NCBI GenBank assembly: GCA_040756875.1
Contig: JBFLYH010000001.1
Coordinates: 480,001 to 544,000 of the forward strand
Source of the DNA: a candidate division FCPU426 bacterium
Lineage (GTDB): Bacteria; Oederibacteriota; JAAXVQ01; JAUVAV01
Length of the DNA stretch: 64,000 bases
Direction of reading: 5' to 3'
The translations under genes were made by a program, and so were the position numbers. Below the pieces are notes generated by a model. The model did no database searches. It saw nothing but the letters and a program-made list of their open reading frames with translations, and was not told where the DNA came from. Each line of letters opens with the position of its first letter. Position 1 is the first letter of the stretch. Shown here piece after piece: positions 1-64,000 of this stretch.

Positions 1-1
1 C

Positions 2-358
2 GTTATGCGCTCGTTGGTATCCCAAGGAGATGGATGCATCATGGAATTCACTACCCAACCGCGCCTGATGAAGTTTATTGCGGAAAAGGGGTCGGTGGCG
101 CTTGACGGCGTCAGCTTGACGGTTTCAAGTTTAAAGAAACAAGACACATTTGCTGTAGCGGTCATTCCGCATACGCTCCGGAACACCACACTAGGAAAAT
201 GGAAAGTGGGAAAAAAGGTGAATCTCGAGGTGGATTTACTGGCCCGATATGCCGAGCGTTTGCTGGCGGTAGGCCGTTTGGACGGCGGGTTGACGCGGGA
301 AAAATTGGCGGCAGCCGGATTTGACGAAACCGGAGAAGTGGAGCAGACATCGTGGTGA
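2..358 (+). CDS. ribE: Riboflavin synthase alpha chain, C-terminal part (5' end outside window)
   Basis: [17 protein letters not shown] and VNLEVD motifs of the lumazine-binding domain; directly upstream of ribBA. Confidence 0.93.
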
Positions 359-1551
359 AGATCAACCAAGCGTTGGAGGATATACGCAAAGGCAAAATGG
401 TCGTGGTCGTTGACGACGAGGATCGGGAGAACGAAGGTGATCTCCTGATGGTCGCCGAGAAGGCGACCCCTCAGACCGTTAATTTCATGGCGAGGTTCGG
501 GCGAGGCTTGATTTGCGTGCCTATGACCGGGGAGCATCTGGATCGATTGAGCCTGGGCGACATGGTCAGCGCCAATACGGACCGCTTAAGGACGGCGTTT
601 ACGGTGTCAGTGGACGCGAAGACCGGAGTAACCACCGGCATATCAGCCCATGACAGGGCTCATACCATAAGAATGCTGATCAACCCGGCCACGCAACCGG
701 CGGATTTGGTGAAACCCGGGCATATTTTCCCCTTACGCGCCCGCGAGGGGGGCGTCTTGAGCAGGGCAGGACATACCGAAGCGGCTGTCGATTTGGCCCG
801 TTTGGCAGGCATGATTCCTGCCGGGGTTATTTGCGAGATCATGAACGATGATGGCACCATGGCCCGCTTGCCGCAATTGAGGCGATTCGCCCGGCGACAT
901 GGATTGAAAATCATAAGCATTGCCGATTTGATAAAATTCCGTAGGCGCCATGAAAAGCTGGTGGCACGGGCGGCTCAAACAAATCTGCAAACCAAGTGGG
1001 GAACCTTTAAGTTGATCGCTTACGAGTCATTGGGAGAGCCGGGACCTCATTTGGCTCTGGTCAAAGGAGACATCGAAAAGCAGGGCAAACGTCTGCCTTT
1101 GGTGAGGGTGCATTCGGAATGCCTGACCGGAGACATCTTGGGTTCCATGCGCTGCGATTGCGGTGATCAATTGCATAAAGCCATGCAAATGATCGATAAA
1201 TCCGGTTTAGGTGTATTGCTGTATATGCGCCAGGAAGGACGAGGGATAGGCCTGATTAACAAGCTGAAAGCGTATCATTTACAGGACCACGGCTTGGATA
1301 CGGTTGAAGCCAACGAGAAATTGGGATTTCCGGCGGATTTGAGGGATTATGGGACCGGAGCTCAAATTTTAGCTGATCTGGGTCTGAAGCGCATTGCCTT
1401 AATTACGAATAATCCCAGGAAAATAATTGGTTTATCAGGTTATGGACTCGTGATAACCAAGCGAATTCCTCTTCAAGTTAAATATTCAGAAACGAACATT
1501 AACTATATTAAAACCAAGAAAAATAAGCTTGGGCATTATTTGAAAGTATAA
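352..1551 (+). CDS. ribBA: Bifunctional DHBP synthase / GTP cyclohydrolase II
   Basis: [32 protein letters not shown] and QEGRGIG motifs. Confidence 0.98.
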
Positions 1552-1596
1552 CGCCTCAGATTAAGGCGGAAAACTGCAAAAGTGAGGTATGCTAGC

Positions 1597-2070
1597 ATGA
1601 AAACGTATGAAGGCAAGTTGGTTGTAAAAGGCAAGAAATTCATGATCATTGCCAGCCGCTTTAATGAATTTATCACTAAAAAGCTCTTGGATGGAGCCTT
1701 AGATGCCTTGATAAGGCATGGGGCGGTCGAAAATGACATCGAAATTGCATGGGTGCCAGGGGCGTTTGAACTGCCCTATTTGGCAAAGAAAGCCTCCGAA
1801 ACGAAGCGCTATGAAGCCATCATTTGTCTCGGGGCTATCATCCGGGGGGACACGCCCCATTTCAATTACGTGGCCGCCGAAGCCGCCAAAGGAGTGGCGC
1901 AAGCCGCCATGGCTTCCAACGTGCCGATTATTTTCGGCGTTCTGACAACCGATACCGTGGAACAGGCGGTTGAACGTGCGGGCACTAAAGCCGGGAATAA
2001 AGGCTTTGATGCGGCGGTCAGTGCGATCGAAATGGTCAATCTCTACGGCGAGATCGAGAAGGGAGCCTAG
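1597..2070 (+). CDS. ribH: 6,7-dimethyl-8-ribityllumazine synthase
   Basis: [25 protein letters not shown] 1597 after GAGG RBS. Confidence 0.97.
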
Positions 2071-2523
2071 ATGGGGCGGAGACGCCAGGCACGGGAAATC
2101 GCCTTTAAAGTCATTTTCCAGGTTGATTTGGGCAAATTGGATCCCGAGGAAGTGATCCGGCATTCGCTGCTGCCGGCTCAGGCTTCGCCGGAAGTGACCT
2201 CTTATGCGGAACGCTTGATCCGCGGGGTGGTAGCGGAGCAAGCCCATCTGGACCGTCTGTTGGCCCAACGCGCCGAACGCTGGGAATTGGACCGGCTGTT
2301 GAGCGTTGACCGGAACTTGCTGCGGATGGCCGCTTACGAGTTGCTCCATTGCCCGGAAGTTCCGAAGAGCGTGGTCATCAACGAAGCTATCGAACTGGCC
2401 AAGAAATACAGCGGCGCGGACTCCGGGGGGTTTATCAACGCTTTATTGGACAAAGTGCTGCCCACCCCGGCCGAGTCCGACCATCCGCCTGCCAAGCGGC
2501 GTAAGACGGGAGAATCCGCTTGA
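2071..2523 (+). CDS. nusB: Transcription antitermination factor NusB
   Basis: RRRQARE N-terminus, VVINEAIELAKKY, FINALLD; usual ribH-nusB order. Confidence 0.96.
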   Translation: MGRRRQAREIAFKVIFQVDLGKLDPEEVIRHSLLPAQASPEVTSYAERLIRGVVAEQAHLDRLLAQRAERWELDRLLSVDRNLLRMAAYELLHCPEVPKSVVINEAIELAKKYSGADSGGFINALLDKVLPTPAESDHPPAKRRKTGESA

Positions 2524-2548
2524 CTTTGCCGGCAAGGGCAGTTATGAT
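2520..2548 (+). promoter_or_regulatory. Sigma70-type promoter for infC operon
   Basis: TTGACT (2520-2525), 17-bp spacer, TATGAT (2543-2548). Confidence 0.7.
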
Positions 2549-2577
2549 GACCGCACATTTGGAGCATTGCTCCCTCA

Positions 2578-2703
2578 CAAGTAGAAGCATCCGCTTCTCG
2601 CCCGGCGGCGCCTTCGGGTTGCCTGGCCAGGCTGGTTGAAATGAAATGGACCATGTTGATATACAAGCGGATGAATACGTTTTCATCCGCTTGTATTTTT
2701 TTT
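2578..2703 (+). promoter_or_regulatory. L20 leader (ribosomal protein L20-responsive attenuator) upstream of infC
   Basis: AGAAGCATCCGCTTCTC hairpin matching the Firmicutes-type L20 leader core; CATCCGCTT (2588-2596) can alternatively pair with AAGCGGATG in the terminator 5' arm. Confidence 0.85.
2661..2703 (+). terminator. Intrinsic terminator of the L20 leader
   Basis: Perfect 15-bp stem 2661-2675/2682-2696 followed by a T run. Confidence 0.88.
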
Positions 2704-2751
2704 GCCCGATTGCAAGGCCGGGGCGGCAACCATCACACTTGAGGAGGTGGG

Positions 2752-3330
2752 ATTATCACAGAACCACGCATTAACGAGGAGATCAGGGCCCGCGAAGTGC
2801 GCGTCGTAACCAGCGGTGGGGAACAATTGGGCGTGATGCCCCTGGTTGAAGCGCTGCGCCTGTCGGAGGAACAAGGGCAGGATTTGGTTGAAGTTTCGCC
2901 TGACGCCAAACCGCCGGTTTGCAAAATATTCGATTACGGCAAATTCCGCTTCGAACAGAGCAAACGGGAAAAAATGGCCAAGAAGCGACAACACACCATC
3001 CACATCAAAGAGATCAAATTCAGGCCGAAAATTGACACTCATGACTACCAGACCAAGCGCGGACATGTGGAGCGGTTTCTGGATGAAGGCCACAAGGTCA
3101 AAGTCACGATTATGTACCGCGGGCGGGAAATGGACCATGTGGAGTTGGGACGGAAGATTCTGGACAAGCTGATCGTCGACTTGGGCGATAAAGTGATGGT
3201 GGAATCCATGCCGCGCCTGGAAGGGCGCAATATGGTGATGATGGTCGCCCCGACGCTCAAACGTCCCGAAACACCGGTCAAGCCGGAAAAGAAAAAAAGC
3301 GAATCAGCGGATAACGAGAAAGTACTCTGA
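2752..3330 (+). CDS. infC: Translation initiation factor IF-3 (non-canonical ATT/ATC start)
   Basis: In-frame upstream extension of the listed ORF gives RINEEIRAREVRVV; GAGGAGGTG RBS at 2741-2749 before ATT 2752/ATC 2755; KEIKFRPKI motif. Confidence 0.96.
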   Translation: MITEPRINEEIRAREVRVVTSGGEQLGVMPLVEALRLSEEQGQDLVEVSPDAKPPVCKIFDYGKFRFEQSKREKMAKKRQHTIHIKEIKFRPKIDTHDYQTKRGHVERFLDEGHKVKVTIMYRGREMDHVELGRKILDKLIVDLGDKVMVESMPRLEGRNMVMMVAPTLKRPETPVKPEKKKSESADNEKVL

Positions 3331-3377
3331 CGCCGGAAGCACGTGACCGGCGATCGTTGGAAAAGGGAGACACCGAG

Positions 3378-3572
3378 ATGCCGAAATTGAAAACCAAGAA
3401 AAAAGCGGCGAAACGCCTGCGCGTGACTAAAACCGGCAAAGTGCTGGCCAAAGCTCCGGGCCGCAGGCATTTATTGGGGGACAAGTCGCCTAAAAAGATA
3501 CGCCAGATGCGCCAGAATATAGAGATCCGAGGACGCCAGGCGCGTGTGATCAAGACCCTGCTGCCATACTGA
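3378..3572 (+). CDS. rpmI: 50S ribosomal protein L35
   Basis: MPKLKTKKKAAKRLRVTKTGKV; between infC and rplT. Confidence 0.96.
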   Translation: MPKLKTKKKAAKRLRVTKTGKVLAKAPGRRHLLGDKSPKKIRQMRQNIEIRGRQARVIKTLLPY

Positions 3573-3710
3573 GGTCGGCGGGCAGTATCGAGAGCTTGGG
3601 CAACTTCACATCAAATCCTCACGCAGGGTTTGCAGTAATAACCTTGGCGCGGGAATAGGACTGTCAGTAGCAGACCGACCTGGATCAGGTCATGAGGAGG
3701 TTTATTACAA

Positions 3711-4070
3711 ATGGCTAGAGTTAAAGGGGGCGTAACCACGCGCGCCCGCAAAAAGAAAGTCTTCAAGCAGACCAAAGGCTATTGGGGAGCGAAAAAAAAC
3801 CAGTTTCAGCAGGCCAAGGAACAGGTCCGGCGCAGCCTCCGGTATGGCACCCGCGACCGCCGGGCGCGTAAGCGTGAATATCGGGCGTTGTGGATCGCCC
3901 GCATCAACGCCGCCGCCCGCGGAAATGGCATGACCTATTCGCAGTTCATCCGCGGCTTGAAAAACGCGGCCATCACCATCGACCGGAAAGTGCTGGCCGA
4001 GCTTGCTGCGACCGACGCCAAGGCGTTTGCGGAAATCGCCGCGCTGGCCAAGCAGTCGCTGGCCGCTTAA
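3711..4070 (+). CDS. rplT: 50S ribosomal protein L20
   Basis: MARVKGG, RALWIARINAA, DRKVLAELA. Confidence 0.98.
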   Translation: MARVKGGVTTRARKKKVFKQTKGYWGAKKNQFQQAKEQVRRSLRYGTRDRRARKREYRALWIARINAAARGNGMTYSQFIRGLKNAAITIDRKVLAELAATDAKAFAEIAALAKQSLAA

Positions 4071-4081
4071 GGAGCAAACCC

Positions 4082-4915
4082 CTGTCAGCTCTCACCCCTC
4101 TCTCCAAGCGGCGTATGGGAAAAATCCGCGCCTTGCAGTCCAAGAAAGAACGCCAAACCACCGGAATGACGCTGGTGGAAGGGGAGCGTTTGGTGGGCGA
4201 TACGCTGCGGGAAGGTGTGAATCTGGAATCAGTCGTGGCCACAGCGGAGGTTTGGGCGCGGCGCGTTGATTTGGTGCACGCCTGCGCCACAGCCGGCATC
4301 CAGACCCTGGTTGCCACGCCGAAGCAGTTTGATTTCCTCGCCACCACCGATCATCCTTCGGGCATGTTGGCTGTGGCCGCCTGCCCGGTCTGGCGCGAGG
4401 AGCAAATCTGGGCTAAAGCCCAGGGCGAGACTTTTTTCGGAACCTTGCTGGTCGCATTGCAGGATCCGGGAAATTTCGGAACTTTGGTAAGGACGCTGGC
4501 TGCCGCCGGAGGGTCCGGCATGTGGGTCAGTGAGGGAAATACGGAGAGTGCTTCCCCCAAAGCGGTGCGGGCTTCGGCAGGCGCGGTTTTTCATCTCCCG
4601 GTGGTTTCCGAAGCTGACCCGTTGCGCGTGATCAAGCGTTGTCGCGAGCGCGGAGTGCAGTGTTTGGCGGCTGCGCCCCGCCAAGGCAGGCCCCATACGT
4701 CCCTGGATTTGACCAAACCCAGCTTGCTGGTGCTGGGGGGGGAGGGCGGAGGGCTTCCGACGGAGGTTATCGGAGCCTGCGACCAACGAGTGCAGATTCC
4801 CATGCCCGGAGAAGTTGAATCGCTGAATGTGGCGACAGCAGGCGCGATTTTGATGTTTGAAGGGGTGCGCCAGCGGCGTTTAGCGCAGGGGGCGGACCGG
4901 AGGAACAAGTCGTGA
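4082..4915 (+). CDS. TrmH/SpoU family RNA 2'-O-methyltransferase (start uncertain: CTG 4082 or ATG 4115)
   Basis: LQDPGNFGTLVRT, GGEGGGL, IPMPGEVESLNVATA SPOUT motifs; AAGGAG RBS 7 nt before CTG 4082. Confidence 0.9.
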   Translation: MSALTPLSKRRMGKIRALQSKKERQTTGMTLVEGERLVGDTLREGVNLESVVATAEVWARRVDLVHACATAGIQTLVATPKQFDFLATTDHPSGMLAVAACPVWREEQIWAKAQGETFFGTLLVALQDPGNFGTLVRTLAAAGGSGMWVSEGNTESASPKAVRASAGAVFHLPVVSEADPLRVIKRCRERGVQCLAAAPRQGRPHTSLDLTKPSLLVLGGEGGGLPTEVIGACDQRVQIPMPGEVESLNVATAGAILMFEGVRQRRLAQGADRRNKS

Positions 4916-5925
4916 AAGGGCAATTGAACGAAGTATTGCAGGCGCAGCGCGAAGCGATCGCCCAGGCCGGCGACTTGAAACAGTTGGACGATCTCCGTGT
5001 GCGCATTCTGGGACGAAAAGGCGAATTAACCGAGCTTTTGCACGGATTGAAGGATTTGCCGTCCGAACAAAGGCGCGAAATCGGACAACTGGCCAATCAG
5101 GTGAAAGAAGAGCTGACGAACCTGATCGAGGAAAAAGCCAGGGCACTCAAGCAGGCCAGTTGGGCGGCGGATGAAACCATGCGTCTTGATCCCTCGCTGC
5201 CCGGCCGGCCGAGGGAACTCGGCAAGGCCCATATCCTTTACCGCGTTGCGGACGCTGTCGAGGAAATTTTCACTGGCATGGGTTTTTCGGTGGCCGAAGG
5301 GCCGGAGGTGGAGACCGATTACTACAATTTCCAGGCCATGAATTTCCCGGAGGACCATCCGTCACGCGATATGCATGATACGCTGTTTCTTTCGGAGCAA
5401 GTCCTGCTTAGAACCCATACCTCTCCGGTCCAGACGCGTTACATGGAAAAGCATAAGCCGCCGATTCGCGTGATAATTCCAGGGAAAACATATCGACATG
5501 ATGACGATGCCACTCATTCGCCTATGTTTCATCAGATGGAAGGTTTGATGGTGGATCATGATGTTTCTTTTTCTGATTTGAAGACGGTGCTAACGCTGTT
5601 CGTTCAGAAAATGTTCGGTCAGAATGCACGATTGCGGTTTCGACCCGGATTTTTCCCTTTCACCGAGCCGTCGGCCGAGATCGACATGAGCTGCCATAAA
5701 TGCCAGGGAAAAGGTTGTTCCTTGTGCAAAGGCACGGGATGGTTGGAAATTCTCGGCGCTGGAATGGTGCATCCGAATGTATTGCGCATGGGCGGGATCG
5801 ATCCCGAACAGTACACGGGGTTTGCTTTCGGCATGGGCATAGAACGCATTACCATGCTCAAACACGGGATCGACAATATCCGCTACTTGTTCGAGAATGA
5901 TCTGCGGTTTCTTAATCAGTTTTGA
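4912..5925 (+). CDS. pheS: Phenylalanyl-tRNA synthetase alpha subunit
   Basis: LRTHTSPVQ, FHQMEG, FPFTEPSAE, CxxC..CxxC insert, GFAFGMGIER. Confidence 0.98.
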   Translation: MKGQLNEVLQAQREAIAQAGDLKQLDDLRVRILGRKGELTELLHGLKDLPSEQRREIGQLANQVKEELTNLIEEKARALKQASWAADETMRLDPSLPGRPRELGKAHILYRVADAVEEIFTGMGFSVAEGPEVETDYYNFQAMNFPEDHPSRDMHDTLFLSEQVLLRTHTSPVQTRYMEKHKPPIRVIIPGKTYRHDDDATHSPMFHQMEGLMVDHDVSFSDLKTVLTLFVQKMFGQNARLRFRPGFFPFTEPSAEIDMSCHKCQGKGCSLCKGTGWLEILGAGMVHPNVLRMGGIDPEQYTGFAFGMGIERITMLKHGIDNIRYLFENDLRFLNQF

Positions 5926-5926
5926 G

Positions 5927-6403
5927 TCATTGCGGTTTGAGCGATTTTTCCAGCCGGGGGATGAAGGGCCGTCCGATCTTTAAAAGGGGCGGAGCCAAAC
6001 GGGAATTTTCCACGACTTTTGAACCCAGCGGCCTGGCGTAATTATCGAGCATGGTTACCCCGACCAGGAGCAAGCCTGACATAACCACTAGCGCCAACAG
6101 GGCTCCCAGGACCCGGTCCAACCAGGCCATCTGAATATGATCGATTGACCTGGCGAGCAGACTGAAAAAAACGGCCAGGATGATCGCTACAGCGCTGAAA
6201 ACCGTCAGCCAGGCCAGGGTTCCCCCCAATAGGGGGGAGAAATGACGGTACAAATCGGCCAACTGACCCTGAAAATGATTGGCAGTCCAGATGCCCGCAG
6301 CCAGGGAAACGGCGAGTCCTAAAAGGTTCAACGCCCGGAATTTCCATCCGAGCAGTGTGGCAAGCAGCAGCAGGATCAGGATCAGCAAATCCAAAACATT
6401 CAT
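5927..6403 (-). CDS. CvpA (colicin V production) family membrane protein
   Basis: MNVLDLLIL start, four hydrophobic segments, WLDRVLGA and S.LAP motifs. Confidence 0.8.
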   Translation of the reverse strand: MNVLDLLILILLLLATLLGWKFRALNLLGLAVSLAAGIWTANHFQGQLADLYRHFSPLLGGTLAWLTVFSAVAIILAVFFSLLARSIDHIQMAWLDRVLGALLALVVMSGLLLVGVTMLDNYARPLGSKVVENSRLAPPLLKIGRPFIPRLEKSLKPQ

Positions 6404-6560
6404 ATTCGCGCTTCCTTGGGGAGTTCGGGTCATCGTATCATTGATGGGGAAACCCTGTCAAGACGCGCGAGATTTCGACCTTGCCTGGGGTGGCAACCCG
6501 TAGGATAATGACTCGAAACGAGCCCGTGCTTTGAACGGGTCCGGGGGACTGGAAACTACG

Positions 6561-7691
6561 ATGGACAAAGAAGAAAAGAAAATCATTGTTAAAGTTGCCT
6601 ATAATTACGTGCAACAAGGGAAGCTGGATCGGGCCTTGGAGGAGTATAAAAAGCTCGTGGCCATCGATCCCATGGATTTCCTTGTCCACAGCATGATGGC
6701 GGAAATTTACGTTAAAAAAGGCGACAAAGACCAAGCGGTTGGGGAATTCCTCAAAGCCGGCAGTTTGTTGCGAGCCACGAACAATTTCGAAAAAGCGGTT
6801 CACGCTTACAACCATATTCTCAAACTCGATCCATCCCATGCAGAAGCCAGTTCCAAAATCGATGAAATCGTGCGGACGCGGTTGGTGGAAATCGACGATT
6901 TGTTGCGGCGCGGTCTGAATTCCAATGCCAATGAAATGTGCGAGCGGCTGCTGCAACGGCTGCCTCAGCATCCGGTTTTGGAGGCCAAACTCAAGGAAAT
7001 CGAACAGGCGGGAAGCGCCAAAGCCAAGAGCCCGGCCTCGCCCGTCGAGGAGCAGCGTACGAACGCCGAGATGCTCTCCAATCTGATGCTAATGGCCAAA
7101 CAGTACGAAGCGCAGGAATCATGGGAAGAAGCCGTGGAGGCCTACATCACGGTCCTGCGTTTGCAGCCGAAAAACGAGGAAGCGCAGGAAAAATTGCGCG
7201 AGATCTACCGCCATCTCTCCCGCAAGGAAAAGTCTCAGGTCGTATGGGACCGGATCAGCGCCGAACGCCAAAAATCCGTCGAACAGGCCAAGTTGATCGC
7301 GAAAACCCAGGAAAAGCCCCAAACCGAGTCCGCGGTATCGCGGTTGATGAACCGGATTGCCCAGGAAAGCGCGCCGCAGCCCAAAGCCCAGCCAACCCAG
7401 GATTTGGACCGTTTGCGCCAACAAGCCGAGGAAAAACTCCGCCTGGCCGTCCAGGACCGGCGCGAACGGGAGCGCCAGAAAATACAGCCTTCAGAGGAGC
7501 CCGTTTCGCGTCGCGCCGAGGCCGAAGGCGAATCCAACGTCCAGTTGCTGCTCACCCAGGCCCAGATGTACGTGCAGCAAAACCTGCTCGCAGATGCCAT
7601 GCGGCTGGCGCAGAACATCCTGGAGCAGGATCCACAAAATAAGGATGTGCGCGGCATCCTGTTGCAGATCTTTCAAAAAAAGAACATCTAG
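6561..7691 (+). CDS. Cytoplasmic TPR-repeat protein
   Basis: Repeated A..Y..(I/V)L.LDP TPR units separated by Q/E/P-rich coiled linkers; no signal peptide. Confidence 0.8.
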   Translation: MDKEEKKIIVKVAYNYVQQGKLDRALEEYKKLVAIDPMDFLVHSMMAEIYVKKGDKDQAVGEFLKAGSLLRATNNFEKAVHAYNHILKLDPSHAEASSKIDEIVRTRLVEIDDLLRRGLNSNANEMCERLLQRLPQHPVLEAKLKEIEQAGSAKAKSPASPVEEQRTNAEMLSNLMLMAKQYEAQESWEEAVEAYITVLRLQPKNEEAQEKLREIYRHLSRKEKSQVVWDRISAERQKSVEQAKLIAKTQEKPQTESAVSRLMNRIAQESAPQPKAQPTQDLDRLRQQAEEKLRLAVQDRRERERQKIQPSEEPVSRRAEAEGESNVQLLLTQAQMYVQQNLLADAMRLAQNILEQDPQNKDVRGILLQIFQKKNI

Positions 7692-7806
7692 CAGGGTGCT
7701 GAAAATCCTATCTATTCCTTTGGCGCCCTGCTACCCCTTGAAAAAACTCTGGTTTTTCAAGGGGTGTTCAACGCTGCGCGAGCGACTATAGTCATCAGCC
7801 TGCTAG
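7688..7806. mobile_element. MITE-like structured repeat, copy 1
   Basis: Terminal IR TAGCAGG(G/C)TG(C/A)TGA, bounded by CTAG at both ends; internal 12-bp hairpin 7734-7745/7753-7764; homologous to 11839-11958 in reverse orientation. Confidence 0.72.
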
Positions 7807-7860
7807 TTCACCCGTTTTTTCCCGAGCTGGAACCCAAACAACGTCGTGGGGCGGTGGGCC

Positions 7861-9957
7861 GTGGAATTCAAGTTGAAATCGGAATATCAGCCCAGCGGCG
7901 ATCAGCCCCAAGCCATTGAGGCGTTGGTGCGGCATTTGGGGGAAGGCGCTCCGGCGGCGACGCTTCTGGGCGTGACCGGCTCGGGCAAGACCTTCACCGT
8001 CGCCAATGTCATCGCGCGCTTGCAGCGCCCCACCCTGGTCATTTCCCACAATAAAACCCTGGCTGCCCAACTGTACGGCGAATTCCAGGAGTTTTTTCCC
8101 GAAAACGCGGTCCGTTATTTCGTGTCCTATTACGATTACTACCAACCCGAGGCCTATTTGCCGGGAAGCGACACTTATATCGAAAAGGACGCATCGATCA
8201 ATGAGGAATTGGACCGGCTGAGGCTGGAGGCCACCCACGCCTTGCTGGAGCGGCGGGACACCATCGTGGTGGCCTCCGTATCCTGCATTTACGGCATCGG
8301 CTCTCCGGAGGTGTACCGCAACCTGTTCCTCGAACTGACGCCCGGCCAGACCGTCGCCCGCGAGGAGTTTCTGCACCGGTTGGTGGAAATGCTCTATACG
8401 CGGGGCGATATGGATTTTTTCCAAGGGCGTTTCCGTGTCAAAGGGGATGTGGTGGAAGTGTTTCCGCCGTACGGCGAACAGGCCGTGCGGATTGATTTTT
8501 TCGGCTCGGCGATCGAAAAGCTCAGTTTGATCGATCCCCTGACCGGTGAAGTGAAGCAGCCACTGGCGCGGGTGAAGATCTATCCGGCCCGTCATTATGT
8601 CATGCCCTACGACCAGATCGAACGCGCGACCGGCTCGATCCAGCAGGAACTGGGCGAATGGCTGCCACAACTGGAGCGCGCCGGCAAACCGCTGGAGGCC
8701 GAGCGCCTCAAACGCCGCACCGTGTTCGACCTGGAAATGATCCGCGAACTGGGATATTGCCAGGGCATCGAGAACTACTCCCGGCACATGGACGGCCGGA
8801 TGCCCGGCCAACCGCCGTATACGCTGCTGGATTACCTGCCCGCGGACAGCCTGGTGGTGATCGACGAGTCGCACGCCACGGTGCCGCAGCTGCGGGGCAT
8901 GCACAACGGCGACCGCTCGCGCAAACAGACTCTGGTGGATTTCGGTTTCCGGCTTCCCTCGGCTTTCGACAACCGCCCCCTGGTATTCGGGGAATTCGAG
9001 GAGCGCGTCCGCCAGCTGCTTTTTGTTTCAGCTACGCCCGCTTCCTACGAGCTGGCGCGCAGCCAGGGCCGGGTGGTGGAACAGGTCATTCGACCCACCG
9101 GCCTCATGGATCCGATGATCAACGTTCATCCGCTGGCCGACCAGGTGGATCATTTGCTGGGGGAGATCCGCAAACGGGTGGAGAGGAAGGAACGGGTTTT
9201 GGTGACGACCCTGACCAAGCGCATGGCCGAGGACCTGACGACCTACCTGACCCAGATGGAAGTCAAAGCCCGCTACCTGCATTCGGACATCGACACTCTG
9301 GACCGCGTGAAAATCATCCAGGCCCTGCGGGCCGGCGAGTTCGACTGCCTGGTCGGGATCAACCTGCTGCGGGAAGGGCTGGACCTGCCGGAAGTGTCCC
9401 TGGTCGCGATTCTCGACGCGGACAAGGAAGGATTCCTCCGCTCCGCGACCTCCCTGGTGCAGACCATCGGGCGCGCGGCCCGGCACGTCAATGGCGAGGT
9501 GATCTTGTACGCGGACCAGATGACACAATCCCTCCAGCGTGCCTTGTCCGAAACCAACCGCCGCCGGGACCTCCAGATGGCGTACAACACGGCCCACCAG
9601 ATCACTCCGGAAGGCATCCGTAAGAACCTGCGGAACATCCTGGCCTCGGTGTATGAAATGGATTATTTCACCATTCCGGCCGTGGCCGAAGGCCGGGAGG
9701 AATACCTGACGCCGGAACAGGTGCCGCGGCGCGTGCTGGCGCTGGAAGCGGAAATGAAAAAGGCGGCCGCCGCCCTGGATTTCGAACGCGCGGCGGAGTT
9801 GCGCGACCAGATCGCCGAGCTGCGCCACTTGCATCCCGGCCGCGCAGTGCTGCCGATCGGACGTCCGGACGCCGGACCGGGCCGCAGCCGCCGCGCTCCG
9901 CGCCGCGTGCCACGCCGCGTGGAGAAGCGCGTCGCCCGGCGTCTGGGCCGGGGCTGA
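7861..9957 (+). CDS. uvrB: Excinuclease ABC subunit B
   Basis: [35 protein letters not shown]-terminal UVR domain; start GTG 7861 or 7846. Confidence 0.98.
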
Positions 9958-9963
9958 CCTTTC

Positions 9964-11775
9964 ATGGGCGGGTTTGATTTCCGGCAATTGGATCCGCCGG
10001 ATCGTCCCGGCGTCTACCTGATGCGGGACATCCAGCGGCGGCTCCTGTACGTCGGCAAGGCGATATCCCTTCGCAAGCGTCTGGCCACTTATTTTCGTTC
10101 CCCGGAAAAAGCCGATCCCAAGACCCAGGCTTTGGTCGCCAAGATCGCCCATGTGGAAATCATGATGACTGACACCGAACTCGACGCCCTGCTGCTGGAA
10201 AACACCCTCATCAAGAAACATCGGCCGCGGTACAACGTTTTTCTCAAGGACGACAAGAGCTATCCGTACTTGAAAATGACGGTGCAGGATGCGCTGCCGC
10301 GCCTGCTGGCGACGCGGCGTCCGTTCGTGGACGAGGCCCGGTATTTCGGCCCGTTTCCGACCGGGTCCTTGGCCGCCACGGCCCGTTCGATTTCCCGCCA
10401 TTTTCGCCTGTGCCAGCGAAAACCCGGGCCCCTGCCGCGGCGCACCTGCCTGTATGACCAAATGGGGCAATGCGATGGCGCCTGCGTGGGGAGAATTTCA
10501 GCCGCGGAGTATGCCGCCAAGGTCAAGGCGGCCATCGGGTTTCTGGAAGGCGGGCCGGACGAGGTGACGCCCGAACTGGAGGCGCGGATGCGGGCTGCGG
10601 CCGAAGCGCGCGATTTCGAAGCGGCGGCGGGGTTGCGCGACCAGATCGCGGTTATCCGGCTGCTGCGGCACCAGCCGGTGGTCGCAACCCAGGACCGGAC
10701 CGACCGGGATGTGGTCGGGCTGGCCCGCTCCGGCGGTTCGGCCACCGTGGAGATTTTTCAGGTGCGCGGGGGAAACCTGGAGGGCCGGCGCCACTTCTAC
10801 CTGCAGGCCGCGGGCGCCCACGCCACGGCCGAGATTCTGGCCCAAGTGCTGGCGCAGTATTATTCCCAGCCCGTGACCATTCCGCCGGCCGTGGTGGTGC
10901 CCGAGAAACCCGAAGGCGCCGAGGTGACCGCGCGCTGGCTGAGTGGGTTGCGCGGGGGCCGGACCCGCCTGATCTACGGCCGCACCCCTGAAATCAAGCG
11001 CCTGCTCAAACTGGCGGAAACCAACGCCTGGCTGCATTTGAAGCACAGCTCGGCGGATGCCAACGCGGACGCTTCCGAGGAAAACCAGAAGCGTCTGGCC
11101 GATTTGGCGGCGCGCCTGGACCTGCCCGCGCCGCCCCGTCGCGTGGAAGCTTACGACATTTCCAATATCTCGGGGCAGGATGCCGTGGGGTCGCGCGTGG
11201 TGTTCAGCCAAGGCGAACCCGACAAAGCCGCCTACAGGCGCTATCGCATCCGCTCGGTCCGGGGGCCGAATGATTTCGCCATGCTGCAGGAGGTGCTGTT
11301 CCGCCGGCTGAAACGGTTGGCCGGGGAGGCGGACGCGGCGCCGGACCTGATCGTGGTGGACGGCGGCGCCGGCCAGCTGTCCGCGGCCCGCGAAGTGCTG
11401 CGCGAACTGAACTTGAGCCATCTGGCTGCCATCGGCCTGGCCAAGGAGAACGAGGAAATTTATCAATCCGGCCGCAAGGAGCCATTGCGCCTGCCGCGCT
11501 CCAGTCCGGCGCTGAAACTGTTGACCCGGTTGCGCGACGAAGCACACCGGTTTGCGATTGCGTACCACCGCCGGTTGCGCGGTAAACGCATGCAGTGGTC
11601 GCTGCTCAACCAAATACCCGGCCTGGGGCCTGAACGGCGGCGCCGGCTGCTGCGCTCCTTCGGCAGCGTGGAAGCCCTGTTGCAGGTCAGCGACGGGGAA
11701 GTGGCCCAAGCCGCCGGCGTCAGTCTGGAATTGGCCCGGAGCCTGCAGGATGCTCTGCGCCGGGCCCGGCGGTAA
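9964..11775 (+). CDS. uvrC: Excinuclease ABC subunit C
   Basis: GIY-YIG (GVYLM..LYVGKA), YDISN, VDGGAGQ, RDEAHRFA, HhH tail. Confidence 0.97.
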   Translation: MGGFDFRQLDPPDRPGVYLMRDIQRRLLYVGKAISLRKRLATYFRSPEKADPKTQALVAKIAHVEIMMTDTELDALLLENTLIKKHRPRYNVFLKDDKSYPYLKMTVQDALPRLLATRRPFVDEARYFGPFPTGSLAATARSISRHFRLCQRKPGPLPRRTCLYDQMGQCDGACVGRISAAEYAAKVKAAIGFLEGGPDEVTPELEARMRAAAEARDFEAAAGLRDQIAVIRLLRHQPVVATQDRTDRDVVGLARSGGSATVEIFQVRGGNLEGRRHFYLQAAGAHATAEILAQVLAQYYSQPVTIPPAVVVPEKPEGAEVTARWLSGLRGGRTRLIYGRTPEIKRLLKLAETNAWLHLKHSSADANADASEENQKRLADLAARLDLPAPPRRVEAYDISNISGQDAVGSRVVFSQGEPDKAAYRRYRIRSVRGPNDFAMLQEVLFRRLKRLAGEADAAPDLIVVDGGAGQLSAAREVLRELNLSHLAAIGLAKENEEIYQSGRKEPLRLPRSSPALKLLTRLRDEAHRFAIAYHRRLRGKRMQWSLLNQIPGLGPERRRRLLRSFGSVEALLQVSDGEVAQAAGVSLELARSLQDALRRARR

Positions 11776-11801
11776 TTTCCGGCGGGCAAGGCCGGGTGCC
11801 G

Positions 11802-11830
11802 TTGACAGTGCCGTATAATATCGTTAAAAT
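11802..11830 (+). promoter_or_regulatory. Sigma70-type promoter
   Basis: TTGACA (11802-11807), 17-bp spacer, TAAAAT (11825-11830). Confidence 0.7.
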
Positions 11831-11838
11831 ATACTGTT

Positions 11839-11958
11839 TTAACAGGCCGACGACTATAGTCGCTTGCGTTGCATAGAATACCCCATGAAAAATCAGAAAT
11901 TTTCATGGGGTAACAAGGTGCTAGCGGAACATATATTAATTTTTCAGCACCTTGTTAA
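11839..11958. mobile_element. MITE-like structured repeat, copy 2
   Basis: Bounded by TTAA at both ends; TAACAGG...CCTTGTTA ends; hairpin 11879-11891/11900-11912; about three-quarters identical by hand alignment to the reverse complement of 7689-7805. Confidence 0.72.
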
Positions 11959-11978
11959 ATACCGAAAGGAAATCCGCC

Positions 11979-13127
11979 GTGGCGAACCGCAGACGTTCCA
12001 CCTCAGCTTGGATCTTCATGGCCCGGGGAGCGCTGGCCGCTATCTGCCTGGCAGGGTGGTTGACCGTTGCCGGGGCCGAATCCGCTCCCGCGGGCACCAC
12101 ACCGCAGGCCTCCGCCCAGCCGGCCTTGTCCTCCTCGCCGGCTCCCAAGACCGCAGCCCGCAAGCAGGTGCCCCGCAAGTCTGCGGAGAAGAAAAACCCG
12201 TCGCCGGACCAGTTGCAAAAGCGCAGCTGGGATTTCCAGCACGTGAAGGCGGCGCAGATATCCAAGAATTGGAAATCCCACTCCGGCGAATGGGTGGTGG
12301 GTCCGGAACCCGAGCATCCGGGCAACCAGGTGCTGCGCCAAAAAACCGTAAAGCGCAACTACCAGATGCTGCTAAGCCAAAAAACCTACGCCAATTTCGA
12401 GTTTTCGGCCCGCCTGCGCACGGACAGCTATGAACAAAAGACCTCGAACTGGCAGATGGGCCTGATTTTCAGGATGGCTGACAACCGGCATTATTATAAA
12501 TTCCGGATCACCGCGGCCAACGTGGCCCTGCTGCGCTGCATGCCGCAGCCGGCGACGGTGATCCCGGACGCAGCCGGTGTGACGCCGGTGGTTTCTGCCA
12601 CCGGCCGCAGCGGGAAGCAGGACGAACAGATCGTGCTGATTCTTCCTTTTACCGGCAAAACGGACACCTGGTATACCCTGAGCGCCGCAGGTTACGGCGA
12701 GCGGCTGGTGCTGAAATTGGATGGCCGCGAACTGCGCATGCTGCAGGATTCGGGCATCGGCTGCGGCCGGATCGGCGTTTTTACCTACAAAACCAGAGCC
12801 ATGGCGGACGATTTTCGCTTGTTCTATTACCCGGCGCCGAGCCTCGATTCGGGCATCCAGGTTATCCGCAAGAATTTCTCGCCCCGCCAGGACCGGGAAG
12901 TGATGATTTACTTCGTCAATCCCTCGGCCGGGGAGCTGCAGGTGCAGGTGTTGGACGCCAAAGGCAAAACGTTCCAGCTTTTGACCCGGGGACCGCACAG
13001 CCCGGGGCTGAATTCAGTCACTTGGGACGCCCAAGGATTGCTGGGTGAATTTGCCAAACCCGGTTTATATACCATCCAGTTGACGGTTGGCGACAAGAAA
13101 TACCGCGATACCGTGCGGGTGAAATAA
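11979..13127 (+). CDS. Exported protein with DUF1080/LamG-like beta-sandwich and C-terminal FlgD-Ig/T9SS-CTD-like domain
   Basis: Signal peptide, P/A-rich linker, YANFEFSARLR..GLIFR..GRIGV pattern, C-terminal VTWDAQG...PGLYTIQL; GTG 11979 after AAAGGA. Confidence 0.6.
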   Translation: MANRRRSTSAWIFMARGALAAICLAGWLTVAGAESAPAGTTPQASAQPALSSSPAPKTAARKQVPRKSAEKKNPSPDQLQKRSWDFQHVKAAQISKNWKSHSGEWVVGPEPEHPGNQVLRQKTVKRNYQMLLSQKTYANFEFSARLRTDSYEQKTSNWQMGLIFRMADNRHYYKFRITAANVALLRCMPQPATVIPDAAGVTPVVSATGRSGKQDEQIVLILPFTGKTDTWYTLSAAGYGERLVLKLDGRELRMLQDSGIGCGRIGVFTYKTRAMADDFRLFYYPAPSLDSGIQVIRKNFSPRQDREVMIYFVNPSAGELQVQVLDAKGKTFQLLTRGPHSPGLNSVTWDAQGLLGEFAKPGLYTIQLTVGDKKYRDTVRVK

Positions 13128-13160
13128 ACCCTTGCCGCGGATAGAAAAGGAGCGTTGCTT

Positions 13161-15092
13161 ATGAGGAAATTCCGCCCCCTGCTGCTGTCGGTGCTCGCCG
13201 CCGGCCTGGCCTTGTTTTGCGCCGCGACGAATGCCGTTTCCGAACCGCGCCCGGAGGAGCGCCGGGCCGTGGAACCGGACAGCATCATTTCCACGTATCA
13301 AAAAGCCGTGGCCGCCGATCCCCGGGACGTGATTGCCGCCTTTAACTTGGGGCTGGCGTATTACCAGGCCGAACACTGGACCGAAGCCCGCGACGCCCTG
13401 GAGAAATGCCTGCGCACGAACACCGGGGACCAGGGCGCGCACGACCAGGTGGACGGATCGGCGAACCAGCTGCTGGGAATCATCTATTACTCGCATTTGC
13501 ACGACGACCGCCGGGCGGTTGAAGCCCTGCGCCGCAGTCTGAAGTGGCTGCCTAATGATCCGGACGTTTACTTTGCCCTGGGTTTGGCCAATTTGCGGCT
13601 CAAGGACAACCACGCCGCCCTGCAGTATTTCCAGGAAGCCCTGGCCAAAGGCCGGGAACGGGATCCGGAAGTGCACTACCAAATCGGGCGGGTTTATCTC
13701 GAACAGGGGAACGACAAAGAAGCGCTGGCGAGCCTGAACAAAGCTTTGGAGCTGAAGCCGGATTTTCAGCCCGCGCTGGAAACCCTGGGCCTGGTCTATC
13801 ACCGCCGGCAGGATGAGACGAACGCCATCCAGGTGCTGGAGCGGCTGACCAAACTGGATCCCGCGAATTTCAACGCCTATTACCTGCTGGGGCTCAATTA
13901 CTACCGCAAGAAAATGTATTCGGAGATGGTGGCCGCCTACAAACGGGCCGTGACCATCCAGCCCGACCTGGCCGATGCCTATTACAATCTGGGAATGGCC
14001 TACTATTACCAAACGCGCTATGATCTCGCCATCGAGTCCTTGAAGAAGGCCGTGACCCTCAACCCCAAGGACGCGGAGGCCTTCAATCTGCTGGGGCAGG
14101 CTAAATCCGCGGCAGTCGACTGGTGCATGCAGCAGAGCAGCTTGCACATCGCCCAGGAGGAATTTCCCCAGGCCATCGAGGAATTGCGGAAGGTCCTGGC
14201 CATCGATCCGAACCAGCACAAAGCCAAGGTGCTGCTCGAGGATCTGGAGCGCAAAGTAGCCGAGGAAGTCGGCGCCCATCTCAGACTGGCTGGCAAGTTC
14301 TCCCAAGAAGGCCGCCTGGAGGACGCCTACAACGAATACGAGCAGGCGGTCAAATTCGATCCCACCTCCGAGGCGGCGCAAACCGGCCTGAAGAAAACCA
14401 GGGCCCGCCTGTCCAACCTGCTGGCCCAACTCCTCCAGAAGGGCCGCGCCGAGGAGAAACGGGGGAATTACCTGGAAGCCAGGAAGTATTACCGGTCGAT
14501 TCTGGAGAACAGACAGAAAGACCCCGAGGCCACCAAGGCCCTGAAAAGTCTCGAGGATACTGTGCAGTTGCGTCTGAAGCGCTGGTGGACCGAAGCCAAA
14601 ACCCACACCGAAGCCGGACGCTTGCGCGAGGCCGCGGCGGTATACCGCCAGCTCGGCAGCCTGGCCGAATCTTTCGGCGATGACGAGTGGCAGGAAAAGG
14701 CCTTTGCCGGCCTCAACCAGGTCAATGAGCGCCAAGCCCAGCTGGTGCAGAATTACCTTGCCGAGGGCAAGCAAGCCTATGAACAGAAGCAATTTTTAGC
14801 CGCGCAAAAAGCGTTCAACCAAGTACTGGCTTTGGATCCCCGCCAGCGCACGGCCAACGAATACGTGGAAAAAATGACGGGCTCAGTATCCCTGGAAAAA
14901 GTCAAATCGGACAAAATCAAGGAAATGTATTACAAAGGCGTGGATCATTACATCAAAGGCGAGATCAATGAGGCCATCAAAGCCTGGCAGGAAGTGCTGG
15001 CCCTGGACCCGGACAACGCGGACGCGAAAATCAATATCAGCCGGGCCCAGGTAAAACTCCAGGCGATTAAAAAGCTGACAGAAGGACGGTAG
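13161..15092 (+). CDS. Exported multi-TPR protein
   Basis: Signal peptide and many TPR repeats (FNLGLAYY, YYNLGMAYY, VLALDP). Confidence 0.85.
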   Translation: MRKFRPLLLSVLAAGLALFCAATNAVSEPRPEERRAVEPDSIISTYQKAVAADPRDVIAAFNLGLAYYQAEHWTEARDALEKCLRTNTGDQGAHDQVDGSANQLLGIIYYSHLHDDRRAVEALRRSLKWLPNDPDVYFALGLANLRLKDNHAALQYFQEALAKGRERDPEVHYQIGRVYLEQGNDKEALASLNKALELKPDFQPALETLGLVYHRRQDETNAIQVLERLTKLDPANFNAYYLLGLNYYRKKMYSEMVAAYKRAVTIQPDLADAYYNLGMAYYYQTRYDLAIESLKKAVTLNPKDAEAFNLLGQAKSAAVDWCMQQSSLHIAQEEFPQAIEELRKVLAIDPNQHKAKVLLEDLERKVAEEVGAHLRLAGKFSQEGRLEDAYNEYEQAVKFDPTSEAAQTGLKKTRARLSNLLAQLLQKGRAEEKRGNYLEARKYYRSILENRQKDPEATKALKSLEDTVQLRLKRWWTEAKTHTEAGRLREAAAVYRQLGSLAESFGDDEWQEKAFAGLNQVNERQAQLVQNYLAEGKQAYEQKQFLAAQKAFNQVLALDPRQRTANEYVEKMTGSVSLEKVKSDKIKEMYYKGVDHYIKGEINEAIKAWQEVLALDPDNADAKINISRAQVKLQAIKKLTEGR

Positions 15093-15093
15093 C

Positions 15094-17796
15094 ATGGAAA
15101 AAATCGAAACCCAGAAACAGACGGGCCCGGCCGCGGAGGCGGCTTTGCCCGCGCCCGAGGCGGAATTGTCCAGCCGGTATCAGCCCCAATTGATCGAGGA
15201 CGCCTGGTACCAGCGGTGGGAACGCGAAGGGCTGTTTACGGCCAATCCGGCTTCCGAGCAGCCGCCGTTTTCGATCGTCATTCCTCCGCCCAACGTGACC
15301 GGCTCGCTGCATATCGGGCATGCCCTCAACAACACGCTACAGGACATCCTCAGCCGTCAGCAGCGCATGCAGGGCAAGGACGTCCTGTGGGTGCCCGGAT
15401 GCGACCACGCCGGCATTGCCACGCAGAACGTGGTGGAGCGGGAATTGGCCAAGCAGAAGACCTCCCGCCATGATCTGGGCCGGGAAAAATTCATCGCCCG
15501 CGTCTGGGAATGGAAACAGCAATACGGCGGGACCATCATGCGCCAGCTCCGGCGTCTGGGGTCCTCGCTGGATTGGACGCGCGAGCGTTTCACCCTGGAT
15601 GACGGCCTGTCCGCCGCGGTCCGCGAGGTCTTCGTCCGCCTCTATGCCGAGGGCCTGATTTACCGGGGAGACTACATCATCAATTGGTGTCCGCGCTGCC
15701 AGACAGCCCTGTCTGACATCGAAACCGAGCACCAGGACACCTCGGGCCACTTCTGGCACATCTGCTATCCTTTCGCGGACGGCACGGGGAGCTTGGTCGT
15801 GGCCACGACCCGGCCCGAGACCTTGCTCGGAGACACGGCCGTGGCCGTCAATCCTCAAGATGAGCGCTACCGCCAGATGATCGGGAAAAAAATCATGCTG
15901 CCGTTGCAGCGCGTGGAAATCCCTGTGATTGCGGATGATTATGTGGACAAGGACTTCGGAAGCGGCGTGGTAAAAATCACCCCTGCCCATGATCTGAATG
16001 ATTTCCTGGTCATGCAACGGCATCCAGACGAAGTCGGGATTCGCAACGTGATGAATCCGGACGGCACCATGAATAAAAATGCCGGCCATAAATACGCGGG
16101 CCTGGATCGTTTTGAATGCCGCAAAGCCGTGCTGGCGGACCTGGAAGCAGAGGGGCTGCTGGTGAAGACCGAGGACCACCAGCACGCGGTCGGGCATTGC
16201 TACCGCTGCCACACCGTGGTCGAGCCCTACCTTTCGCGCCAGTGGTTCGTGAAGATGAAGCCCCTGGCCGAGCCGGCCATGGCCGCCGTGCGCGACGGCC
16301 GCATCCGCTTCACGCCCGAGTCCTGGACCAAGGTCTACCTGGACTGGATGGAAAACATCCGCGACTGGTGCATCTCCCGCCAGATCTGGTGGGGACACCG
16401 CATCCCGGCCTGGTATTGCCAGAATAAGGAGTGCCAGGAAGTGGTCGTGGTTAAGGAGGCACCGCCTGCCTGCCCCAAGTGCGGCGGCCGCGTGGAGCAG
16501 GATCCGGACGTGCTCGATACCTGGTTTTCCAGCGCTTTGTGGCCGTTTTCCACGCTCGGCTGGCCGGAAAGCACCCCTGAACTCCAACGCTACTATCCCA
16601 CCAGCGTGCTGGTCACTTCCTGGGACATCATCTTTTTCTGGGTGGCGCGCATGGCCATGATGGGCCTGAAATTCATGGGCGACGTGCCGTTCCGGGACGT
16701 GTGCATCAACTCCCTGGTCGGCGACGCGGAAGGCAAGAAAATGAGCAAGTCCAAGGGCAACACCGTCGACCCCCTGGACTTGATGGAGCACACCGGCGCG
16801 GACGGTCTGCGGTTCACCATGGCGCTTATCGAGACCCAAAGCCGTTACGTGGCCTTTACGCCGGACCGCCTGGAATCGTGCCGCAATTTCATGAACAAGA
16901 TCTGGAACGCCGCGCGGTTCGTCCTGATGAACCTGGACGCGGAAGTGTCCGTGGCGCCGCAGGGCCAACCGGATTTCGCGGATCAATGGATTTTGTCCCG
17001 TCTGGATGGCACGGTCGAACGCGTGCAAAACGCACTCGCGGTCTACCGTTTTTCTGAAGCGGCCCAGGCGTTGTATGATTTCGTCTGGCACGAGTTCTGC
17101 GATTGGTACCTGGAAGTGATCAAAGCCCGGTTGGCGGGCGACCCGGACATCCGGCGCTCGGCCCAATCCCATCTGCTGGCGGTATGGGACGAAACCCTCA
17201 GGCTGCTGCATCCCTTTCTGCCGTTCATCACCGAAGAAATTTGGTCGCACTTGCCCGGCAAACGGGATTTTCTCATGCGCGCAGCCTGGCCCGTACCCCA
17301 GGCCGGGAGGCGCAAACCGGAAGTGGAACAGGAGATGGGCCTGGTGATGGAGGTCATCTACGCCGTGCGCAACATTCGCGGCGAAATGAATGTCCCGCCC
17401 GCGGCCAGGGTGAAGCTGCTCATCCGGCCGACCGGAACGCAAGCCGGTTCCTTGGCGTCCCATGTGGGCGTGATCAAAGAGCTGGCCAAGGTTTCGGAAT
17501 TGGTCATCGATGCGTCTGCGGTCAAACCGCCCATGTCCGCGACGGCCGTGGCTGGCGGTCTGGAGCTGTTCATCCCCCTGGAAGGCCTCATCGACCTGGC
17601 CAAGGAGAGGGAACGGCTGGCTAAGGAAATCCGAACCTTGGAAGAATTGCTTACCAGGCAGGAGGCCAAACTGTCCAACGAGCAATTCATTTCCCGCGCA
17701 CCGGCCGAAGTGGTGGCCGCCGAACAAGCCAAGCGGGAAGATTACCGTCAACGACGCGAGCGGCTGCAACACAATTTGCAACAGCTTTCGGCCTGA
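15094..17796 (+). CDS. valS: Valine--tRNA ligase
   Basis: PPPNVTGSLHIGHA, DWCISRQIWWGH, KMSKS, C-terminal coiled coil. Confidence 0.98.
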   Translation: MEKIETQKQTGPAAEAALPAPEAELSSRYQPQLIEDAWYQRWEREGLFTANPASEQPPFSIVIPPPNVTGSLHIGHALNNTLQDILSRQQRMQGKDVLWVPGCDHAGIATQNVVERELAKQKTSRHDLGREKFIARVWEWKQQYGGTIMRQLRRLGSSLDWTRERFTLDDGLSAAVREVFVRLYAEGLIYRGDYIINWCPRCQTALSDIETEHQDTSGHFWHICYPFADGTGSLVVATTRPETLLGDTAVAVNPQDERYRQMIGKKIMLPLQRVEIPVIADDYVDKDFGSGVVKITPAHDLNDFLVMQRHPDEVGIRNVMNPDGTMNKNAGHKYAGLDRFECRKAVLADLEAEGLLVKTEDHQHAVGHCYRCHTVVEPYLSRQWFVKMKPLAEPAMAAVRDGRIRFTPESWTKVYLDWMENIRDWCISRQIWWGHRIPAWYCQNKECQEVVVVKEAPPACPKCGGRVEQDPDVLDTWFSSALWPFSTLGWPESTPELQRYYPTSVLVTSWDIIFFWVARMAMMGLKFMGDVPFRDVCINSLVGDAEGKKMSKSKGNTVDPLDLMEHTGADGLRFTMALIETQSRYVAFTPDRLESCRNFMNKIWNAARFVLMNLDAEVSVAPQGQPDFADQWILSRLDGTVERVQNALAVYRFSEAAQALYDFVWHEFCDWYLEVIKARLAGDPDIRRSAQSHLLAVWDETLRLLHPFLPFITEEIWSHLPGKRDFLMRAAWPVPQAGRRKPEVEQEMGLVMEVIYAVRNIRGEMNVPPAARVKLLIRPTGTQAGSLASHVGVIKELAKVSELVIDASAVKPPMSATAVAGGLELFIPLEGLIDLAKERERLAKEIRTLEELLTRQEAKLSNEQFISRAPAEVVAAEQAKREDYRQRRERLQHNLQQLSA

Positions 17797-17809
17797 AACG
17801 GGGATCACC

Positions 17810-18682
17810 ATGACGCCCAAACCACCCGCTGTTTCCGAAATCCGACGCGTGGTCCGGCAGGCCTTGCAGGAGGATGTCGGTCCGGGGGATTGTACCACGC
17901 GGGCGATCGTCCGTCCGGGCGACCGGCTGCAGGCCGTGGTTTACGCCCAGGCGCGCGGCGTGCTGGCCGGCGTGCCCATGGTCCGCGAGGTGTACCGGCA
18001 GCTGGACCGACGGGTTCGCGTCCAGGCTTTCAAGACCGACGGGTCGTCGGTCAAACCCGGCGACCGGCTCCTGCGGTTGCAGGGTCCTGCGGGCCCGATT
18101 TTGACCGGCGAGCGGACGGCGCTGAACTTCCTGGGCTGCCTCTCGGGCATCGCCACCCAGACCGCGACCTATGTCCGGGCTCTAAAGGGCACGGGCACGC
18201 AGGTGTGGGATACGCGCAAGACCGTTCCCGGCCTGCGGCAGTTTGCCAAATACGCGGTTCGGGCCGGCGGCGGCAACAACCATCGCCACGGGTTATACGA
18301 CGCCGTGCTGATCAAGGACAACCATGTGGCGCTGGCGCAAGGCATCAGGGAGGCGATCCGCCGCACCCGGAGGACACTGGGCAAGCGGGTGCCCATCGTG
18401 GTGGAAGCCGAAAATCTGGAGCAGGTCGGGGAAGCCCTGGCCGGCCGGGCCGACGTGATCCTGATCGACAATATGTCCGGCCACACGCTCGCCCGGGCCA
18501 TGCGTATGATCCGGGGGCGGGCCAAGACTGAAGTGTCCGGCGGACTGACGCTGCGCTCGGCAGTGGCCGCGGCCAAACTGGGAGCGGACCGGGTCAGTGT
18601 CGGCGCCCTGACCCATTCGGCGGCCTGGTTGCCGCTGCACCTGGAAGTGGAAACCACGCCGGCCTCCCGGGGCAGGGGCTAG
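17810..18682 (+). CDS. nadC: Nicotinate-nucleotide pyrophosphorylase (carboxylating)
   Basis: ERTALN, DTRKTVPGLR, LIKDNH, VGALTHSA. Confidence 0.96.
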   Translation: MTPKPPAVSEIRRVVRQALQEDVGPGDCTTRAIVRPGDRLQAVVYAQARGVLAGVPMVREVYRQLDRRVRVQAFKTDGSSVKPGDRLLRLQGPAGPILTGERTALNFLGCLSGIATQTATYVRALKGTGTQVWDTRKTVPGLRQFAKYAVRAGGGNNHRHGLYDAVLIKDNHVALAQGIREAIRRTRRTLGKRVPIVVEAENLEQVGEALAGRADVILIDNMSGHTLARAMRMIRGRAKTEVSGGLTLRSAVAAAKLGADRVSVGALTHSAAWLPLHLEVETTPASRGRG

Positions 18683-18688
18683 TTGGCG

Positions 18689-19690
18689 ATGGCCCAAGCC
18701 GCCCAGGTGTTGGAGTTGCTGCGCGCCCGGCCCGGTACGTATTTGTCCGGGGAGGAATTGTCGACGAAACTCGACGTTTCCCGGACTATGATCTGGAAAC
18801 ACATCCGGCAGCTGGAAGCGGCCGGATACGTCATCGAAGCGGTTCCGCATGTGGGTTACCGGCTGGTCACGGCCCCGGATCGCTTGTTGCCGGCGGAAAT
18901 TCTCGCGGGGCTCGCTACGAAACGGCTGGGCCGCAGCGTCATCAGTTTTCAGGAAACCACTTCCACCAACGACCGCGCGCTGGAACTGGCGGCCAGAAAC
19001 CAGCCGGAAGGGGTGGTGGTGACGGCCGAGCATCAAACCCGGGGCCGGGGGCGCCGCGAACGGGTCTGGCATTCCCGGCCCGGCCAGAATATACTGTTTA
19101 CGGTACTTTTCCGGCCGCCCTGGATCGCCGAGCAAGCGCCTCTGGTGACCCTGCTCATGGCCGTGGCCGTGGTGGAAGGCATTCACCGCACCACCGGCCT
19201 ATGGGCCCGGATCAAATGGCCGAACGACTTGCTGGTCGACGGCGCCAAGGTGGCGGGCATTCTTACCGAATCCCAGGCCCAGGCGGACCGGATCGCTTTC
19301 GCGGTCTGCGGCGTGGGCGTGAATGTGAACGAAGCGCCGCGCCAGCAGGTACGCTATCCGGCCGCGTCCTTGGCAGGCTTGCTGGGTCGGCCGCAACCGC
19401 GGGTGCCCCTTTTGCAGGAGATTCTGCTGGCCGCGGACGGCCTGTATGCCAAAGCGCTGAAAGAGGGGCCGCGCCCGATCATCGACGCCTGGCAGCGCCA
19501 TGCCCTGGCCATGGGTATGCACATCCAGGTCGATTTGCCGGACGGTTCGCAGATGACCGGAATGGGAATGGGCGTGGATGAAAGCGGTGCGTTGCTGGTC
19601 CGCCTGGAGAACGGTTTGACCCGCCGCCTGACCAGCGGAGAGGTGCGCGCCCTCCGGCCGTCGCGCGCGGAAACGCCTGAAACGGAGTAA
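18689..19690 (+). CDS. birA: Bifunctional biotin ligase / biotin operon repressor
   Basis: N-terminal HTH (SGEELS..VSRTMIWKHI), QTRGRGR, IKWPND, KVAGIL. Confidence 0.95.
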   Translation: MAQAAQVLELLRARPGTYLSGEELSTKLDVSRTMIWKHIRQLEAAGYVIEAVPHVGYRLVTAPDRLLPAEILAGLATKRLGRSVISFQETTSTNDRALELAARNQPEGVVVTAEHQTRGRGRRERVWHSRPGQNILFTVLFRPPWIAEQAPLVTLLMAVAVVEGIHRTTGLWARIKWPNDLLVDGAKVAGILTESQAQADRIAFAVCGVGVNVNEAPRQQVRYPAASLAGLLGRPQPRVPLLQEILLAADGLYAKALKEGPRPIIDAWQRHALAMGMHIQVDLPDGSQMTGMGMGVDESGALLVRLENGLTRRLTSGEVRALRPSRAETPETE

Positions 19691-19695
19691 AATAG

Positions 19696-20475
19696 ATGCT
19701 GATCGTAATGGATGTGGGAAACACGCACATGTGTTTCGGCGTGTACCAGGGCTCGGACTTGCTCCGCGAGTTTCGCGTGTCCACCAACCGCAAGGCCACG
19801 GCGGATGAACTGGGCGTGCTGCTGAGGGGCTTGCTGCACGGAGTCCACGGTGCTCCGGTTTGGGAGGGAGTGGTCATCGCCAGCGTTGTTCCGGAGATGG
19901 ACTTGCCGTTGACTGAAGCGGTCCAGCGTCAGCTCCGCGTGCCGGTTTTATCCGTGACGCCGGACATGCCGCTGCCGATCCGCAACGCGTACCGCCCGCC
20001 GGAAGCCGTGGGCGCCGATCGCCTCATGAACGCCGTGGCGGCGGTGAACGAGTTCGGGGCGCCGGTTCTTATAGTGGATTTCGGCACGGCCACGACCATC
20101 GACGCCGTGGCCCGAGGCCGGGTCTACCAAGGCGGCGCCATCATGCCCGGGCTGCTGTTGTCCGCGGATGCGCTGTCGCGGGGAACGGCGCTGCTGCCGC
20201 GTGTGGAATTGCGGCCGCCCTCCCAAGCCCTCGGCCGCAACACCGAAGAAAGCCTGCAGTCCGGCATTCTGCTGGGCGCGGCCGGGGCTGTCTCCAAGAT
20301 CGTGGCGGATATTCGGCGCCGCTGGGGCCAACGGGTTCCGGTGGTGGCGACCGGCGGGTTGGCTTCGCTGGTCCGGCCCTTTTGCCCGGTTTTGCGCCAC
20401 CACCGCCCCCATCTGACGCTGGAAGGCCTGCGCCTGACCTGGCTGCATCATTCCCGCCGGAGCGGCCGCCGATGA
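19696..20475 (+). CDS. coaX: Type III pantothenate kinase
   Basis: DVGNT, GADR, VDFGTATT, TGG, LTLEGL. Confidence 0.96.
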   Translation: MLIVMDVGNTHMCFGVYQGSDLLREFRVSTNRKATADELGVLLRGLLHGVHGAPVWEGVVIASVVPEMDLPLTEAVQRQLRVPVLSVTPDMPLPIRNAYRPPEAVGADRLMNAVAAVNEFGAPVLIVDFGTATTIDAVARGRVYQGGAIMPGLLLSADALSRGTALLPRVELRPPSQALGRNTEESLQSGILLGAAGAVSKIVADIRRRWGQRVPVVATGGLASLVRPFCPVLRHHRPHLTLEGLRLTWLHHSRRSGRR

Positions 20476-21056
20476 GCAACTGGAAGATCTGGCGCTGGAT
20501 TGTCGGGTTTTTCCTGATGGCCACCGCCTGGGGAGTGGTGGGAGTGCGCAGCACGCATTCCCCCGAACCCTCGGAAATCATCATCACCCATGGTCCGCGG
20601 GGGGAGCCGCCTTTCATTCGCAGCAATGGCCGCGAGATCTCCTACGGACTTCCGCTGTTGACCGGGGCGTGGCGGTCTTCGCAAACCGATCGGGGAACAG
20701 CGGTGATCATCTGCTTTTGGGCTCCGTGGTGCGACCCGTGCCGGGATGTCATGGCCTGGCTGGTCCAGTACCAATCCACCCTAACCCGCCTGCCGGTAGC
20801 CCTGCTGACCGTGGCCGTGGAAACGGACATGCAATCCTTGTTGGCTTCGGACCTCCAGCTGCCTACAGCTTTGTCACCCGAACCCGCGGGAATCACGCGG
20901 CTGCCGCAGCTCTGGCTGGTCTCGCCGGAAGGCCGGTTGCTGTGGCAGGGCGAGGGGTACGCTAGCCGCCTGGTTTTGGAGACGGAAGTCGACCGCTGGA
21001 TCAAGCCGGATGCGGCCAAAGCCGGGGACGTTTCGCGCGCGGAAGTGCGGCCATGA
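20472..21056 (+). CDS. Membrane-anchored TlpA/ResA-like thioredoxin-fold protein
   Basis: N-terminal hydrophobic anchor, FWAPWCDPC active site, LPQLWLV cis-Pro strand. Confidence 0.8.
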   Translation: MSNWKIWRWIVGFFLMATAWGVVGVRSTHSPEPSEIIITHGPRGEPPFIRSNGREISYGLPLLTGAWRSSQTDRGTAVIICFWAPWCDPCRDVMAWLVQYQSTLTRLPVALLTVAVETDMQSLLASDLQLPTALSPEPAGITRLPQLWLVSPEGRLLWQGEGYASRLVLETEVDRWIKPDAAKAGDVSRAEVRP

Positions 21057-22210
21057 TCGCCTGTGCGGTGGGGAAGGGCAAAAGCCGCGATGCCGGACTG
21101 GCGGCGCGGCAAGCGGCCGAAATCTGCATGAGACAACTGGACGGTGATCCGGAATTGCTGCTGGTGTTCGCCAGCCGGACGTTCGAATCCTCCCACTTGC
21201 TTTCCGAACTCCGCTCGCTTTTTCCCCACTGCCCCCTCGCCGGCTGCAGCACGGCCGGCGAAATCTACTCAGATGGCCCGGATGAAGAATCCCTGGCCGT
21301 GATCGCTCTCGGCCAGGTCAAAGCGACGACGGCGCTGGGAGGGTTCATCGGTTCCGACGGGTATGCCGCCGGCAGGGAACTGGGCCAGCAGTTGCAGGGC
21401 GCGGAGGCGCAACTGGTCCCGCTTTTAAGCGACGGCTTGGTGGGCGACGGCGCCGCGGTCATCCGGGGCGTCCGTGAATCCCTTCTGCCGCAAGTCCCGA
21501 TTTTCGGAGGGGCGGCGGGCGACGACTCCCGCTTCCAGCGCACTGAAATCTTCATGGGCGCCGAACGGCATTCCGGGCGCGCGGCTGCAGTGGGATTGTC
21601 GGGGGATTTCGTCTTCGGCCTGGGCGTGCGCCACGGCTGGGAACCGGTGGGATTGCCGGTCCGTGTGACTAAATCGCACGGCAACCGACTGCTGGAAATG
21701 AATGGGGTTCCCGCTATCCGCCTATATCAGGAGTACTTCGGGGAATATACCGAGCGGATGCGCACCCAACCCTTGGCGCGGCTGGCAATTTGTTATCCTC
21801 TGGGATTGCCGGTGCAGTCCTCCAGCGAGTATTTGCTCCGGGCCCCCTTGTCCGTGGAGCAGGATGGATCCATTCGCCTGACCGCGGAAATTCCGGAAGG
21901 CGCCCATGTCCGCCTAATGATCGGCAGCGTGGACAGCGCCCTCAAAGCCGCCCGCATCGCCACCTTGGAAGCCTTGTCGCAAATGAAGGGACGTCCGCCC
22001 CGGATTGCCGTGGTTTTCAGCGGCATGGCGCGGCGGAGTTTATTCGGCCCCAAAAGCCGCGAGGAAATCCAATTGATCCAGAATATCCTGGGGCCGTCGG
22101 TTCCCGTGGCGGGATTTTACGGCTATGGCGAATTCGCACCATTAGAAGGTACTGACGCTTGTGCGGCCTGTTTCCACAATGAAACCATGGCCATCCTGTT
22201 ATTGGGCTGA
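21053..22210 (+). CDS. FIST N/C domain sensor protein (NosP-like)
   Basis: GCSTAGEI, GGAAGD, HGWEPVG, GFYGYGE, FHNET FIST motifs. Confidence 0.92.
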   Translation: MIACAVGKGKSRDAGLAARQAAEICMRQLDGDPELLLVFASRTFESSHLLSELRSLFPHCPLAGCSTAGEIYSDGPDEESLAVIALGQVKATTALGGFIGSDGYAAGRELGQQLQGAEAQLVPLLSDGLVGDGAAVIRGVRESLLPQVPIFGGAAGDDSRFQRTEIFMGAERHSGRAAAVGLSGDFVFGLGVRHGWEPVGLPVRVTKSHGNRLLEMNGVPAIRLYQEYFGEYTERMRTQPLARLAICYPLGLPVQSSSEYLLRAPLSVEQDGSIRLTAEIPEGAHVRLMIGSVDSALKAARIATLEALSQMKGRPPRIAVVFSGMARRSLFGPKSREEIQLIQNILGPSVPVAGFYGYGEFAPLEGTDACAACFHNETMAILLLG

Positions 22211-22218
22211 GGACCATT

Positions 22219-24027
22219 ATGGCGACCAATCCCTTTTTAGTCCCCCAGGGCGATCCTGAACAGGCGTATGCGGAGCTGGATTACATCACTAAAATGCTGC
22301 TCAAGCGGGACGTGCAGCTGACGGACCTCAATGTTGAGCTGGAACGGAAAAACCGGGATTTGGAACTGGCCCGTCAGGAACTTTTGCACCTTGGGCTGTA
22401 CATGACCAATCTCCTGTCCAATTCGCCCGATGCCATCTGGGCGTTGGACAATGAAAAACGGATCAACACCTTCAACAAAGTCGCGGAGGAAATCACCGGC
22501 TATCGCATGGAGGAAGTGCTGGGACGCCCCGTGGATTTCCTGTTCGCCGCACCCGAGAGTTACCTGGACTTGCTGGCAAATATGCCGCTTCAGGGCGGAT
22601 TGCGCAATGTCCGTTCCCGGCTGCGCCGCAAAGACGGGGAGATCGTGGAAATTTTGATGTCTGTTTCCTTGCTGCTCCAGCAGAACCAACCCGGGCAGCC
22701 GCAGGGCAGCATGACGATTTTCAAGGACGTCACCCGCGAAATACGCCTGGAAGAAGCCTTGCGGGATGCCAACGAACGCCTGGAGGAGAAAGTCCGCCAG
22801 CGCACCACCGAGTTGGAAGAGCTTTCCCAGACCCTGCTGATGCTCAACCATGTGTCCAGCGTTGCCAGCCAATCCCTGGAATTGGAGACCTTGTTGCATA
22901 ATATTTTACGGTCGGTTCTGGAACTGACGGGCTACAACATGGGCATCATTTCGCCCTTGCTGACCACGGACATCCTGAATGTGCGCGCCCAGCTGAAGAT
23001 GCCGGAGAAACTGCTGGCCAAGCTGAAAGAGGTCCCAAAGGGCGAAGGCATCATCGGCCGCGCAGCCAGCAGCGGATTCCTGCAATCCGCCGGGCCGGAT
23101 CTTCCGGAAATGGAAGAGGCCGGCATCCGCCTGGTGGTGGCCGTGCCGCTGCGCGCCAAAGGGACCATCCAGGGCGTGATGACCCTCTTTTCCCTCGCCG
23201 AACGCGAGGTCACGGATCAGGAATGGGACATTTTCATGGCGATCGGCGTCCAGGCCGGCTGGGCGATCGAAAATGCATGGCTTTACGAGCGGGTGAAGGC
23301 CGACGTGGAAAAGCTTAAGGAAGTGGACCGCATCAAGACCGAATTCATCGCCACCATCTCCCATGAATTGCGGACGCCGCTCACCTCCATCATCGGGTTC
23401 CTGAGTTACGCCAACCTGGCCATGGAAAAGCATGAACAGAAGAAGCTGCAGCGCTACATCACCATCGCCCTGGAAAACGGCCAGAAACTCGCCCAGATGA
23501 TCGAAGACTTGCTGGCCATGCAAAAAATGGACGCCGGTTCCTTCTCGCTGCACTACGAACCTGTGCAGTTGAAAGAATTACTGGAGGAAATCGGGGAAGA
23601 CCTGGGCCCCCAATTGAACAGCAAGGAACAGAAACTTCTGCTGAAAGTGGACGCGGAACTGCCGGTGTTGGAAGCGGACCGGGAGCAATTGGAACGGGTC
23701 CTGACCAACCTGGTCATCAATGCCATAAAATTCACGGACGGTCCCGGCATGATCACGCTCCAGGCCGTCTATACGCCTGAAAAGGACGAGTTCCGCATCA
23801 GCGTCGCGGATACCGGCATCGGCATGAGCGCGGAGGTCCAATCTAAAATCTTCGATCGTTTTTACCAGGCCGAAAGCACGCTGACCCGCCGTAAAGGCGG
23901 CGCCGGCCTGGGTCTGACGATCGCCAAACGCATCGTAGACATGCACCTGGGACGCATGGAAGTGGAAAGCCAGATTAAACAGGGAAGCTGTTTCACCATC
24001 ATTCTGCCGGCGAGGAAAATAAAATGA
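22219..24027 (+). CDS. Cytoplasmic PAS-GAF sensor histidine kinase
   Basis: PAS (FNKVAEEITGY), GAF (AIENA), H-box SHELRTPL, N/G/F boxes; no TM segment. Confidence 0.93.
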   Translation: MATNPFLVPQGDPEQAYAELDYITKMLLKRDVQLTDLNVELERKNRDLELARQELLHLGLYMTNLLSNSPDAIWALDNEKRINTFNKVAEEITGYRMEEVLGRPVDFLFAAPESYLDLLANMPLQGGLRNVRSRLRRKDGEIVEILMSVSLLLQQNQPGQPQGSMTIFKDVTREIRLEEALRDANERLEEKVRQRTTELEELSQTLLMLNHVSSVASQSLELETLLHNILRSVLELTGYNMGIISPLLTTDILNVRAQLKMPEKLLAKLKEVPKGEGIIGRAASSGFLQSAGPDLPEMEEAGIRLVVAVPLRAKGTIQGVMTLFSLAEREVTDQEWDIFMAIGVQAGWAIENAWLYERVKADVEKLKEVDRIKTEFIATISHELRTPLTSIIGFLSYANLAMEKHEQKKLQRYITIALENGQKLAQMIEDLLAMQKMDAGSFSLHYEPVQLKELLEEIGEDLGPQLNSKEQKLLLKVDAELPVLEADREQLERVLTNLVINAIKFTDGPGMITLQAVYTPEKDEFRISVADTGIGMSAEVQSKIFDRFYQAESTLTRRKGGAGLGLTIAKRIVDMHLGRMEVESQIKQGSCFTIILPARKIK

Positions 24028-24749
24028 CCGACTCACTTTCCCTGACCAGCGCTTTTTTGGCGGGCTTGATTTCGTTCCTTTCGCCCTGTGTTCTGCCTTT
24101 GGTTCCGGCCTATTTGTCCTTCCTGGCCGGCGTCAGTCTGGAGGAGATCCGGCAGTCAGCGGACCATGCCTTGCGCCGCCGGGCAGTGGTCTCTGCACTT
24201 GTCTTTGTCCTCGGCTTTTCCACGGTCTTTGTCTTGCTGGGGGCCACGGCTACGCTTCTCGGGCGCTGGCTCACCGAACAGGCTTACTGGCTGGGCAAAG
24301 TCGCAGGTGCGGTCCTTATCCTGCTGGGGCTGCACCTGGTGGGAATCCTCAAACTGCCGTTCCTGATGTACGAAAAGCGCTTTCAAGTCCGCACCGGCGC
24401 CTTGCCGATTCTCGGCGTTTTTTTCATCGGCGCGGCGTTTGCCTTCGGCTGGTCGCCCTGCGTGGGCCCCTTGCTGGCGGGCATTTTAGCCCTGGCCGGA
24501 TCCCGGGAGACGGTCGGCCAAGGCATGCTGCTGCTGGGCGTTTATTCGGCCGGGCTCGGCCTCCCGTTCGTGCTGGCGGCCCTGGCCGTGGAATCCTTCC
24601 TGCGCTTCTTGCGGCGCTTCCGGGACGTTTTGCGCTGGGTGGAAGCGGCGGCGGGGGTGCTGTTGATCCTCATCGGAGTGGTAATGATGACCGGCGGGAT
24701 GATGCGGGTGGCTTCCTGGTTCGGCGTCTTCGGACGATTCGGACTATAA
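24024..24749 (+). CDS. ccdA: CcdA/DsbD-type transmembrane thiol-disulfide transporter
   Basis: FLSPCVLPLVP and GWSPCVGP motifs; six hydrophobic segments. Confidence 0.93.
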   Translation: MTDSLSLTSAFLAGLISFLSPCVLPLVPAYLSFLAGVSLEEIRQSADHALRRRAVVSALVFVLGFSTVFVLLGATATLLGRWLTEQAYWLGKVAGAVLILLGLHLVGILKLPFLMYEKRFQVRTGALPILGVFFIGAAFAFGWSPCVGPLLAGILALAGSRETVGQGMLLLGVYSAGLGLPFVLAALAVESFLRFLRRFRDVLRWVEAAAGVLLILIGVVMMTGGMMRVASWFGVFGRFGL

Positions 24750-24770
24750 AGCAGTGCCGCGGAAAGGGCC

Positions 24771-26468
24771 ATGAACCGTATGCAGCATGAAATCAACGGC
24801 CGTACCTTGAACAATCTGATCCTGTTCGTTCGCAAACACCGCCCCCAGGAATTGCCGCGTCTTTTGGAAGGGTACAATGCCGATGAAATCGGCGATCAAC
24901 ACGAGTGGGTTCCTGTCGAGGTCCGCAACCAATTGTTCGCGCGGGCCGAGACCATATTCGGAAAGACGGACATACTGGAAGAAGTGGGCCGCGAAGCCTT
25001 TACTCTCCACTCCTTAGGCATTGTTGAATGGCTGGTCCGCATGGAACCCGACTTGTCGCAGTTAGTGCATCTGAGCGCGAAGTATGCCTCGCTTTTTTCC
25101 AGCCTGACGGATATTCGAATACGCCATCTGCGGGGCAAGGAATTGCTGATCGAACGCAGCGAACCCGGCCTGGTGCGCGGCTCATGCTTCTATTTGCGGG
25201 GACTGATGCTGGGGTTGTTGGAATTATTCGAACGCCGGGGCTGCACGATTTCGGAATCGCAGTGCTGCGTCCCGCTGTGGGAGAAAGGCGTGATCAATGG
25301 CAGCCGGTTTCATCTCCGGGAGGGAAGAGTCTGGCGCGAAGAGGTGAAATCCGGCCGCCAGGAAGACTTGGGGCCGGTGCCGGAGACAGGTACGTTCGCC
25401 TATGAAGGAACGACGTACGGCGCCCCTTCGTGTTTGTGCCGTTTCCACTGGAAACGGGGTCCGGGATGGTGGCGTCGCTGGACGCGCTCCTTCCGGCAGC
25501 AGCGGCGCTGGTTGGAAATCATGCAGCACAACCTGCTGCATGAATATGAATTGGTGGAAAACCGGAACCGGAAATTGCGCCAGAACCAGCATATACTGCA
25601 AAACCTGGTTCAGCAGAAATCAGATCTTACACGTACGCTGGAGCGGAAAGTCACGGACCGGACCCTTGAGTTGGAGGATTTAGTGAAGCAATTGCAGGAG
25701 TTGGACGACATGAAGTCCTATTTCCTCACGCTGACCTCCCACGAACTGCGGACGCCGCTGACCATCATCAAGTGCGCTTTGAATCTGATTTTGACCGAGG
25801 GCAACCGTCTTTCGCCTGAGCGTTTCCTTCGCTATCTGCAAATGGCCAGAACCAATGCCGATCATCTCCAATTGCTGATTGCCAACCTGCTGGATCTCTC
25901 CCGCCTGGAATCCGGGCAGATGAAGCTTGAAATAGAGCCGGTGGATTTGATCCGGTTGATGCGGGAAAGCGCCGAACAATTCCGCGATTTGGCCGAGCGG
26001 CGCGATTTGCGTCTGACGACCGCCTTTCCACCCGCTCTTCAGGACATTGAGGCCGACCCGGCCCGCCTCAAACAAATCATCGATAATCTGCTGTCCAACG
26101 CCATCAAATTCACCCCGCCCAAAGGTGAAATCCGGATAGCATTGGAATGCTCGGAAGACCAGGTGCTGGTCGAAATCGTGGACACGGGCATCGGTATCGA
26201 ACCCTGGGAATCTGAACGGATATTCCATAAATTTCAGCAAAGCGAGCGCTCGCTGACCCGGGAAGCCTCGGGAATCGGTTTGGGGCTGGCGATTGTCAAG
26301 GAACTGGTGGAACTCCATGAAGGACAGGTATGGGTGGAGAGCGAAAAAGGCGAGGGATCCAGGTTTTTCGTGCAATTGCCCTTGTCCGGCCCTAAAAACC
26401 CCAAGCATTTCGTGCGACGTTCAGCCATGGCCGGTGGGAATTCCCCCATGGTTTTAGAAAGCCATTGA
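24771..26468 (+). CDS. Sensor histidine kinase with N-terminal H-NOX/V4R-like domain
   Basis: H-box SHELRTPL and HATPase boxes; N-terminal ~230 aa with H-NOX-like helical pattern and V4R-like C..G..G/E..C/C.F residues (fold call is inference). Confidence 0.88.
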   Translation: MNRMQHEINGRTLNNLILFVRKHRPQELPRLLEGYNADEIGDQHEWVPVEVRNQLFARAETIFGKTDILEEVGREAFTLHSLGIVEWLVRMEPDLSQLVHLSAKYASLFSSLTDIRIRHLRGKELLIERSEPGLVRGSCFYLRGLMLGLLELFERRGCTISESQCCVPLWEKGVINGSRFHLREGRVWREEVKSGRQEDLGPVPETGTFAYEGTTYGAPSCLCRFHWKRGPGWWRRWTRSFRQQRRWLEIMQHNLLHEYELVENRNRKLRQNQHILQNLVQQKSDLTRTLERKVTDRTLELEDLVKQLQELDDMKSYFLTLTSHELRTPLTIIKCALNLILTEGNRLSPERFLRYLQMARTNADHLQLLIANLLDLSRLESGQMKLEIEPVDLIRLMRESAEQFRDLAERRDLRLTTAFPPALQDIEADPARLKQIIDNLLSNAIKFTPPKGEIRIALECSEDQVLVEIVDTGIGIEPWESERIFHKFQQSERSLTREASGIGLGLAIVKELVELHEGQVWVESEKGEGSRFFVQLPLSGPKNPKHFVRRSAMAGGNSPMVLESH

Positions 26469-26471
26469 ACG

Positions 26472-27284
26472 ATGGCCAGGCTGTTCAAATTCGAGCGGGA
26501 AGCAGGGATCGGTTTTTGGACCCTGCCGGAATGGCGTCGCCGCGGCATCCAGGTTTGTTGTTCCTGCCGGCAGGGAGGAATCAGCCTTCCGCCTTTTGAC
26601 ACGCTCAATCTCGGTTTGAGTACTGCGGACCGGCGTGAGCATGTCCTTGCCAACCGGCGGGCTTTTTTTCAAGCCGCCCGTTTAGGTCCGCTGCTTCCGG
26701 TCATCGCCCGCCAAAGCCATGAAACCGACATCCGGCAAGTAGGGCGCCGGGACGCGGGCAGGGGATGGCAATCACTCCGAACGGCTTTCAAGCGCACGGA
26801 TGGAATGATTACATCGGTTCCCGGTTTGCCGCTGGCGGTTACCGTAGCGGATTGCCTTCCTGTGCTGCTGGCGGACAACCGGGGCCGGGTCGTGGCTGCG
26901 GTTCACGCTGGTTGGCGCGGATTGGTTAGGGGAGTGATCCAGGCGGCAGTAGCCGCTTTTTGGGATCTCTATCGGATTCCGCCTGAAACCATACTGGCTG
27001 CAATCGGCCCGAGCATCGGACCAGAGGCGTTTGCAGTAAAAGGGGAAGCGTTGAAGTTGCTGAAAGCCGTGGCTCCTCACGCGGTGAAGCCTTGGAAAGG
27101 TTCAGGAACCCGGTTCGACCTGTGGGAAGCTGCGGAAAGGGTATTATGCCAGTGTGGGATTGCCCGCGAAAGGATTTGCCTGCTGGGTCAAAGCACGGCC
27201 TTGGAAAGAGAGTTGTATTTTTCCCATCGGCGTGATGGTGAAACCGGTCGAATGCTGGGAATCATCCAAATCATTCCTGCCTGA
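26472..27284 (+). CDS. pgeF: PgeF/YfiH family protein (peptidoglycan editing factor / purine nucleoside phosphorylase)
   Basis: LNLG, Q.H, VADCLPV, HAGWRG, GPSIG, FSHRRD. Confidence 0.93.
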   Translation: MARLFKFEREAGIGFWTLPEWRRRGIQVCCSCRQGGISLPPFDTLNLGLSTADRREHVLANRRAFFQAARLGPLLPVIARQSHETDIRQVGRRDAGRGWQSLRTAFKRTDGMITSVPGLPLAVTVADCLPVLLADNRGRVVAAVHAGWRGLVRGVIQAAVAAFWDLYRIPPETILAAIGPSIGPEAFAVKGEALKLLKAVAPHAVKPWKGSGTRFDLWEAAERVLCQCGIARERICLLGQSTALERELYFSHRRDGETGRMLGIIQIIPA

Positions 27285-27442
27285 TTAAAAATAAAATTAT
27301 ACCTAAAAGAGTAAAAAGCCAAAAATAAATGCTTGTTTTTAAATGATAATATTAATTGGAAATATTATGGAAGATATAAATAATGCCTCGGATTCTATTT
27401 TTTATTGTATCAAAGCTAGTTGCCAGTATAATGTGCTCAATT

Positions 27443-28153
27443 ATGCGGAATCGCGGCTTAATTATTCAAGAAAACGTGACCTCAATAGTGAAACGCCTGG
27501 ATGCCGCAGCCAAACGCACTGGCCGTTCCAGCAGGGAAATAACGCTGGTGGCAGTCACTAAAAATGTTACGGTGGAAGACATTCGCAGCGCTTTGAATGC
27601 GGGAATCACTGCGCTGGGTGAAAACCGGGTGCAGGAAGCCAAACCTAAATTTGCCCAAATCGGACCAACGGTTGCCTGGCATTTCCTCGGTCATTTGCAA
27701 ACCAATAAAGCCCGCATTGCGGCGGCGATTTTCGACGTGATTCAATCCGTCGATTCCTTGCGCGTGGCCAAGGCCCTCAACCAGGAAGCCGAACGTTTTG
27801 ACCGCCAAGTGGATGTGCTGGTTGAAGTCAATATCAGCGGCGAAGAGAGCAAATTCGGACTCGCTCCGCAGCAGCTTGAGGCACTGCTGCCTGAATTGCA
27901 GGAACAAAAAAGCCTGCGCTTGCGGGGGCTGATGTCGTTGGCGCCGATGGTTGCGGAGCCTGAACGGACGCGGCCTTTTTTCCGCGAACTGGCCCGTTGG
28001 TTTCGGCATTTTCAGGGCCGGATGGGATCTGCCTGGGATACGCTTTCCATGGGCATGACGAATGATTTTGAAGTTGCCATCGAGGAAGGGGCGACCTTGG
28101 TCAGGATCGGAACCGGCATTTTCCATACCCCCGAACTACGGAGGGCCGCATGA
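27443..28153 (+). CDS. yggS: PLP homeostasis protein YggS
   Basis: LVAVTK, GENRVQE, HFLGHLQTNK, LSMGMTND, VRIGT. Confidence 0.96.
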   Translation: MRNRGLIIQENVTSIVKRLDAAAKRTGRSSREITLVAVTKNVTVEDIRSALNAGITALGENRVQEAKPKFAQIGPTVAWHFLGHLQTNKARIAAAIFDVIQSVDSLRVAKALNQEAERFDRQVDVLVEVNISGEESKFGLAPQQLEALLPELQEQKSLRLRGLMSLAPMVAEPERTRPFFRELARWFRHFQGRMGSAWDTLSMGMTNDFEVAIEEGATLVRIGTGIFHTPELRRAA

Positions 28154-28971
28154 TCCCCCAGACGATCGGTTTTGTAGGTGCGGGCAACATGGCGGAAGCT
28201 CTGATTCGCGGGTTGCTGTCCACGCGCAGTTGCCGGGTGGAACAACTAGCGGCATCGGATGTGAATGAAATCCGCCTTGCCTACATGACGAAGAATTACA
28301 AAGTGACCGGTTGCGCGCACAACCGCGAATTGGCCGGGGCCTGCGATATCCTGGTTCTGGCCGTCAAACCGCAACAGATCAGGGAGGTATTGGCCGACCT
28401 TTCGTCGTCCCTGCGGCCGGAACGGCACATTCTGGTTTCCATTGCCGCGGGCATCACCACGACCTATATCGAGAAGGCGGCGGCCGCGCCGGTCAAGGTC
28501 GTCCGCGCCATGCCGAATACCCCGGCCCGTCTTTTGGCTGGTGCCACGGCGTTCTGCCTGGGTCAATATGCCGGGGAAGCGGAGAGCCTGCTCGCCCATA
28601 TGCTGTTCGACGCCGTGGGATTGACCTTCCGGGTGGAGGAGGATCTGTTGAACACCGTCACCGCCGTATCCGGGTCAGGGCCGGCTTATGTATTCAAGTT
28701 TTGCGAGATGCTGATCAGGGCGGGCGTGGACATGGGTCTGCCTTCCGCGGACGCGGAGCAACTTGCGATTCAAACTATATGGGGCGCGGCAAAGATGCTG
28801 AAGGAAACCCAAGAGCCGCCGGCTGCATTGCGCGCCGCCGTGACCTCTCCCGGCGGCACCACCCAAGCCGCCTTGGAACATCTCGCCGCATCGGATTTCG
28901 AGACGGTGTTTCTGCAGGCCCTGGCCGCGGCCCGCAATCGCGCCGAAGCCCTGAGCCTGCAGCGGGATTGA
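28150..28971 (+). CDS. proC: Pyrroline-5-carboxylate reductase
   Basis: GAGNMA, AVKPQ, RAMPN, SGSGPAY, VTSPGGTT. Confidence 0.97.
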   Translation: MIPQTIGFVGAGNMAEALIRGLLSTRSCRVEQLAASDVNEIRLAYMTKNYKVTGCAHNRELAGACDILVLAVKPQQIREVLADLSSSLRPERHILVSIAAGITTTYIEKAAAAPVKVVRAMPNTPARLLAGATAFCLGQYAGEAESLLAHMLFDAVGLTFRVEEDLLNTVTAVSGSGPAYVFKFCEMLIRAGVDMGLPSADAEQLAIQTIWGAAKMLKETQEPPAALRAAVTSPGGTTQAALEHLAASDFETVFLQALAAARNRAEALSLQRD

Positions 28972-28981
28972 GGAAACCGGC

Positions 28982-29290
28982 ATGGCCGAGGGACTGCTAA
29001 CGACCGGTTGGTTGCTGAATCTTCTGGCTTCCCTGTGGGTGGGTTTGATCCTGCTGGATCTGCTGCTCGCCTGGGTGTTCAAGGAGGACCGGCGCAATGG
29101 CTGGCTGGGCAATGCCTTGGCCTGGTTGGCGGGACTGCCGGTCAATGGGCTGAGGCGGATTATGCCGACGGTGTATCGCGGCACTGATTTTGCCCCGTGG
29201 ATCACAATCCTGGTGCTGGTTTTGTTCGCGACGTTTCTGTTCCGGGCCATGGTTTATTGGGGGATGCTGCACCAGCCGCCTTTGGGATAA
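28982..29290 (+). CDS. yggT: YggT family membrane protein (divergent)
   Basis: Hydrophobic protein with LRRIMP..GTDFAP motif; position after proC. Confidence 0.78.
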   Translation: MAEGLLTTGWLLNLLASLWVGLILLDLLLAWVFKEDRRNGWLGNALAWLAGLPVNGLRRIMPTVYRGTDFAPWITILVLVLFATFLFRAMVYWGMLHQPPLG

Positions 29291-29313
29291 CCGCAATCGG
29301 AAGTTGGAGATCA

Positions 29314-29652
29314 ATGAGCAGCATGGAACTGGAGATGACGGAAAGCCCTCAAGGAGTGCGTTTCGCGATCAAAGTGCGGGCCGGCGCCGGCCGGACTGAA
29401 GTGACGGGGATCTGGAACGGCGCGTTGAAATTGAACGTTTCCAGGCCTCCGTCCCAAGGCGAAGCCAACCGCGAATGCCTCCGGTTTCTTGCTGAATGCT
29501 TGGGACTGCCGAAGACCGCGGTGGAAATCAAAAGCGGGGAGCACGCCTCACGAAAAATCGTTTTTGCCCGGGGCATAACCAGTGCCAGGGCGCACGCTGC
29601 ATTCATGGCGCAGTCAGTGATCCTGCCAAGGAGGAAACCAAAGCATGCCTGA
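29314..29652 (+). CDS. DUF167/YggU family protein
   Basis: PP..GEAN, LAECLG, GEHASRK. Confidence 0.88.
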   Translation: MSSMELEMTESPQGVRFAIKVRAGAGRTEVTGIWNGALKLNVSRPPSQGEANRECLRFLAECLGLPKTAVEIKSGEHASRKIVFARGITSARAHAAFMAQSVILPRRKPKHA

Positions 29653-30466
29653 ATTGTATGATCAGATCCAGGAATCCGTCGCGGCGATCCGCCAGCGGAC
29701 GTCCTTGGTCCCGGAAGTGGCCATTATTCTCGGGACCGGTCTGGGCGCCCTGGCGCACGACCTCCAGGAAACCGTTACGATCCCTTACGCCCAGATTCCG
29801 AATTTTCCCCTTTCCACCGTGGAGACCCACGCCGGACAGCTGTTGCTCGGAACCCTGATGGGAAAACGCGTCGTGGCCATGCAGGGCCGGTTTCACCGCT
29901 ATGAAGGATATGACCAGAAGCAGATTACTTTTCCGGTACGCGTCATGCACGCCTTGGGCGCCAAAATTTTAATGGTGTTTTCGGCCTGCGGCGGGATCAA
30001 CCGCCACTTTCATCCCGGCGACTTGGCGCTGCTCAGCGACCACATCAATTTAATGGGCGAAACGCCGCTCATGGGCCCGAACGACGAGCGTCTGGGCCCC
30101 CGGTATCCTGATTTGTACAACGCCTATGACGCGGAGCTGCAGACCCTGGCCATGCAGGCCGCCCGCGAACTGAAAATCGGGCTGCATCGCGCCGTCTATG
30201 CCGCCCTGCCCGGCTCCAATCTCGAAACCGTGGCCGAATATCGCTGGCTGCAGATCATCGGCGCCGACTGCGTGGGCATGTCCACTGTGCCCGAAGTCAT
30301 CGTGGCCCGTCATGCAGGCCTAAAGGTCCTGGGCATCGCGGTGGTGACCGACCGCTGTGTGCCGGATCAAGTGGGGCCGGCGAACATCGAGGAAATTGTA
30401 CGCGCCGCCATGGGAGCGGAACCTAAATTGACCCAATTGGTCAAAACCATCATCGCAAAGCTCTAA
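29645..30466 (+). CDS. punA: Purine nucleoside phosphorylase (trimeric PNP/MTAP family)
   Basis: ILGTGLG, QGRFHRYEG, DHIN, ET.AE, VGMSTVPE; VTD in place of the usual TN. Confidence 0.92.
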   Translation: MPELYDQIQESVAAIRQRTSLVPEVAIILGTGLGALAHDLQETVTIPYAQIPNFPLSTVETHAGQLLLGTLMGKRVVAMQGRFHRYEGYDQKQITFPVRVMHALGAKILMVFSACGGINRHFHPGDLALLSDHINLMGETPLMGPNDERLGPRYPDLYNAYDAELQTLAMQAARELKIGLHRAVYAALPGSNLETVAEYRWLQIIGADCVGMSTVPEVIVARHAGLKVLGIAVVTDRCVPDQVGPANIEEIVRAAMGAEPKLTQLVKTIIAKL

Positions 30467-30476
30467 CGGAGGGCCA

Positions 30477-31523
30477 ATGCTAAAAGCGGTTGAATGGAAA
30501 CAACATCGTTTGTTCATCGTAGACCAATCCAAGTTGCCCGCCCGCGTGACTAAGACCCCTTGCCGGTCGGCGCAACAAGTGGTGGAGGCCATCCGGAGCC
30601 GCCGCCTGTGCGGTGCCTCGGCGCTGGGTGTGGCGGCTGGATTCGCAGTTTATCTGGGGGTTATCCAGAAACCGATGGCGAAAACCCACGACAAATTGCT
30701 GCAGCAAATCAACAAGCTCTGCGAACTGCTGGCCAAAAGTCAGCCGACGTCCATGAACTTGCTGTGGGCGTTGGAACGGATGAAACGCTGTGCCCAAAAC
30801 AACCGCGACCACAAGCTGAACACCCTGCGGGATATCCTGCTGCGGGAGGCGTTGAACATCCAACGCGAGGAAGACAAAGTCACGAAAGCCATCTCGGGAT
30901 ACGGCCCGGAGATGATCCGCGACGGCGATACGATACTGACCTGCGGCAATACTGGCGCGCTGTCTTCCGGCGGTTCGGGCACCGCCTTGGGCATGATCAA
31001 GGAGGCGTCCGCCGCCCGGCGGGATTTGCACGTGCTGTTATGCGAGAGCCGGCCCGGCTTGTACGGGGCGCGCCAGGCGGCCATGGAACTCAAACAGGCG
31101 AAAATCCCGTTCCAATTGATCACGGACAACATGGCCGCTTACTTGATGAAGAAAGGCATGATCGACGTGCTGTTGGTGGGCGCGGAACGGATCACCATGA
31201 ACGGAGACGTGGCCGCGGAAATTGGCACTTATAGCCTGGCCTTGTCGGCCTATTATCACAACCTTTCGTGCTATGTGGCGGCGCCGGTGTCCGCCTTCGA
31301 CCGAAATTTACTGACCGGAGACCTGGTGCCCATTGAAGAGCGGCATCCCGAAGAACTCTTCTGGTGCAACGGCAAATCGGGCGCCAAATCAACGATTAAA
31401 GCTTTCTATCCGGCATTTGACGTGACACCCCATAAATACATCAGTGCTCTCATCACCGAACTGGGAGTGGTCCGGGCGCCTTATGACCAGAATTTGAGAA
31501 ACCTCTTGGCGACCATGGGCTGA
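30477..31523 (+). CDS. mtnA: MtnA / eIF2B-family protein with degenerate active site
   Basis: Full-length MtnA scaffold (VDQ.KLP, NL.WALERM, GTALG, ITDNMA, PIEER, PAFDVTP) but catalytic motifs are altered. Confidence 0.85.
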   Translation: MLKAVEWKQHRLFIVDQSKLPARVTKTPCRSAQQVVEAIRSRRLCGASALGVAAGFAVYLGVIQKPMAKTHDKLLQQINKLCELLAKSQPTSMNLLWALERMKRCAQNNRDHKLNTLRDILLREALNIQREEDKVTKAISGYGPEMIRDGDTILTCGNTGALSSGGSGTALGMIKEASAARRDLHVLLCESRPGLYGARQAAMELKQAKIPFQLITDNMAAYLMKKGMIDVLLVGAERITMNGDVAAEIGTYSLALSAYYHNLSCYVAAPVSAFDRNLLTGDLVPIEERHPEELFWCNGKSGAKSTIKAFYPAFDVTPHKYISALITELGVVRAPYDQNLRNLLATMG

Positions 31524-31528
31524 AGCGG

Positions 31529-31981
31529 ATGACGGACAACCCCCCGGCCGAAAAAGCTCCACCGGTGGAGTGGAGGGACAACCAGATGTGTTTTGCCTGC
31601 GGGTCCAAAAACCCCGTGGGATTGCATTTGCGTTTTGAACCGGTCGGTGCCGACGGCTTGCAAACCGAGTACACGCCCGGCCGGCAGTACCAGGGATTCC
31701 AGGATATCGTTCACGGCGGCTTTTTAAGCCTGTTGCTGGACGAGGTCATGGTCAATCTGCCCTGGCAGCGCTGGCATGAAGTGGTGGTGACGGCGGAGCT
31801 GAAGGTCCGCTTACTCCGGCCTGCGCGCGTGGACCGTCCACTCGTTGTCCGGGCGTTCCCCGACGGCGAAAGCCATAGCCGGTTGGTTTTCTTGAAAGGG
31901 GAAATCAGGGACCGGGACGGCGTCCTGCTCGCCACTGGGCGCGCCAAATGCGTCCGGGTGCCCGGCGCACCTGCGAACTGA
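31529..31981 (+). CDS. PaaI family hotdog thioesterase
   Basis: CFACG..NP.GL, VHGG...LLDE, VTAELKVR. Confidence 0.9.
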   Translation: MTDNPPAEKAPPVEWRDNQMCFACGSKNPVGLHLRFEPVGADGLQTEYTPGRQYQGFQDIVHGGFLSLLLDEVMVNLPWQRWHEVVVTAELKVRLLRPARVDRPLVVRAFPDGESHSRLVFLKGEIRDRDGVLLATGRAKCVRVPGAPAN

Positions 31982-32085
31982 AGAGAGAGTGAAAACTTTT
32001 TGTCGGGTGATGGAATTTTTGCTAGAATGCCTTGCGACGGCTTTACGCGCCGGCGAACATGAAATTTGGGAGAGGAGGACTGCTC

Positions 32086-32178
32086 GTGGGGTGCGGCAAG
32101 AAAAGACACTTACGCAAAATCAAAACGCATAAACGTAAAAAACACCGCCGGAAATACCGCCATTTGCGGAAGAAATAG
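32086..32178 (+). CDS. 30S ribosomal protein bS22 (AURKAIP1/COX24-type), 30 aa, absent from the ORF track
   Basis: Manual translation MGCGKKRHLRKIKTHKRKKHRRKYRHLRKK; AGGAGG RBS at 32073-32078; GTG start. Confidence 0.85.
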   Translation: MGCGKKRHLRKIKTHKRKKHRRKYRHLRKK

Positions 32179-32340
32179 CGTGCTCGCCGTCCCCTCCGCA
32201 GGCTGCATGGTTTCTTGTGCCTGCGGGGAGGGCGGTTAACCTGCCACGGCCAGAACGTTTGGACTATGGCTCCTGTTTTTTCCGGAAGGCCGGAGGCTCG
32301 CCTGTGATGCGTGGTAGATCGAACGTCGGCGGAGGATGGA

Positions 32341-32461
32341 GCACCCCGGGCATAGCCCGGGGTGCCACTGTGTACTCCGCGTCGCCGGCCCATTTGATAG
32401 GCGACATCCCTGCAACGTGGAAAATCCCGGGCAAGCCCGGGATTTTCCACGTTGCAGGGAT
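32341..32461. repeat. Two perfect inverted repeats sharing a CCCGGGC-N2/3-GCCCGGG apex
   Basis: 11-bp IR 32341-32351/32355-32365 and 27-bp IR 32406-32432/32435-32461. Confidence 0.9.
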
Positions 32462-32528
32462 AAAGTTGCCCTCGACCGGCCCGGTTGATCGCCGGCAAGC
32501 TTCAAGTTTCCTTACCCAGGATTGAGCC

Positions 32529-35081
32529 ATGTGCGGAAAGAAAATGATACTGATGATGCTGTTGGTCGCCGGTCTCGCTCGACCCGTCTGGGCAGAGGAG
32601 ACGGCCTTCCTTGGCGCCCGTTCGGCGGGCATGGCCGGTGCCGGGGAAGCCTACGGCGGGTCCGCAGCCTCCCTGGTGCAAAATCCAGCTGCTTTGGTGC
32701 TGCTGGGTTGGCCGGAAATTGAGCTCGGGTTTGGTCTGCCGGATATGAGCCAACCGCGGCAAACGCAAGGTTTCGGTGCGCTGCCGATCGTAGGGCGGCT
32801 GACTGCTGGCGTGGGGGCCATGGCGTTGCGTTCAGACGCGGAAGGGAACGAGGAGGATTATTATCTATCCCTGGCGTTTCCGCTTTCACGTAACGGCCAA
32901 TTGGCGGCAGGGATCAGCGGCAAATGGCTGTTGCGTTCGCTGCCCGGAGTCGCCGGACGGGCCTCCGGTGCGGGCGTTGATATGGGTCTGTTGTATCAAG
33001 CCTGGCAGGAGGAAAACGGCCGGGGATTAGCATTCGGCGCTTCTCTGATGGATATCCAAACCACATTGCGGCGCAAGGATCAGGAGGTCCGTCTGCCGTT
33101 GCTGGCGCGGGTCGGCGCGGCTTTTCAATTAAACGCCTCCGACGTTCTGGTCGCTTCGTTTGAAAACCGTTCGGAAGATCTGCCCGCCTTCGAGGGTTTT
33201 CAGATTGCCAGGGCCGGATTCGAGCACGGCCAGCCGCTGGGGAATGAATTCCGGCTTTTTCTGCGCGGCGGGTTTCTGCAAACGCTCGGCCAATCAGGGA
33301 CGCTTGCCTTGGGCGCGGGCCTGGCCTGGACGGAATGGCGCCTGGATTACGCCGCCCAGCTTCCCATGGAATTTTATAACACCCGCCATCATCTCGCCCT
33401 CTCCTGGGGATACCAGCGCGCTTTATCCGGACGCATGCCGCAACTGGCGGAATCCATCGAGTCCGAGGTTACTGCCAAACCTTTGACGCCTACGCCCGAG
33501 CCTGACCGGATCGTGTCCGCCCTGGCCGAAGCGGCTGAAATCCAGGAGTATTCCGCTTTTACGCCTCCGACTCCGGAAGTCACCCCCACTCCCACGCCAG
33601 CTCCGCGGCGGATGGCGGAAGAAAAATCCGCCGAGGAAGCCTCCTATCATCTTCCGATTCCGGAAGGGCCGGCCGGAAGCGAGCGCACCAGCTTTGGTTC
33701 CAGCCCTGAAATGCCCGCGATTTTCTCGGGGTCACTCAGCGGCGGCCGCGGCGATTTACGGATCGTCGAGCAGGATCTGCGGTTGCACGTAGTGGTCAAT
33801 CCCTTCTCCCCGAACGGAGATGGACGCCAGGACCGTACGGTTTTTGTCGGCCGGCTGGTGGATGAACGCCTGCCGGTTGCGCGCTGGTTGCTGACCATAG
33901 CCAGAAACGGGGAAGTAATCCGTTTTTTCCGCGGCGGCGCCACGCTGCCCCGCAATCTGGAGTGGAACGGAACGGATCAGCACGAGAAGCGGTTGCCGGA
34001 CGGCGACTATGTCGCCGTGCTGCGCGCGATGGATGAAAACGGCATGGAACTGGCGTCAGCCTCCCAAACGGTCGGCTTGCGCACGACCGCCCACGTCATC
34101 AGCCTGCAGGGGCCTGGCCGGGTTCTGCTGGGGGGCGACAATCCAAACAAAAGCGTCGAATTTGGAGTGCCTGAATTGCGCGGCGGCAGCGATTGGCGCT
34201 TCAGCCTGGTGCACGCCAAGGGGAAGACCGTCTACAGCACCAGCGGAGGGGGGCGCATTCCCGAAACCATCGTTTGGCAACCTGCCAAGGGGGGGCGGCT
34301 GCCGCCGGCCGGCGATTACACCGCACGCTTGAGTTATCTGGACGAGGTGGGACTGCGGGCGGAAACGCGGGTGGAGTTCGAAGTTGCTTATCCTGCCATG
34401 AACCTGGAGATGGGCGTCAATCCCCGCGAATTCAATCCCGGCGAAGCCGGCGAGGCCTGCGTGACTTTTACGCCGGTCTTTGATGGAGGAGTCGCCGTAC
34501 GTTTATGGGAATTGGAAATCTTCAACGCCGATCAAAAGCGGATGCATGCAATGACCGGCAAGGGCGCCCTTCCTTCCGCGATCGCATGGGACGGTTTTCT
34601 CGGCGGGAAGAAAGCTAAAGCCGGCGCGGTCTACCAAGCCGTATTGACCGTCACCACGGCTTTGGGGACCCAGGCTTCGGCCAAATCCGGAATGCTGCAA
34701 TGCGGAGTCGGCGAAGTGACCGGCCAAAAAGCGCTGACCATGAATTTGGTCCAGGTGCGCTTTGCCGCCAATTCCGCGGAGCGGTCCGCCGAAGGCGAAC
34801 AGGCGCTGACGCAAGCCGCGCAGACACTGGAGCGCTATCCCACAAAGTATCTACTTCAGATCATTGGACATTGTTCACCCCGGGAAAAATCAGAACACGC
34901 CCTGGAGCTTTCCCGGACCCGCGCCCAGACGGTAGCCGACTATTTGATCCGGGAAAAGGGGTTGCCCGGAGATAGAATCCAGGTCATCGGCAAGGGCGCT
35001 TCCCAGCCAATATCCAACGAAGAGGATGAGGCTGCCGATGCTAAAAACCGCCGGGTAGAAGTGGTGCTGTTTGCGCAGTAA
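32529..35081 (+). CDS. Outer-membrane protein: PorV/FadL-like barrel + P/T linker + FlgD-Ig repeats + OmpA-like C-terminal domain
   Basis: Signal peptide; GARSAGMAGA..NPAAL; LDYA..HHLALSWGY; NPFSPNGDG; three W.G..G.Y Ig units; LSRTRA..NRRVEV. Confidence 0.75.
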   Translation: MCGKKMILMMLLVAGLARPVWAEETAFLGARSAGMAGAGEAYGGSAASLVQNPAALVLLGWPEIELGFGLPDMSQPRQTQGFGALPIVGRLTAGVGAMALRSDAEGNEEDYYLSLAFPLSRNGQLAAGISGKWLLRSLPGVAGRASGAGVDMGLLYQAWQEENGRGLAFGASLMDIQTTLRRKDQEVRLPLLARVGAAFQLNASDVLVASFENRSEDLPAFEGFQIARAGFEHGQPLGNEFRLFLRGGFLQTLGQSGTLALGAGLAWTEWRLDYAAQLPMEFYNTRHHLALSWGYQRALSGRMPQLAESIESEVTAKPLTPTPEPDRIVSALAEAAEIQEYSAFTPPTPEVTPTPTPAPRRMAEEKSAEEASYHLPIPEGPAGSERTSFGSSPEMPAIFSGSLSGGRGDLRIVEQDLRLHVVVNPFSPNGDGRQDRTVFVGRLVDERLPVARWLLTIARNGEVIRFFRGGATLPRNLEWNGTDQHEKRLPDGDYVAVLRAMDENGMELASASQTVGLRTTAHVISLQGPGRVLLGGDNPNKSVEFGVPELRGGSDWRFSLVHAKGKTVYSTSGGGRIPETIVWQPAKGGRLPPAGDYTARLSYLDEVGLRAETRVEFEVAYPAMNLEMGVNPREFNPGEAGEACVTFTPVFDGGVAVRLWELEIFNADQKRMHAMTGKGALPSAIAWDGFLGGKKAKAGAVYQAVLTVTTALGTQASAKSGMLQCGVGEVTGQKALTMNLVQVRFAANSAERSAEGEQALTQAAQTLERYPTKYLLQIIGHCSPREKSEHALELSRTRAQTVADYLIREKGLPGDRIQVIGKGASQPISNEEDEAADAKNRRVEVVLFAQ

Positions 35082-35124
35082 TCCGCCGGCATCCGTTTCC
35101 CGGATCGGAACCCATTCTCCGGCA

Positions 35125-36018
35125 GTGAAACCCAGGGCGCCGCGTCAATTAGGCCCGCTGGTTCTCCTGCTGGCATCCGTCTCGCTTTCAGCCTGTGCTC
35201 CCTGGCATAAACCTGTTTATCCGCCCCGTTTAGACATCCGCTGGGTTCCCGCGCAGGCCATGGCTGGTCATGCCTTACAATTGGAGGTTCAAGCCCAACC
35301 GGCTGACCTTGAGATTCAGATTTCGGCGGACAGCCAATCTTTAACATTGGCGGCCCAGGCAAACCCTGCACAACCAGGCTGCTTTAGAGGGTACTTGGCT
35401 ATACCACTGGAAAACGTTCCAACGTCCTTCAGTCTGACGCTTACAGCTGTTTCGAAACCAGGGGAAGTGCTCCTGAGCAAGCTATACACCATCCCGATGC
35501 TGCCGAGGCCACAGGATTTGATCACCAACCTGTGGATCAGAAATATATCCCAGTATGATTATTCGGGAGAATCGGCGGTCATGGCGGCAGCGCGACGTCA
35601 AGCTTCGTCAGTTCCGCGTACCGCTTGGGACTTTTTATCCTGGCCACTGCAGGGTAGGATTAGTGAACAGTTTGGAGTCATCAGGAATTATAACCGAGGA
35701 ATAAGAAACTCACGGCATACTGGTTTGGACATTGCTGCTGCGCAAGGAACCATCGTCCAGGCTCCGGGCCCGGGAATCGTTCTATTATCAGAAGAATTTA
35801 AAGCCCACGGGAAGACAATCCTGATCAATCATGGTTACGGCGTGGTGAGCACCTTTTTACATTTGAGCAAAATGAATATCACGTCAGGTCAAACGGTCAG
35901 CCAAAATGAAGCAATCGGAGAAGTTGGTTCAACCGGCGCTTCGACAGGTCCTCATCTGCATTTTCAAGTTAATATTAATGGAATTCCCATCGATCCTCGA
36001 GATTTATTCCAGGAATAA
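35125..36018 (+). CDS. M23 family metallopeptidase, probable lipoprotein
   Basis: LSAC lipobox; HTGLD, HGYG, STGPHLH. Confidence 0.9.
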   Translation: MKPRAPRQLGPLVLLLASVSLSACAPWHKPVYPPRLDIRWVPAQAMAGHALQLEVQAQPADLEIQISADSQSLTLAAQANPAQPGCFRGYLAIPLENVPTSFSLTLTAVSKPGEVLLSKLYTIPMLPRPQDLITNLWIRNISQYDYSGESAVMAAARRQASSVPRTAWDFLSWPLQGRISEQFGVIRNYNRGIRNSRHTGLDIAAAQGTIVQAPGPGIVLLSEEFKAHGKTILINHGYGVVSTFLHLSKMNITSGQTVSQNEAIGEVGSTGASTGPHLHFQVNINGIPIDPRDLFQE

Positions 36019-36206
36019 TCATTAAAAATAAGCGTTTATAAAATTATGCAAACGCAGATTATGTCCCTTGAAACTTAATCCTGAAATTAAAATAATATCC
36101 TTTATTTTCAAAGATATTATTATAAGTACTGGAATAAAACACCAGGCATTATTAATTTATCAAAATATATTATAATTTAATTGCCATAATAATTTATTAA
36201 TATTAT

Positions 36207-36234
36207 TTGCAAAAGTTAAAACCTATGATATACT
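36207..36234 (+). promoter_or_regulatory. Extended -10 sigma70-type promoter in a very AT-rich intergenic region
   Basis: TTGCAA (36207-36212), TG at 36226-36227, TATACT (36229-36234). Confidence 0.6.
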
Positions 36235-36291
36235 TGAATTAAGAGAAAAAATATTTGCTTAAATTCTTGCAATGAGGGGAGATGAAAGAAG

Positions 36292-37359
36292 ATGAGGAGA
36301 TGCTCAACCTACCCGTTGGGAGTAATCTTCGTTATCACCCTCGCCTCGTTGTTATGGACCGGTTGCGGCAAGAATGTAATGGGCCCAACCGCTCCCGCCA
36401 CCCTAGTCGCGCAGAAAGTCAGTAGCATTCAGACGGATCCAGTTGCCGGAGCAGAAGCGGATAGTTCTGGGACCAATGGAGTTGAAGCAGCCTGCCACGG
36501 CGGCGGTGGCGGCGGTGGCCACCATCAGGGATGGACGGAACAACTCCGACATCATTATTTAGGAATGTGCAACCACGGGTTGCTGCATAAATTTGCCATG
36601 TTGGTCATCGGCGGTTGGTTCCAAGACCAGGCTTTGACCAATACCGTGGAGAACATCATCACTTCCAAACTCTTTAAAATCGTCATCTTTAAATGTGGAA
36701 TCGGTCCTATCCTCTTTTGGCAAAGTCTGCTGATGGTGTCTGAAACCTGGTATCCTGGCCTGGATACCAATCCAGCCCAATGCGATCCGGAAATCACGCT
36801 CCTGCCTTATCGTTGGAATCGCTGCAGCGGTTTTTATGGCGACTATCTGTCGGAGTGGGGCAATGGCCGCGGATACCACCTTCACAGCGTAACGCCTAAA
36901 AATGATATTGTGGAGCTGTTTACGTCTTCATCTTTGAACAACATTTATCATAATGAAAAGCCGATCATTACCTTGCAGTGGAATTACAGTTTCATCGCCG
37001 ATCCGGTCAACAATCCCACGGGTAAAAACAAAAGCCTGTTCCTGAGTTTGGCCAACGAATATTATATCAACCGTCTTACGCTGTTTTATGCCGAACCCCG
37101 TTTTTATAAAAACGGCGATGAAAGACTGGAGGCCGAGGAAGTCTGGTCTTCCACGGCAAACAAGAGCGGCCGGTGCAAAATCGTGACACGAAACGGCGAT
37201 TTGTTGAACATGGATCTGGAGTTCGACGCGAACGGAGTCGGCGGCGGAACAGTTGACATCCGGAGTTGGTCCGGTCAAGTCAACCACTATGTTTTTGTCG
37301 TGAACGGATACGATCACGGTTATTACACGAAAAACGGCGGGAAAAAGCACCATTTTTAA
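36292..37359 (+). CDS. Hypothetical lipoprotein with Gly/His-rich segment
   Basis: GAGGGGAG RBS-like tract upstream; WTGC lipobox; CHGGGGGGGHHQG; no family recognised. Confidence 0.75.
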   Translation: MRRCSTYPLGVIFVITLASLLWTGCGKNVMGPTAPATLVAQKVSSIQTDPVAGAEADSSGTNGVEAACHGGGGGGGHHQGWTEQLRHHYLGMCNHGLLHKFAMLVIGGWFQDQALTNTVENIITSKLFKIVIFKCGIGPILFWQSLLMVSETWYPGLDTNPAQCDPEITLLPYRWNRCSGFYGDYLSEWGNGRGYHLHSVTPKNDIVELFTSSSLNNIYHNEKPIITLQWNYSFIADPVNNPTGKNKSLFLSLANEYYINRLTLFYAEPRFYKNGDERLEAEEVWSSTANKSGRCKIVTRNGDLLNMDLEFDANGVGGGTVDIRSWSGQVNHYVFVVNGYDHGYYTKNGGKKHHF

Positions 37360-37383
37360 ACTGCGTTTTTATCTTTGGCAAGC

Positions 37384-37424
37384 GGCCCAGGACTGGTAAG
37401 ATAAAGTTCTGGGCCTTGTTTTTT
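37384..37424 (+). terminator. Possible intrinsic terminator
   Basis: GGCCCAGGAC/GTTCTGGGCC stem with 12-nt loop followed by TTGTTTTTT. Confidence 0.5.
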
Positions 37425-37473
37425 CAGGAGCCTACCTTCGGTTGACCAGCCTGGAAACAGGGAGTTCAGGGGA

Positions 37474-39753
37474 ATGAGCGGTCGAAGCGTTCTGCATACG
37501 ATCCTGACGGGGATTGCGTTGGCGGGAATGCTTTTATCCGTCGGTGCCTTGCCGGCTTGGTCGGATCCTCAGAATCCCAAAACCTATTATTCGGGTTCCA
37601 ATGCCCGGAGCATCGCGTTGGATACCTATCGCAATCGCTTGTACCTCATCAGGAACACCACGCCGAATATCCGGGTTTTCACTCTCGACAGCCAGGGCGA
37701 TACCACTTTAGCGGTAAATGATTTTACCATGGGAACCAACAGCCTGGCGATAAGCCTGGACGCCCGTCGCAACCGCATGTACCTGGCGCAAAATACGATT
37801 GGCGCCGGCCAGGAAGTGCAAGTGGTGACGCTAGACCCAAACGGAGATCCGTCAGGTAACCTTGGCCGGGATACCTCCTCGTCCTATGCACAGGCCTTGG
37901 CGTTGGATCCACAACGCAACCGTCTGTATGTGGGTTTGGCGGACAATACCGTGGGATTGGCAGTTGTCAGCCTGAATTCCTCCGGTGATGCGATCGGACA
38001 CACAACCCACCTGACCAATAACCGGGTGAATGCCCTGACCCTGGATGCGGCCCGCAACAAGCTTTATTTGGGATATAACAACGGCGCCGTGGGCACCTGC
38101 AATCTGGACGCTTTTGGCGATGTGGCAGCCATCAACAATACCCGCACGGCCGGGAGCGGGAACGTGACCAGCCTGGCGCTGAACAGCTTTTTAAACTGCC
38201 TCTATGTGGCTGCTGGAAACAATGTTCTTTATACCTTCCCGTTAGAGTCCGAAGCTTCAGCAGACCCAGGAGAACTGGCCGGGTCGGCCAACTCATTCAT
38301 CGTCACCGGCATACCCATATGCTTGTTAGCTGATGCGACGCGACAGCGTCTGTATTTCGGGATGGCTGAAACCGGCACGTCGGATTTACGCTGGGTTTCC
38401 CTGGACGCTTCTGGGATCCCGACCGGCTCCGTTACCTCGGCCACCGCTGATGATCTGTGGGGCATGGCCATGGATGCGGAACGCCGGAAATTTTATACTG
38501 TTGCGGATGCAACCAGCCGTTATTACGACCTTTCAGAATTGGGGATGCCGTTTTTAATGATCAATCACGGCGCCTCGACCACCACCCAGACCGATGTCGA
38601 GTTGCATTGGAGCCTGCCCAACCCGCATTTTGCCCTGGTGGACGGGACGTCGGACCTAGTCAACTACCAATTCCCGGTCACTTTTACCGCTAATACGGTT
38701 TTCGATCAGTGGCATTCAACGGATGACGAGCGCTGGTGCAATGTGGCCGGGGCCCGCGCCACCACCCTGACCGTTAAAGCCCAGCTGACAGGCGGGGCGG
38801 GATTAAAAAGAGTCCGTGTTTGGTTCATGGAAGACGCAGCTGCTGTGAACGGAGGAGCGGTTTCTCATTACCGGGAAGCCTTGATTACCCTGTCTGGCGA
38901 TACACCGACTTACACTCCGACCTTTTCCCATACACCCACGATTTCAGCGACACCGACGCATACCGGCACCCCGACGGCCACGTGCACACGCACCGCCAGT
39001 TTGACGCCCAGCCCGACGCCAACGCCTTCCATAACCGGCACGGCCACGGATACTGCCACGCGGACTCCGACCTGGACGCCTTCCGCGACCTTTACCCCGA
39101 CGCCTTCCGCCACTTTTACCCCGACGCCTTCCGCCACTTTTACGCCCACGCCCACCACCACGTTCACATCCACGCCGTCCGCGACCGGCACTTTCACCGG
39201 TACGTCGACCTCCAGCCAAACGCCGACACCCAGCTCCAGCGCCACGCCCTCGCGGACTCCGACCCTCACCTCGACGCCAACCCCAACCGGTACGTTCACA
39301 GGAACGGCAACGATTTCTCCCACCTCTACTGATACACCCGTGGTCAGCCCGACCCCCACGTTGACCGTCACCCTGACAGCGACGATCACGCCCACGCGCA
39401 CCATCACGCCAACCATCACGATGACGCCGACGCAGACGCCCACGCTGCCGCCCACGGCCACGCCGACGCCGGCAACGCTTTTTTACCTGGATAAAAACCA
39501 ATTTATGCCTTCGCGGGAACGGTTAAACCTGAAAGTGGGCCTGCTGTCAGGACAAACGGCTGATATCAGGATTTACACCTTGTCCGGCCGGCTGCTCCGC
39601 TCTTGGCAGGTGCCTCCGCTGCCCGGCGGATATCTGCGTTTGGAATGGGATGGGCGTAACCAGAGCGGGGAACCCGTGGCTTCCGGAATTTATTTCGTGG
39701 TTTTCGAGGCGCCGGATTATAAAGTGGTCAGAAAAGTGCTGGTGATCCGATGA
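37474..39753 (+). CDS. Secreted beta-propeller protein with Thr/Pro-rich stalk and C-terminal FlgD-Ig/T9SS type A CTD-like domain
   Basis: Signal peptide; repeated ALD..RNRLY blades; ~190-aa TP/TAT stalk; IRIYTLSGRLLR..WDGRNQSGEPVASGIYFV..KVLVIR. Confidence 0.8.
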   Translation: MSGRSVLHTILTGIALAGMLLSVGALPAWSDPQNPKTYYSGSNARSIALDTYRNRLYLIRNTTPNIRVFTLDSQGDTTLAVNDFTMGTNSLAISLDARRNRMYLAQNTIGAGQEVQVVTLDPNGDPSGNLGRDTSSSYAQALALDPQRNRLYVGLADNTVGLAVVSLNSSGDAIGHTTHLTNNRVNALTLDAARNKLYLGYNNGAVGTCNLDAFGDVAAINNTRTAGSGNVTSLALNSFLNCLYVAAGNNVLYTFPLESEASADPGELAGSANSFIVTGIPICLLADATRQRLYFGMAETGTSDLRWVSLDASGIPTGSVTSATADDLWGMAMDAERRKFYTVADATSRYYDLSELGMPFLMINHGASTTTQTDVELHWSLPNPHFALVDGTSDLVNYQFPVTFTANTVFDQWHSTDDERWCNVAGARATTLTVKAQLTGGAGLKRVRVWFMEDAAAVNGGAVSHYREALITLSGDTPTYTPTFSHTPTISATPTHTGTPTATCTRTASLTPSPTPTPSITGTATDTATRTPTWTPSATFTPTPSATFTPTPSATFTPTPTTTFTSTPSATGTFTGTSTSSQTPTPSSSATPSRTPTLTSTPTPTGTFTGTATISPTSTDTPVVSPTPTLTVTLTATITPTRTITPTITMTPTQTPTLPPTATPTPATLFYLDKNQFMPSRERLNLKVGLLSGQTADIRIYTLSGRLLRSWQVPPLPGGYLRLEWDGRNQSGEPVASGIYFVVFEAPDYKVVRKVLVIR
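39076..39147 (+). repeat. Three tandem 24-bp coding repeats (TPSATFTP)
   Basis: ACGCCTTCCGC(G/C)AC(C/T)TTTAC(C/G)CC(G/C) x3 within the Thr/Pro stalk. Confidence 0.9.
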
Positions 39754-41975
39754 GACGCCGCTTGTTTGCCATCCTGCTGGCAGGAAGCCTGATGACTTCG
39801 TCGACATGGTGCTTGGCCGGCGAAGGAACCACCGGGGCGGATTTTCTAAGGCTGGTTCCGGGCGCGCGGGCCGCGGCCCTGGCTGGCAGTTATTCCGCCT
39901 TGGGCCTGGATGCGGAATCAATGTTTGCAAATCCGGCGGGGATCCTGGGGCTGCTGAACCCGCAAGTGGGCGTGAGTCATTTATCCTGGTGGGAAGGCAT
40001 TACCTACGACGCATTGTGGGGCGTGCAACCCTTGGGAGAAGCAGGCGCTATCGGATTGTCCGCCGCCTGGCTGAATGTCGCCCCCTTCAACAGCACCGAA
40101 GACCCGGCAGCCCCTGCAGGCCAGGCGTGGAACATCCTTTGCGGCGGAAGCTATGCCTATAAATTCGGCCGTTCCCTGGCTTGCGGCGCACAACTCAAGG
40201 CGCTTTTGTCACGGCTGGGCGATTCCCAATCATGGGGTGTAGCGTTGGACGCAGGCGCCCAGTATTTTCTCAGCAATGATCAATTGGTATTCTCCGGCGT
40301 TGTCAGGGAAGTGGGGATCATGGCACCCTTCCAAGCGGTTGCGGACCCGCTGCCCCTGGCAGGGATTGTCGGCCTGGGATACCTATTGTGGCCTGACGAA
40401 CCCTGGCGGTTGTCCCTGTCCGCGGAGAGCGTTTTTTCGCCGGCCGGGAAACCCGCCTTCAGCTTGGGAGTGGAGGGTTGGGCGGAGAATTTTCTGGCTT
40501 TGCGGGCTGGTGTCAAATCCGATCAAGATTCCGGGGACTGGCTGACGCTCGGAGCGGGGCTGCGTTGGCAGGGCGTGCATCTGGATTATGCGTTGACACC
40601 CTTGGGCGGCATGGGTTTAGTGCACCGCTTTTCACTGGCGTATGATTTCGGCAGCCAGCGGCGGTTGGCCAGGCCCAAACTTAAAGTCGTGATGAGCGTG
40701 CGGGAATTCGTTTATCCGGACGGTGATCCTGGATATAACGTCCAATTGGTGCCGACCGCTGTGGTCGCTTCTGGACTCGACCACTGGGACGCCTTGATTC
40801 AGGAGACAGCCACGAAACGCGTGGTGTACCGGGCCAGCGGCGAGAAACAGCTTCCGATGGCTTTGACCTGGAAAGGGGTGGACGAAGCCGGCAAACGCGT
40901 GAATGTGGAAGGATATTACCTATATCAAATGCGGGTGGTGGACCAGCAGGGTTACGTTGCAAAAGTTGAGGGTGAAATCCTGCCCATTTCGATCACGGCG
41001 CTTCCCAAACTTAAAGCGTCGCCGAGGGATATTTTTGCCGGTCAAGTTACTTTCCGCCCCAAAACCAGCGAGGATTTGCAGGAGTGGTCCATCGAAATCG
41101 TCGACGCCAACGGCCGTGTGCTTAAACGTTACCTGGGTCAGGGAACCATTCCCAAGGATTTTGCCTGGGACGGCACCGATGAAAAACAGAGACAGGTAGC
41201 GGTGAAGACCGGTTATCATTTCGTCCTTAAAGTCAGGGACCGTCAGAACAATGAAATGAGGAGCGCGTCGCCTCTGATCGTGATCGATGCAGGCACCAAG
41301 GCTTTCACCGATCAGCCCGCGACCCTGGACGAACAGGTCCCGTTTCATTTCGAACCCACGGATATCAAGATCAAACGCTGGGTTTTCAACATCCTCGACA
41401 CGGGCAGCGGCAAAATCGTCCGCACCTACGAAGGCACGGCGCCTTTGCCTGAAACCTTGGTTTGGGATTCCAAGGATGAACAGGGCCGGCGTGTGTCTTC
41501 GCGTGAACAGTACAGCTACGTCCTGCAAATGCAGGACTCTCTCGGCAACGTTTGGCAGCAGGCCGCACCCATTCACGCCACGGCGGTTCGCGTGTTAACT
41601 TCTGCCGGCGCGGGCCCGGCGCTGAAGGTGGAGGAAATTCTTTTCGACTTCAACCAGGCCGAGCTTAAAACCGCGGTATTCGAAAAACTCCGCAAAATTG
41701 CGGATTTGGTCCGGTCCCATTCGGGCAAAGGCGTCCAGGTGATGATTGAGGGACATACGGATGAAATCGGCACGGACGCCTACAACAAGGAATTGTCACT
41801 GAAACGAGCGAAAATGGTGATGCGTTACCTGGTGGAGGATGAAGCCCTGCCGTCATCTTTGATGCAGACTCAGGGCTATGGCAAGAGCAGGCTGATCTAT
41901 ACTGGCGATGCGCCCGATAAGCGGGCGAAAAACCGGCGGGTGGAAGTGACCCTGTTTCTGCCCGGCGAGCAATAA
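39750..41975 (+). CDS. PorV/PorQ-family barrel fused to FlgD-Ig repeats and OmpA peptidoglycan-binding domain
   Basis: GTTGADFLRLVPGARAAALAG..NPAG; LDYALTP.G.MG.VHRFSLAYDF; three W(K/D)(G/S).DE units; FDFN..EGHTD..LSLKRA..NRRVE. Confidence 0.82.
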   Translation: MRRRLFAILLAGSLMTSSTWCLAGEGTTGADFLRLVPGARAAALAGSYSALGLDAESMFANPAGILGLLNPQVGVSHLSWWEGITYDALWGVQPLGEAGAIGLSAAWLNVAPFNSTEDPAAPAGQAWNILCGGSYAYKFGRSLACGAQLKALLSRLGDSQSWGVALDAGAQYFLSNDQLVFSGVVREVGIMAPFQAVADPLPLAGIVGLGYLLWPDEPWRLSLSAESVFSPAGKPAFSLGVEGWAENFLALRAGVKSDQDSGDWLTLGAGLRWQGVHLDYALTPLGGMGLVHRFSLAYDFGSQRRLARPKLKVVMSVREFVYPDGDPGYNVQLVPTAVVASGLDHWDALIQETATKRVVYRASGEKQLPMALTWKGVDEAGKRVNVEGYYLYQMRVVDQQGYVAKVEGEILPISITALPKLKASPRDIFAGQVTFRPKTSEDLQEWSIEIVDANGRVLKRYLGQGTIPKDFAWDGTDEKQRQVAVKTGYHFVLKVRDRQNNEMRSASPLIVIDAGTKAFTDQPATLDEQVPFHFEPTDIKIKRWVFNILDTGSGKIVRTYEGTAPLPETLVWDSKDEQGRRVSSREQYSYVLQMQDSLGNVWQQAAPIHATAVRVLTSAGAGPALKVEEILFDFNQAELKTAVFEKLRKIADLVRSHSGKGVQVMIEGHTDEIGTDAYNKELSLKRAKMVMRYLVEDEALPSSLMQTQGYGKSRLIYTGDAPDKRAKNRRVEVTLFLPGEQ

Positions 41976-42089
41976 GCGATATTGGCGCTTTCGGATTTTC
42001 CGCGGAGCGCAAGAATTTCACTTGCGGCGTTTTCGATCCGGTCAGTATAATAGCACCCTGCCAACACTGGATTTGTTTAGGAGACGAGC

Positions 42090-43127
42090 ATGGTCATTGA
42101 CGGGGGTTTGGAATTCGAACGGCCATTAGTGGAACTGGAGCGGCGGATTGAAGAATTGCGCAGCTTCACGAACGGCCAACAATTGAATTTGGACCAGGAA
42201 CTGGCCCAAATGGAGGAACGCGCACGTAAACTGCGGGAGGAAATTTACTCCAACCTGAGTCCCTGGCAGATTGTCCAGGTCAGCCGGCATCCCCAGCGGC
42301 CGCATACCCTGGATTACATCCAGAATATCTTTACGAATTTCCAGGAACTGCACGGAGACCGGGCTTTCATCGACGACCGTGCCATGGTCGGCGGAGTCGC
42401 CTGGCTTGACGACCGCCCTTGCGTGGTCATGGGCACGCAGAAGGGCAAGGATACTAAAGAGAACCTCATCCATAATTTCGGCCTGCCGCTTCCTGAGGGG
42501 TATCGTAAAGCGTTGCGCCTGATGAAATTCGCGGAAAAATTCCAGTTGCCGGTCATCACCTTCGTCGATACGGCCGGGGCTTTTCCGGGCATGGAAGGCG
42601 AAGAACGCGGCGTGGCCGAAGCCATTGCCAGGAATTTGCGCGAAATGTCCATTCTCCGCACCCCCATCCTCGTGGTTGTCATTGGGGAAGGAGGCAGCGG
42701 AGGGGCGCTGGGCATCGGCGTGGGAGATACCGTGCTGATGTTATCCAACGCCATGTACACGGTTATCACACCTGAAGGGTGCGCGGCCATTTTGTGGAAA
42801 GACCGGGCTGAGGCCCCGAAGGCGGCGGAAATTCTAAAACTGACGGCACCTCATTTAAAAAGCCTGGACATTATCGACGAGATCATCGAGGAACCCCTGG
42901 GCGGGGCGCACCGCGAGCCGAAAATAGTCACTGAACGCGTCAAACTCAAGCTTGTAGAACATATGGAACGGTTGTCCCGGATCCCATCGGAGCAGTTGTT
43001 GGAGTTGCGTTATCAGAAATACCGTCGCATGGGGTTTCTGCAATCCACGGAACCGCTCCCAGAAACTGGTGAGGGGTCATCGCCAGGCCAGGAGTCAACC
43101 GCTGCCATCAATCATGCCCAATCCTAA
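42090..43127 (+). CDS. accA: Acetyl-CoA carboxylase carboxyltransferase alpha
   Basis: LEFERP, RHPQRP, PEGYRKALR, GEGGSGGA; TATAAT at 42046-42051 upstream. Confidence 0.98.
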   Translation: MVIDGGLEFERPLVELERRIEELRSFTNGQQLNLDQELAQMEERARKLREEIYSNLSPWQIVQVSRHPQRPHTLDYIQNIFTNFQELHGDRAFIDDRAMVGGVAWLDDRPCVVMGTQKGKDTKENLIHNFGLPLPEGYRKALRLMKFAEKFQLPVITFVDTAGAFPGMEGEERGVAEAIARNLREMSILRTPILVVVIGEGGSGGALGIGVGDTVLMLSNAMYTVITPEGCAAILWKDRAEAPKAAEILKLTAPHLKSLDIIDEIIEEPLGGAHREPKIVTERVKLKLVEHMERLSRIPSEQLLELRYQKYRRMGFLQSTEPLPETGEGSSPGQESTAAINHAQS

Positions 43128-43878
43128 ATCGCTTTACAGCCCTTCTCATCACAACCACATCCCGTTGTCCAGCCTGTTCGCTTTGAATGTAATGCTTTGT
43201 CTAGTTTTCTGGTCTTTTTCTCCTGCTGCCCATTCGGCCGATCCGGCGGAAGTCGGAGACCAAAAAATGGTTATTGTCATCGACCCGGGACACGGTGGAC
43301 GGGATTCTGGAATCGAAAGCCAACCGGCTGATCCCTGGAGCGAAAAAGTCCTGATGATGGAACTGGCCCGCACCCTTGAAAACCGTCTGGAAAAGAAGGG
43401 ATTCCAGGTTTTTTTAACGCGCACCGGGGACGAATCCTGTTCACTTCTAGAACGGATGAGCCTGGCCAACCGGAAAAATGCCACAGTGTTTATCAGCTTG
43501 CATGTGGGCGATCGCCTGGGGAACCGAAATCCACCTGCGAGGTTTTTTATTCATCGCGTGCCGACATACAAGGAAAAATCCGCGTCCTTGAACAAGGGAC
43601 GGCTGGTGGCGTGGGAGACTGCGCAGCAAAATCTCAAACTGCAAAGCCGCAAAGTAGCCGAAGCCTTGCGCGCGGCCTGGGAAGGGCAGACGGCGGAAAT
43701 AATTGAAATACCCATGGCTGTTCTGGTCGGTGTCAATCATCCGGCGGTTTTGGCGGAATTACCTCCGCCCGGCGGCGGGAAACAGGAGAAAAAACCAGGC
43801 CCGGAAGTCTGGCGGAGTGAGGCCGAGCGCTTGGCCAGCGGGATTGAGCGGTATCTGTCAAGCCGGGGGAACAAATGA
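43114..43878 (+). CDS. N-acetylmuramoyl-L-alanine amidase (Amidase_3)
   Basis: IDPGHGG, EK, LTR, FISLH, PAVLAE. Confidence 0.88.
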   Translation: MPNPKSLYSPSHHNHIPLSSLFALNVMLCLVFWSFSPAAHSADPAEVGDQKMVIVIDPGHGGRDSGIESQPADPWSEKVLMMELARTLENRLEKKGFQVFLTRTGDESCSLLERMSLANRKNATVFISLHVGDRLGNRNPPARFFIHRVPTYKEKSASLNKGRLVAWETAQQNLKLQSRKVAEALRAAWEGQTAEIIEIPMAVLVGVNHPAVLAELPPPGGGKQEKKPGPEVWRSEAERLASGIERYLSSRGNK

Positions 43879-44435
43879 CGACCAAACACCGCTCTGAATG
43901 GATTCCTTCGGTTTTGGCAGTGACCGGGGTGGCTGTTTTGGCTGCTCTGGGTTGGTGGTTTGTCAGCTGGTCAGGTCAATCTCGACTTGGATCGGCGAAC
44001 GCGCCGGGAGATTCACCGCTGCGAACGGCCAAACTCTTTTTCGCGCTGGATAATCCGCGTCATTTCAAGGAAACGTCGGTTCGCATTCCGACGTCGGAGC
44101 TACTGCGTGTTCGGGTCAAACAACTGCTGGAGCAATTTGGCCCGGAGGCGGCGAATTCGCCCTTCGGAAACCTTCCGCTGCCGTCGAAAGTGCGCGCGGT
44201 CTATCTGCGGGGTAGTGGAATGCTGGTGGTTGACTTTGAAAAAACCGTCCAGTATAATCAATCCGTCAGCGCCCAGGAAGAACTTGCGGCTGTTCGTTCG
44301 CTGTTGAAAACCTTGGTGATGAATTTTCCCGAAGTCAAGGCCGTGAAATTCTTAATCGGTGGGCAGGAAGCGGAAGCGCTGGCCGGTCATGTGGATATTT
44401 CCAGAGCATTGTGCTTGGATGATGTCACTTGGTAG
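43875..44435 (+). CDS. GerMN domain protein
   Basis: N-terminal TM, LFF, VVDF, SLLKTL..FPEVKAVKFLIGG..LAGHVD; common partner of amidase. Confidence 0.85.
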   Translation: MTTKHRSEWIPSVLAVTGVAVLAALGWWFVSWSGQSRLGSANAPGDSPLRTAKLFFALDNPRHFKETSVRIPTSELLRVRVKQLLEQFGPEAANSPFGNLPLPSKVRAVYLRGSGMLVVDFEKTVQYNQSVSAQEELAAVRSLLKTLVMNFPEVKAVKFLIGGQEAEALAGHVDISRALCLDDVTW

Positions 44436-44463
44436 CTTTCATCACTGAGAGGGGACTACCGGT

Positions 44464-44913
44464 ATGAGCCCAACCACGAAAATCACGCCTGCGCAGACGG
44501 CGGGCCAGAAGCCAAGCGGATGCCTGCCTGGCGCGGCCATCCTGGCTTTATTGCTGCTGATTCTAATGGTGGCCGCAGCCCTCAGCCTGTATATGAAACC
44601 CACAAATGTGTTAAAGTATGGCTTGGTGACAGCGTTGAATGAAACCGAGACCCGCCTGGCCAGGGAAAAAACCCTTTCACCCGAGCAATATCAGGAATTG
44701 AGAGTTTACGTGACAGCGGCCCAATCCTTTATCGCCAATCAGAAACTCGACCGGCCAAACCTGATGCGCGCCAGCCTGGTCATCAAAGCCTTTCGCCAAG
44801 CCTTGCGTGATAACGTGATTGACCGCGACGAACTGGCGGCCATTCGCGCGGCTGTTTGGCGGGCGAATATACCCTTGCCCGTTAAACCCAGGAACGCACC
44901 GCCAAAACGCTGA
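44464..44913 (+). CDS. Hypothetical single-pass membrane protein
   Basis: GAGAGGGG RBS; SGCL followed by a TM helix. Confidence 0.7.
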   Translation: MSPTTKITPAQTAGQKPSGCLPGAAILALLLLILMVAAALSLYMKPTNVLKYGLVTALNETETRLAREKTLSPEQYQELRVYVTAAQSFIANQKLDRPNLMRASLVIKAFRQALRDNVIDRDELAAIRAAVWRANIPLPVKPRNAPPKR

Positions 44914-44932
44914 TTCGTCCATTGGAAAAATC

Positions 44933-45007
<75 letters not shown>

Positions 45008-45141
45008 TCTGCTCCTTCCATAAAATTCCTGGGCTTCAGTCCGGGGATGGTATTATGGAATGTTGTTTTATTGCGGAAGAAAGCCCGGAAATTTTGTCGG
45101 GGAGGCTTCCGCTCATCATCTGGAAGGGACGATCGACGGCA

Positions 45142-45663
45142 GTGAAACATTTTCGGCGGTTGTTGGTCATTTTGCTGGTCATGCACGTTGCACCGCTTAT
45201 TCCAGCTTCGATTTGTGAGGCGAAGAAAAAGGCCCGTTATTCCGTCAAACCGGACGAGGTTCAGACCGTTCAGGCCGACACCCACCGGCGGCAATGGGGA
45301 ATGGGATTGATCATCGGCGATCCCACGGGGGTCACCGTGAAGTACTGGCTGGATCGGCGCATGGCTTGGGATTTTGCCCTGGGTTCGCAGCTTTCCTTGG
45401 CGGGCGTAGGGGTCCATGCGGATTATTTATTCCACCTGCCGGTGATCACCGATACTCCCGAAGCGCCCTTATTCATCGGCGGCGGGGCTTTTCTGGGCGC
45501 AGGCGGCAACCAGGTGGCTGCCGGGCTTCGCGGCGTGGTAGGCATGACGTACATTTTTTCCGAACCCTTTGATATATTTATGCAGCTTTCTCCCACCTTG
45601 GCGATTTCCCCGGATTTCAATTTTTATTTTACTTTTTCGATCGGCGGGCGGGTCTATTTATAA
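45142..45663 (+). CDS. Small outer-membrane beta-barrel protein (DUF3996/BAPKO-like)
   Basis: Signal peptide; GMGLIIGDPTGVTVKYW, HADYL, terminal GGRVYL strand. Confidence 0.7.
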   Translation: MKHFRRLLVILLVMHVAPLIPASICEAKKKARYSVKPDEVQTVQADTHRRQWGMGLIIGDPTGVTVKYWLDRRMAWDFALGSQLSLAGVGVHADYLFHLPVITDTPEAPLFIGGGAFLGAGGNQVAAGLRGVVGMTYIFSEPFDIFMQLSPTLAISPDFNFYFTFSIGGRVYL

Positions 45664-45846
45664 CCGCATGAGCACACTGGCTTCTCGCGGCCTCCCGTGA
45701 ACCCTTCCTGACTGTAAAAAAAAATCCCCCCGAAGTAAAAAAAATATTTACCACGTAAGTCAATCGCGTTAGAATATCGGCAAGTTCCCCCCCGAGGGAG
45801 CGCGCGCCGGATTACCGGCGAATCATTCGGAGGAGGTGAGATCGAG

Positions 45847-46227
45847 GTGAAGGCTCTGGGTCGGCACATACTGCTGGAGCTTCACGAATGCGACAGCAAG
45901 ATTCTACAGGATCATGAGCAAATCGAACAAATAATGAAGGGGGCTGCGCTGGCGGCAAGAGCCACGATTGTCAAGTCGGTGTTTCACCATTTCAATCCAT
46001 ATGGTGTAAGCGGCGTCGTGGTCATCGCGGAGTCCCATTTGTCGATTCATACCTGGCCTGAGCACGGGTACGCGGCGCTGGACTTCTTTACCTGCGGCGA
46101 TGAAGTGGATCCGTGGGTTGCCCACCATTATGTCGCGGAACGTTTGGGAGCAAAACGGCGTACATCCATTGAAATGAAGCGAGGTATTTTCGACCGGCCG
46201 GTATTAAAGCACAAAATCGAAGCCTAG
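45847..46227 (+). CDS. speD: S-adenosylmethionine decarboxylase proenzyme (class 1B)
   Basis: GRH, F.PYGVSGVVVIAESHLSIHTWPE, DFFTCG. Confidence 0.96.
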   Translation: MKALGRHILLELHECDSKILQDHEQIEQIMKGAALAARATIVKSVFHHFNPYGVSGVVVIAESHLSIHTWPEHGYAALDFFTCGDEVDPWVAHHYVAERLGAKRRTSIEMKRGIFDRPVLKHKIEA

Positions 46228-46328
46228 GCCGCGATTCCCAAACGAAAACGACCTGGCAGAGGTTGTCGAATGCAGAACTCGTCCTTTCGGGGCGCGGGTT
46301 CTGCATTCCCATTTTTGAGGGGCGGAAG

Positions 46329-47246
46329 ATGCAAATTTTTAATGATCGTCTCTTTATAGAAATGTACTCGGAAAACGAAGGGCACCTGCACGGATTTCGG
46401 CGCGTGCTGGTGACCGGGCAAACCGCCTACCAGCAGGTGGAGATCGTCGACACCTACGAATACGGGCGCTGCCTGCTGCTTGATGGCAAAATGCAGTCCG
46501 GCCAGGTGGATGAGCATATCTATCACGAACTGCTGGTACATCCCGCGATGGTGGCCCATCCATTGCCCAAACGGATACTCATTATCGGCGGCGGGGAAGG
46601 CGCGACACTGCGCGAAGTGTTGCGCCACGGCTCGGTTGAACGGGTGGACATGCTGGAAATCGACGAAAAAGTGGTGGAGTTCGCTAAACGCCATTTGTCA
46701 GAATGGCACCGCGGAGCGTTCGATGATCCCAGGCTGCGTTTGATTGTCGGCGACGGCAGGCGGTTTGTGCAGGAAACCGCCGAGCAATACGATGTGGTCC
46801 TCATCGACGCCTCGGATCCGTCCTATGACGGGCCGGCCTACCTGCTGTATACCCGGCAGTTTTACCAGGAGGTAGCCAAACGGCTGTCGCCCGCCGGAAT
46901 CGTCGCTACGCAGGCCGGGGCCGCCAGTCCCACCTGCGGAGAAATCATGGCTTCGATTCACACCACTCTGGGAAAGGCCTTCCCGGTGGTCAGAGCGCAC
47001 GAGGCGTTCATCCCCTCGTTTGGCTATCCCTGGGGATTCTGCCTGGGCTCAATGCAATCGGATCCCGCACGGCTCGCACCGGCCGAAGTGGATCGCCGGT
47101 TGAACGAACGCGGCGTTCAGGAACTCAAGGCTTTCGATGGCACGACGCACTGCCGCCAGTTTATGCCCGATAAAACGCTGCGGACCATGCTGGCAAGCCA
47201 GGGCAGGCTGATTAAAGATCAGCAACCCATTTACACACCGATTTAG
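46329..47246 (+). CDS. speE: Polyamine aminopropyltransferase
   Basis: LLDGKMQ, YHELLVHP, GGGEGATLRE, D..DP. Confidence 0.95.
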   Translation: MQIFNDRLFIEMYSENEGHLHGFRRVLVTGQTAYQQVEIVDTYEYGRCLLLDGKMQSGQVDEHIYHELLVHPAMVAHPLPKRILIIGGGEGATLREVLRHGSVERVDMLEIDEKVVEFAKRHLSEWHRGAFDDPRLRLIVGDGRRFVQETAEQYDVVLIDASDPSYDGPAYLLYTRQFYQEVAKRLSPAGIVATQAGAASPTCGEIMASIHTTLGKAFPVVRAHEAFIPSFGYPWGFCLGSMQSDPARLAPAEVDRRLNERGVQELKAFDGTTHCRQFMPDKTLRTMLASQGRLIKDQQPIYTPI

Positions 47247-47266
47247 GGAACGAGGTGGAAGGAAAG

Positions 47267-48802
47267 ATGGCGGAACTTCCGGTACTTAATCAGCAGTCCA
47301 CGCCCCTGTTCGAAGCGGTCATTAATTACGCCAAAGGACGGAAAATATCCTTCCATACCCCCGGGCACAAACACGGTGTTTCCATTCCGCAGGAGTTCCG
47401 GAATTTCGTTGGGGAAAAGATATTCGATTGCGACCTCACGCTGCTGGAGGAAGTGGATTCCCTGCACGAACCGAAGAGCGTGATCCGGGAGGCGCAAAGA
47501 CTGGCGGCGCAGGCCTACGGCGCGGATTACGCTTTTTTCCTGGTCAACGGGACTTCGGGCGGGAACCATGCCATGCTGCTTTCGGTTTGCGATCCCGGCG
47601 ACAAAATCATCATCCCGCGCAACGTGCATCGCTCAGTTCTGGCGGGAATCATTTTTTCAGGCGCCATTCCGATTTATATCATGCCGGAGCGGGACGAGGA
47701 CCGGAATCAAATGCTGAACGTTACGCCTGAAGCCGTGGATCGCGCCATCCAGCGCCATCCCGACGCCAAGGCCGTGCTGGTAACGCATCCAACCTACCAG
47801 GGCATCGGCGCCAATCTGCGTGAAATTTCACGCCTGGCCAAACGCGCCAAAATGCAGTTTCTGGTCGATGAAGCCCACGGCCCCCACCTGAAATTCCATC
47901 CGGATTTGCCCCCTGCGGCAATGGACTGCGGGGCGGATATATGCGTGCAAAGCACGCACAAAATCATCAGCAGCCTGACACAGGCCTCCCTGTTGCTGGC
48001 CCGCCGCTCGGTGGATGTCCTCAAGCTGAAGCGCATTCTTTCTTTGCTCATGACCACCAGCCCGTCCTACCTGCTTTTAGCCTCGCTGGATCTGGCGCGG
48101 ATGCAGATGGCTACCCGGGGAAGGGAATTGCTGAATGTAGCCATTATGCTGGCCGAAGATGCCCGCCAGCGCATCAATGCTTTGCCGGGGATGACGTGCC
48201 AGGGCAAGGAAATGGCGGGGCGACCGGGCGTGCACGCGGTCGATGTGACCAAACTGTGCATTAATGTGAGCGGAACGGGATTCACAGGCTTCGAAGTTGC
48301 CAAACAATTGAATGAAAAATTTAAAATTCAGGTTGAATTCGCCGATCTTGATACGATACTATTGATCGTTTCGATCGGGAATACGGAAAAAGATATTTCG
48401 CGACTGATCCTTGCGCTGGAGTCGATAGCCAAAGACGCCCAGGGCACGCCCCACGCGTCACGCAAGGAACATCTCCGCTTCCCGGAGGAATTGCCGGAAG
48501 TGGTGATGACCCCGCGCGAAGCGGTTTTTTCGGCGACTAAAAAAGTTTCCCTGAAAGCCGCGGTCGGCCAGATCAGCGCCGAGGTTTTTTCGCCCTACCC
48601 GCCGGGAATTCCGTTGTTAAACCCCGGCGAACGAATTTCGGGAGAAATTCTGCACTACCTCAAGGAACTTCACAACCGGGGCGGACGGGTCCAGGGCCAA
48701 TCGGACCCGGAGCTGCGGACGATCAAGGTGGTGGAACCCGGGCTGAAAGAAACGGCCGCAGAAGCGGAGTTGAGAAAAGCCAAACAACCCTCGCTGTGGT
48801 GA
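47267..48802 (+). CDS. PLP-dependent Orn/Lys/Arg decarboxylase (Bacillus SpeA-like)
   Basis: FHTPGHK, FLVNGTS, VDEAHG, QSTHK, TTSPSY, PYPPGIP. Confidence 0.92.
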   Translation: MAELPVLNQQSTPLFEAVINYAKGRKISFHTPGHKHGVSIPQEFRNFVGEKIFDCDLTLLEEVDSLHEPKSVIREAQRLAAQAYGADYAFFLVNGTSGGNHAMLLSVCDPGDKIIIPRNVHRSVLAGIIFSGAIPIYIMPERDEDRNQMLNVTPEAVDRAIQRHPDAKAVLVTHPTYQGIGANLREISRLAKRAKMQFLVDEAHGPHLKFHPDLPPAAMDCGADICVQSTHKIISSLTQASLLLARRSVDVLKLKRILSLLMTTSPSYLLLASLDLARMQMATRGRELLNVAIMLAEDARQRINALPGMTCQGKEMAGRPGVHAVDVTKLCINVSGTGFTGFEVAKQLNEKFKIQVEFADLDTILLIVSIGNTEKDISRLILALESIAKDAQGTPHASRKEHLRFPEELPEVVMTPREAVFSATKKVSLKAAVGQISAEVFSPYPPGIPLLNPGERISGEILHYLKELHNRGGRVQGQSDPELRTIKVVEPGLKETAAEAELRKAKQPSLW

Positions 48803-48856
48803 GGAGATGCCGAATACCCGCTGGGTATGATTTCGTCAAGAAAGTTGGTGCAGTGA

Positions 48857-49249
48857 ATGAAAAAAAACCAGATCGATTACTTTCGGAAAATTCTGCAGAC
48901 TCAAAAGCAAAATTTGCTCGCCAAGGTCAAGAACAGCGTCGACATGAACAGAGAGGAAGCTTCGGATGAAGTCCGCGATGCCGCCGATTTTGCCTCGGAT
49001 TTTTACGAGCGCGAATTGGCCATGGGTTTGACCGAAACCGAACGTGTGCGTTTGCAGGAAGTGGAAGAGGCGTTGGACCGCCTCGAAAGCGGGAAATACG
49101 GCAAATGCGAAACCTGCGGCAATCTGATTTCCACCTCGCGCCTGGAAGCGCTGCCGTTTGCCCGGCTATGCATTGAATGCAAATCGAAGGAAGAGAAGCT
49201 CAATAACAATAACAACAGCCAGTTGAATAATAATAGCACCGGGTTCTGA
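48857..49249 (+). CDS. DksA/TraR family C4 zinc-finger protein
   Basis: DAADFA coiled-coil tip; YGKCETCG..RLEALP...CIECK. Confidence 0.92.
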   Translation: MKKNQIDYFRKILQTQKQNLLAKVKNSVDMNREEASDEVRDAADFASDFYERELAMGLTETERVRLQEVEEALDRLESGKYGKCETCGNLISTSRLEALPFARLCIECKSKEEKLNNNNNSQLNNNSTGF

Positions 49250-49262
49250 ATGGGAGCGGCTC

Positions 49263-50234
49263 ATGCTGCAAGCGCTTTGCATCAATCGCGCCAAAAAGTT
49301 GACGAGGGTCGAGACGGCCTCGGAAATCGCCCGCTTATTGCGCAGCCGGTCCAATCTTCTGTGGGTGGATATCACCAATCCCGAGGAAGATGACATCGAC
49401 ATTCTGGTGGAGGTCTTCCGCTTCCACCAGTTGGCCATCGAAGACGCCATTTTTCCGCAAAACCAGCCAAAACTGGAAAGTTACCATTCCTATCTTCACG
49501 TCGTGGTCCACGAACTGAGCTATCCCTCGCGGCAATCCCTAGAGGTGGGGACGCACGAATTGAACATTTTCATCGGCAGGAATTTCGTGGTCACCAGCCA
49601 TTTGAATACCCTGGTTTCGGTTTCGAAGCTCTTTCAAAAATATCAAACCAAGACCCACTCCCTGCAACCGGCCAGCGATTTTCTGCTACACGCCATCATC
49701 GACCAGGTGGTAGACGGATATTTTCCGGTCATCGATCAACTCGAACAGCGCATCGAAAAGCTGGAGGACGAAGTTCTGGCCGGCGCCAATAAGCAGGTGC
49801 TGGAAAAAATCGTCGAAATACGGAAAAACATCCTCACCATCCGCAATTTTATCCAGCCCCAGCGAAAAATCCTCAACCTCCTCGGCCGCTCCAACACGCC
49901 GTTCGTTTCCCGCTCGATTGCGACCTATTTCCGCGATGTTTACGACCACGTGGTTCGCATCAGCGACATGCTGGACACTTACCGGGACGTGCTGGCGTCG
50001 ACCATGGATGCCTATGTCTCGGTGGTGTCCCTGCGCATGAACGAAATCATCAAAACGCTGACCACCATCACCACCATCCTCATGCCCCTGACGGTGATCA
50101 CCAGCTTTTACGGTATGAACGTTAAAATACCTGAATTCGAACTGGGGCGCTTTGGATATTACATTTCCCTCGGTCTCCTGGTTCTGGCCCTTACCGGCAT
50201 GGTCATCTTCCTCAAACGCAAGAAATGGCTGTAA
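49263..50234 (+). CDS. corA: Magnesium/cobalt transporter CorA
   Basis: LWVDI, FH.LAIED, MNEIIKTLT, FYGMN, KKWL. Confidence 0.95.
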   Translation: MLQALCINRAKKLTRVETASEIARLLRSRSNLLWVDITNPEEDDIDILVEVFRFHQLAIEDAIFPQNQPKLESYHSYLHVVVHELSYPSRQSLEVGTHELNIFIGRNFVVTSHLNTLVSVSKLFQKYQTKTHSLQPASDFLLHAIIDQVVDGYFPVIDQLEQRIEKLEDEVLAGANKQVLEKIVEIRKNILTIRNFIQPQRKILNLLGRSNTPFVSRSIATYFRDVYDHVVRISDMLDTYRDVLASTMDAYVSVVSLRMNEIIKTLTTITTILMPLTVITSFYGMNVKIPEFELGRFGYYISLGLLVLALTGMVIFLKRKKWL

Positions 50235-50514
50235 ACAGGCAAAAATACCTCTCGCCCAATTCATCCGTATAATTCAAAGCCAACGGGCCGTTTGGAAGCC
50301 TAAGCCCGGGAGATAAGAAGGATGATTGGTTATTATTGGTAGGAGGAATACGGTAATAGGCTTTTTTGGAGAACGTTAGTCAGGGAGAAGCATGCTATAA
50401 AAACATTGACGAGCGACAAGTCCTGTGCAACAATATGCGCCGTTTATTCAAAAGAAGCGTGAGCAAGCCCCTTTTTTAACCTTGCCCGACAAGGCTTTTT
50501 CGGGACGCGAATGA

Positions 50515-51573
<1,059 letters not shown>

Positions 51574-51662
51574 CCAGCCATTCGGGAAACAACGGCGGGA
51601 ATTGCAGGCCGACTGCGGTTCCCGCCGCCCGCTTTAACCAGGCCGAAATGGGGGAGTGCCAT

Positions 51663-52856
51663 ATGCAGAAACTTTCGCTCGCGGATCTCAAGGTCAAGGA
51701 CCAGCGTGTGCTGGTGCGCGTGGATTTCAACGTACCCCAGGAAGCGGACGGTACCATCACCGACGATACACGCATCCGCGCCGCGTTGCCGACCATCGAA
51801 TTTCTACGAAAGGGCGGTGCCAAGATCATCTTGTGTTCGCATCTGGGCCGTCCCAAGGGCGAGCCAAGCGACCGGAAGACTTTTTCCCTGGCGCCAGTGG
51901 CCAAACGTCTGGGCGAGTTGCTGAAAATCAACGTCAAGATGGCGCCGGATGTGGTCGGCCCCGACGTAACCACCCTGGCCAACCAACTGCAGCCGGGCGA
52001 GGTCCTGATGCTTGAAAACGTCCGGTTTGTCAAGGGGGAGACTAAAAACGATCCCGAGTTTTCCAAACAGCTCGCCGCCCTCGCCGATCTGTACGTGAAC
52101 GATGCTTTCGGCTCGGCGCACCGAGCCCATTGTTCCACCGAAGGAGTGGCGAAACTGGTCAAACAAGCGGCCGCCGGTTTCCTGATGGAAAAGGAAATCC
52201 ATTATTTGAGCCAGGCTGTTTCGAATCCCGAACGCCCGTTTGTGGCCATTTTGGGCGGGGCGAAAATCTCGGGAAAACTCGAAGTCATTCAGAATCTGCT
52301 GCCGAAAGTGGACAGCTTGTTGATCGGCGGCGGCATGGCCTACACTTTTTTAAAGGCCAAGTCCATCGGCATCGGCAAATCGATTTGCGAGGATGATCTG
52401 ATTCCCACGGCTAAGCAAATTCTCAAGCAGGCGCTGGATCTGAATAAACAACTGTTGTTGCCGATCGACCACATCGTGGCCGATGAAATCAAGGCCGACG
52501 CCAAGCAGAAGCATGTACCGCGCAACAATATCGATGAGGGCTGGCAGGGCGTGGATATCGGGCCGGATACAGTGAGGAAATTCACGGCAGCCATCAAGAT
52601 GGCCAAAACCATTGTCTGGAACGGGCCGATGGGCGTGTTTGAAATTCCGGCTTTTTCCAAAGGCACCCTGGCCATGGCTTCGGCTTTGGCCGAGTCCAAA
52701 GCCACAACCATCGTCGGAGGAGGGGATTCCGTGGCAGCGATCACCCAGATGGGTCTCGCCGACAAAATGACGCATGTCTCCACCGGCGGCGGCGCTTCGC
52801 TGGAATTTTTAGAGGGGAAGGAACTGCCGGGCGTGGCGGCTTTGACCAACCGTTGA
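51663..52856 (+). CDS. pgk: Phosphoglycerate kinase
   Basis: RVDFNVP, SHLGRP, DAFGSAHR, WNGPMG, STGGGASLE. Confidence 0.99.
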   Translation: MQKLSLADLKVKDQRVLVRVDFNVPQEADGTITDDTRIRAALPTIEFLRKGGAKIILCSHLGRPKGEPSDRKTFSLAPVAKRLGELLKINVKMAPDVVGPDVTTLANQLQPGEVLMLENVRFVKGETKNDPEFSKQLAALADLYVNDAFGSAHRAHCSTEGVAKLVKQAAAGFLMEKEIHYLSQAVSNPERPFVAILGGAKISGKLEVIQNLLPKVDSLLIGGGMAYTFLKAKSIGIGKSICEDDLIPTAKQILKQALDLNKQLLLPIDHIVADEIKADAKQKHVPRNNIDEGWQGVDIGPDTVRKFTAAIKMAKTIVWNGPMGVFEIPAFSKGTLAMASALAESKATTIVGGGDSVAAITQMGLADKMTHVSTGGGASLEFLEGKELPGVAALTNR

Positions 52857-52910
52857 GTTGGCGAACGCCTGAACCATTTGCCTCTATTACCTGTAGAAAC
52901 GGATGAACCC

Positions 52911-53669
52911 ATGAGGATACCGATCATTGCCGGGAATTGGAAGCTGAACAAGATCCAGAACGAAGCCGAAAGCTTGGCCAAGGAAGTGGCGGCCGGCGTG
53001 CGGCCACAGGGCGGAGTGGAAGTTGTCCTGTGCCCGCCTTATACGGCATTGGCCTCGGTTCGCAACGCGATCCGAAACACGCCGGTCCGGCTGGGCGCGC
53101 AGGACATGTTTTGGGAAGCCTCAGGCGCCTTTACCGGAGAAGTCTCGGGCCCGATGCTTGCGGACGCGGGCTGCGCCTATGTGATCATCGGACACTCGGA
53201 ACGGCGGCAGTATTTCGGTGAAACCAACGAAACCGTCAACCGCAAAGTCAAAGCCGCGCTTCAAGCCGGGTTGCTGCCCATCGTATGCGTGGGGGAAACG
53301 CTCCCTGAACGCGAGGCCGGAAAAGTCGAAGCCGTGGTGAGCGAGCATGTCCGCCTTGGATTGGCCGGTTTATCCCCGGCGGAAATGGGCAAGATTGTCG
53401 TGGCCTATGAGCCGGTTTGGGCCATCGGGACCGGCAAAACGGCCACACCGGAACAGGCACAGGAAGTTCACGGCCTTATCCGCCGCCTGTTGACTGACAT
53501 GGCGGGTGCGGACACGGCCCAAACCATACGAATTCAATACGGCGGCAGCGTCAAACCGGACAATGTCAAACAACTGATGGCCAAGCCCGATATCGACGGC
53601 GCCCTGGTGGGAGGAGCCAGCTTGAAGGCAGACTCCTTCCTGGCCTTGGTCAATTACCAATCCGCCTAG
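52911..53669 (+). CDS. tpiA: Triosephosphate isomerase
   Basis: GNWK, GHSERR, AYEPVWAIGTG, YGGS, LVGGASL. Confidence 0.99.
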   Translation: MRIPIIAGNWKLNKIQNEAESLAKEVAAGVRPQGGVEVVLCPPYTALASVRNAIRNTPVRLGAQDMFWEASGAFTGEVSGPMLADAGCAYVIIGHSERRQYFGETNETVNRKVKAALQAGLLPIVCVGETLPEREAGKVEAVVSEHVRLGLAGLSPAEMGKIVVAYEPVWAIGTGKTATPEQAQEVHGLIRRLLTDMAGADTAQTIRIQYGGSVKPDNVKQLMAKPDIDGALVGGASLKADSFLALVNYQSA

Positions 53670-53693
53670 AGGCGGCCAGCAGGAGGACAAACC

Positions 53694-54041
53694 ATGCTTG
53701 TGAGTTTATTGTGGGCAGTGCATATCATCAACTGCCTGATTTTGGTGGTGGTGGTATTATTGCAGGCCGGCCGGGGTTCGACGGTCGGTTTATCTTTCGG
53801 CGGAGGCGCGTCGCAGACGGTTTTCGGTTCTTCGGGTGGAAAGAACTTCTTCGCCCGTCTGACCTCCGGATTGGCGATCCTGTTCATGGTGACCTCGATT
53901 CTGTTGTCCCTGACCTCGTCGCGCCAATCCCGCGGCTATCGCGGCGTAATGCAACAGCTACCGGCAGCTGAACAACCAGCTGCGCCTGCGCAACCCAGTT
54001 CCGAACCGGCCGAACCCTCTAATCTCCCTCCGGCACCCTAG
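53694..54041 (+). CDS. secG: Preprotein translocase subunit SecG
   Basis: Two TM helices, LLQ.G...GGG.SQTVFGS. Confidence 0.93.
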   Translation: MLVSLLWAVHIINCLILVVVVLLQAGRGSTVGLSFGGGASQTVFGSSGGKNFFARLTSGLAILFMVTSILLSLTSSRQSRGYRGVMQQLPAAEQPAAPAQPSSEPAEPSNLPPAP

Positions 54042-54066
54042 AAGGGGAGAACAAACGGGTTTTCAG

Positions 54067-54095
54067 TTGACAAGGGGGATGGGGAAAGCTATAAT
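54067..54095 (+). promoter_or_regulatory. Consensus sigma70 promoter for yceD-rpmF-plsX-fab operon
   Basis: TTGACA (54067-54072), 17-bp spacer, TATAAT (54090-54095). Confidence 0.88.
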
Positions 54096-54118
54096 CCCTC
54101 CTCCACGGCTACCAATAA

Positions 54119-54676
54119 ATGGAAAAAGGTTTGAAAATAAACGTTAATTCGTTAGCCGCTGATCCGGTTCCGGTTATAGCGGAGATGGATCCCGGGCTTT
54201 TCGAGTTGGGATCCGAGGGGATCGTACGCGATCCGGTCCGAGTCAATGTAAACGTTCACCGGTTGGGAGAGAAGGTTTATATCCGTGGCCGAATCGAAAC
54301 CACGGTGCAATTGCAGTGCTCTCGTTGTTTGCGGGAATTATACCAACCAGTGGAATCTCCGCTGGTTTTATTAGCGGTTCCAGCCAACCAAGTGACAGAA
54401 GGTCAGTCTCCGGCAACGGCCGAAGGGGCTGAAAAAGACGATGCCGTTGGAATTGTATATAACGGCGATCAACTGGATTTAACGCCGGAAATCGAAAATA
54501 TCCTGACGCTGGCGCTGCCCATGAAGCCTTTGTGCAGCGATCAATGTCCGGGTTTATGCCCCCGGTGCGGAGCGGGATTAGCCGAGGGTGCGTGTGAATG
54601 CAACCGAAGCGATGAAGGGCCTGATTCCAGAGAATCTGGCGGGCCGTTTTCAGCTTTAAAAAAGTGGCATCCGTAA
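54119..54676 (+). CDS. yceD: DUF177/YceD protein
   Basis: CSRCL, LPMKPLC..CPGLCPRCG; upstream of rpmF. Confidence 0.92.
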   Translation: MEKGLKINVNSLAADPVPVIAEMDPGLFELGSEGIVRDPVRVNVNVHRLGEKVYIRGRIETTVQLQCSRCLRELYQPVESPLVLLAVPANQVTEGQSPATAEGAEKDDAVGIVYNGDQLDLTPEIENILTLALPMKPLCSDQCPGLCPRCGAGLAEGACECNRSDEGPDSRESGGPFSALKKWHP

Positions 54677-54718
54677 TGTCCGGCCCGGTTTTGCGGGCCA
54701 AGGAGAGGAGCAGGATCC

Positions 54719-54901
54719 ATGGCAAATCCTAAGCGCAAATTTTCAAAGGCGCGCACTCATAAACGGCGTTCCCAATGGAAGGCCGCATCCGTGCACATTT
54801 CCGTTTGTCCGCAGTGCCAGCAACCCAAACAACCCCACCGGCTGTGCCCCAATTGCGGCTATTACCGGGGCAAAGAAATCATCAGCCCGGCCCAGCAGTA
54901 A
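54719..54901 (+). CDS. rpmF: 50S ribosomal protein L32 (Zn-ribbon form)
   Basis: MANPKRK.SK, CPQC..PHRLCPNCGYY. Confidence 0.97.
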   Translation: MANPKRKFSKARTHKRRSQWKAASVHISVCPQCQQPKQPHRLCPNCGYYRGKEIISPAQQ

Positions 54902-54919
54902 TCGAGAGGCAGCCAAAAC

Positions 54920-55945
54920 GTGCGCGTCGCATTGGACTGCATGGGTGGGGATCGGGGCCCGGTTACCACGATCACCGGCGCTTTGGAAGCAGCCAGTCTC
55001 AACCCCGAATTGATTATTGTGCTGGTGGGTGACCAGGAAACCATTCATTCCATCCTGGCCAAGCATAAACGCAGCTATCGCCCCCAGCAGATCGAAGTCG
55101 TTCACGCCTCGGATGAGATCACCATGGATGATTCGCCGGCCCAAGCGGCCAGGCAGAAGAAAAAATCCTCCATGCACGTCGCCAACCAGCTCGTCAAAGA
55201 CGGACAAGCGGACGCCGTGTTTACAGCCGGGAACACCGGCGCGGCGATGGGTGTATCCCTGCTCACCCTGGGAAGGATTCCAGGCATTATCCGTCCCGCC
55301 TTGATGGTCAATATCCCTTCCCTGACGCGCCACGGCTGGAGCTCGGTTCTTGATGTAGGCGCCAATGTCGACTGTAAGCCTAAAATGCTGGCCCAGTTCG
55401 CGGTCATGGGTGATCTCTATCACCGAAACTTGCTTAATGTGCCTTCCCCCCGTGTTGGACTGCTTTCCCTGGGCGAAGAGGACTCCAAGGGCAACGAATT
55501 GATCCGCGAGACCCATGAAATCCTCAGGGGGCTTAAACACATTCATTTCATTGGCAATGTGGAAGGGCAGGATCTGGTCAACGGCCGGGCGGATGTGGTG
55601 GTTTGCGACGGCTTTGTGGGCAATGTGATTTTAAAATTCGGCGAAGGCATCATGCGCCTGTTCGGGGACATTCTCAAACGGGAAGTCCTCAATGGAAACC
55701 TTTTCACCAAGCTGACCGTGGGCCTGCTGACTCCCACGATCAGGCGGATCTACCGCCGCATGGATTACAAGGAGTACGGGAGTGCGCCTTTGCTTGGCGT
55801 CAACGGGATTTCCACCATCGGGCATGGAAAATCCAACAGCAAGGCCATCAAAAGCGCCATCCTCCACGCCGCCCGCTATGTGTCCGCGCACATCAACGAT
55901 AAGATCGAACTGGCTTTGCGTGAAAACGGAGTTGCGGAACTGTGA
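54920..55945 (+). CDS. plsX: Phosphate acyltransferase PlsX
   Basis: ALDCMGGD, AGNTGA, LDVGAN, CDGFVGN. Confidence 0.97.
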   Translation: MRVALDCMGGDRGPVTTITGALEAASLNPELIIVLVGDQETIHSILAKHKRSYRPQQIEVVHASDEITMDDSPAQAARQKKKSSMHVANQLVKDGQADAVFTAGNTGAAMGVSLLTLGRIPGIIRPALMVNIPSLTRHGWSSVLDVGANVDCKPKMLAQFAVMGDLYHRNLLNVPSPRVGLLSLGEEDSKGNELIRETHEILRGLKHIHFIGNVEGQDLVNGRADVVVCDGFVGNVILKFGEGIMRLFGDILKREVLNGNLFTKLTVGLLTPTIRRIYRRMDYKEYGSAPLLGVNGISTIGHGKSNSKAIKSAILHAARYVSAHINDKIELALRENGVAEL

Positions 55946-56931
55946 ACCAACCGCGACGTGTGGGCATCGCGGGCATCGGTTATTACCTGCCTGAGCGCGT
56001 GTTGACCAACCGTGAATTGGAGTCCCGCCTCGACACGACCGACGAGTGGATCGTCTCCCGTACAGGCATCAAGGAGCGGTGCCTCGCCGGGCCGGAGCAA
56101 TCCGCCTCGGATCTGGGTGTGATCGCCGCCGAACGGGCCCTGGCCGATGCCGGCATCGCCGCCTCGGATCTGGACATAATCGTGACGGCCACCGCTTCTC
56201 CGGATATGGTGTTTCCAGCCACCGGCTGCCTGATCCAATCGCGGATCGGTGCCAGCCAGGCCGGAGCTTTTGATTTGAATGCGGTATGTTCGGGTTTTTT
56301 GTATGCGTACATCACCGGCGCCGCCCTGGTGCGGTCAGGACAGGCGGAACGGGTATTGGTGGTGGCTACCGAAAAATTTTCCTCGCTGCTGGACTGGCAG
56401 GATCGCAGCACCTGTGTTTTGATGGGCGATGGCGCAGGTGCCATTGTGCTGACCGCCGATGCGCCGCACGGGGAATTGCTTTCGAGCCTTATGGGCGCCG
56501 ATGGGCAGGGCATTGAGTATTTATGGATTCCCGCCGGTGGTTCGAAACAGCCCACCTCCCACGAGACCGTGGACCAGCGCTTGCATTATATGAAAATGAA
56601 CGGACCTGAGATTTACAAATTCGGAGTGCGCATCATCGGTGAGGCGGTGGCCCGGGCTCTGAAGCAGGCGGGATTGAAAGAGTCAGACCTGGATTTGCTT
56701 ATCCCGCATCAGGCGAATATCCGCATTCTGCAATCGGCCGCCAAACGTTTCGATCTGCCAATGGAAAAAGTACTCGTCAACATCGAACGTTACAGCAACA
56801 CTTCAGCCGCCTCGGTGCCCATTGCCTTGGGCGAAGCCAAGGAGCGCGGCCTCCTCAAGCCGGGGATGAATGTGGCCCTGGTGGCCTTTGGGGCCGGCTT
56901 GACGTGGGGTTCGGCCATATTACGCTGGTAA
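55942..56931 (+). CDS. fabH: Beta-ketoacyl-ACP synthase III
   Basis: WIVSRTGI, AVCSGF, PHQAN, NTSAAS, FGAGLTWG. Confidence 0.97.
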   Translation: MNQPRRVGIAGIGYYLPERVLTNRELESRLDTTDEWIVSRTGIKERCLAGPEQSASDLGVIAAERALADAGIAASDLDIIVTATASPDMVFPATGCLIQSRIGASQAGAFDLNAVCSGFLYAYITGAALVRSGQAERVLVVATEKFSSLLDWQDRSTCVLMGDGAGAIVLTADAPHGELLSSLMGADGQGIEYLWIPAGGSKQPTSHETVDQRLHYMKMNGPEIYKFGVRIIGEAVARALKQAGLKESDLDLLIPHQANIRILQSAAKRFDLPMEKVLVNIERYSNTSAASVPIALGEAKERGLLKPGMNVALVAFGAGLTWGSAILRW

Positions 56932-56952
56932 CCATCGCAAGGAGAACAACGC

Positions 56953-57909
56953 ATGTCAAAAACCGGTCTGGTTTTCCCGGGGCAGGGATCCCAATTCGCA
57001 GGCATGGGCAAGGAACTGGTTGCCGCTTTTCCTGAAGCCCAGGCTATTTACCGCCAGGCGGATGAAATTCTTGGATTCCCGCTCACCCGGTTGATGTTGG
57101 AAGGCCCGGAAGAGGAATTGAAGCAGACATCCGTGGCGCAACCGGCGATTCTAACTGCCTCCATGGCTGCCTGGGCGGCCTTGGGCCGGGTATGGAAGCC
57201 CGATTCAAGCCTGTGCCTGGCTGCCGGGCATTCTTTGGGAGAATATTCCGCGCTCGTGGCAGCCGGAGTCATGGATTTTGCAGTTGCCCTCAAGCTGGTT
57301 CGCCGCCGCGGGGAATTAATGCAGGAAGCAGCCCAGGCGGTTGAAGGCGGCATGGCTGCGGTGATCGGGCTGACTGAACCGGAAGTGACCTCCCTTTGCC
57401 TGGAAGCCGACGCCAATGGCCAAGTGCAGCCGGCCAATTTCAATTCGCCCGGCCAAGTGGTGGTTTCCGGATCCAAGGCAGGATTGGCTTCGCTCGAGTC
57501 GCTGGCCAAAGCCAGGAAAGTCCGCGTGCTGCCCCTCGCGGTTTCCGGGCCTTTTCACTCGCGTTTCATGCAGCCGGCCGCCGACCGGCTGGCCCCGGAG
57601 CTGGCTAAAGTCGAGTTGCGTCCCGCACGCTTTCCGGTCATCGCCAATGTTTCGGCTGCGCCTGTGACCCAGCCGGATGAGATCCGGGCCGTTTTATTGG
57701 AGCAGGTTACGGGTTCGGTCCGGTGGGAGGAATCTGTGCGGAAATTAACCAGCTTGGGCGCCACCCGTCTGCTGGAAATAGGTCCAGGCAAGGTGCTCAG
57801 GGGTTTAGTCAAGAAAATCGACCCGTCGCTGGCGGTTTTCGGCGCGTTTGCACTGGAAGAAATCAACCAGACCGCATTGGAAGTCTCCCGCGTGGGGGCT
57901 TCCAGCTAG
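56953..57909 (+). CDS. fabD: Malonyl-CoA-ACP transacylase
   Basis: FPGQGSQ, GHSLGEY, SGPFHS. Confidence 0.97.
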   Translation: MSKTGLVFPGQGSQFAGMGKELVAAFPEAQAIYRQADEILGFPLTRLMLEGPEEELKQTSVAQPAILTASMAAWAALGRVWKPDSSLCLAAGHSLGEYSALVAAGVMDFAVALKLVRRRGELMQEAAQAVEGGMAAVIGLTEPEVTSLCLEADANGQVQPANFNSPGQVVVSGSKAGLASLESLAKARKVRVLPLAVSGPFHSRFMQPAADRLAPELAKVELRPARFPVIANVSAAPVTQPDEIRAVLLEQVTGSVRWEESVRKLTSLGATRLLEIGPGKVLRGLVKKIDPSLAVFGAFALEEINQTALEVSRVGASS

Positions 57910-57929
57910 ACCGTGGAAAGGGGAAGCAG

Positions 57930-58676
57930 ATGACCTTGAAAGGAAAAATAGCGTGGATTACAGGGGGAGCCCAGGGAATCGGGCTGGCCATTGCCAAAGA
58001 ACTCGCCCAAAAGGGCGCTGATTTGGCCATTGCCGACGTCAATCTGGAAAAAGCCGAAGCTGCCGCCAAACAGCTTGCCGCCGAGACCGGCAGGCAGGTT
58101 TTGGCGGTAAAAATGAATGTGGCTTCCTATTCGGAGGTTGAAGAGGGCGTTAAAATAATCGTTGACAAATATGGCCGCGTCGATATATTGGTCAATAACG
58201 CCGGGGTAACCAGGGACGGTTTGATCATGCGAATGAACGAATCGGACTGGGATCTGGTCCTGGCGATCAATTTAAAAGGGACTTTTAACTGCATTAAAGC
58301 CGTCAGCCGGCCCATGCTGAAGCAGCGGTCCGGAAGGATCGTAAACATTGCTTCAGTCGTGGGATTGATGGGAAACGCCGGCCAGGCCAATTATTCCGCC
58401 AGCAAGGCCGGGGTAATCGGTTTGACGAAAACGGCGGCCAAAGAACTTGCGAGCCGCTCCATTACCGTCAATGCTGTAGCCCCGGGATTCATTAAAACCC
58501 AGATGACTGACGTATTGTCGGACGAAGCCAAGGAAGCCTTGAAGAAATTGATACCGCTGGGCACCCTGGGAGAGCCGGAAGATGTGGCGAAAACCGTGGC
58601 TTTCCTCGCGTCGGATGAAGCGGCGTATATTACCGGTCAGGTACTGGCCGTGGACGGTGGCATGGTAATGCAATAA
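57930..58676 (+). CDS. fabG: 3-oxoacyl-ACP reductase
   Basis: [25 protein letters not shown]. Confidence 0.97.
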
Positions 58677-58743
58677 TCCTCCCCGCGGTCAAGCGCGGCG
58701 GCGGGCAGCACAAAAAAAGAAAAACCCAAGGAGGTTCAAGAGC

Positions 58744-58989
58744 GTGGCATTAGAAGCGAAAGTCAAAGAGATTATAGCGAATCAATTGGGTGTCAACCCC
58801 GATGAAGTGACCAATGAGGCGTCCTTCATTGATGATTTGGGCGCCGATTCCCTGGATACGGTGGAATTGGTCATGGCGCTGGAGGAAGAATTCGGCATGG
58901 AAATTCCCGATGACGAAGCGGAAAAGATCAAAACCGTCGGGGACGCCATCGAATTCATCAAGTCCCATGCAAATATAGCCCAGTCATAA
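58744..58989 (+). CDS. acpP: Acyl carrier protein
   Basis: [20 protein letters not shown]. Confidence 0.98.
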
Positions 58990-59027
58990 GAACCCACTCA
59001 GCTTCATTCCGCACATGATCAACGGAG

Positions 59028-59067
59028 AAGTTCCCCCGTCCGCTTAACGGCGAGCGGGGGAATTTTT
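59028..59067 (+). terminator. Probable intrinsic terminator after acpP
   Basis: TTCCCCCG/CGGGGGAA stem followed by TTTTT. Confidence 0.65.
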
Positions 59068-59187
59068 ACGTCAGAGGCCGGACAAGGTCCGCAAAGCTAT
59101 ATCCCCATTGTCCGCAACTGCTCGCGGCAGAAGTCGCACGGAATCTGGGGATCATTCGGATAGGGAATGGTTGACAAGGGAGGGATT

Positions 59188-60429
59188 ATGCCAAAAAGGG
59201 TCGTGGTGACCGGCCTGGGGGCCGTTACGCCCCTGGGGAATAACGTTGAAACGTATTGGAAAAACCTGCTGGCAGGCCAGTCGGGCATAGGTCCGATCAC
59301 CCACTTCGATGCCAGCCAGTTCGACTCGCGCATCGCAGGCGAGGTGAAGAATTTCGATCCTGCCGGTGTGGTGGACCGCAAGGAAGCGAGGCGCCTGGAT
59401 CTCTTCGTCCAGTACGCCTTGGTCGCCGCCCAGGAAGCCCTTCAGCAATCCGGCTTGGATTTGGAAAAAGCGGATCATGACCGCATCGGCATCGTCATCG
59501 GTTGCGGCATCGGCGGCATCGGCGTAGCCGAGGCGCAGAAGGAGATCCTGCTTTCCCGCGGGCCCAGCCGTGTATCACCCTTTCTGGTCCCCATGATGAT
59601 TCCCAACATGGCGCCCGGGATGATTGCCATCAAATACGGATTCCGGGGCCCCAATATTTCCGTGGTCACTGCCTGCGCATCGGGGAACAACGCCTTTACG
59701 GACGCTGTCCGCCTCATTCAGCGCGGGGATGCGGACGTCATGATCGTGGGCGGGACCGAATCCGCGGTTACCCCCCTGGCGGTTTCGGGTTTTTGTTCGG
59801 CCAAAGCCCTTTCCACCCGCAATGACGATCCCCAGCATGCCAGCCGGCCTTTCGACCGCGACCGCGACGGCTTTGTAATCGCCGAAGGCTGCGGGTTAGC
59901 CGTTATCGAATCCCTCGAACACGCCCAACGACGCGGCGCCACCATTCTGGCTGAAATCGGCGGCTACGGCATGTCCGACGACGCCTATCATATGACCTCC
60001 CCCTTGCCGGATGGATCCGGGGGAGCCAAATCCATGATGCTCGCCATCCAGGATGCAGGGCTCAAGCCCGAAGACATCAGTTACATCAATGCGCATGGAA
60101 CCTCGACCGCCCAGGGCGATGTCGGCGAGACCACGGCGATCAAGCGGGTTTTCGGCGAACTGGCGTATAAAATTCCCATCTCCTCGACCAAATCCATGAT
60201 CGGGCATGCTCTGGGCGCGGCCGGCGGGGTGGAGTTCGTGGCTGTGGTGAAATCCATTCTGGAACAAATTCTTCACCCTACGATCAACCTGGAAAATCCC
60301 GATCCCCAGTGCGATCTGGACTATATTCCCGGCAAACCACGCCAGGCCGAAGTAAAGAACGTGCTTTCCAATTCCTTCGGCTTCGGCGGGCACAATGTCA
60401 CGCTGCTGGTGCGCAGGTTCGAAGGCTAA
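59188..60429 (+). CDS. fabF: Beta-ketoacyl-ACP synthase II
   Basis: RVVVTGLG, TACAS, NAHGTST, KSMIGH, SFGFGGHN. Confidence 0.98.
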   Translation: MPKRVVVTGLGAVTPLGNNVETYWKNLLAGQSGIGPITHFDASQFDSRIAGEVKNFDPAGVVDRKEARRLDLFVQYALVAAQEALQQSGLDLEKADHDRIGIVIGCGIGGIGVAEAQKEILLSRGPSRVSPFLVPMMIPNMAPGMIAIKYGFRGPNISVVTACASGNNAFTDAVRLIQRGDADVMIVGGTESAVTPLAVSGFCSAKALSTRNDDPQHASRPFDRDRDGFVIAEGCGLAVIESLEHAQRRGATILAEIGGYGMSDDAYHMTSPLPDGSGGAKSMMLAIQDAGLKPEDISYINAHGTSTAQGDVGETTAIKRVFGELAYKIPISSTKSMIGHALGAAGGVEFVAVVKSILEQILHPTINLENPDPQCDLDYIPGKPRQAEVKNVLSNSFGFGGHNVTLLVRRFEG

Positions 60430-60456
60430 GCCGGCGGCCCCAGGAGCAGGCTCGGC

Positions 60457-61188
60457 ATGGTCAAGTCTTCACAGCCCGAACAAGCCCTCAACAGGCTGCA
60501 TAAGCGACTAAAAACGCGTGCGGCGACGCTGGAACTGCTGCGCGAAGCGTGCCGCCACCGTTCTTATGTAAATGAGCATAAAAACGGCCACGGCGGCGGT
60601 AAAGCGGAAGCAGCCAACGAGCGCCTGGAATTTTTCGGCGACGCCGTGCTGGGCTTCATTATCGCCAAATGGTTGTTTCAGAAATGGCCTCAGGCGGATG
60701 AAGGCCGATTGTCGCAGGCCAAATCCCGGCTGGTTTCGGCGGAACGGCTGGCGCATATCGCACGACGGCTGGAATTGGGGCAGGCGTTGTTGTTGGGGCA
60801 AGGAGAGGAAGTATCTGGCGGGCGGGAGCGTGCATCGCTTTTGGCCAATATTTTGGAAGCGGTTATTGGCGCAGTGGCGCTGGGGGAGGGTACCGACCAC
60901 GCCGAAGCCTTGGTTCGCGAACTGTGGGCCGAAGCCTTGGAAGAGGAAATAAGCGGGGGAGCCCAAGCGGATTATAAATCCCTGCTGCAGGAATACTCCC
61001 AGAAAACGTCCGGCGCCTTGCCGGAATACACTGTGGAACAGGTGATCGGGCCGGATCACAACCGGCGCTACCTGGTGGCGGTCAGTCTAAAAGGCCGCAT
61101 TCGCGGCCGGGGAGAAGGTCCCAGCAAGAAGCAAGCGGCTCAAGCAGCCGCGGCGCAAGCGCTCACAACGTTGAAACACGAGCGATAA
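60457..61188 (+). CDS. rnc: Ribonuclease III
   Basis: NERLEFFGDAVL signature plus dsRBD (DYKSLLQE..SKKQA). Confidence 0.96.
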   Translation: MVKSSQPEQALNRLHKRLKTRAATLELLREACRHRSYVNEHKNGHGGGKAEAANERLEFFGDAVLGFIIAKWLFQKWPQADEGRLSQAKSRLVSAERLAHIARRLELGQALLLGQGEEVSGGRERASLLANILEAVIGAVALGEGTDHAEALVRELWAEALEEEISGGAQADYKSLLQEYSQKTSGALPEYTVEQVIGPDHNRRYLVAVSLKGRIRGRGEGPSKKQAAQAAAAQALTTLKHER

Positions 61189-61258
61189 AAACGAATTGTG
61201 ATCTCGAAAAAATCCCGCGCATGGGATTTTTTCCAGCCTGATACCAAGGGGGGAAGCA

Positions 61259-62416
61259 ATGAACTACTTTTTGACCGAAGAACAAAAAATGATCGTGGAT
61301 ACGGCCCGGGAACTGGCGCAGGAAAAAATCAAGCCGGTGAGGGAAAAATACGACGAAGAAGGGCATTTTCCCTGGGACATCGTGAAGGAAATGGCGGCAG
61401 CCGATCTTATGGGTTTGTACATCCCTGAACAATATAAAGGCATGGGCCGCGGTATTTTCGAGCTATGCCTGGCGGTTGAGGAGTTGTCCAAAGTCTGCGG
61501 CGGCATCTCCCTGGCCATGGCCGCCACTGCCCTGGGCACCTTTCCCATTCTGCTGTTCGGCAACGAGGAGCAAAAAGCCAAATACCTTCCTGATATCGCC
61601 ACGGGTAAAAAACTGGCCGCCTTCGGTCTGACCGAAGCCAACGCCGGTTCGGATGCAGGCAACATGACCACCACTGCGGTCAAGGACGGCGACCATTACG
61701 TGATCAATGGCACCAAACAGTGGATTACCAACGGCGGCGAGGCGGAAACCTATACCGTCATTGCCATGACCAACAAGGCCAAGGGGCCGCGCGGCGCCAC
61801 GGCTTTTATTGTGGAAAAAGGCACGCCCGGCTTCACCTTCGGTAAGAAAGAGAATAAAATGGGCATCCGGGCTTCAGCCACGCGCGAACTGGTTTTCACC
61901 AACTGCCGGGTTCCGGCCAAGAACGTGCTGGCCAAGGAAGGCATGGGTTTTATCGTGGCGGTGAATACCCTGAACACTTCACGGCCGGGCGTGGCCTCCC
62001 AAGCGCTGGGCATTGCCGCCGGAGCGCTCGAGGAGGCGGTCCAATACGCCCGCCAACGTGTGCAATTCGGACAGCCGATTGCCAGCATCCAGGCGGTTCA
62101 GCACATGCTGGCCAACATGGCCACCGAAGTGGAGGCGGCTCGTGCCCTTTTGTATGCCACCGCCCGCAGCATTGATGCCGGCGAGAAGAGCTTCGCCAAA
62201 ATTTCGGCCATGTCCAAACTATTTGCATCGGAAGTCGCGATGCGGGTCACCACGGATGCGGTTCAAGTCATGGGTGGATACGGGTATATGAAAGAGTACC
62301 CGGTTGAAAAAATGATGCGCGACGCCAAAATCACCCAGATTTACGAAGGCACCAGCCAAATCCAGCGGAATGAAATCGCCCTGCAACTGATCAAAGAAGC
62401 GGCGAAAAAACAGTAA
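61259..62416 (+). CDS. Acyl-CoA dehydrogenase (butyryl-CoA dehydrogenase-like)
   Basis: FGLTEANAGSD, KQWITNG, KMGIRAS, GGYGY, QIYEGT. Confidence 0.95.
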   Translation: MNYFLTEEQKMIVDTARELAQEKIKPVREKYDEEGHFPWDIVKEMAAADLMGLYIPEQYKGMGRGIFELCLAVEELSKVCGGISLAMAATALGTFPILLFGNEEQKAKYLPDIATGKKLAAFGLTEANAGSDAGNMTTTAVKDGDHYVINGTKQWITNGGEAETYTVIAMTNKAKGPRGATAFIVEKGTPGFTFGKKENKMGIRASATRELVFTNCRVPAKNVLAKEGMGFIVAVNTLNTSRPGVASQALGIAAGALEEAVQYARQRVQFGQPIASIQAVQHMLANMATEVEAARALLYATARSIDAGEKSFAKISAMSKLFASEVAMRVTTDAVQVMGGYGYMKEYPVEKMMRDAKITQIYEGTSQIQRNEIALQLIKEAAKKQ

Positions 62417-62456
62417 TCCGTCCGACCCGTCAGATTCGTCCGACGTGTCAGACATT
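62417..62456. repeat. Degenerate 9-bp tandem repeat
   Basis: TCCG-TCCGACCCG-TCAGATTCG-TCCGACGTG-TCAGAC between the acyl-CoA dehydrogenase gene and etfB. Confidence 0.55.
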
Positions 62457-62471
62457 TTCAGGAGGTAGTCA

Positions 62472-63263
62472 ATGCACATCGTAGTCCTGATCAAGCAAGT
62501 AGTGGCCACTACCAATGTCAAACTCGATCCTCAGACCGGCACCATGATTCGAGACGGAGTGGAAAGCATTTTAAACCCCTTTGACGAATATGCCGTGGAG
62601 GAGGCGCTTCGCATCAAGGAGAAACTGGGCGGCAAAGTCACGGTGTTGACCATGGGACCGCCCCAAGCCAAGGAAATCATCCGCAAAGCCATTGGCATGG
62701 GGGTGGATGAGGGGATTTTGTTGAGCGACCGGGCATTGGCCGGATCGGACACTTGGGCCACCTCCTATACCTTGGCTCAAGCATTGCGCAAAATAGGGGA
62801 TTATGGGCTGATTTTAACGGGTAAACAGGCCGTGGACGGCGACACCGCCCAAGTCGGGCCGGAAATCGCGGCCTGTCTGGACCTACCCATGATCGCATGG
62901 GTGCGCAAGATCGAGGAAGTCTCGCCTGAAAAGATTCGCGCTGAGCGCCTGATGGAGGATGGCTACGATGTTCTGGAAAGCCCGTTGCCGGCCTTGCTTA
63001 GCGTGGTGAAAGAAATCAACGAGCCCCGGTTGGAGTCCCTAAAGGGCAAAATGAGGGCTAAAAAATACGAGCCCCAGACCTGGACGGTCGCTGATTTGCC
63101 GGGTTTCGACCTCGCCCAGGTCGGGTTGAAAGGTTCACCCACGCGGGTGGTCAAGACCTTCACCCCCCAGCGCCAGTACCATAGCGAAATGATCGGCGGT
63201 TCGCCGAAGGAAGCGGCGTCTGCATTGTATAAAAAAGTCGTTGATCTGAACATCATCCATTAA
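62472..63263 (+). CDS. etfB: Electron transfer flavoprotein beta subunit
   Basis: KQV, NPFDEYAVE, MGPP, AGSDTWATS, GKQAVDGDTAQVGP. Confidence 0.96.
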   Translation: MHIVVLIKQVVATTNVKLDPQTGTMIRDGVESILNPFDEYAVEEALRIKEKLGGKVTVLTMGPPQAKEIIRKAIGMGVDEGILLSDRALAGSDTWATSYTLAQALRKIGDYGLILTGKQAVDGDTAQVGPEIAACLDLPMIAWVRKIEEVSPEKIRAERLMEDGYDVLESPLPALLSVVKEINEPRLESLKGKMRAKKYEPQTWTVADLPGFDLAQVGLKGSPTRVVKTFTPQRQYHSEMIGGSPKEAASALYKKVVDLNIIH

Positions 63264-63289
63264 ACCGCGGTACGCGGAGCAGGAGGCTC

Positions 63290-64000
63290 ATGATTATGTC
63301 CGTCGAAAACAGCCAGGATGTGTGGATATATGCCGAACAACGGGATGGGCATTTGCATTCCGTGGCTTTGGAATTGCTGGGTGCAGGCAGGAAGCTGGCA
63401 GATGATTTAGGGCAAAAGCTCGTCGCCGTTCTCCTGGGGCACAATCTCAAGCCGCTGACCAAAGAACTGATCGCCCATGGCGCAGACAAGGTGTTCTATC
63501 TGGACAGCCCCGCGTTTGCTAAATTCGCGGATGAACCATATGCGCAGGCCCTGACCGACTTGGCGCGCGCCCACAAACCTGCCATTATTCTGGGCGGCGC
63601 CACAGCGGTGGGACGCTCCTTCATCCCCCGGGTCGCTGCCAATCTGCAGACAGGGATGACGGCGGACTGCACGGCCTTGGCCATCGACCCGGAAAAAAAA
63701 GTGCTGCTGGGAACCCGGCCGGCCTACGGCGGAAACATCATGGCCACTATCGTTTGTGCGGAGAAGCGCCCGCAAATGGCCACGGTACGCCATAAAGTCA
63801 TGAAGGCGCTGGAACGCAACGAAGCCCGCCAAGGCGAAGTCATCGAACAGCAGATGGCGGAAAAGGACCTGACCTGGCGGGCCAAGGTGATCAACACCGT
63901 AAAGGAAGTGGAGGAAACCTGCAACCTGGCTGAAGCGGATATTATTGTAACCGGAGGCCGGGGCATTGGCAGCAAGGAAAACTTCCAATTGGTGCGCGAT
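63290..64000 (+). CDS. etfA: Electron transfer flavoprotein alpha subunit (runs off window; absent from ORF track)
   Basis: AGGAGG RBS; translation MIMSVENSQDVWIYAEQR..TADCT..RPAYGGN..ADIIVTGGRG. Confidence 0.95.
   Translation, partial: MIMSVENSQDVWIYAEQRDGHLHSVALELLGAGRKLADDLGQKLVAVLLGHNLKPLTKELIAHGADKVFYLDSPAFAKFADEPYAQALTDLARAHKPAIILGGATAVGRSFIPRVAANLQTGMTADCTALAIDPEKKVLLGTRPAYGGNIMATIVCAEKRPQMATVRHKVMKALERNEARQGEVIEQQMAEKDLTWRAKVINTVKEVEETCNLAEADIIVTGGRGIGSKENFQLVRD

What the first reader, a model, noticed from the sequence alone, without database searches (positions are those of the whole stretch)
32529..41975. Candidate T9SS-like surface display locus built on PorV-barrel/FlgD-Ig/OmpA fusion proteins
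Seen: two paralogous genes (32529-35081, 39750-41975) each encode a signal peptide, a PorV/FadL-like barrel (GAR..(G/A)..NPA start; LDYA..H..(S/A)L end), three Ig-like repeats with W.G/W.S motifs and a C-terminal OmpA-like domain. The second overlaps (ATGA at 39750-39753) a secreted beta-propeller whose C-terminus reads like a T9SS type A/FlgD sorting domain. An M23 peptidase lipoprotein and an unknown lipoprotein lie between them. Known: in Bacteroidota PorV is a stand-alone shuttle for CTD cargo, and peptidoglycan anchoring is supplied by a separate OmpA-domain protein (PorE). Inference: a wall-anchored, cargo-dedicated PorV-like receptor, part of a T9SS-related export/display system outside Bacteroidota, with the M23 enzyme possibly remodelling peptidoglycan for assembly.
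Basis: partly seen in the sequence, partly recalled or inferred. Interest (0 to 1): 0.82.

Follow-up and report, generated by a model that had tools for sequence, protein, structure and literature searches.

The report
Wall-tethered carrier barrel for surface protein
An uncultured bacterium outside the group known to use type IX secretion encodes an outer-membrane carrier barrel fused to a cell-wall-binding foot directly behind the surface protein it probably holds, which puts into one protein what the known system does with two.

Summary
The anatomy is confirmed. Both genes model as 14-strand barrel + three Ig domains + OmpA domain, but they are not equivalent. Fusion B (39750-41975) is PorV-like (Z 33.9 vs FadL 28.8), keeps the peptidoglycan-binding Asp/Asn/Arg, and is predicted to bind the upstream cargo's type-A-like CTD as PorV does (0.92, best control 0.00; likeness to solved complexes may drive this). 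Fusion A ties between FadL and PorV, has a short cargo loop, a degenerate wall-binding site and no adjacent CTD cargo. The genome holds 42 PorV-like barrels (31 directly behind a CTD gene, 12 fused to OmpA), 101 CTD proteins and an SprA homologue, but no detectable GldL/M/N, PorU or PorE. Best reading: fusion B is a one-chain analogue of the PorP-PorE anchor, using a PorV barrel, in a T9SS variant lacking the known motor. The M23 gene is dispensable (6 of 8 relatives). No experiment supports it yet.

The parts
32529..35081 (+). Fusion A (850 aa): signal peptide, 14-strand FadL/PorV-superfamily barrel (aa ~23-296), ~115-aa disordered linker, three FlgD-type Ig domains (aa ~417-725), OmpA-like domain (aa ~736-849) with degenerate wall-binding triad (Ser/Ala/Arg). 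No adjacent CTD cargo.
35071..36018 (+). M23 metallopeptidase, probable lipoprotein (LSAC), overlapping the end of fusion A; accessory
   Evidence: PF01551 103 bits, HTGLD/HLH motifs; present in 6 of 8 informative relatives
36292..37359 (+). Lipoprotein of unknown family (355 aa), conserved directly upstream of the cargo
   Evidence: no Pfam/NCBIfam hit; 7 hits incl. itself; no usable Atlas hit; present in 9 of 9 loci long enough; lipobox Cys kept in orthologues
37474..39753 (+). Cargo (759 aa): signal peptide, probable beta-propeller, Thr/Pro-rich stalk (aa ~476-668), type-A-like T9SS/FlgD CTD
39475..39750 (+). CTD of the cargo, with the near-terminal Lys (K754) predicted to touch barrel loop residues 113/115 of fusion B
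39750..41975 (+). Fusion B (741 aa): signal peptide, PorV-like 14-strand barrel (aa 24-304), three FlgD-type Ig domains (aa ~310-616), OmpA-like domain (aa ~624-736) with intact D671/N679/R686; ATGA overlap with cargo

Best explanation
Fusion B is a dedicated, cell-wall-tethered carrier/anchor for the protein encoded just upstream. Steps: (1) cargo and barrel are made from translationally coupled genes and Sec-exported (inferred from signal peptides and the ATGA overlap); (2) the cargo crosses the outer membrane through the genome's SprA homologue (inferred by analogy); (3) its CTD is caught by the extracellular loops and N-terminal segment of fusion B's barrel as in PorV (predicted, not measured); (4) with no PorU sortase, the cargo stays non-covalently bound and shows its propeller on a Thr/Pro stalk (inferred); (5) three periplasmic Ig domains space the barrel from an OmpA-type domain that binds peptidoglycan, fixing the pair in place (fold and residues shown, binding inferred). 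It thus works like the type B cargo-PorP-PorE complex of Bacteroidota, in one chain and with PorV/type A parts. Fusion A is a diverged paralogue, most likely an outer-membrane-to-wall tether or a receptor for a non-adjacent partner. What powers release from SprA is open: GldL/M/N are not detected; an ExbB-ExbD-ExbD-TonB operon attached to another PorV-like gene is a candidate.
For: 14-strand model closest to PorV (6H3I_F Z 33.9, rmsd 3.4, 282 aligned; FadL 3DWO Z 28.8, rmsd 3.0, 265 aligned; Foldseek ranks 8GL6_F and 6H3I_F first). Complex score 0.92, best of 3 controls 0.00, runs agree in >=95% of contacts, partner pLDDT >=88; mark reached by 116 of 157 solved and 2 of 215 mismatched pairs. 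The interface uses the strand 3-4 loop (F113, S115, T116 invariant in 19 of 19 homologues) and the CTD's near-terminal Lys, as in the solved RemZ-PorV complex (PMC10994853 section 7). D/N/R at PorE spacing (PMC7192894) in 11 of 11 relatives' fusion B. 31 of 42 barrels follow a CTD gene; CTD similarity tracks barrel similarity (Mantel r 0.35, p 0.0003); the pair itself is duplicated as a unit at C2:383578-388100. Cargo directly upstream in 11 of 12 loci from relatives. SprA homologue 2111 aa passes TIGR04189 (224.2 vs 200), found in 28 of 31 genomes. 12 of 16 OmpA-domain hits in the genome lie in PorV-like ORFs and no PorE is found.
Against: No experimental data. The complex resembles solved PorV-CTD structures, so the pass may be from memory and does not show cognate specificity. 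70 of 101 CTD proteins have no barrel behind them and 11 of 42 barrels have no cargo before them. OmpA fusion is not enriched among paired barrels (8 of 12 vs 23 of 30). One fusion B orthologue (L122) has no cargo upstream. Only 6 of the 12 OmpA fusions show the full triad. The Mantel signal is equally explained by co-duplication. A wall-tethered barrel must still dock on and leave SprA, a step that needs the motor in F. johnsoniae (PMC10994853), and that motor is not detected. TIGR04183 is missed by one bit.
Confidence: 0.66

Rival explanations
1. The fusions are structural outer-membrane-to-peptidoglycan tethers (an OmpA substitute built on a PorV/FadL barrel); any CTD protein bound is only a cap, and display is incidental. 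This is my preferred reading for fusion A.
For: 12 of 16 OmpA-domain hits are such fusions; 4 of the 12 have no cargo upstream; the barrel-Ig-OmpA architecture is in 95 of the 150 best representatives, with Ig repeat counts from 1 to 14 by my local profile, as expected of an adjustable spacer; PG1035 was proposed to be a cap for PorP (PMC9143113).
Against: Fusion B keeps invariant loop residues at the predicted CTD site and stays coupled to one cargo family across two families of the order. Fusion A's wall-binding triad is degenerate (Asn in 0 of 7 orthologues, Asp in 5 of 7), which weakens a tether role just where cargo is lacking.
Confidence: 0.17
2. Two-partner export: each barrel exports its own cargo without SprA.
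For: One-to-one gene coupling (16 of 31 pairs overlap by ATGA by my ORF calls); SprA is not linked to any pair in this genome (its neighbours are housekeeping genes); known motor missing.
Against: A 14-strand barrel with an N-terminal segment in its lumen (fold of PorV/FadL) is too small for cargos up to 3125 aa; no POTRA or passenger architecture; SprA is kept in 28 of 31 genomes; 70 CTD proteins have no neighbouring barrel.
Confidence: 0.07
3. The barrels are FadL-type uptake channels for hydrophobic molecules, and the neighbouring secreted proteins are enzymes feeding them.
For: Same superfamily, NPA motif shared; fusion A ties between FadL (Z 30.9) and PorV (Z 30.0); similar barrels in spirochaetes are read as FadL-like in print (PMC8407342; 10.1101/2025.01.03.631275).
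Against: Fusion B is 5 Z units closer to PorV; partners share a CTD, not an enzyme class; short loops lack FadL's long substrate-capturing loops (target lengths 404-444 vs ~280 aa here); predicted CTD interface.
Confidence: 0.06
4. A conventional T9SS with a motor, hub and sortase too diverged to detect; the fusions are ordinary shuttles with an added foot.
For: SprA itself only just passes its cut-off, so smaller parts could fall below detection; a C25 peptidase with a CTD exists (C2:430911-434477). GldK was not searched.
Against: GldM_1st, GldN and GldL_N: 0 of 31 genomes each, while 3 of 4 control genomes from named loci rang; PorU model over cut-off in 0 of 31 (at most 17 candidates scored per genome); the C25 protein scores 84 vs 420 bits, has its protease domain at the N-terminus and is seen in few relatives.
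Confidence: 0.12

Closest known systems
Type B cargo-PorP-PorE complex (P. gingivalis PG1035-PorP-PorE; F. johnsoniae Fjoh_3952-3951-3950; PMC9143113, PMC12618676)
   Same: Cognate 14-strand barrel encoded directly downstream of its cargo, non-covalent surface anchoring, OmpA-type domain proposed to fix the complex to peptidoglycan.
   Different: Here barrel and wall-binding domain are one chain joined by three FlgD-type Ig domains (PorE is a separate TPR/propeller/CRD/OmpA lipoprotein); the barrel is PorV-type, not PorP/SprF (PF11751 only E 0.004 on one other paralogue); the CTD is type-A-like (~90 aa); no GldL/M/N detected; host outside Bacteroidota.
PorV with type A CTD and SprA (F. johnsoniae; PDB 6H3I, 8GL6; PMC10994853)
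   Same: Closest fold; predicted CTD binding on the strand 3-4 loop with the near-terminal Lys; SprA homologue in the genome.
   Different: One general PorV shuttle serves all type A cargo and hands it to PorU; here 42 paralogues, most cargo-coupled, 12 with an OmpA foot, and no PorU.
FadL/TodX family and Treponema pallidum FadL-like proteins with periplasmic C-terminal extensions (TP0548, TP0859, TP0865; PMC8407342)
   Same: 14-strand plugged barrel, NPA motif, C-terminal periplasmic extension; fusion A is equally close to FadL and PorV.
   Different: Extensions there are helical/TPR, with no Ig spacer, OmpA domain or described CTD cargo.
OmpA/Pal/PorE-type peptidoglycan-binding domains (PDB 3TD3, 5U1H, 6TOP; PMC7192894)
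   Same: Fold (Z 15.9-19.4) and, in fusion B, the Asp/Asn/Arg triad.
   Different: Attached to a 14-strand barrel through an Ig spacer rather than an 8-strand barrel or a lipid anchor.

Membership tests
PorV/PorQ family (NF033709) | Profile score above curated cut-off, fusion B | tested here: met
   118.9 vs 90 bits
PorV/PorQ family (NF033709) | Profile score above curated cut-off, fusion A | tested here: not met
   43.7 vs 90 bits
PorV/PorQ family (NF033709) | 14-strand barrel closer to PorV than to FadL, fusion B | tested here: met
   Z 33.9 vs 28.8
PorV/PorQ family (NF033709) | 14-strand barrel closer to PorV than to FadL, fusion A | tested here: inconclusive
   14 strands, but Z 30.0 vs 30.9, a tie
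PorV/PorQ family (NF033709) | Binds a type A CTD on its extracellular loops | tested here: inconclusive
   Predicted only: 0.92 vs best control 0.00, may reflect solved look-alikes; fusion A not tested
T9SS type A CTD (TIGR04183) | C-terminal ~80-aa domain above cut-off with near-terminal Lys, plus signal peptide | tested here: inconclusive
   22.0 vs 23 bits here, 24.4 in an orthologue; FlgD_ig passes; Lys present
Type IX secretion system | SprA/Sov translocon | tested here: met
   2111-aa protein, TIGR04189 224.2 vs 200; 28 of 31 genomes match, 7 of 31 over cut-off in the genome search; not folded
Type IX secretion system | GldL/GldM (PorL/PorM) motor | tested here: not met
   0 of 31 genomes for PF22827 and PF12081; 3 of 4 control genomes ring
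Type IX secretion system | GldN (PorN) ring protein | tested here: not met
   0 of 31 for PF19841; 3 of 4 controls ring
Type IX secretion system | GldK (PorK), SprE/PorW, SprT/PorT, PorD, PorZ | not tested
   No genome search was run for these
Type IX secretion system | PorU sortase | tested here: not met
   0 of 31 over cut-off (no positive control in that call); the one C25 protein scores 84 vs 420
PorP-PorE anchor complex | PorP/SprF barrel and stand-alone PorE lipoprotein | tested here: not met
   PF11751 no hit over cut-off; NF052230 only single-domain partial hits, best 62 vs 600 bits; built-in controls did not pass either cut-off
OmpA-like peptidoglycan-binding domain | Fold and Asp/Asn/Arg triad, fusion B | tested here: met
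   PF00691 77 bits; D671/N679/R686; 11 of 11 relatives' loci
OmpA-like peptidoglycan-binding domain | Asp/Asn/Arg triad, fusion A | tested here: not met
   Ser/Ala/Arg here; Asp in 5 of 7, Asn in 0 of 7, Arg in 7 of 7 orthologues; fold is met
OmpA-like peptidoglycan-binding domain | Measured binding to peptidoglycan | not testable with these tools
   Needs a binding assay

The most novel reading that the evidence does not exclude
A whole candidate phylum runs a type IX-derived display system with no GldLM motor and no sortase, in which dozens of one-cargo PorV barrels are the final anchors, and a subset carry their own Ig spacer and wall-binding foot. Peptidoglycan capture by that foot (or a co-opted ExbBD-TonB motor) could replace the rotary motor in pulling the barrel-cargo pair off SprA. 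The same barrel-Ig(n)-OmpA chassis, with spacer length varying from 1 to 14 repeats, would extend to spirochaetes and other phyla, and could represent the ancestral state from which the Bacteroidota T9SS was built.
Probability: 0.4. Interest if true: 0.88.

Novelty: new variant of a known kind. Interest (0 to 1): 0.72.

Why it matters
Reviews place the T9SS in the Fibrobacteres-Bacteroidetes-Chlorobi group (PMC11205867) and say all type A CTDs use one PorV shuttle (PMC12618676). A lineage outside that group with SprA, about forty cargo-coupled PorV barrels and no detectable motor or sortase challenges both statements. The single-chain barrel-spacer-OmpA protein is a natural fusion that independently supports the still partly speculative model of static, wall-anchored cargo-shuttle complexes, and it gives a small two-gene unit with which to test cognate CTD recognition, whether release from SprA needs a motor, and programmable surface display.

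Tried and rejected
M23 as a core assembly factor: missing in 2 of 8 informative relatives, four other M23 proteins in the genome; kept as accessory. Treating the two fusions as equivalent receptors: rejected. Using fusion A's short strand 3-4 loop as proof that it binds no CTD: rejected, because 3 of the 4 short-loop barrels among the 42 are cargo-paired. C25 protein as PorU: rejected. First GldM/L/N searches had no ringing control and were repeated with controls; the Chlorobiota-labelled control did not ring. Phylum: housekeeping look-ups gave no taxon names; RecA tree leaves deep nodes open. A split of CTDs into long and short types by regular expression gave 12/19 paired vs 10/60 orphan (p 0.009) but the pattern is crude and I do not rely on it. 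Promoter scan: 13 sites vs 5.5 expected, some in the 273-bp and 114-bp gaps, suggesting more than one transcription unit; not evidence of function. No RNA holder listed. Paper search was uninformative because 'spra' matched ordinary words. Earlier-findings searches for the OmpA fusion by words and by sequence showed nothing.
Full report
Observation. The window is G000:C1:480001-544000 of a 3.22-Mb, 7-contig genome rated 100% complete with lptFG and lol genes, so a diderm.

Fusion B (39750-41975). It passes PorV_fam (118.9 vs 90 bits), FlgD_ig and OmpA. An AF2 model from 109 sequences (pLDDT 92.4, pTM 0.79) shows 14 barrel strands, three Ig domains and an OmpA domain. Foldseek ranks PorV chains 8GL6_F and 6H3I_F first; against 48,161 chains PorV gives Z 33.9 (rmsd 3.4, 282 aligned) and the best FadL Z 28.8 (rmsd 3.0, 265 aligned). 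The OmpA domain has D671/N679/R686 at the spacing of the PorE residues that hold peptidoglycan (PMC7192894, passages), kept in 11 of 11 loci from relatives. That the Ig/OmpA tail is periplasmic follows from the even strand number (established knowledge, not tested).

Fusion A (32529-35081). AF2 from 90 sequences (pLDDT 84.9, pTM 0.45) gives 14 barrel strands, a disordered stretch at about aa 300-415, three Ig domains and OmpA. It misses the PorV cut-off (43.7 bits) and ties between FadL (Z 30.9, rmsd 2.5, 266 aligned) and PorV (Z 30.0, rmsd 3.3, 274 aligned). The segment spanning its strand 3-4 loop is 20 residues (16-22 in 7 orthologues) against 29-39 in 37 of 42 paralogues; but 3 of the 4 short-loop barrels are cargo-paired, so this does not exclude binding. 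Its triad reads Ser/Ala/Arg; orthologues keep Asp in 5 of 7, Asn in 0 of 7, Arg in 7 of 7. No CTD gene precedes it here; in 6 of the 7 relatives' loci that contain it a thioesterase-like gene lies upstream as in the window, and no CTD-ending ORF other than the cargo was found in those loci.

Cargo. Signal peptide, probable propeller (sub-threshold hits only, not folded), a 71% Thr/Pro/Ser stalk and a CTD that passes FlgD_ig, misses TIGR04183 by one bit (an orthologue passes) and has the near-terminal Lys. A complex of barrel B (aa 24-304) and this CTD scored 0.92 against a best control of 0.00; runs agreed in at least 95% of contacts, partner pLDDT at least 88; the mark was reached by 116 of 157 solved and 2 of 215 mismatched pairs. 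Contacts centre on barrel residues 113-117 (F113, S115, T116 invariant in 19 of 19) and the N-terminal segment, and include the CTD Lys, as in RemZ-PorV (PMC10994853 section 7 read whole; passages). Because PorV-CTD structures are solved, the pass shows likeness, not binding or specificity.

Genome context. PorV_fam gives 44 matches in 42 ORFs; a local profile adds a 43rd that I left out of the counts. A CTD profile seeded only with the window's cargo converged on 101 proteins, 97 with a hydrophobic N-terminal stretch and 96 with a near-terminal Lys. 31 of 42 barrels directly follow a CTD gene versus 44 of 2248 other long ORFs (approximate gene set; p 3e-40); 16 of 31 pairs overlap by ATGA. 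CTD and barrel similarities correlate (Mantel r 0.35, p 0.0003; r 0.33 after dropping 5 near-duplicates), which co-duplication alone can explain. 12 of 16 OmpA-domain matches lie in PorV-like ORFs; 8 of these 12 are cargo-paired, no more than other barrels (23 of 30), and 6 of 12 show the full triad. A 2111-aa SprA homologue passes TIGR04189. GldM, GldL, GldN: none in 31 genomes, while 3 of 4 control genomes ring. PorU, PorP and PorE models do not reach cut-off. GldK and SprE were not searched.

Relatives. All 31 genomes searched have PorV-like matches (10-55 each) and 28 of 31 an SprA-like match. Fusion B matches at E<=1e-40 in 10 of 10 genomes of its family, 3 of 4 of the sister family, 2 of 16 beyond the order. 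I fetched 12 loci from 11 of those 15 genomes, leaving out two where the contig ends at the gene and the two distant ones: cargo directly upstream in 11 of 12; lipoprotein in 9 of 9 long enough; fusion A in 7 of 7; M23 in 6 of 8. The two full-length hits were not counted separately. Kin are not independent. Among the 150 best of the representative search, 95 have barrel + Ig + OmpA, with 1-14 Ig repeats by my profile. Labels on homologues: Ca. Firestonebacteria for a 48% orthologue, FCPU426, Spirochaetales (partial protein) and Elusimicrobiota (Ig + OmpA, no barrel); Atlas clusters point to Goldiibacteriota, Spirochaetota, Poribacteria, WOR-3 and a PorP-OmpA fusion cluster in Bacteroidota (score 0.85, a lead only). 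A RecA tree keeps G000 outside the Bacteroidota clade (100/100) but leaves deep nodes open. The host is thus most likely in the Firestonebacteria/FCPU426/Goldbacteria neighbourhood (PMC7031533, passages); the phylum name is not settled.

Mechanism. Shown: domains, folds, residues, gene coupling, recurrence, SprA present, known motor not detected. Predicted: CTD on the barrel loops. Inferred: export through SprA, lasting non-covalent display, wall binding. This is the logic of the type B cargo-PorP-PorE complex (PMC9143113 and PMC12618676, passages), in one chain and with PorV/type A parts. The open problem is energy: in F. johnsoniae release of the carrier-cargo pair from SprA needs the motor. 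Following a lead from earlier notes, I confirmed by Pfam that another PorV-like gene at C1:470154 is followed by TPR, ExbB, two ExbD and TonB genes; whether it serves SprA is untested.

Literature. Ten searches found no paper on a PorV-Ig-OmpA fusion or a cargo-paired PorV expansion outside the FCB group. PorV-like or FadL-like barrels in spirochaetes are noted without a secretion reading (10.1101/2025.01.03.631275, passages; PMC8407342, passages; PMC13749626, one passage). PMC11205867 (passages) places T9SS in the FCB group. PMC12773672 was seen as a listing only. The library lacks most subscription papers and no supplements were read; distribution tables there could already list such genomes. 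Earlier notes of this scan describe the wider system in this and other genomes; my reading was written down before I saw them, and they are not independent support.

Verdict. Real, well supported in silico for fusion B and its cargo, weaker for fusion A and the M23 gene. It works like a T9SS cargo anchor but fails membership of the canonical T9SS on motor, ring protein GldN and sortase: a new variant of a known kind.

Noticed in passing
G000:C1:470154-477397 (L155:8155-15395): PorV-like barrel with FlgD domain followed by a 1059-aa TPR protein, ExbB, two ExbD and TonB_C genes, behind a 1939-aa CTD cargo: candidate substitute motor (lead from earlier notes).
   Followed up: partly
G000:C2:383578-388100 (-): Second copy of the cargo + fusion B pair (50% and 47% identity) without fusion A, M23 or lipoprotein, next to ORFs that read like restriction-modification genes (by eye, not scanned).
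   Followed up: partly
L003:12061-19930 (G000:C1 about 1.002-1.03 Mb): 7689-aa giant protein, a 322-aa PorV-like barrel, an NHL propeller and a 1067-aa LysM protein with a weak SprA match in one run of genes.
   Followed up: no
P0052, P0061, P0063, P0072, P0084 and others: Long barrel-Ig(8-14)-OmpA proteins of 1100-1965 aa; Atlas clusters of this kind are mostly Spirochaetota. Spacer length may track the distance from outer membrane to wall.
   Followed up: partly
L004:6912-10478 (-): 1188-aa peptidase C25 protein with fn3/Ig repeats and its own CTD; gingipain-like cargo rather than PorU.
   Followed up: partly
window 11952-13127: Another CTD-ending protein (391 aa) in this window with no PorV-like gene behind it.
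   Followed up: no
window 36001-38000: GC drops to 47.5% over the lipoprotein gene, against 55-61% around it, although the gene is conserved in relatives.
   Followed up: no
window 43069-45663: Amidase_3, GerMN-domain protein and a small DUF3996-like barrel candidate follow accA just downstream: further envelope genes.
   Followed up: no
whole genome: 69 of 101 CTD proteins have Thr-x-Thr repeat stalks, possible glycosylation sites.
   Followed up: no
L122 (G010:C80): A fusion B orthologue with no cargo gene upstream.
   Followed up: partly
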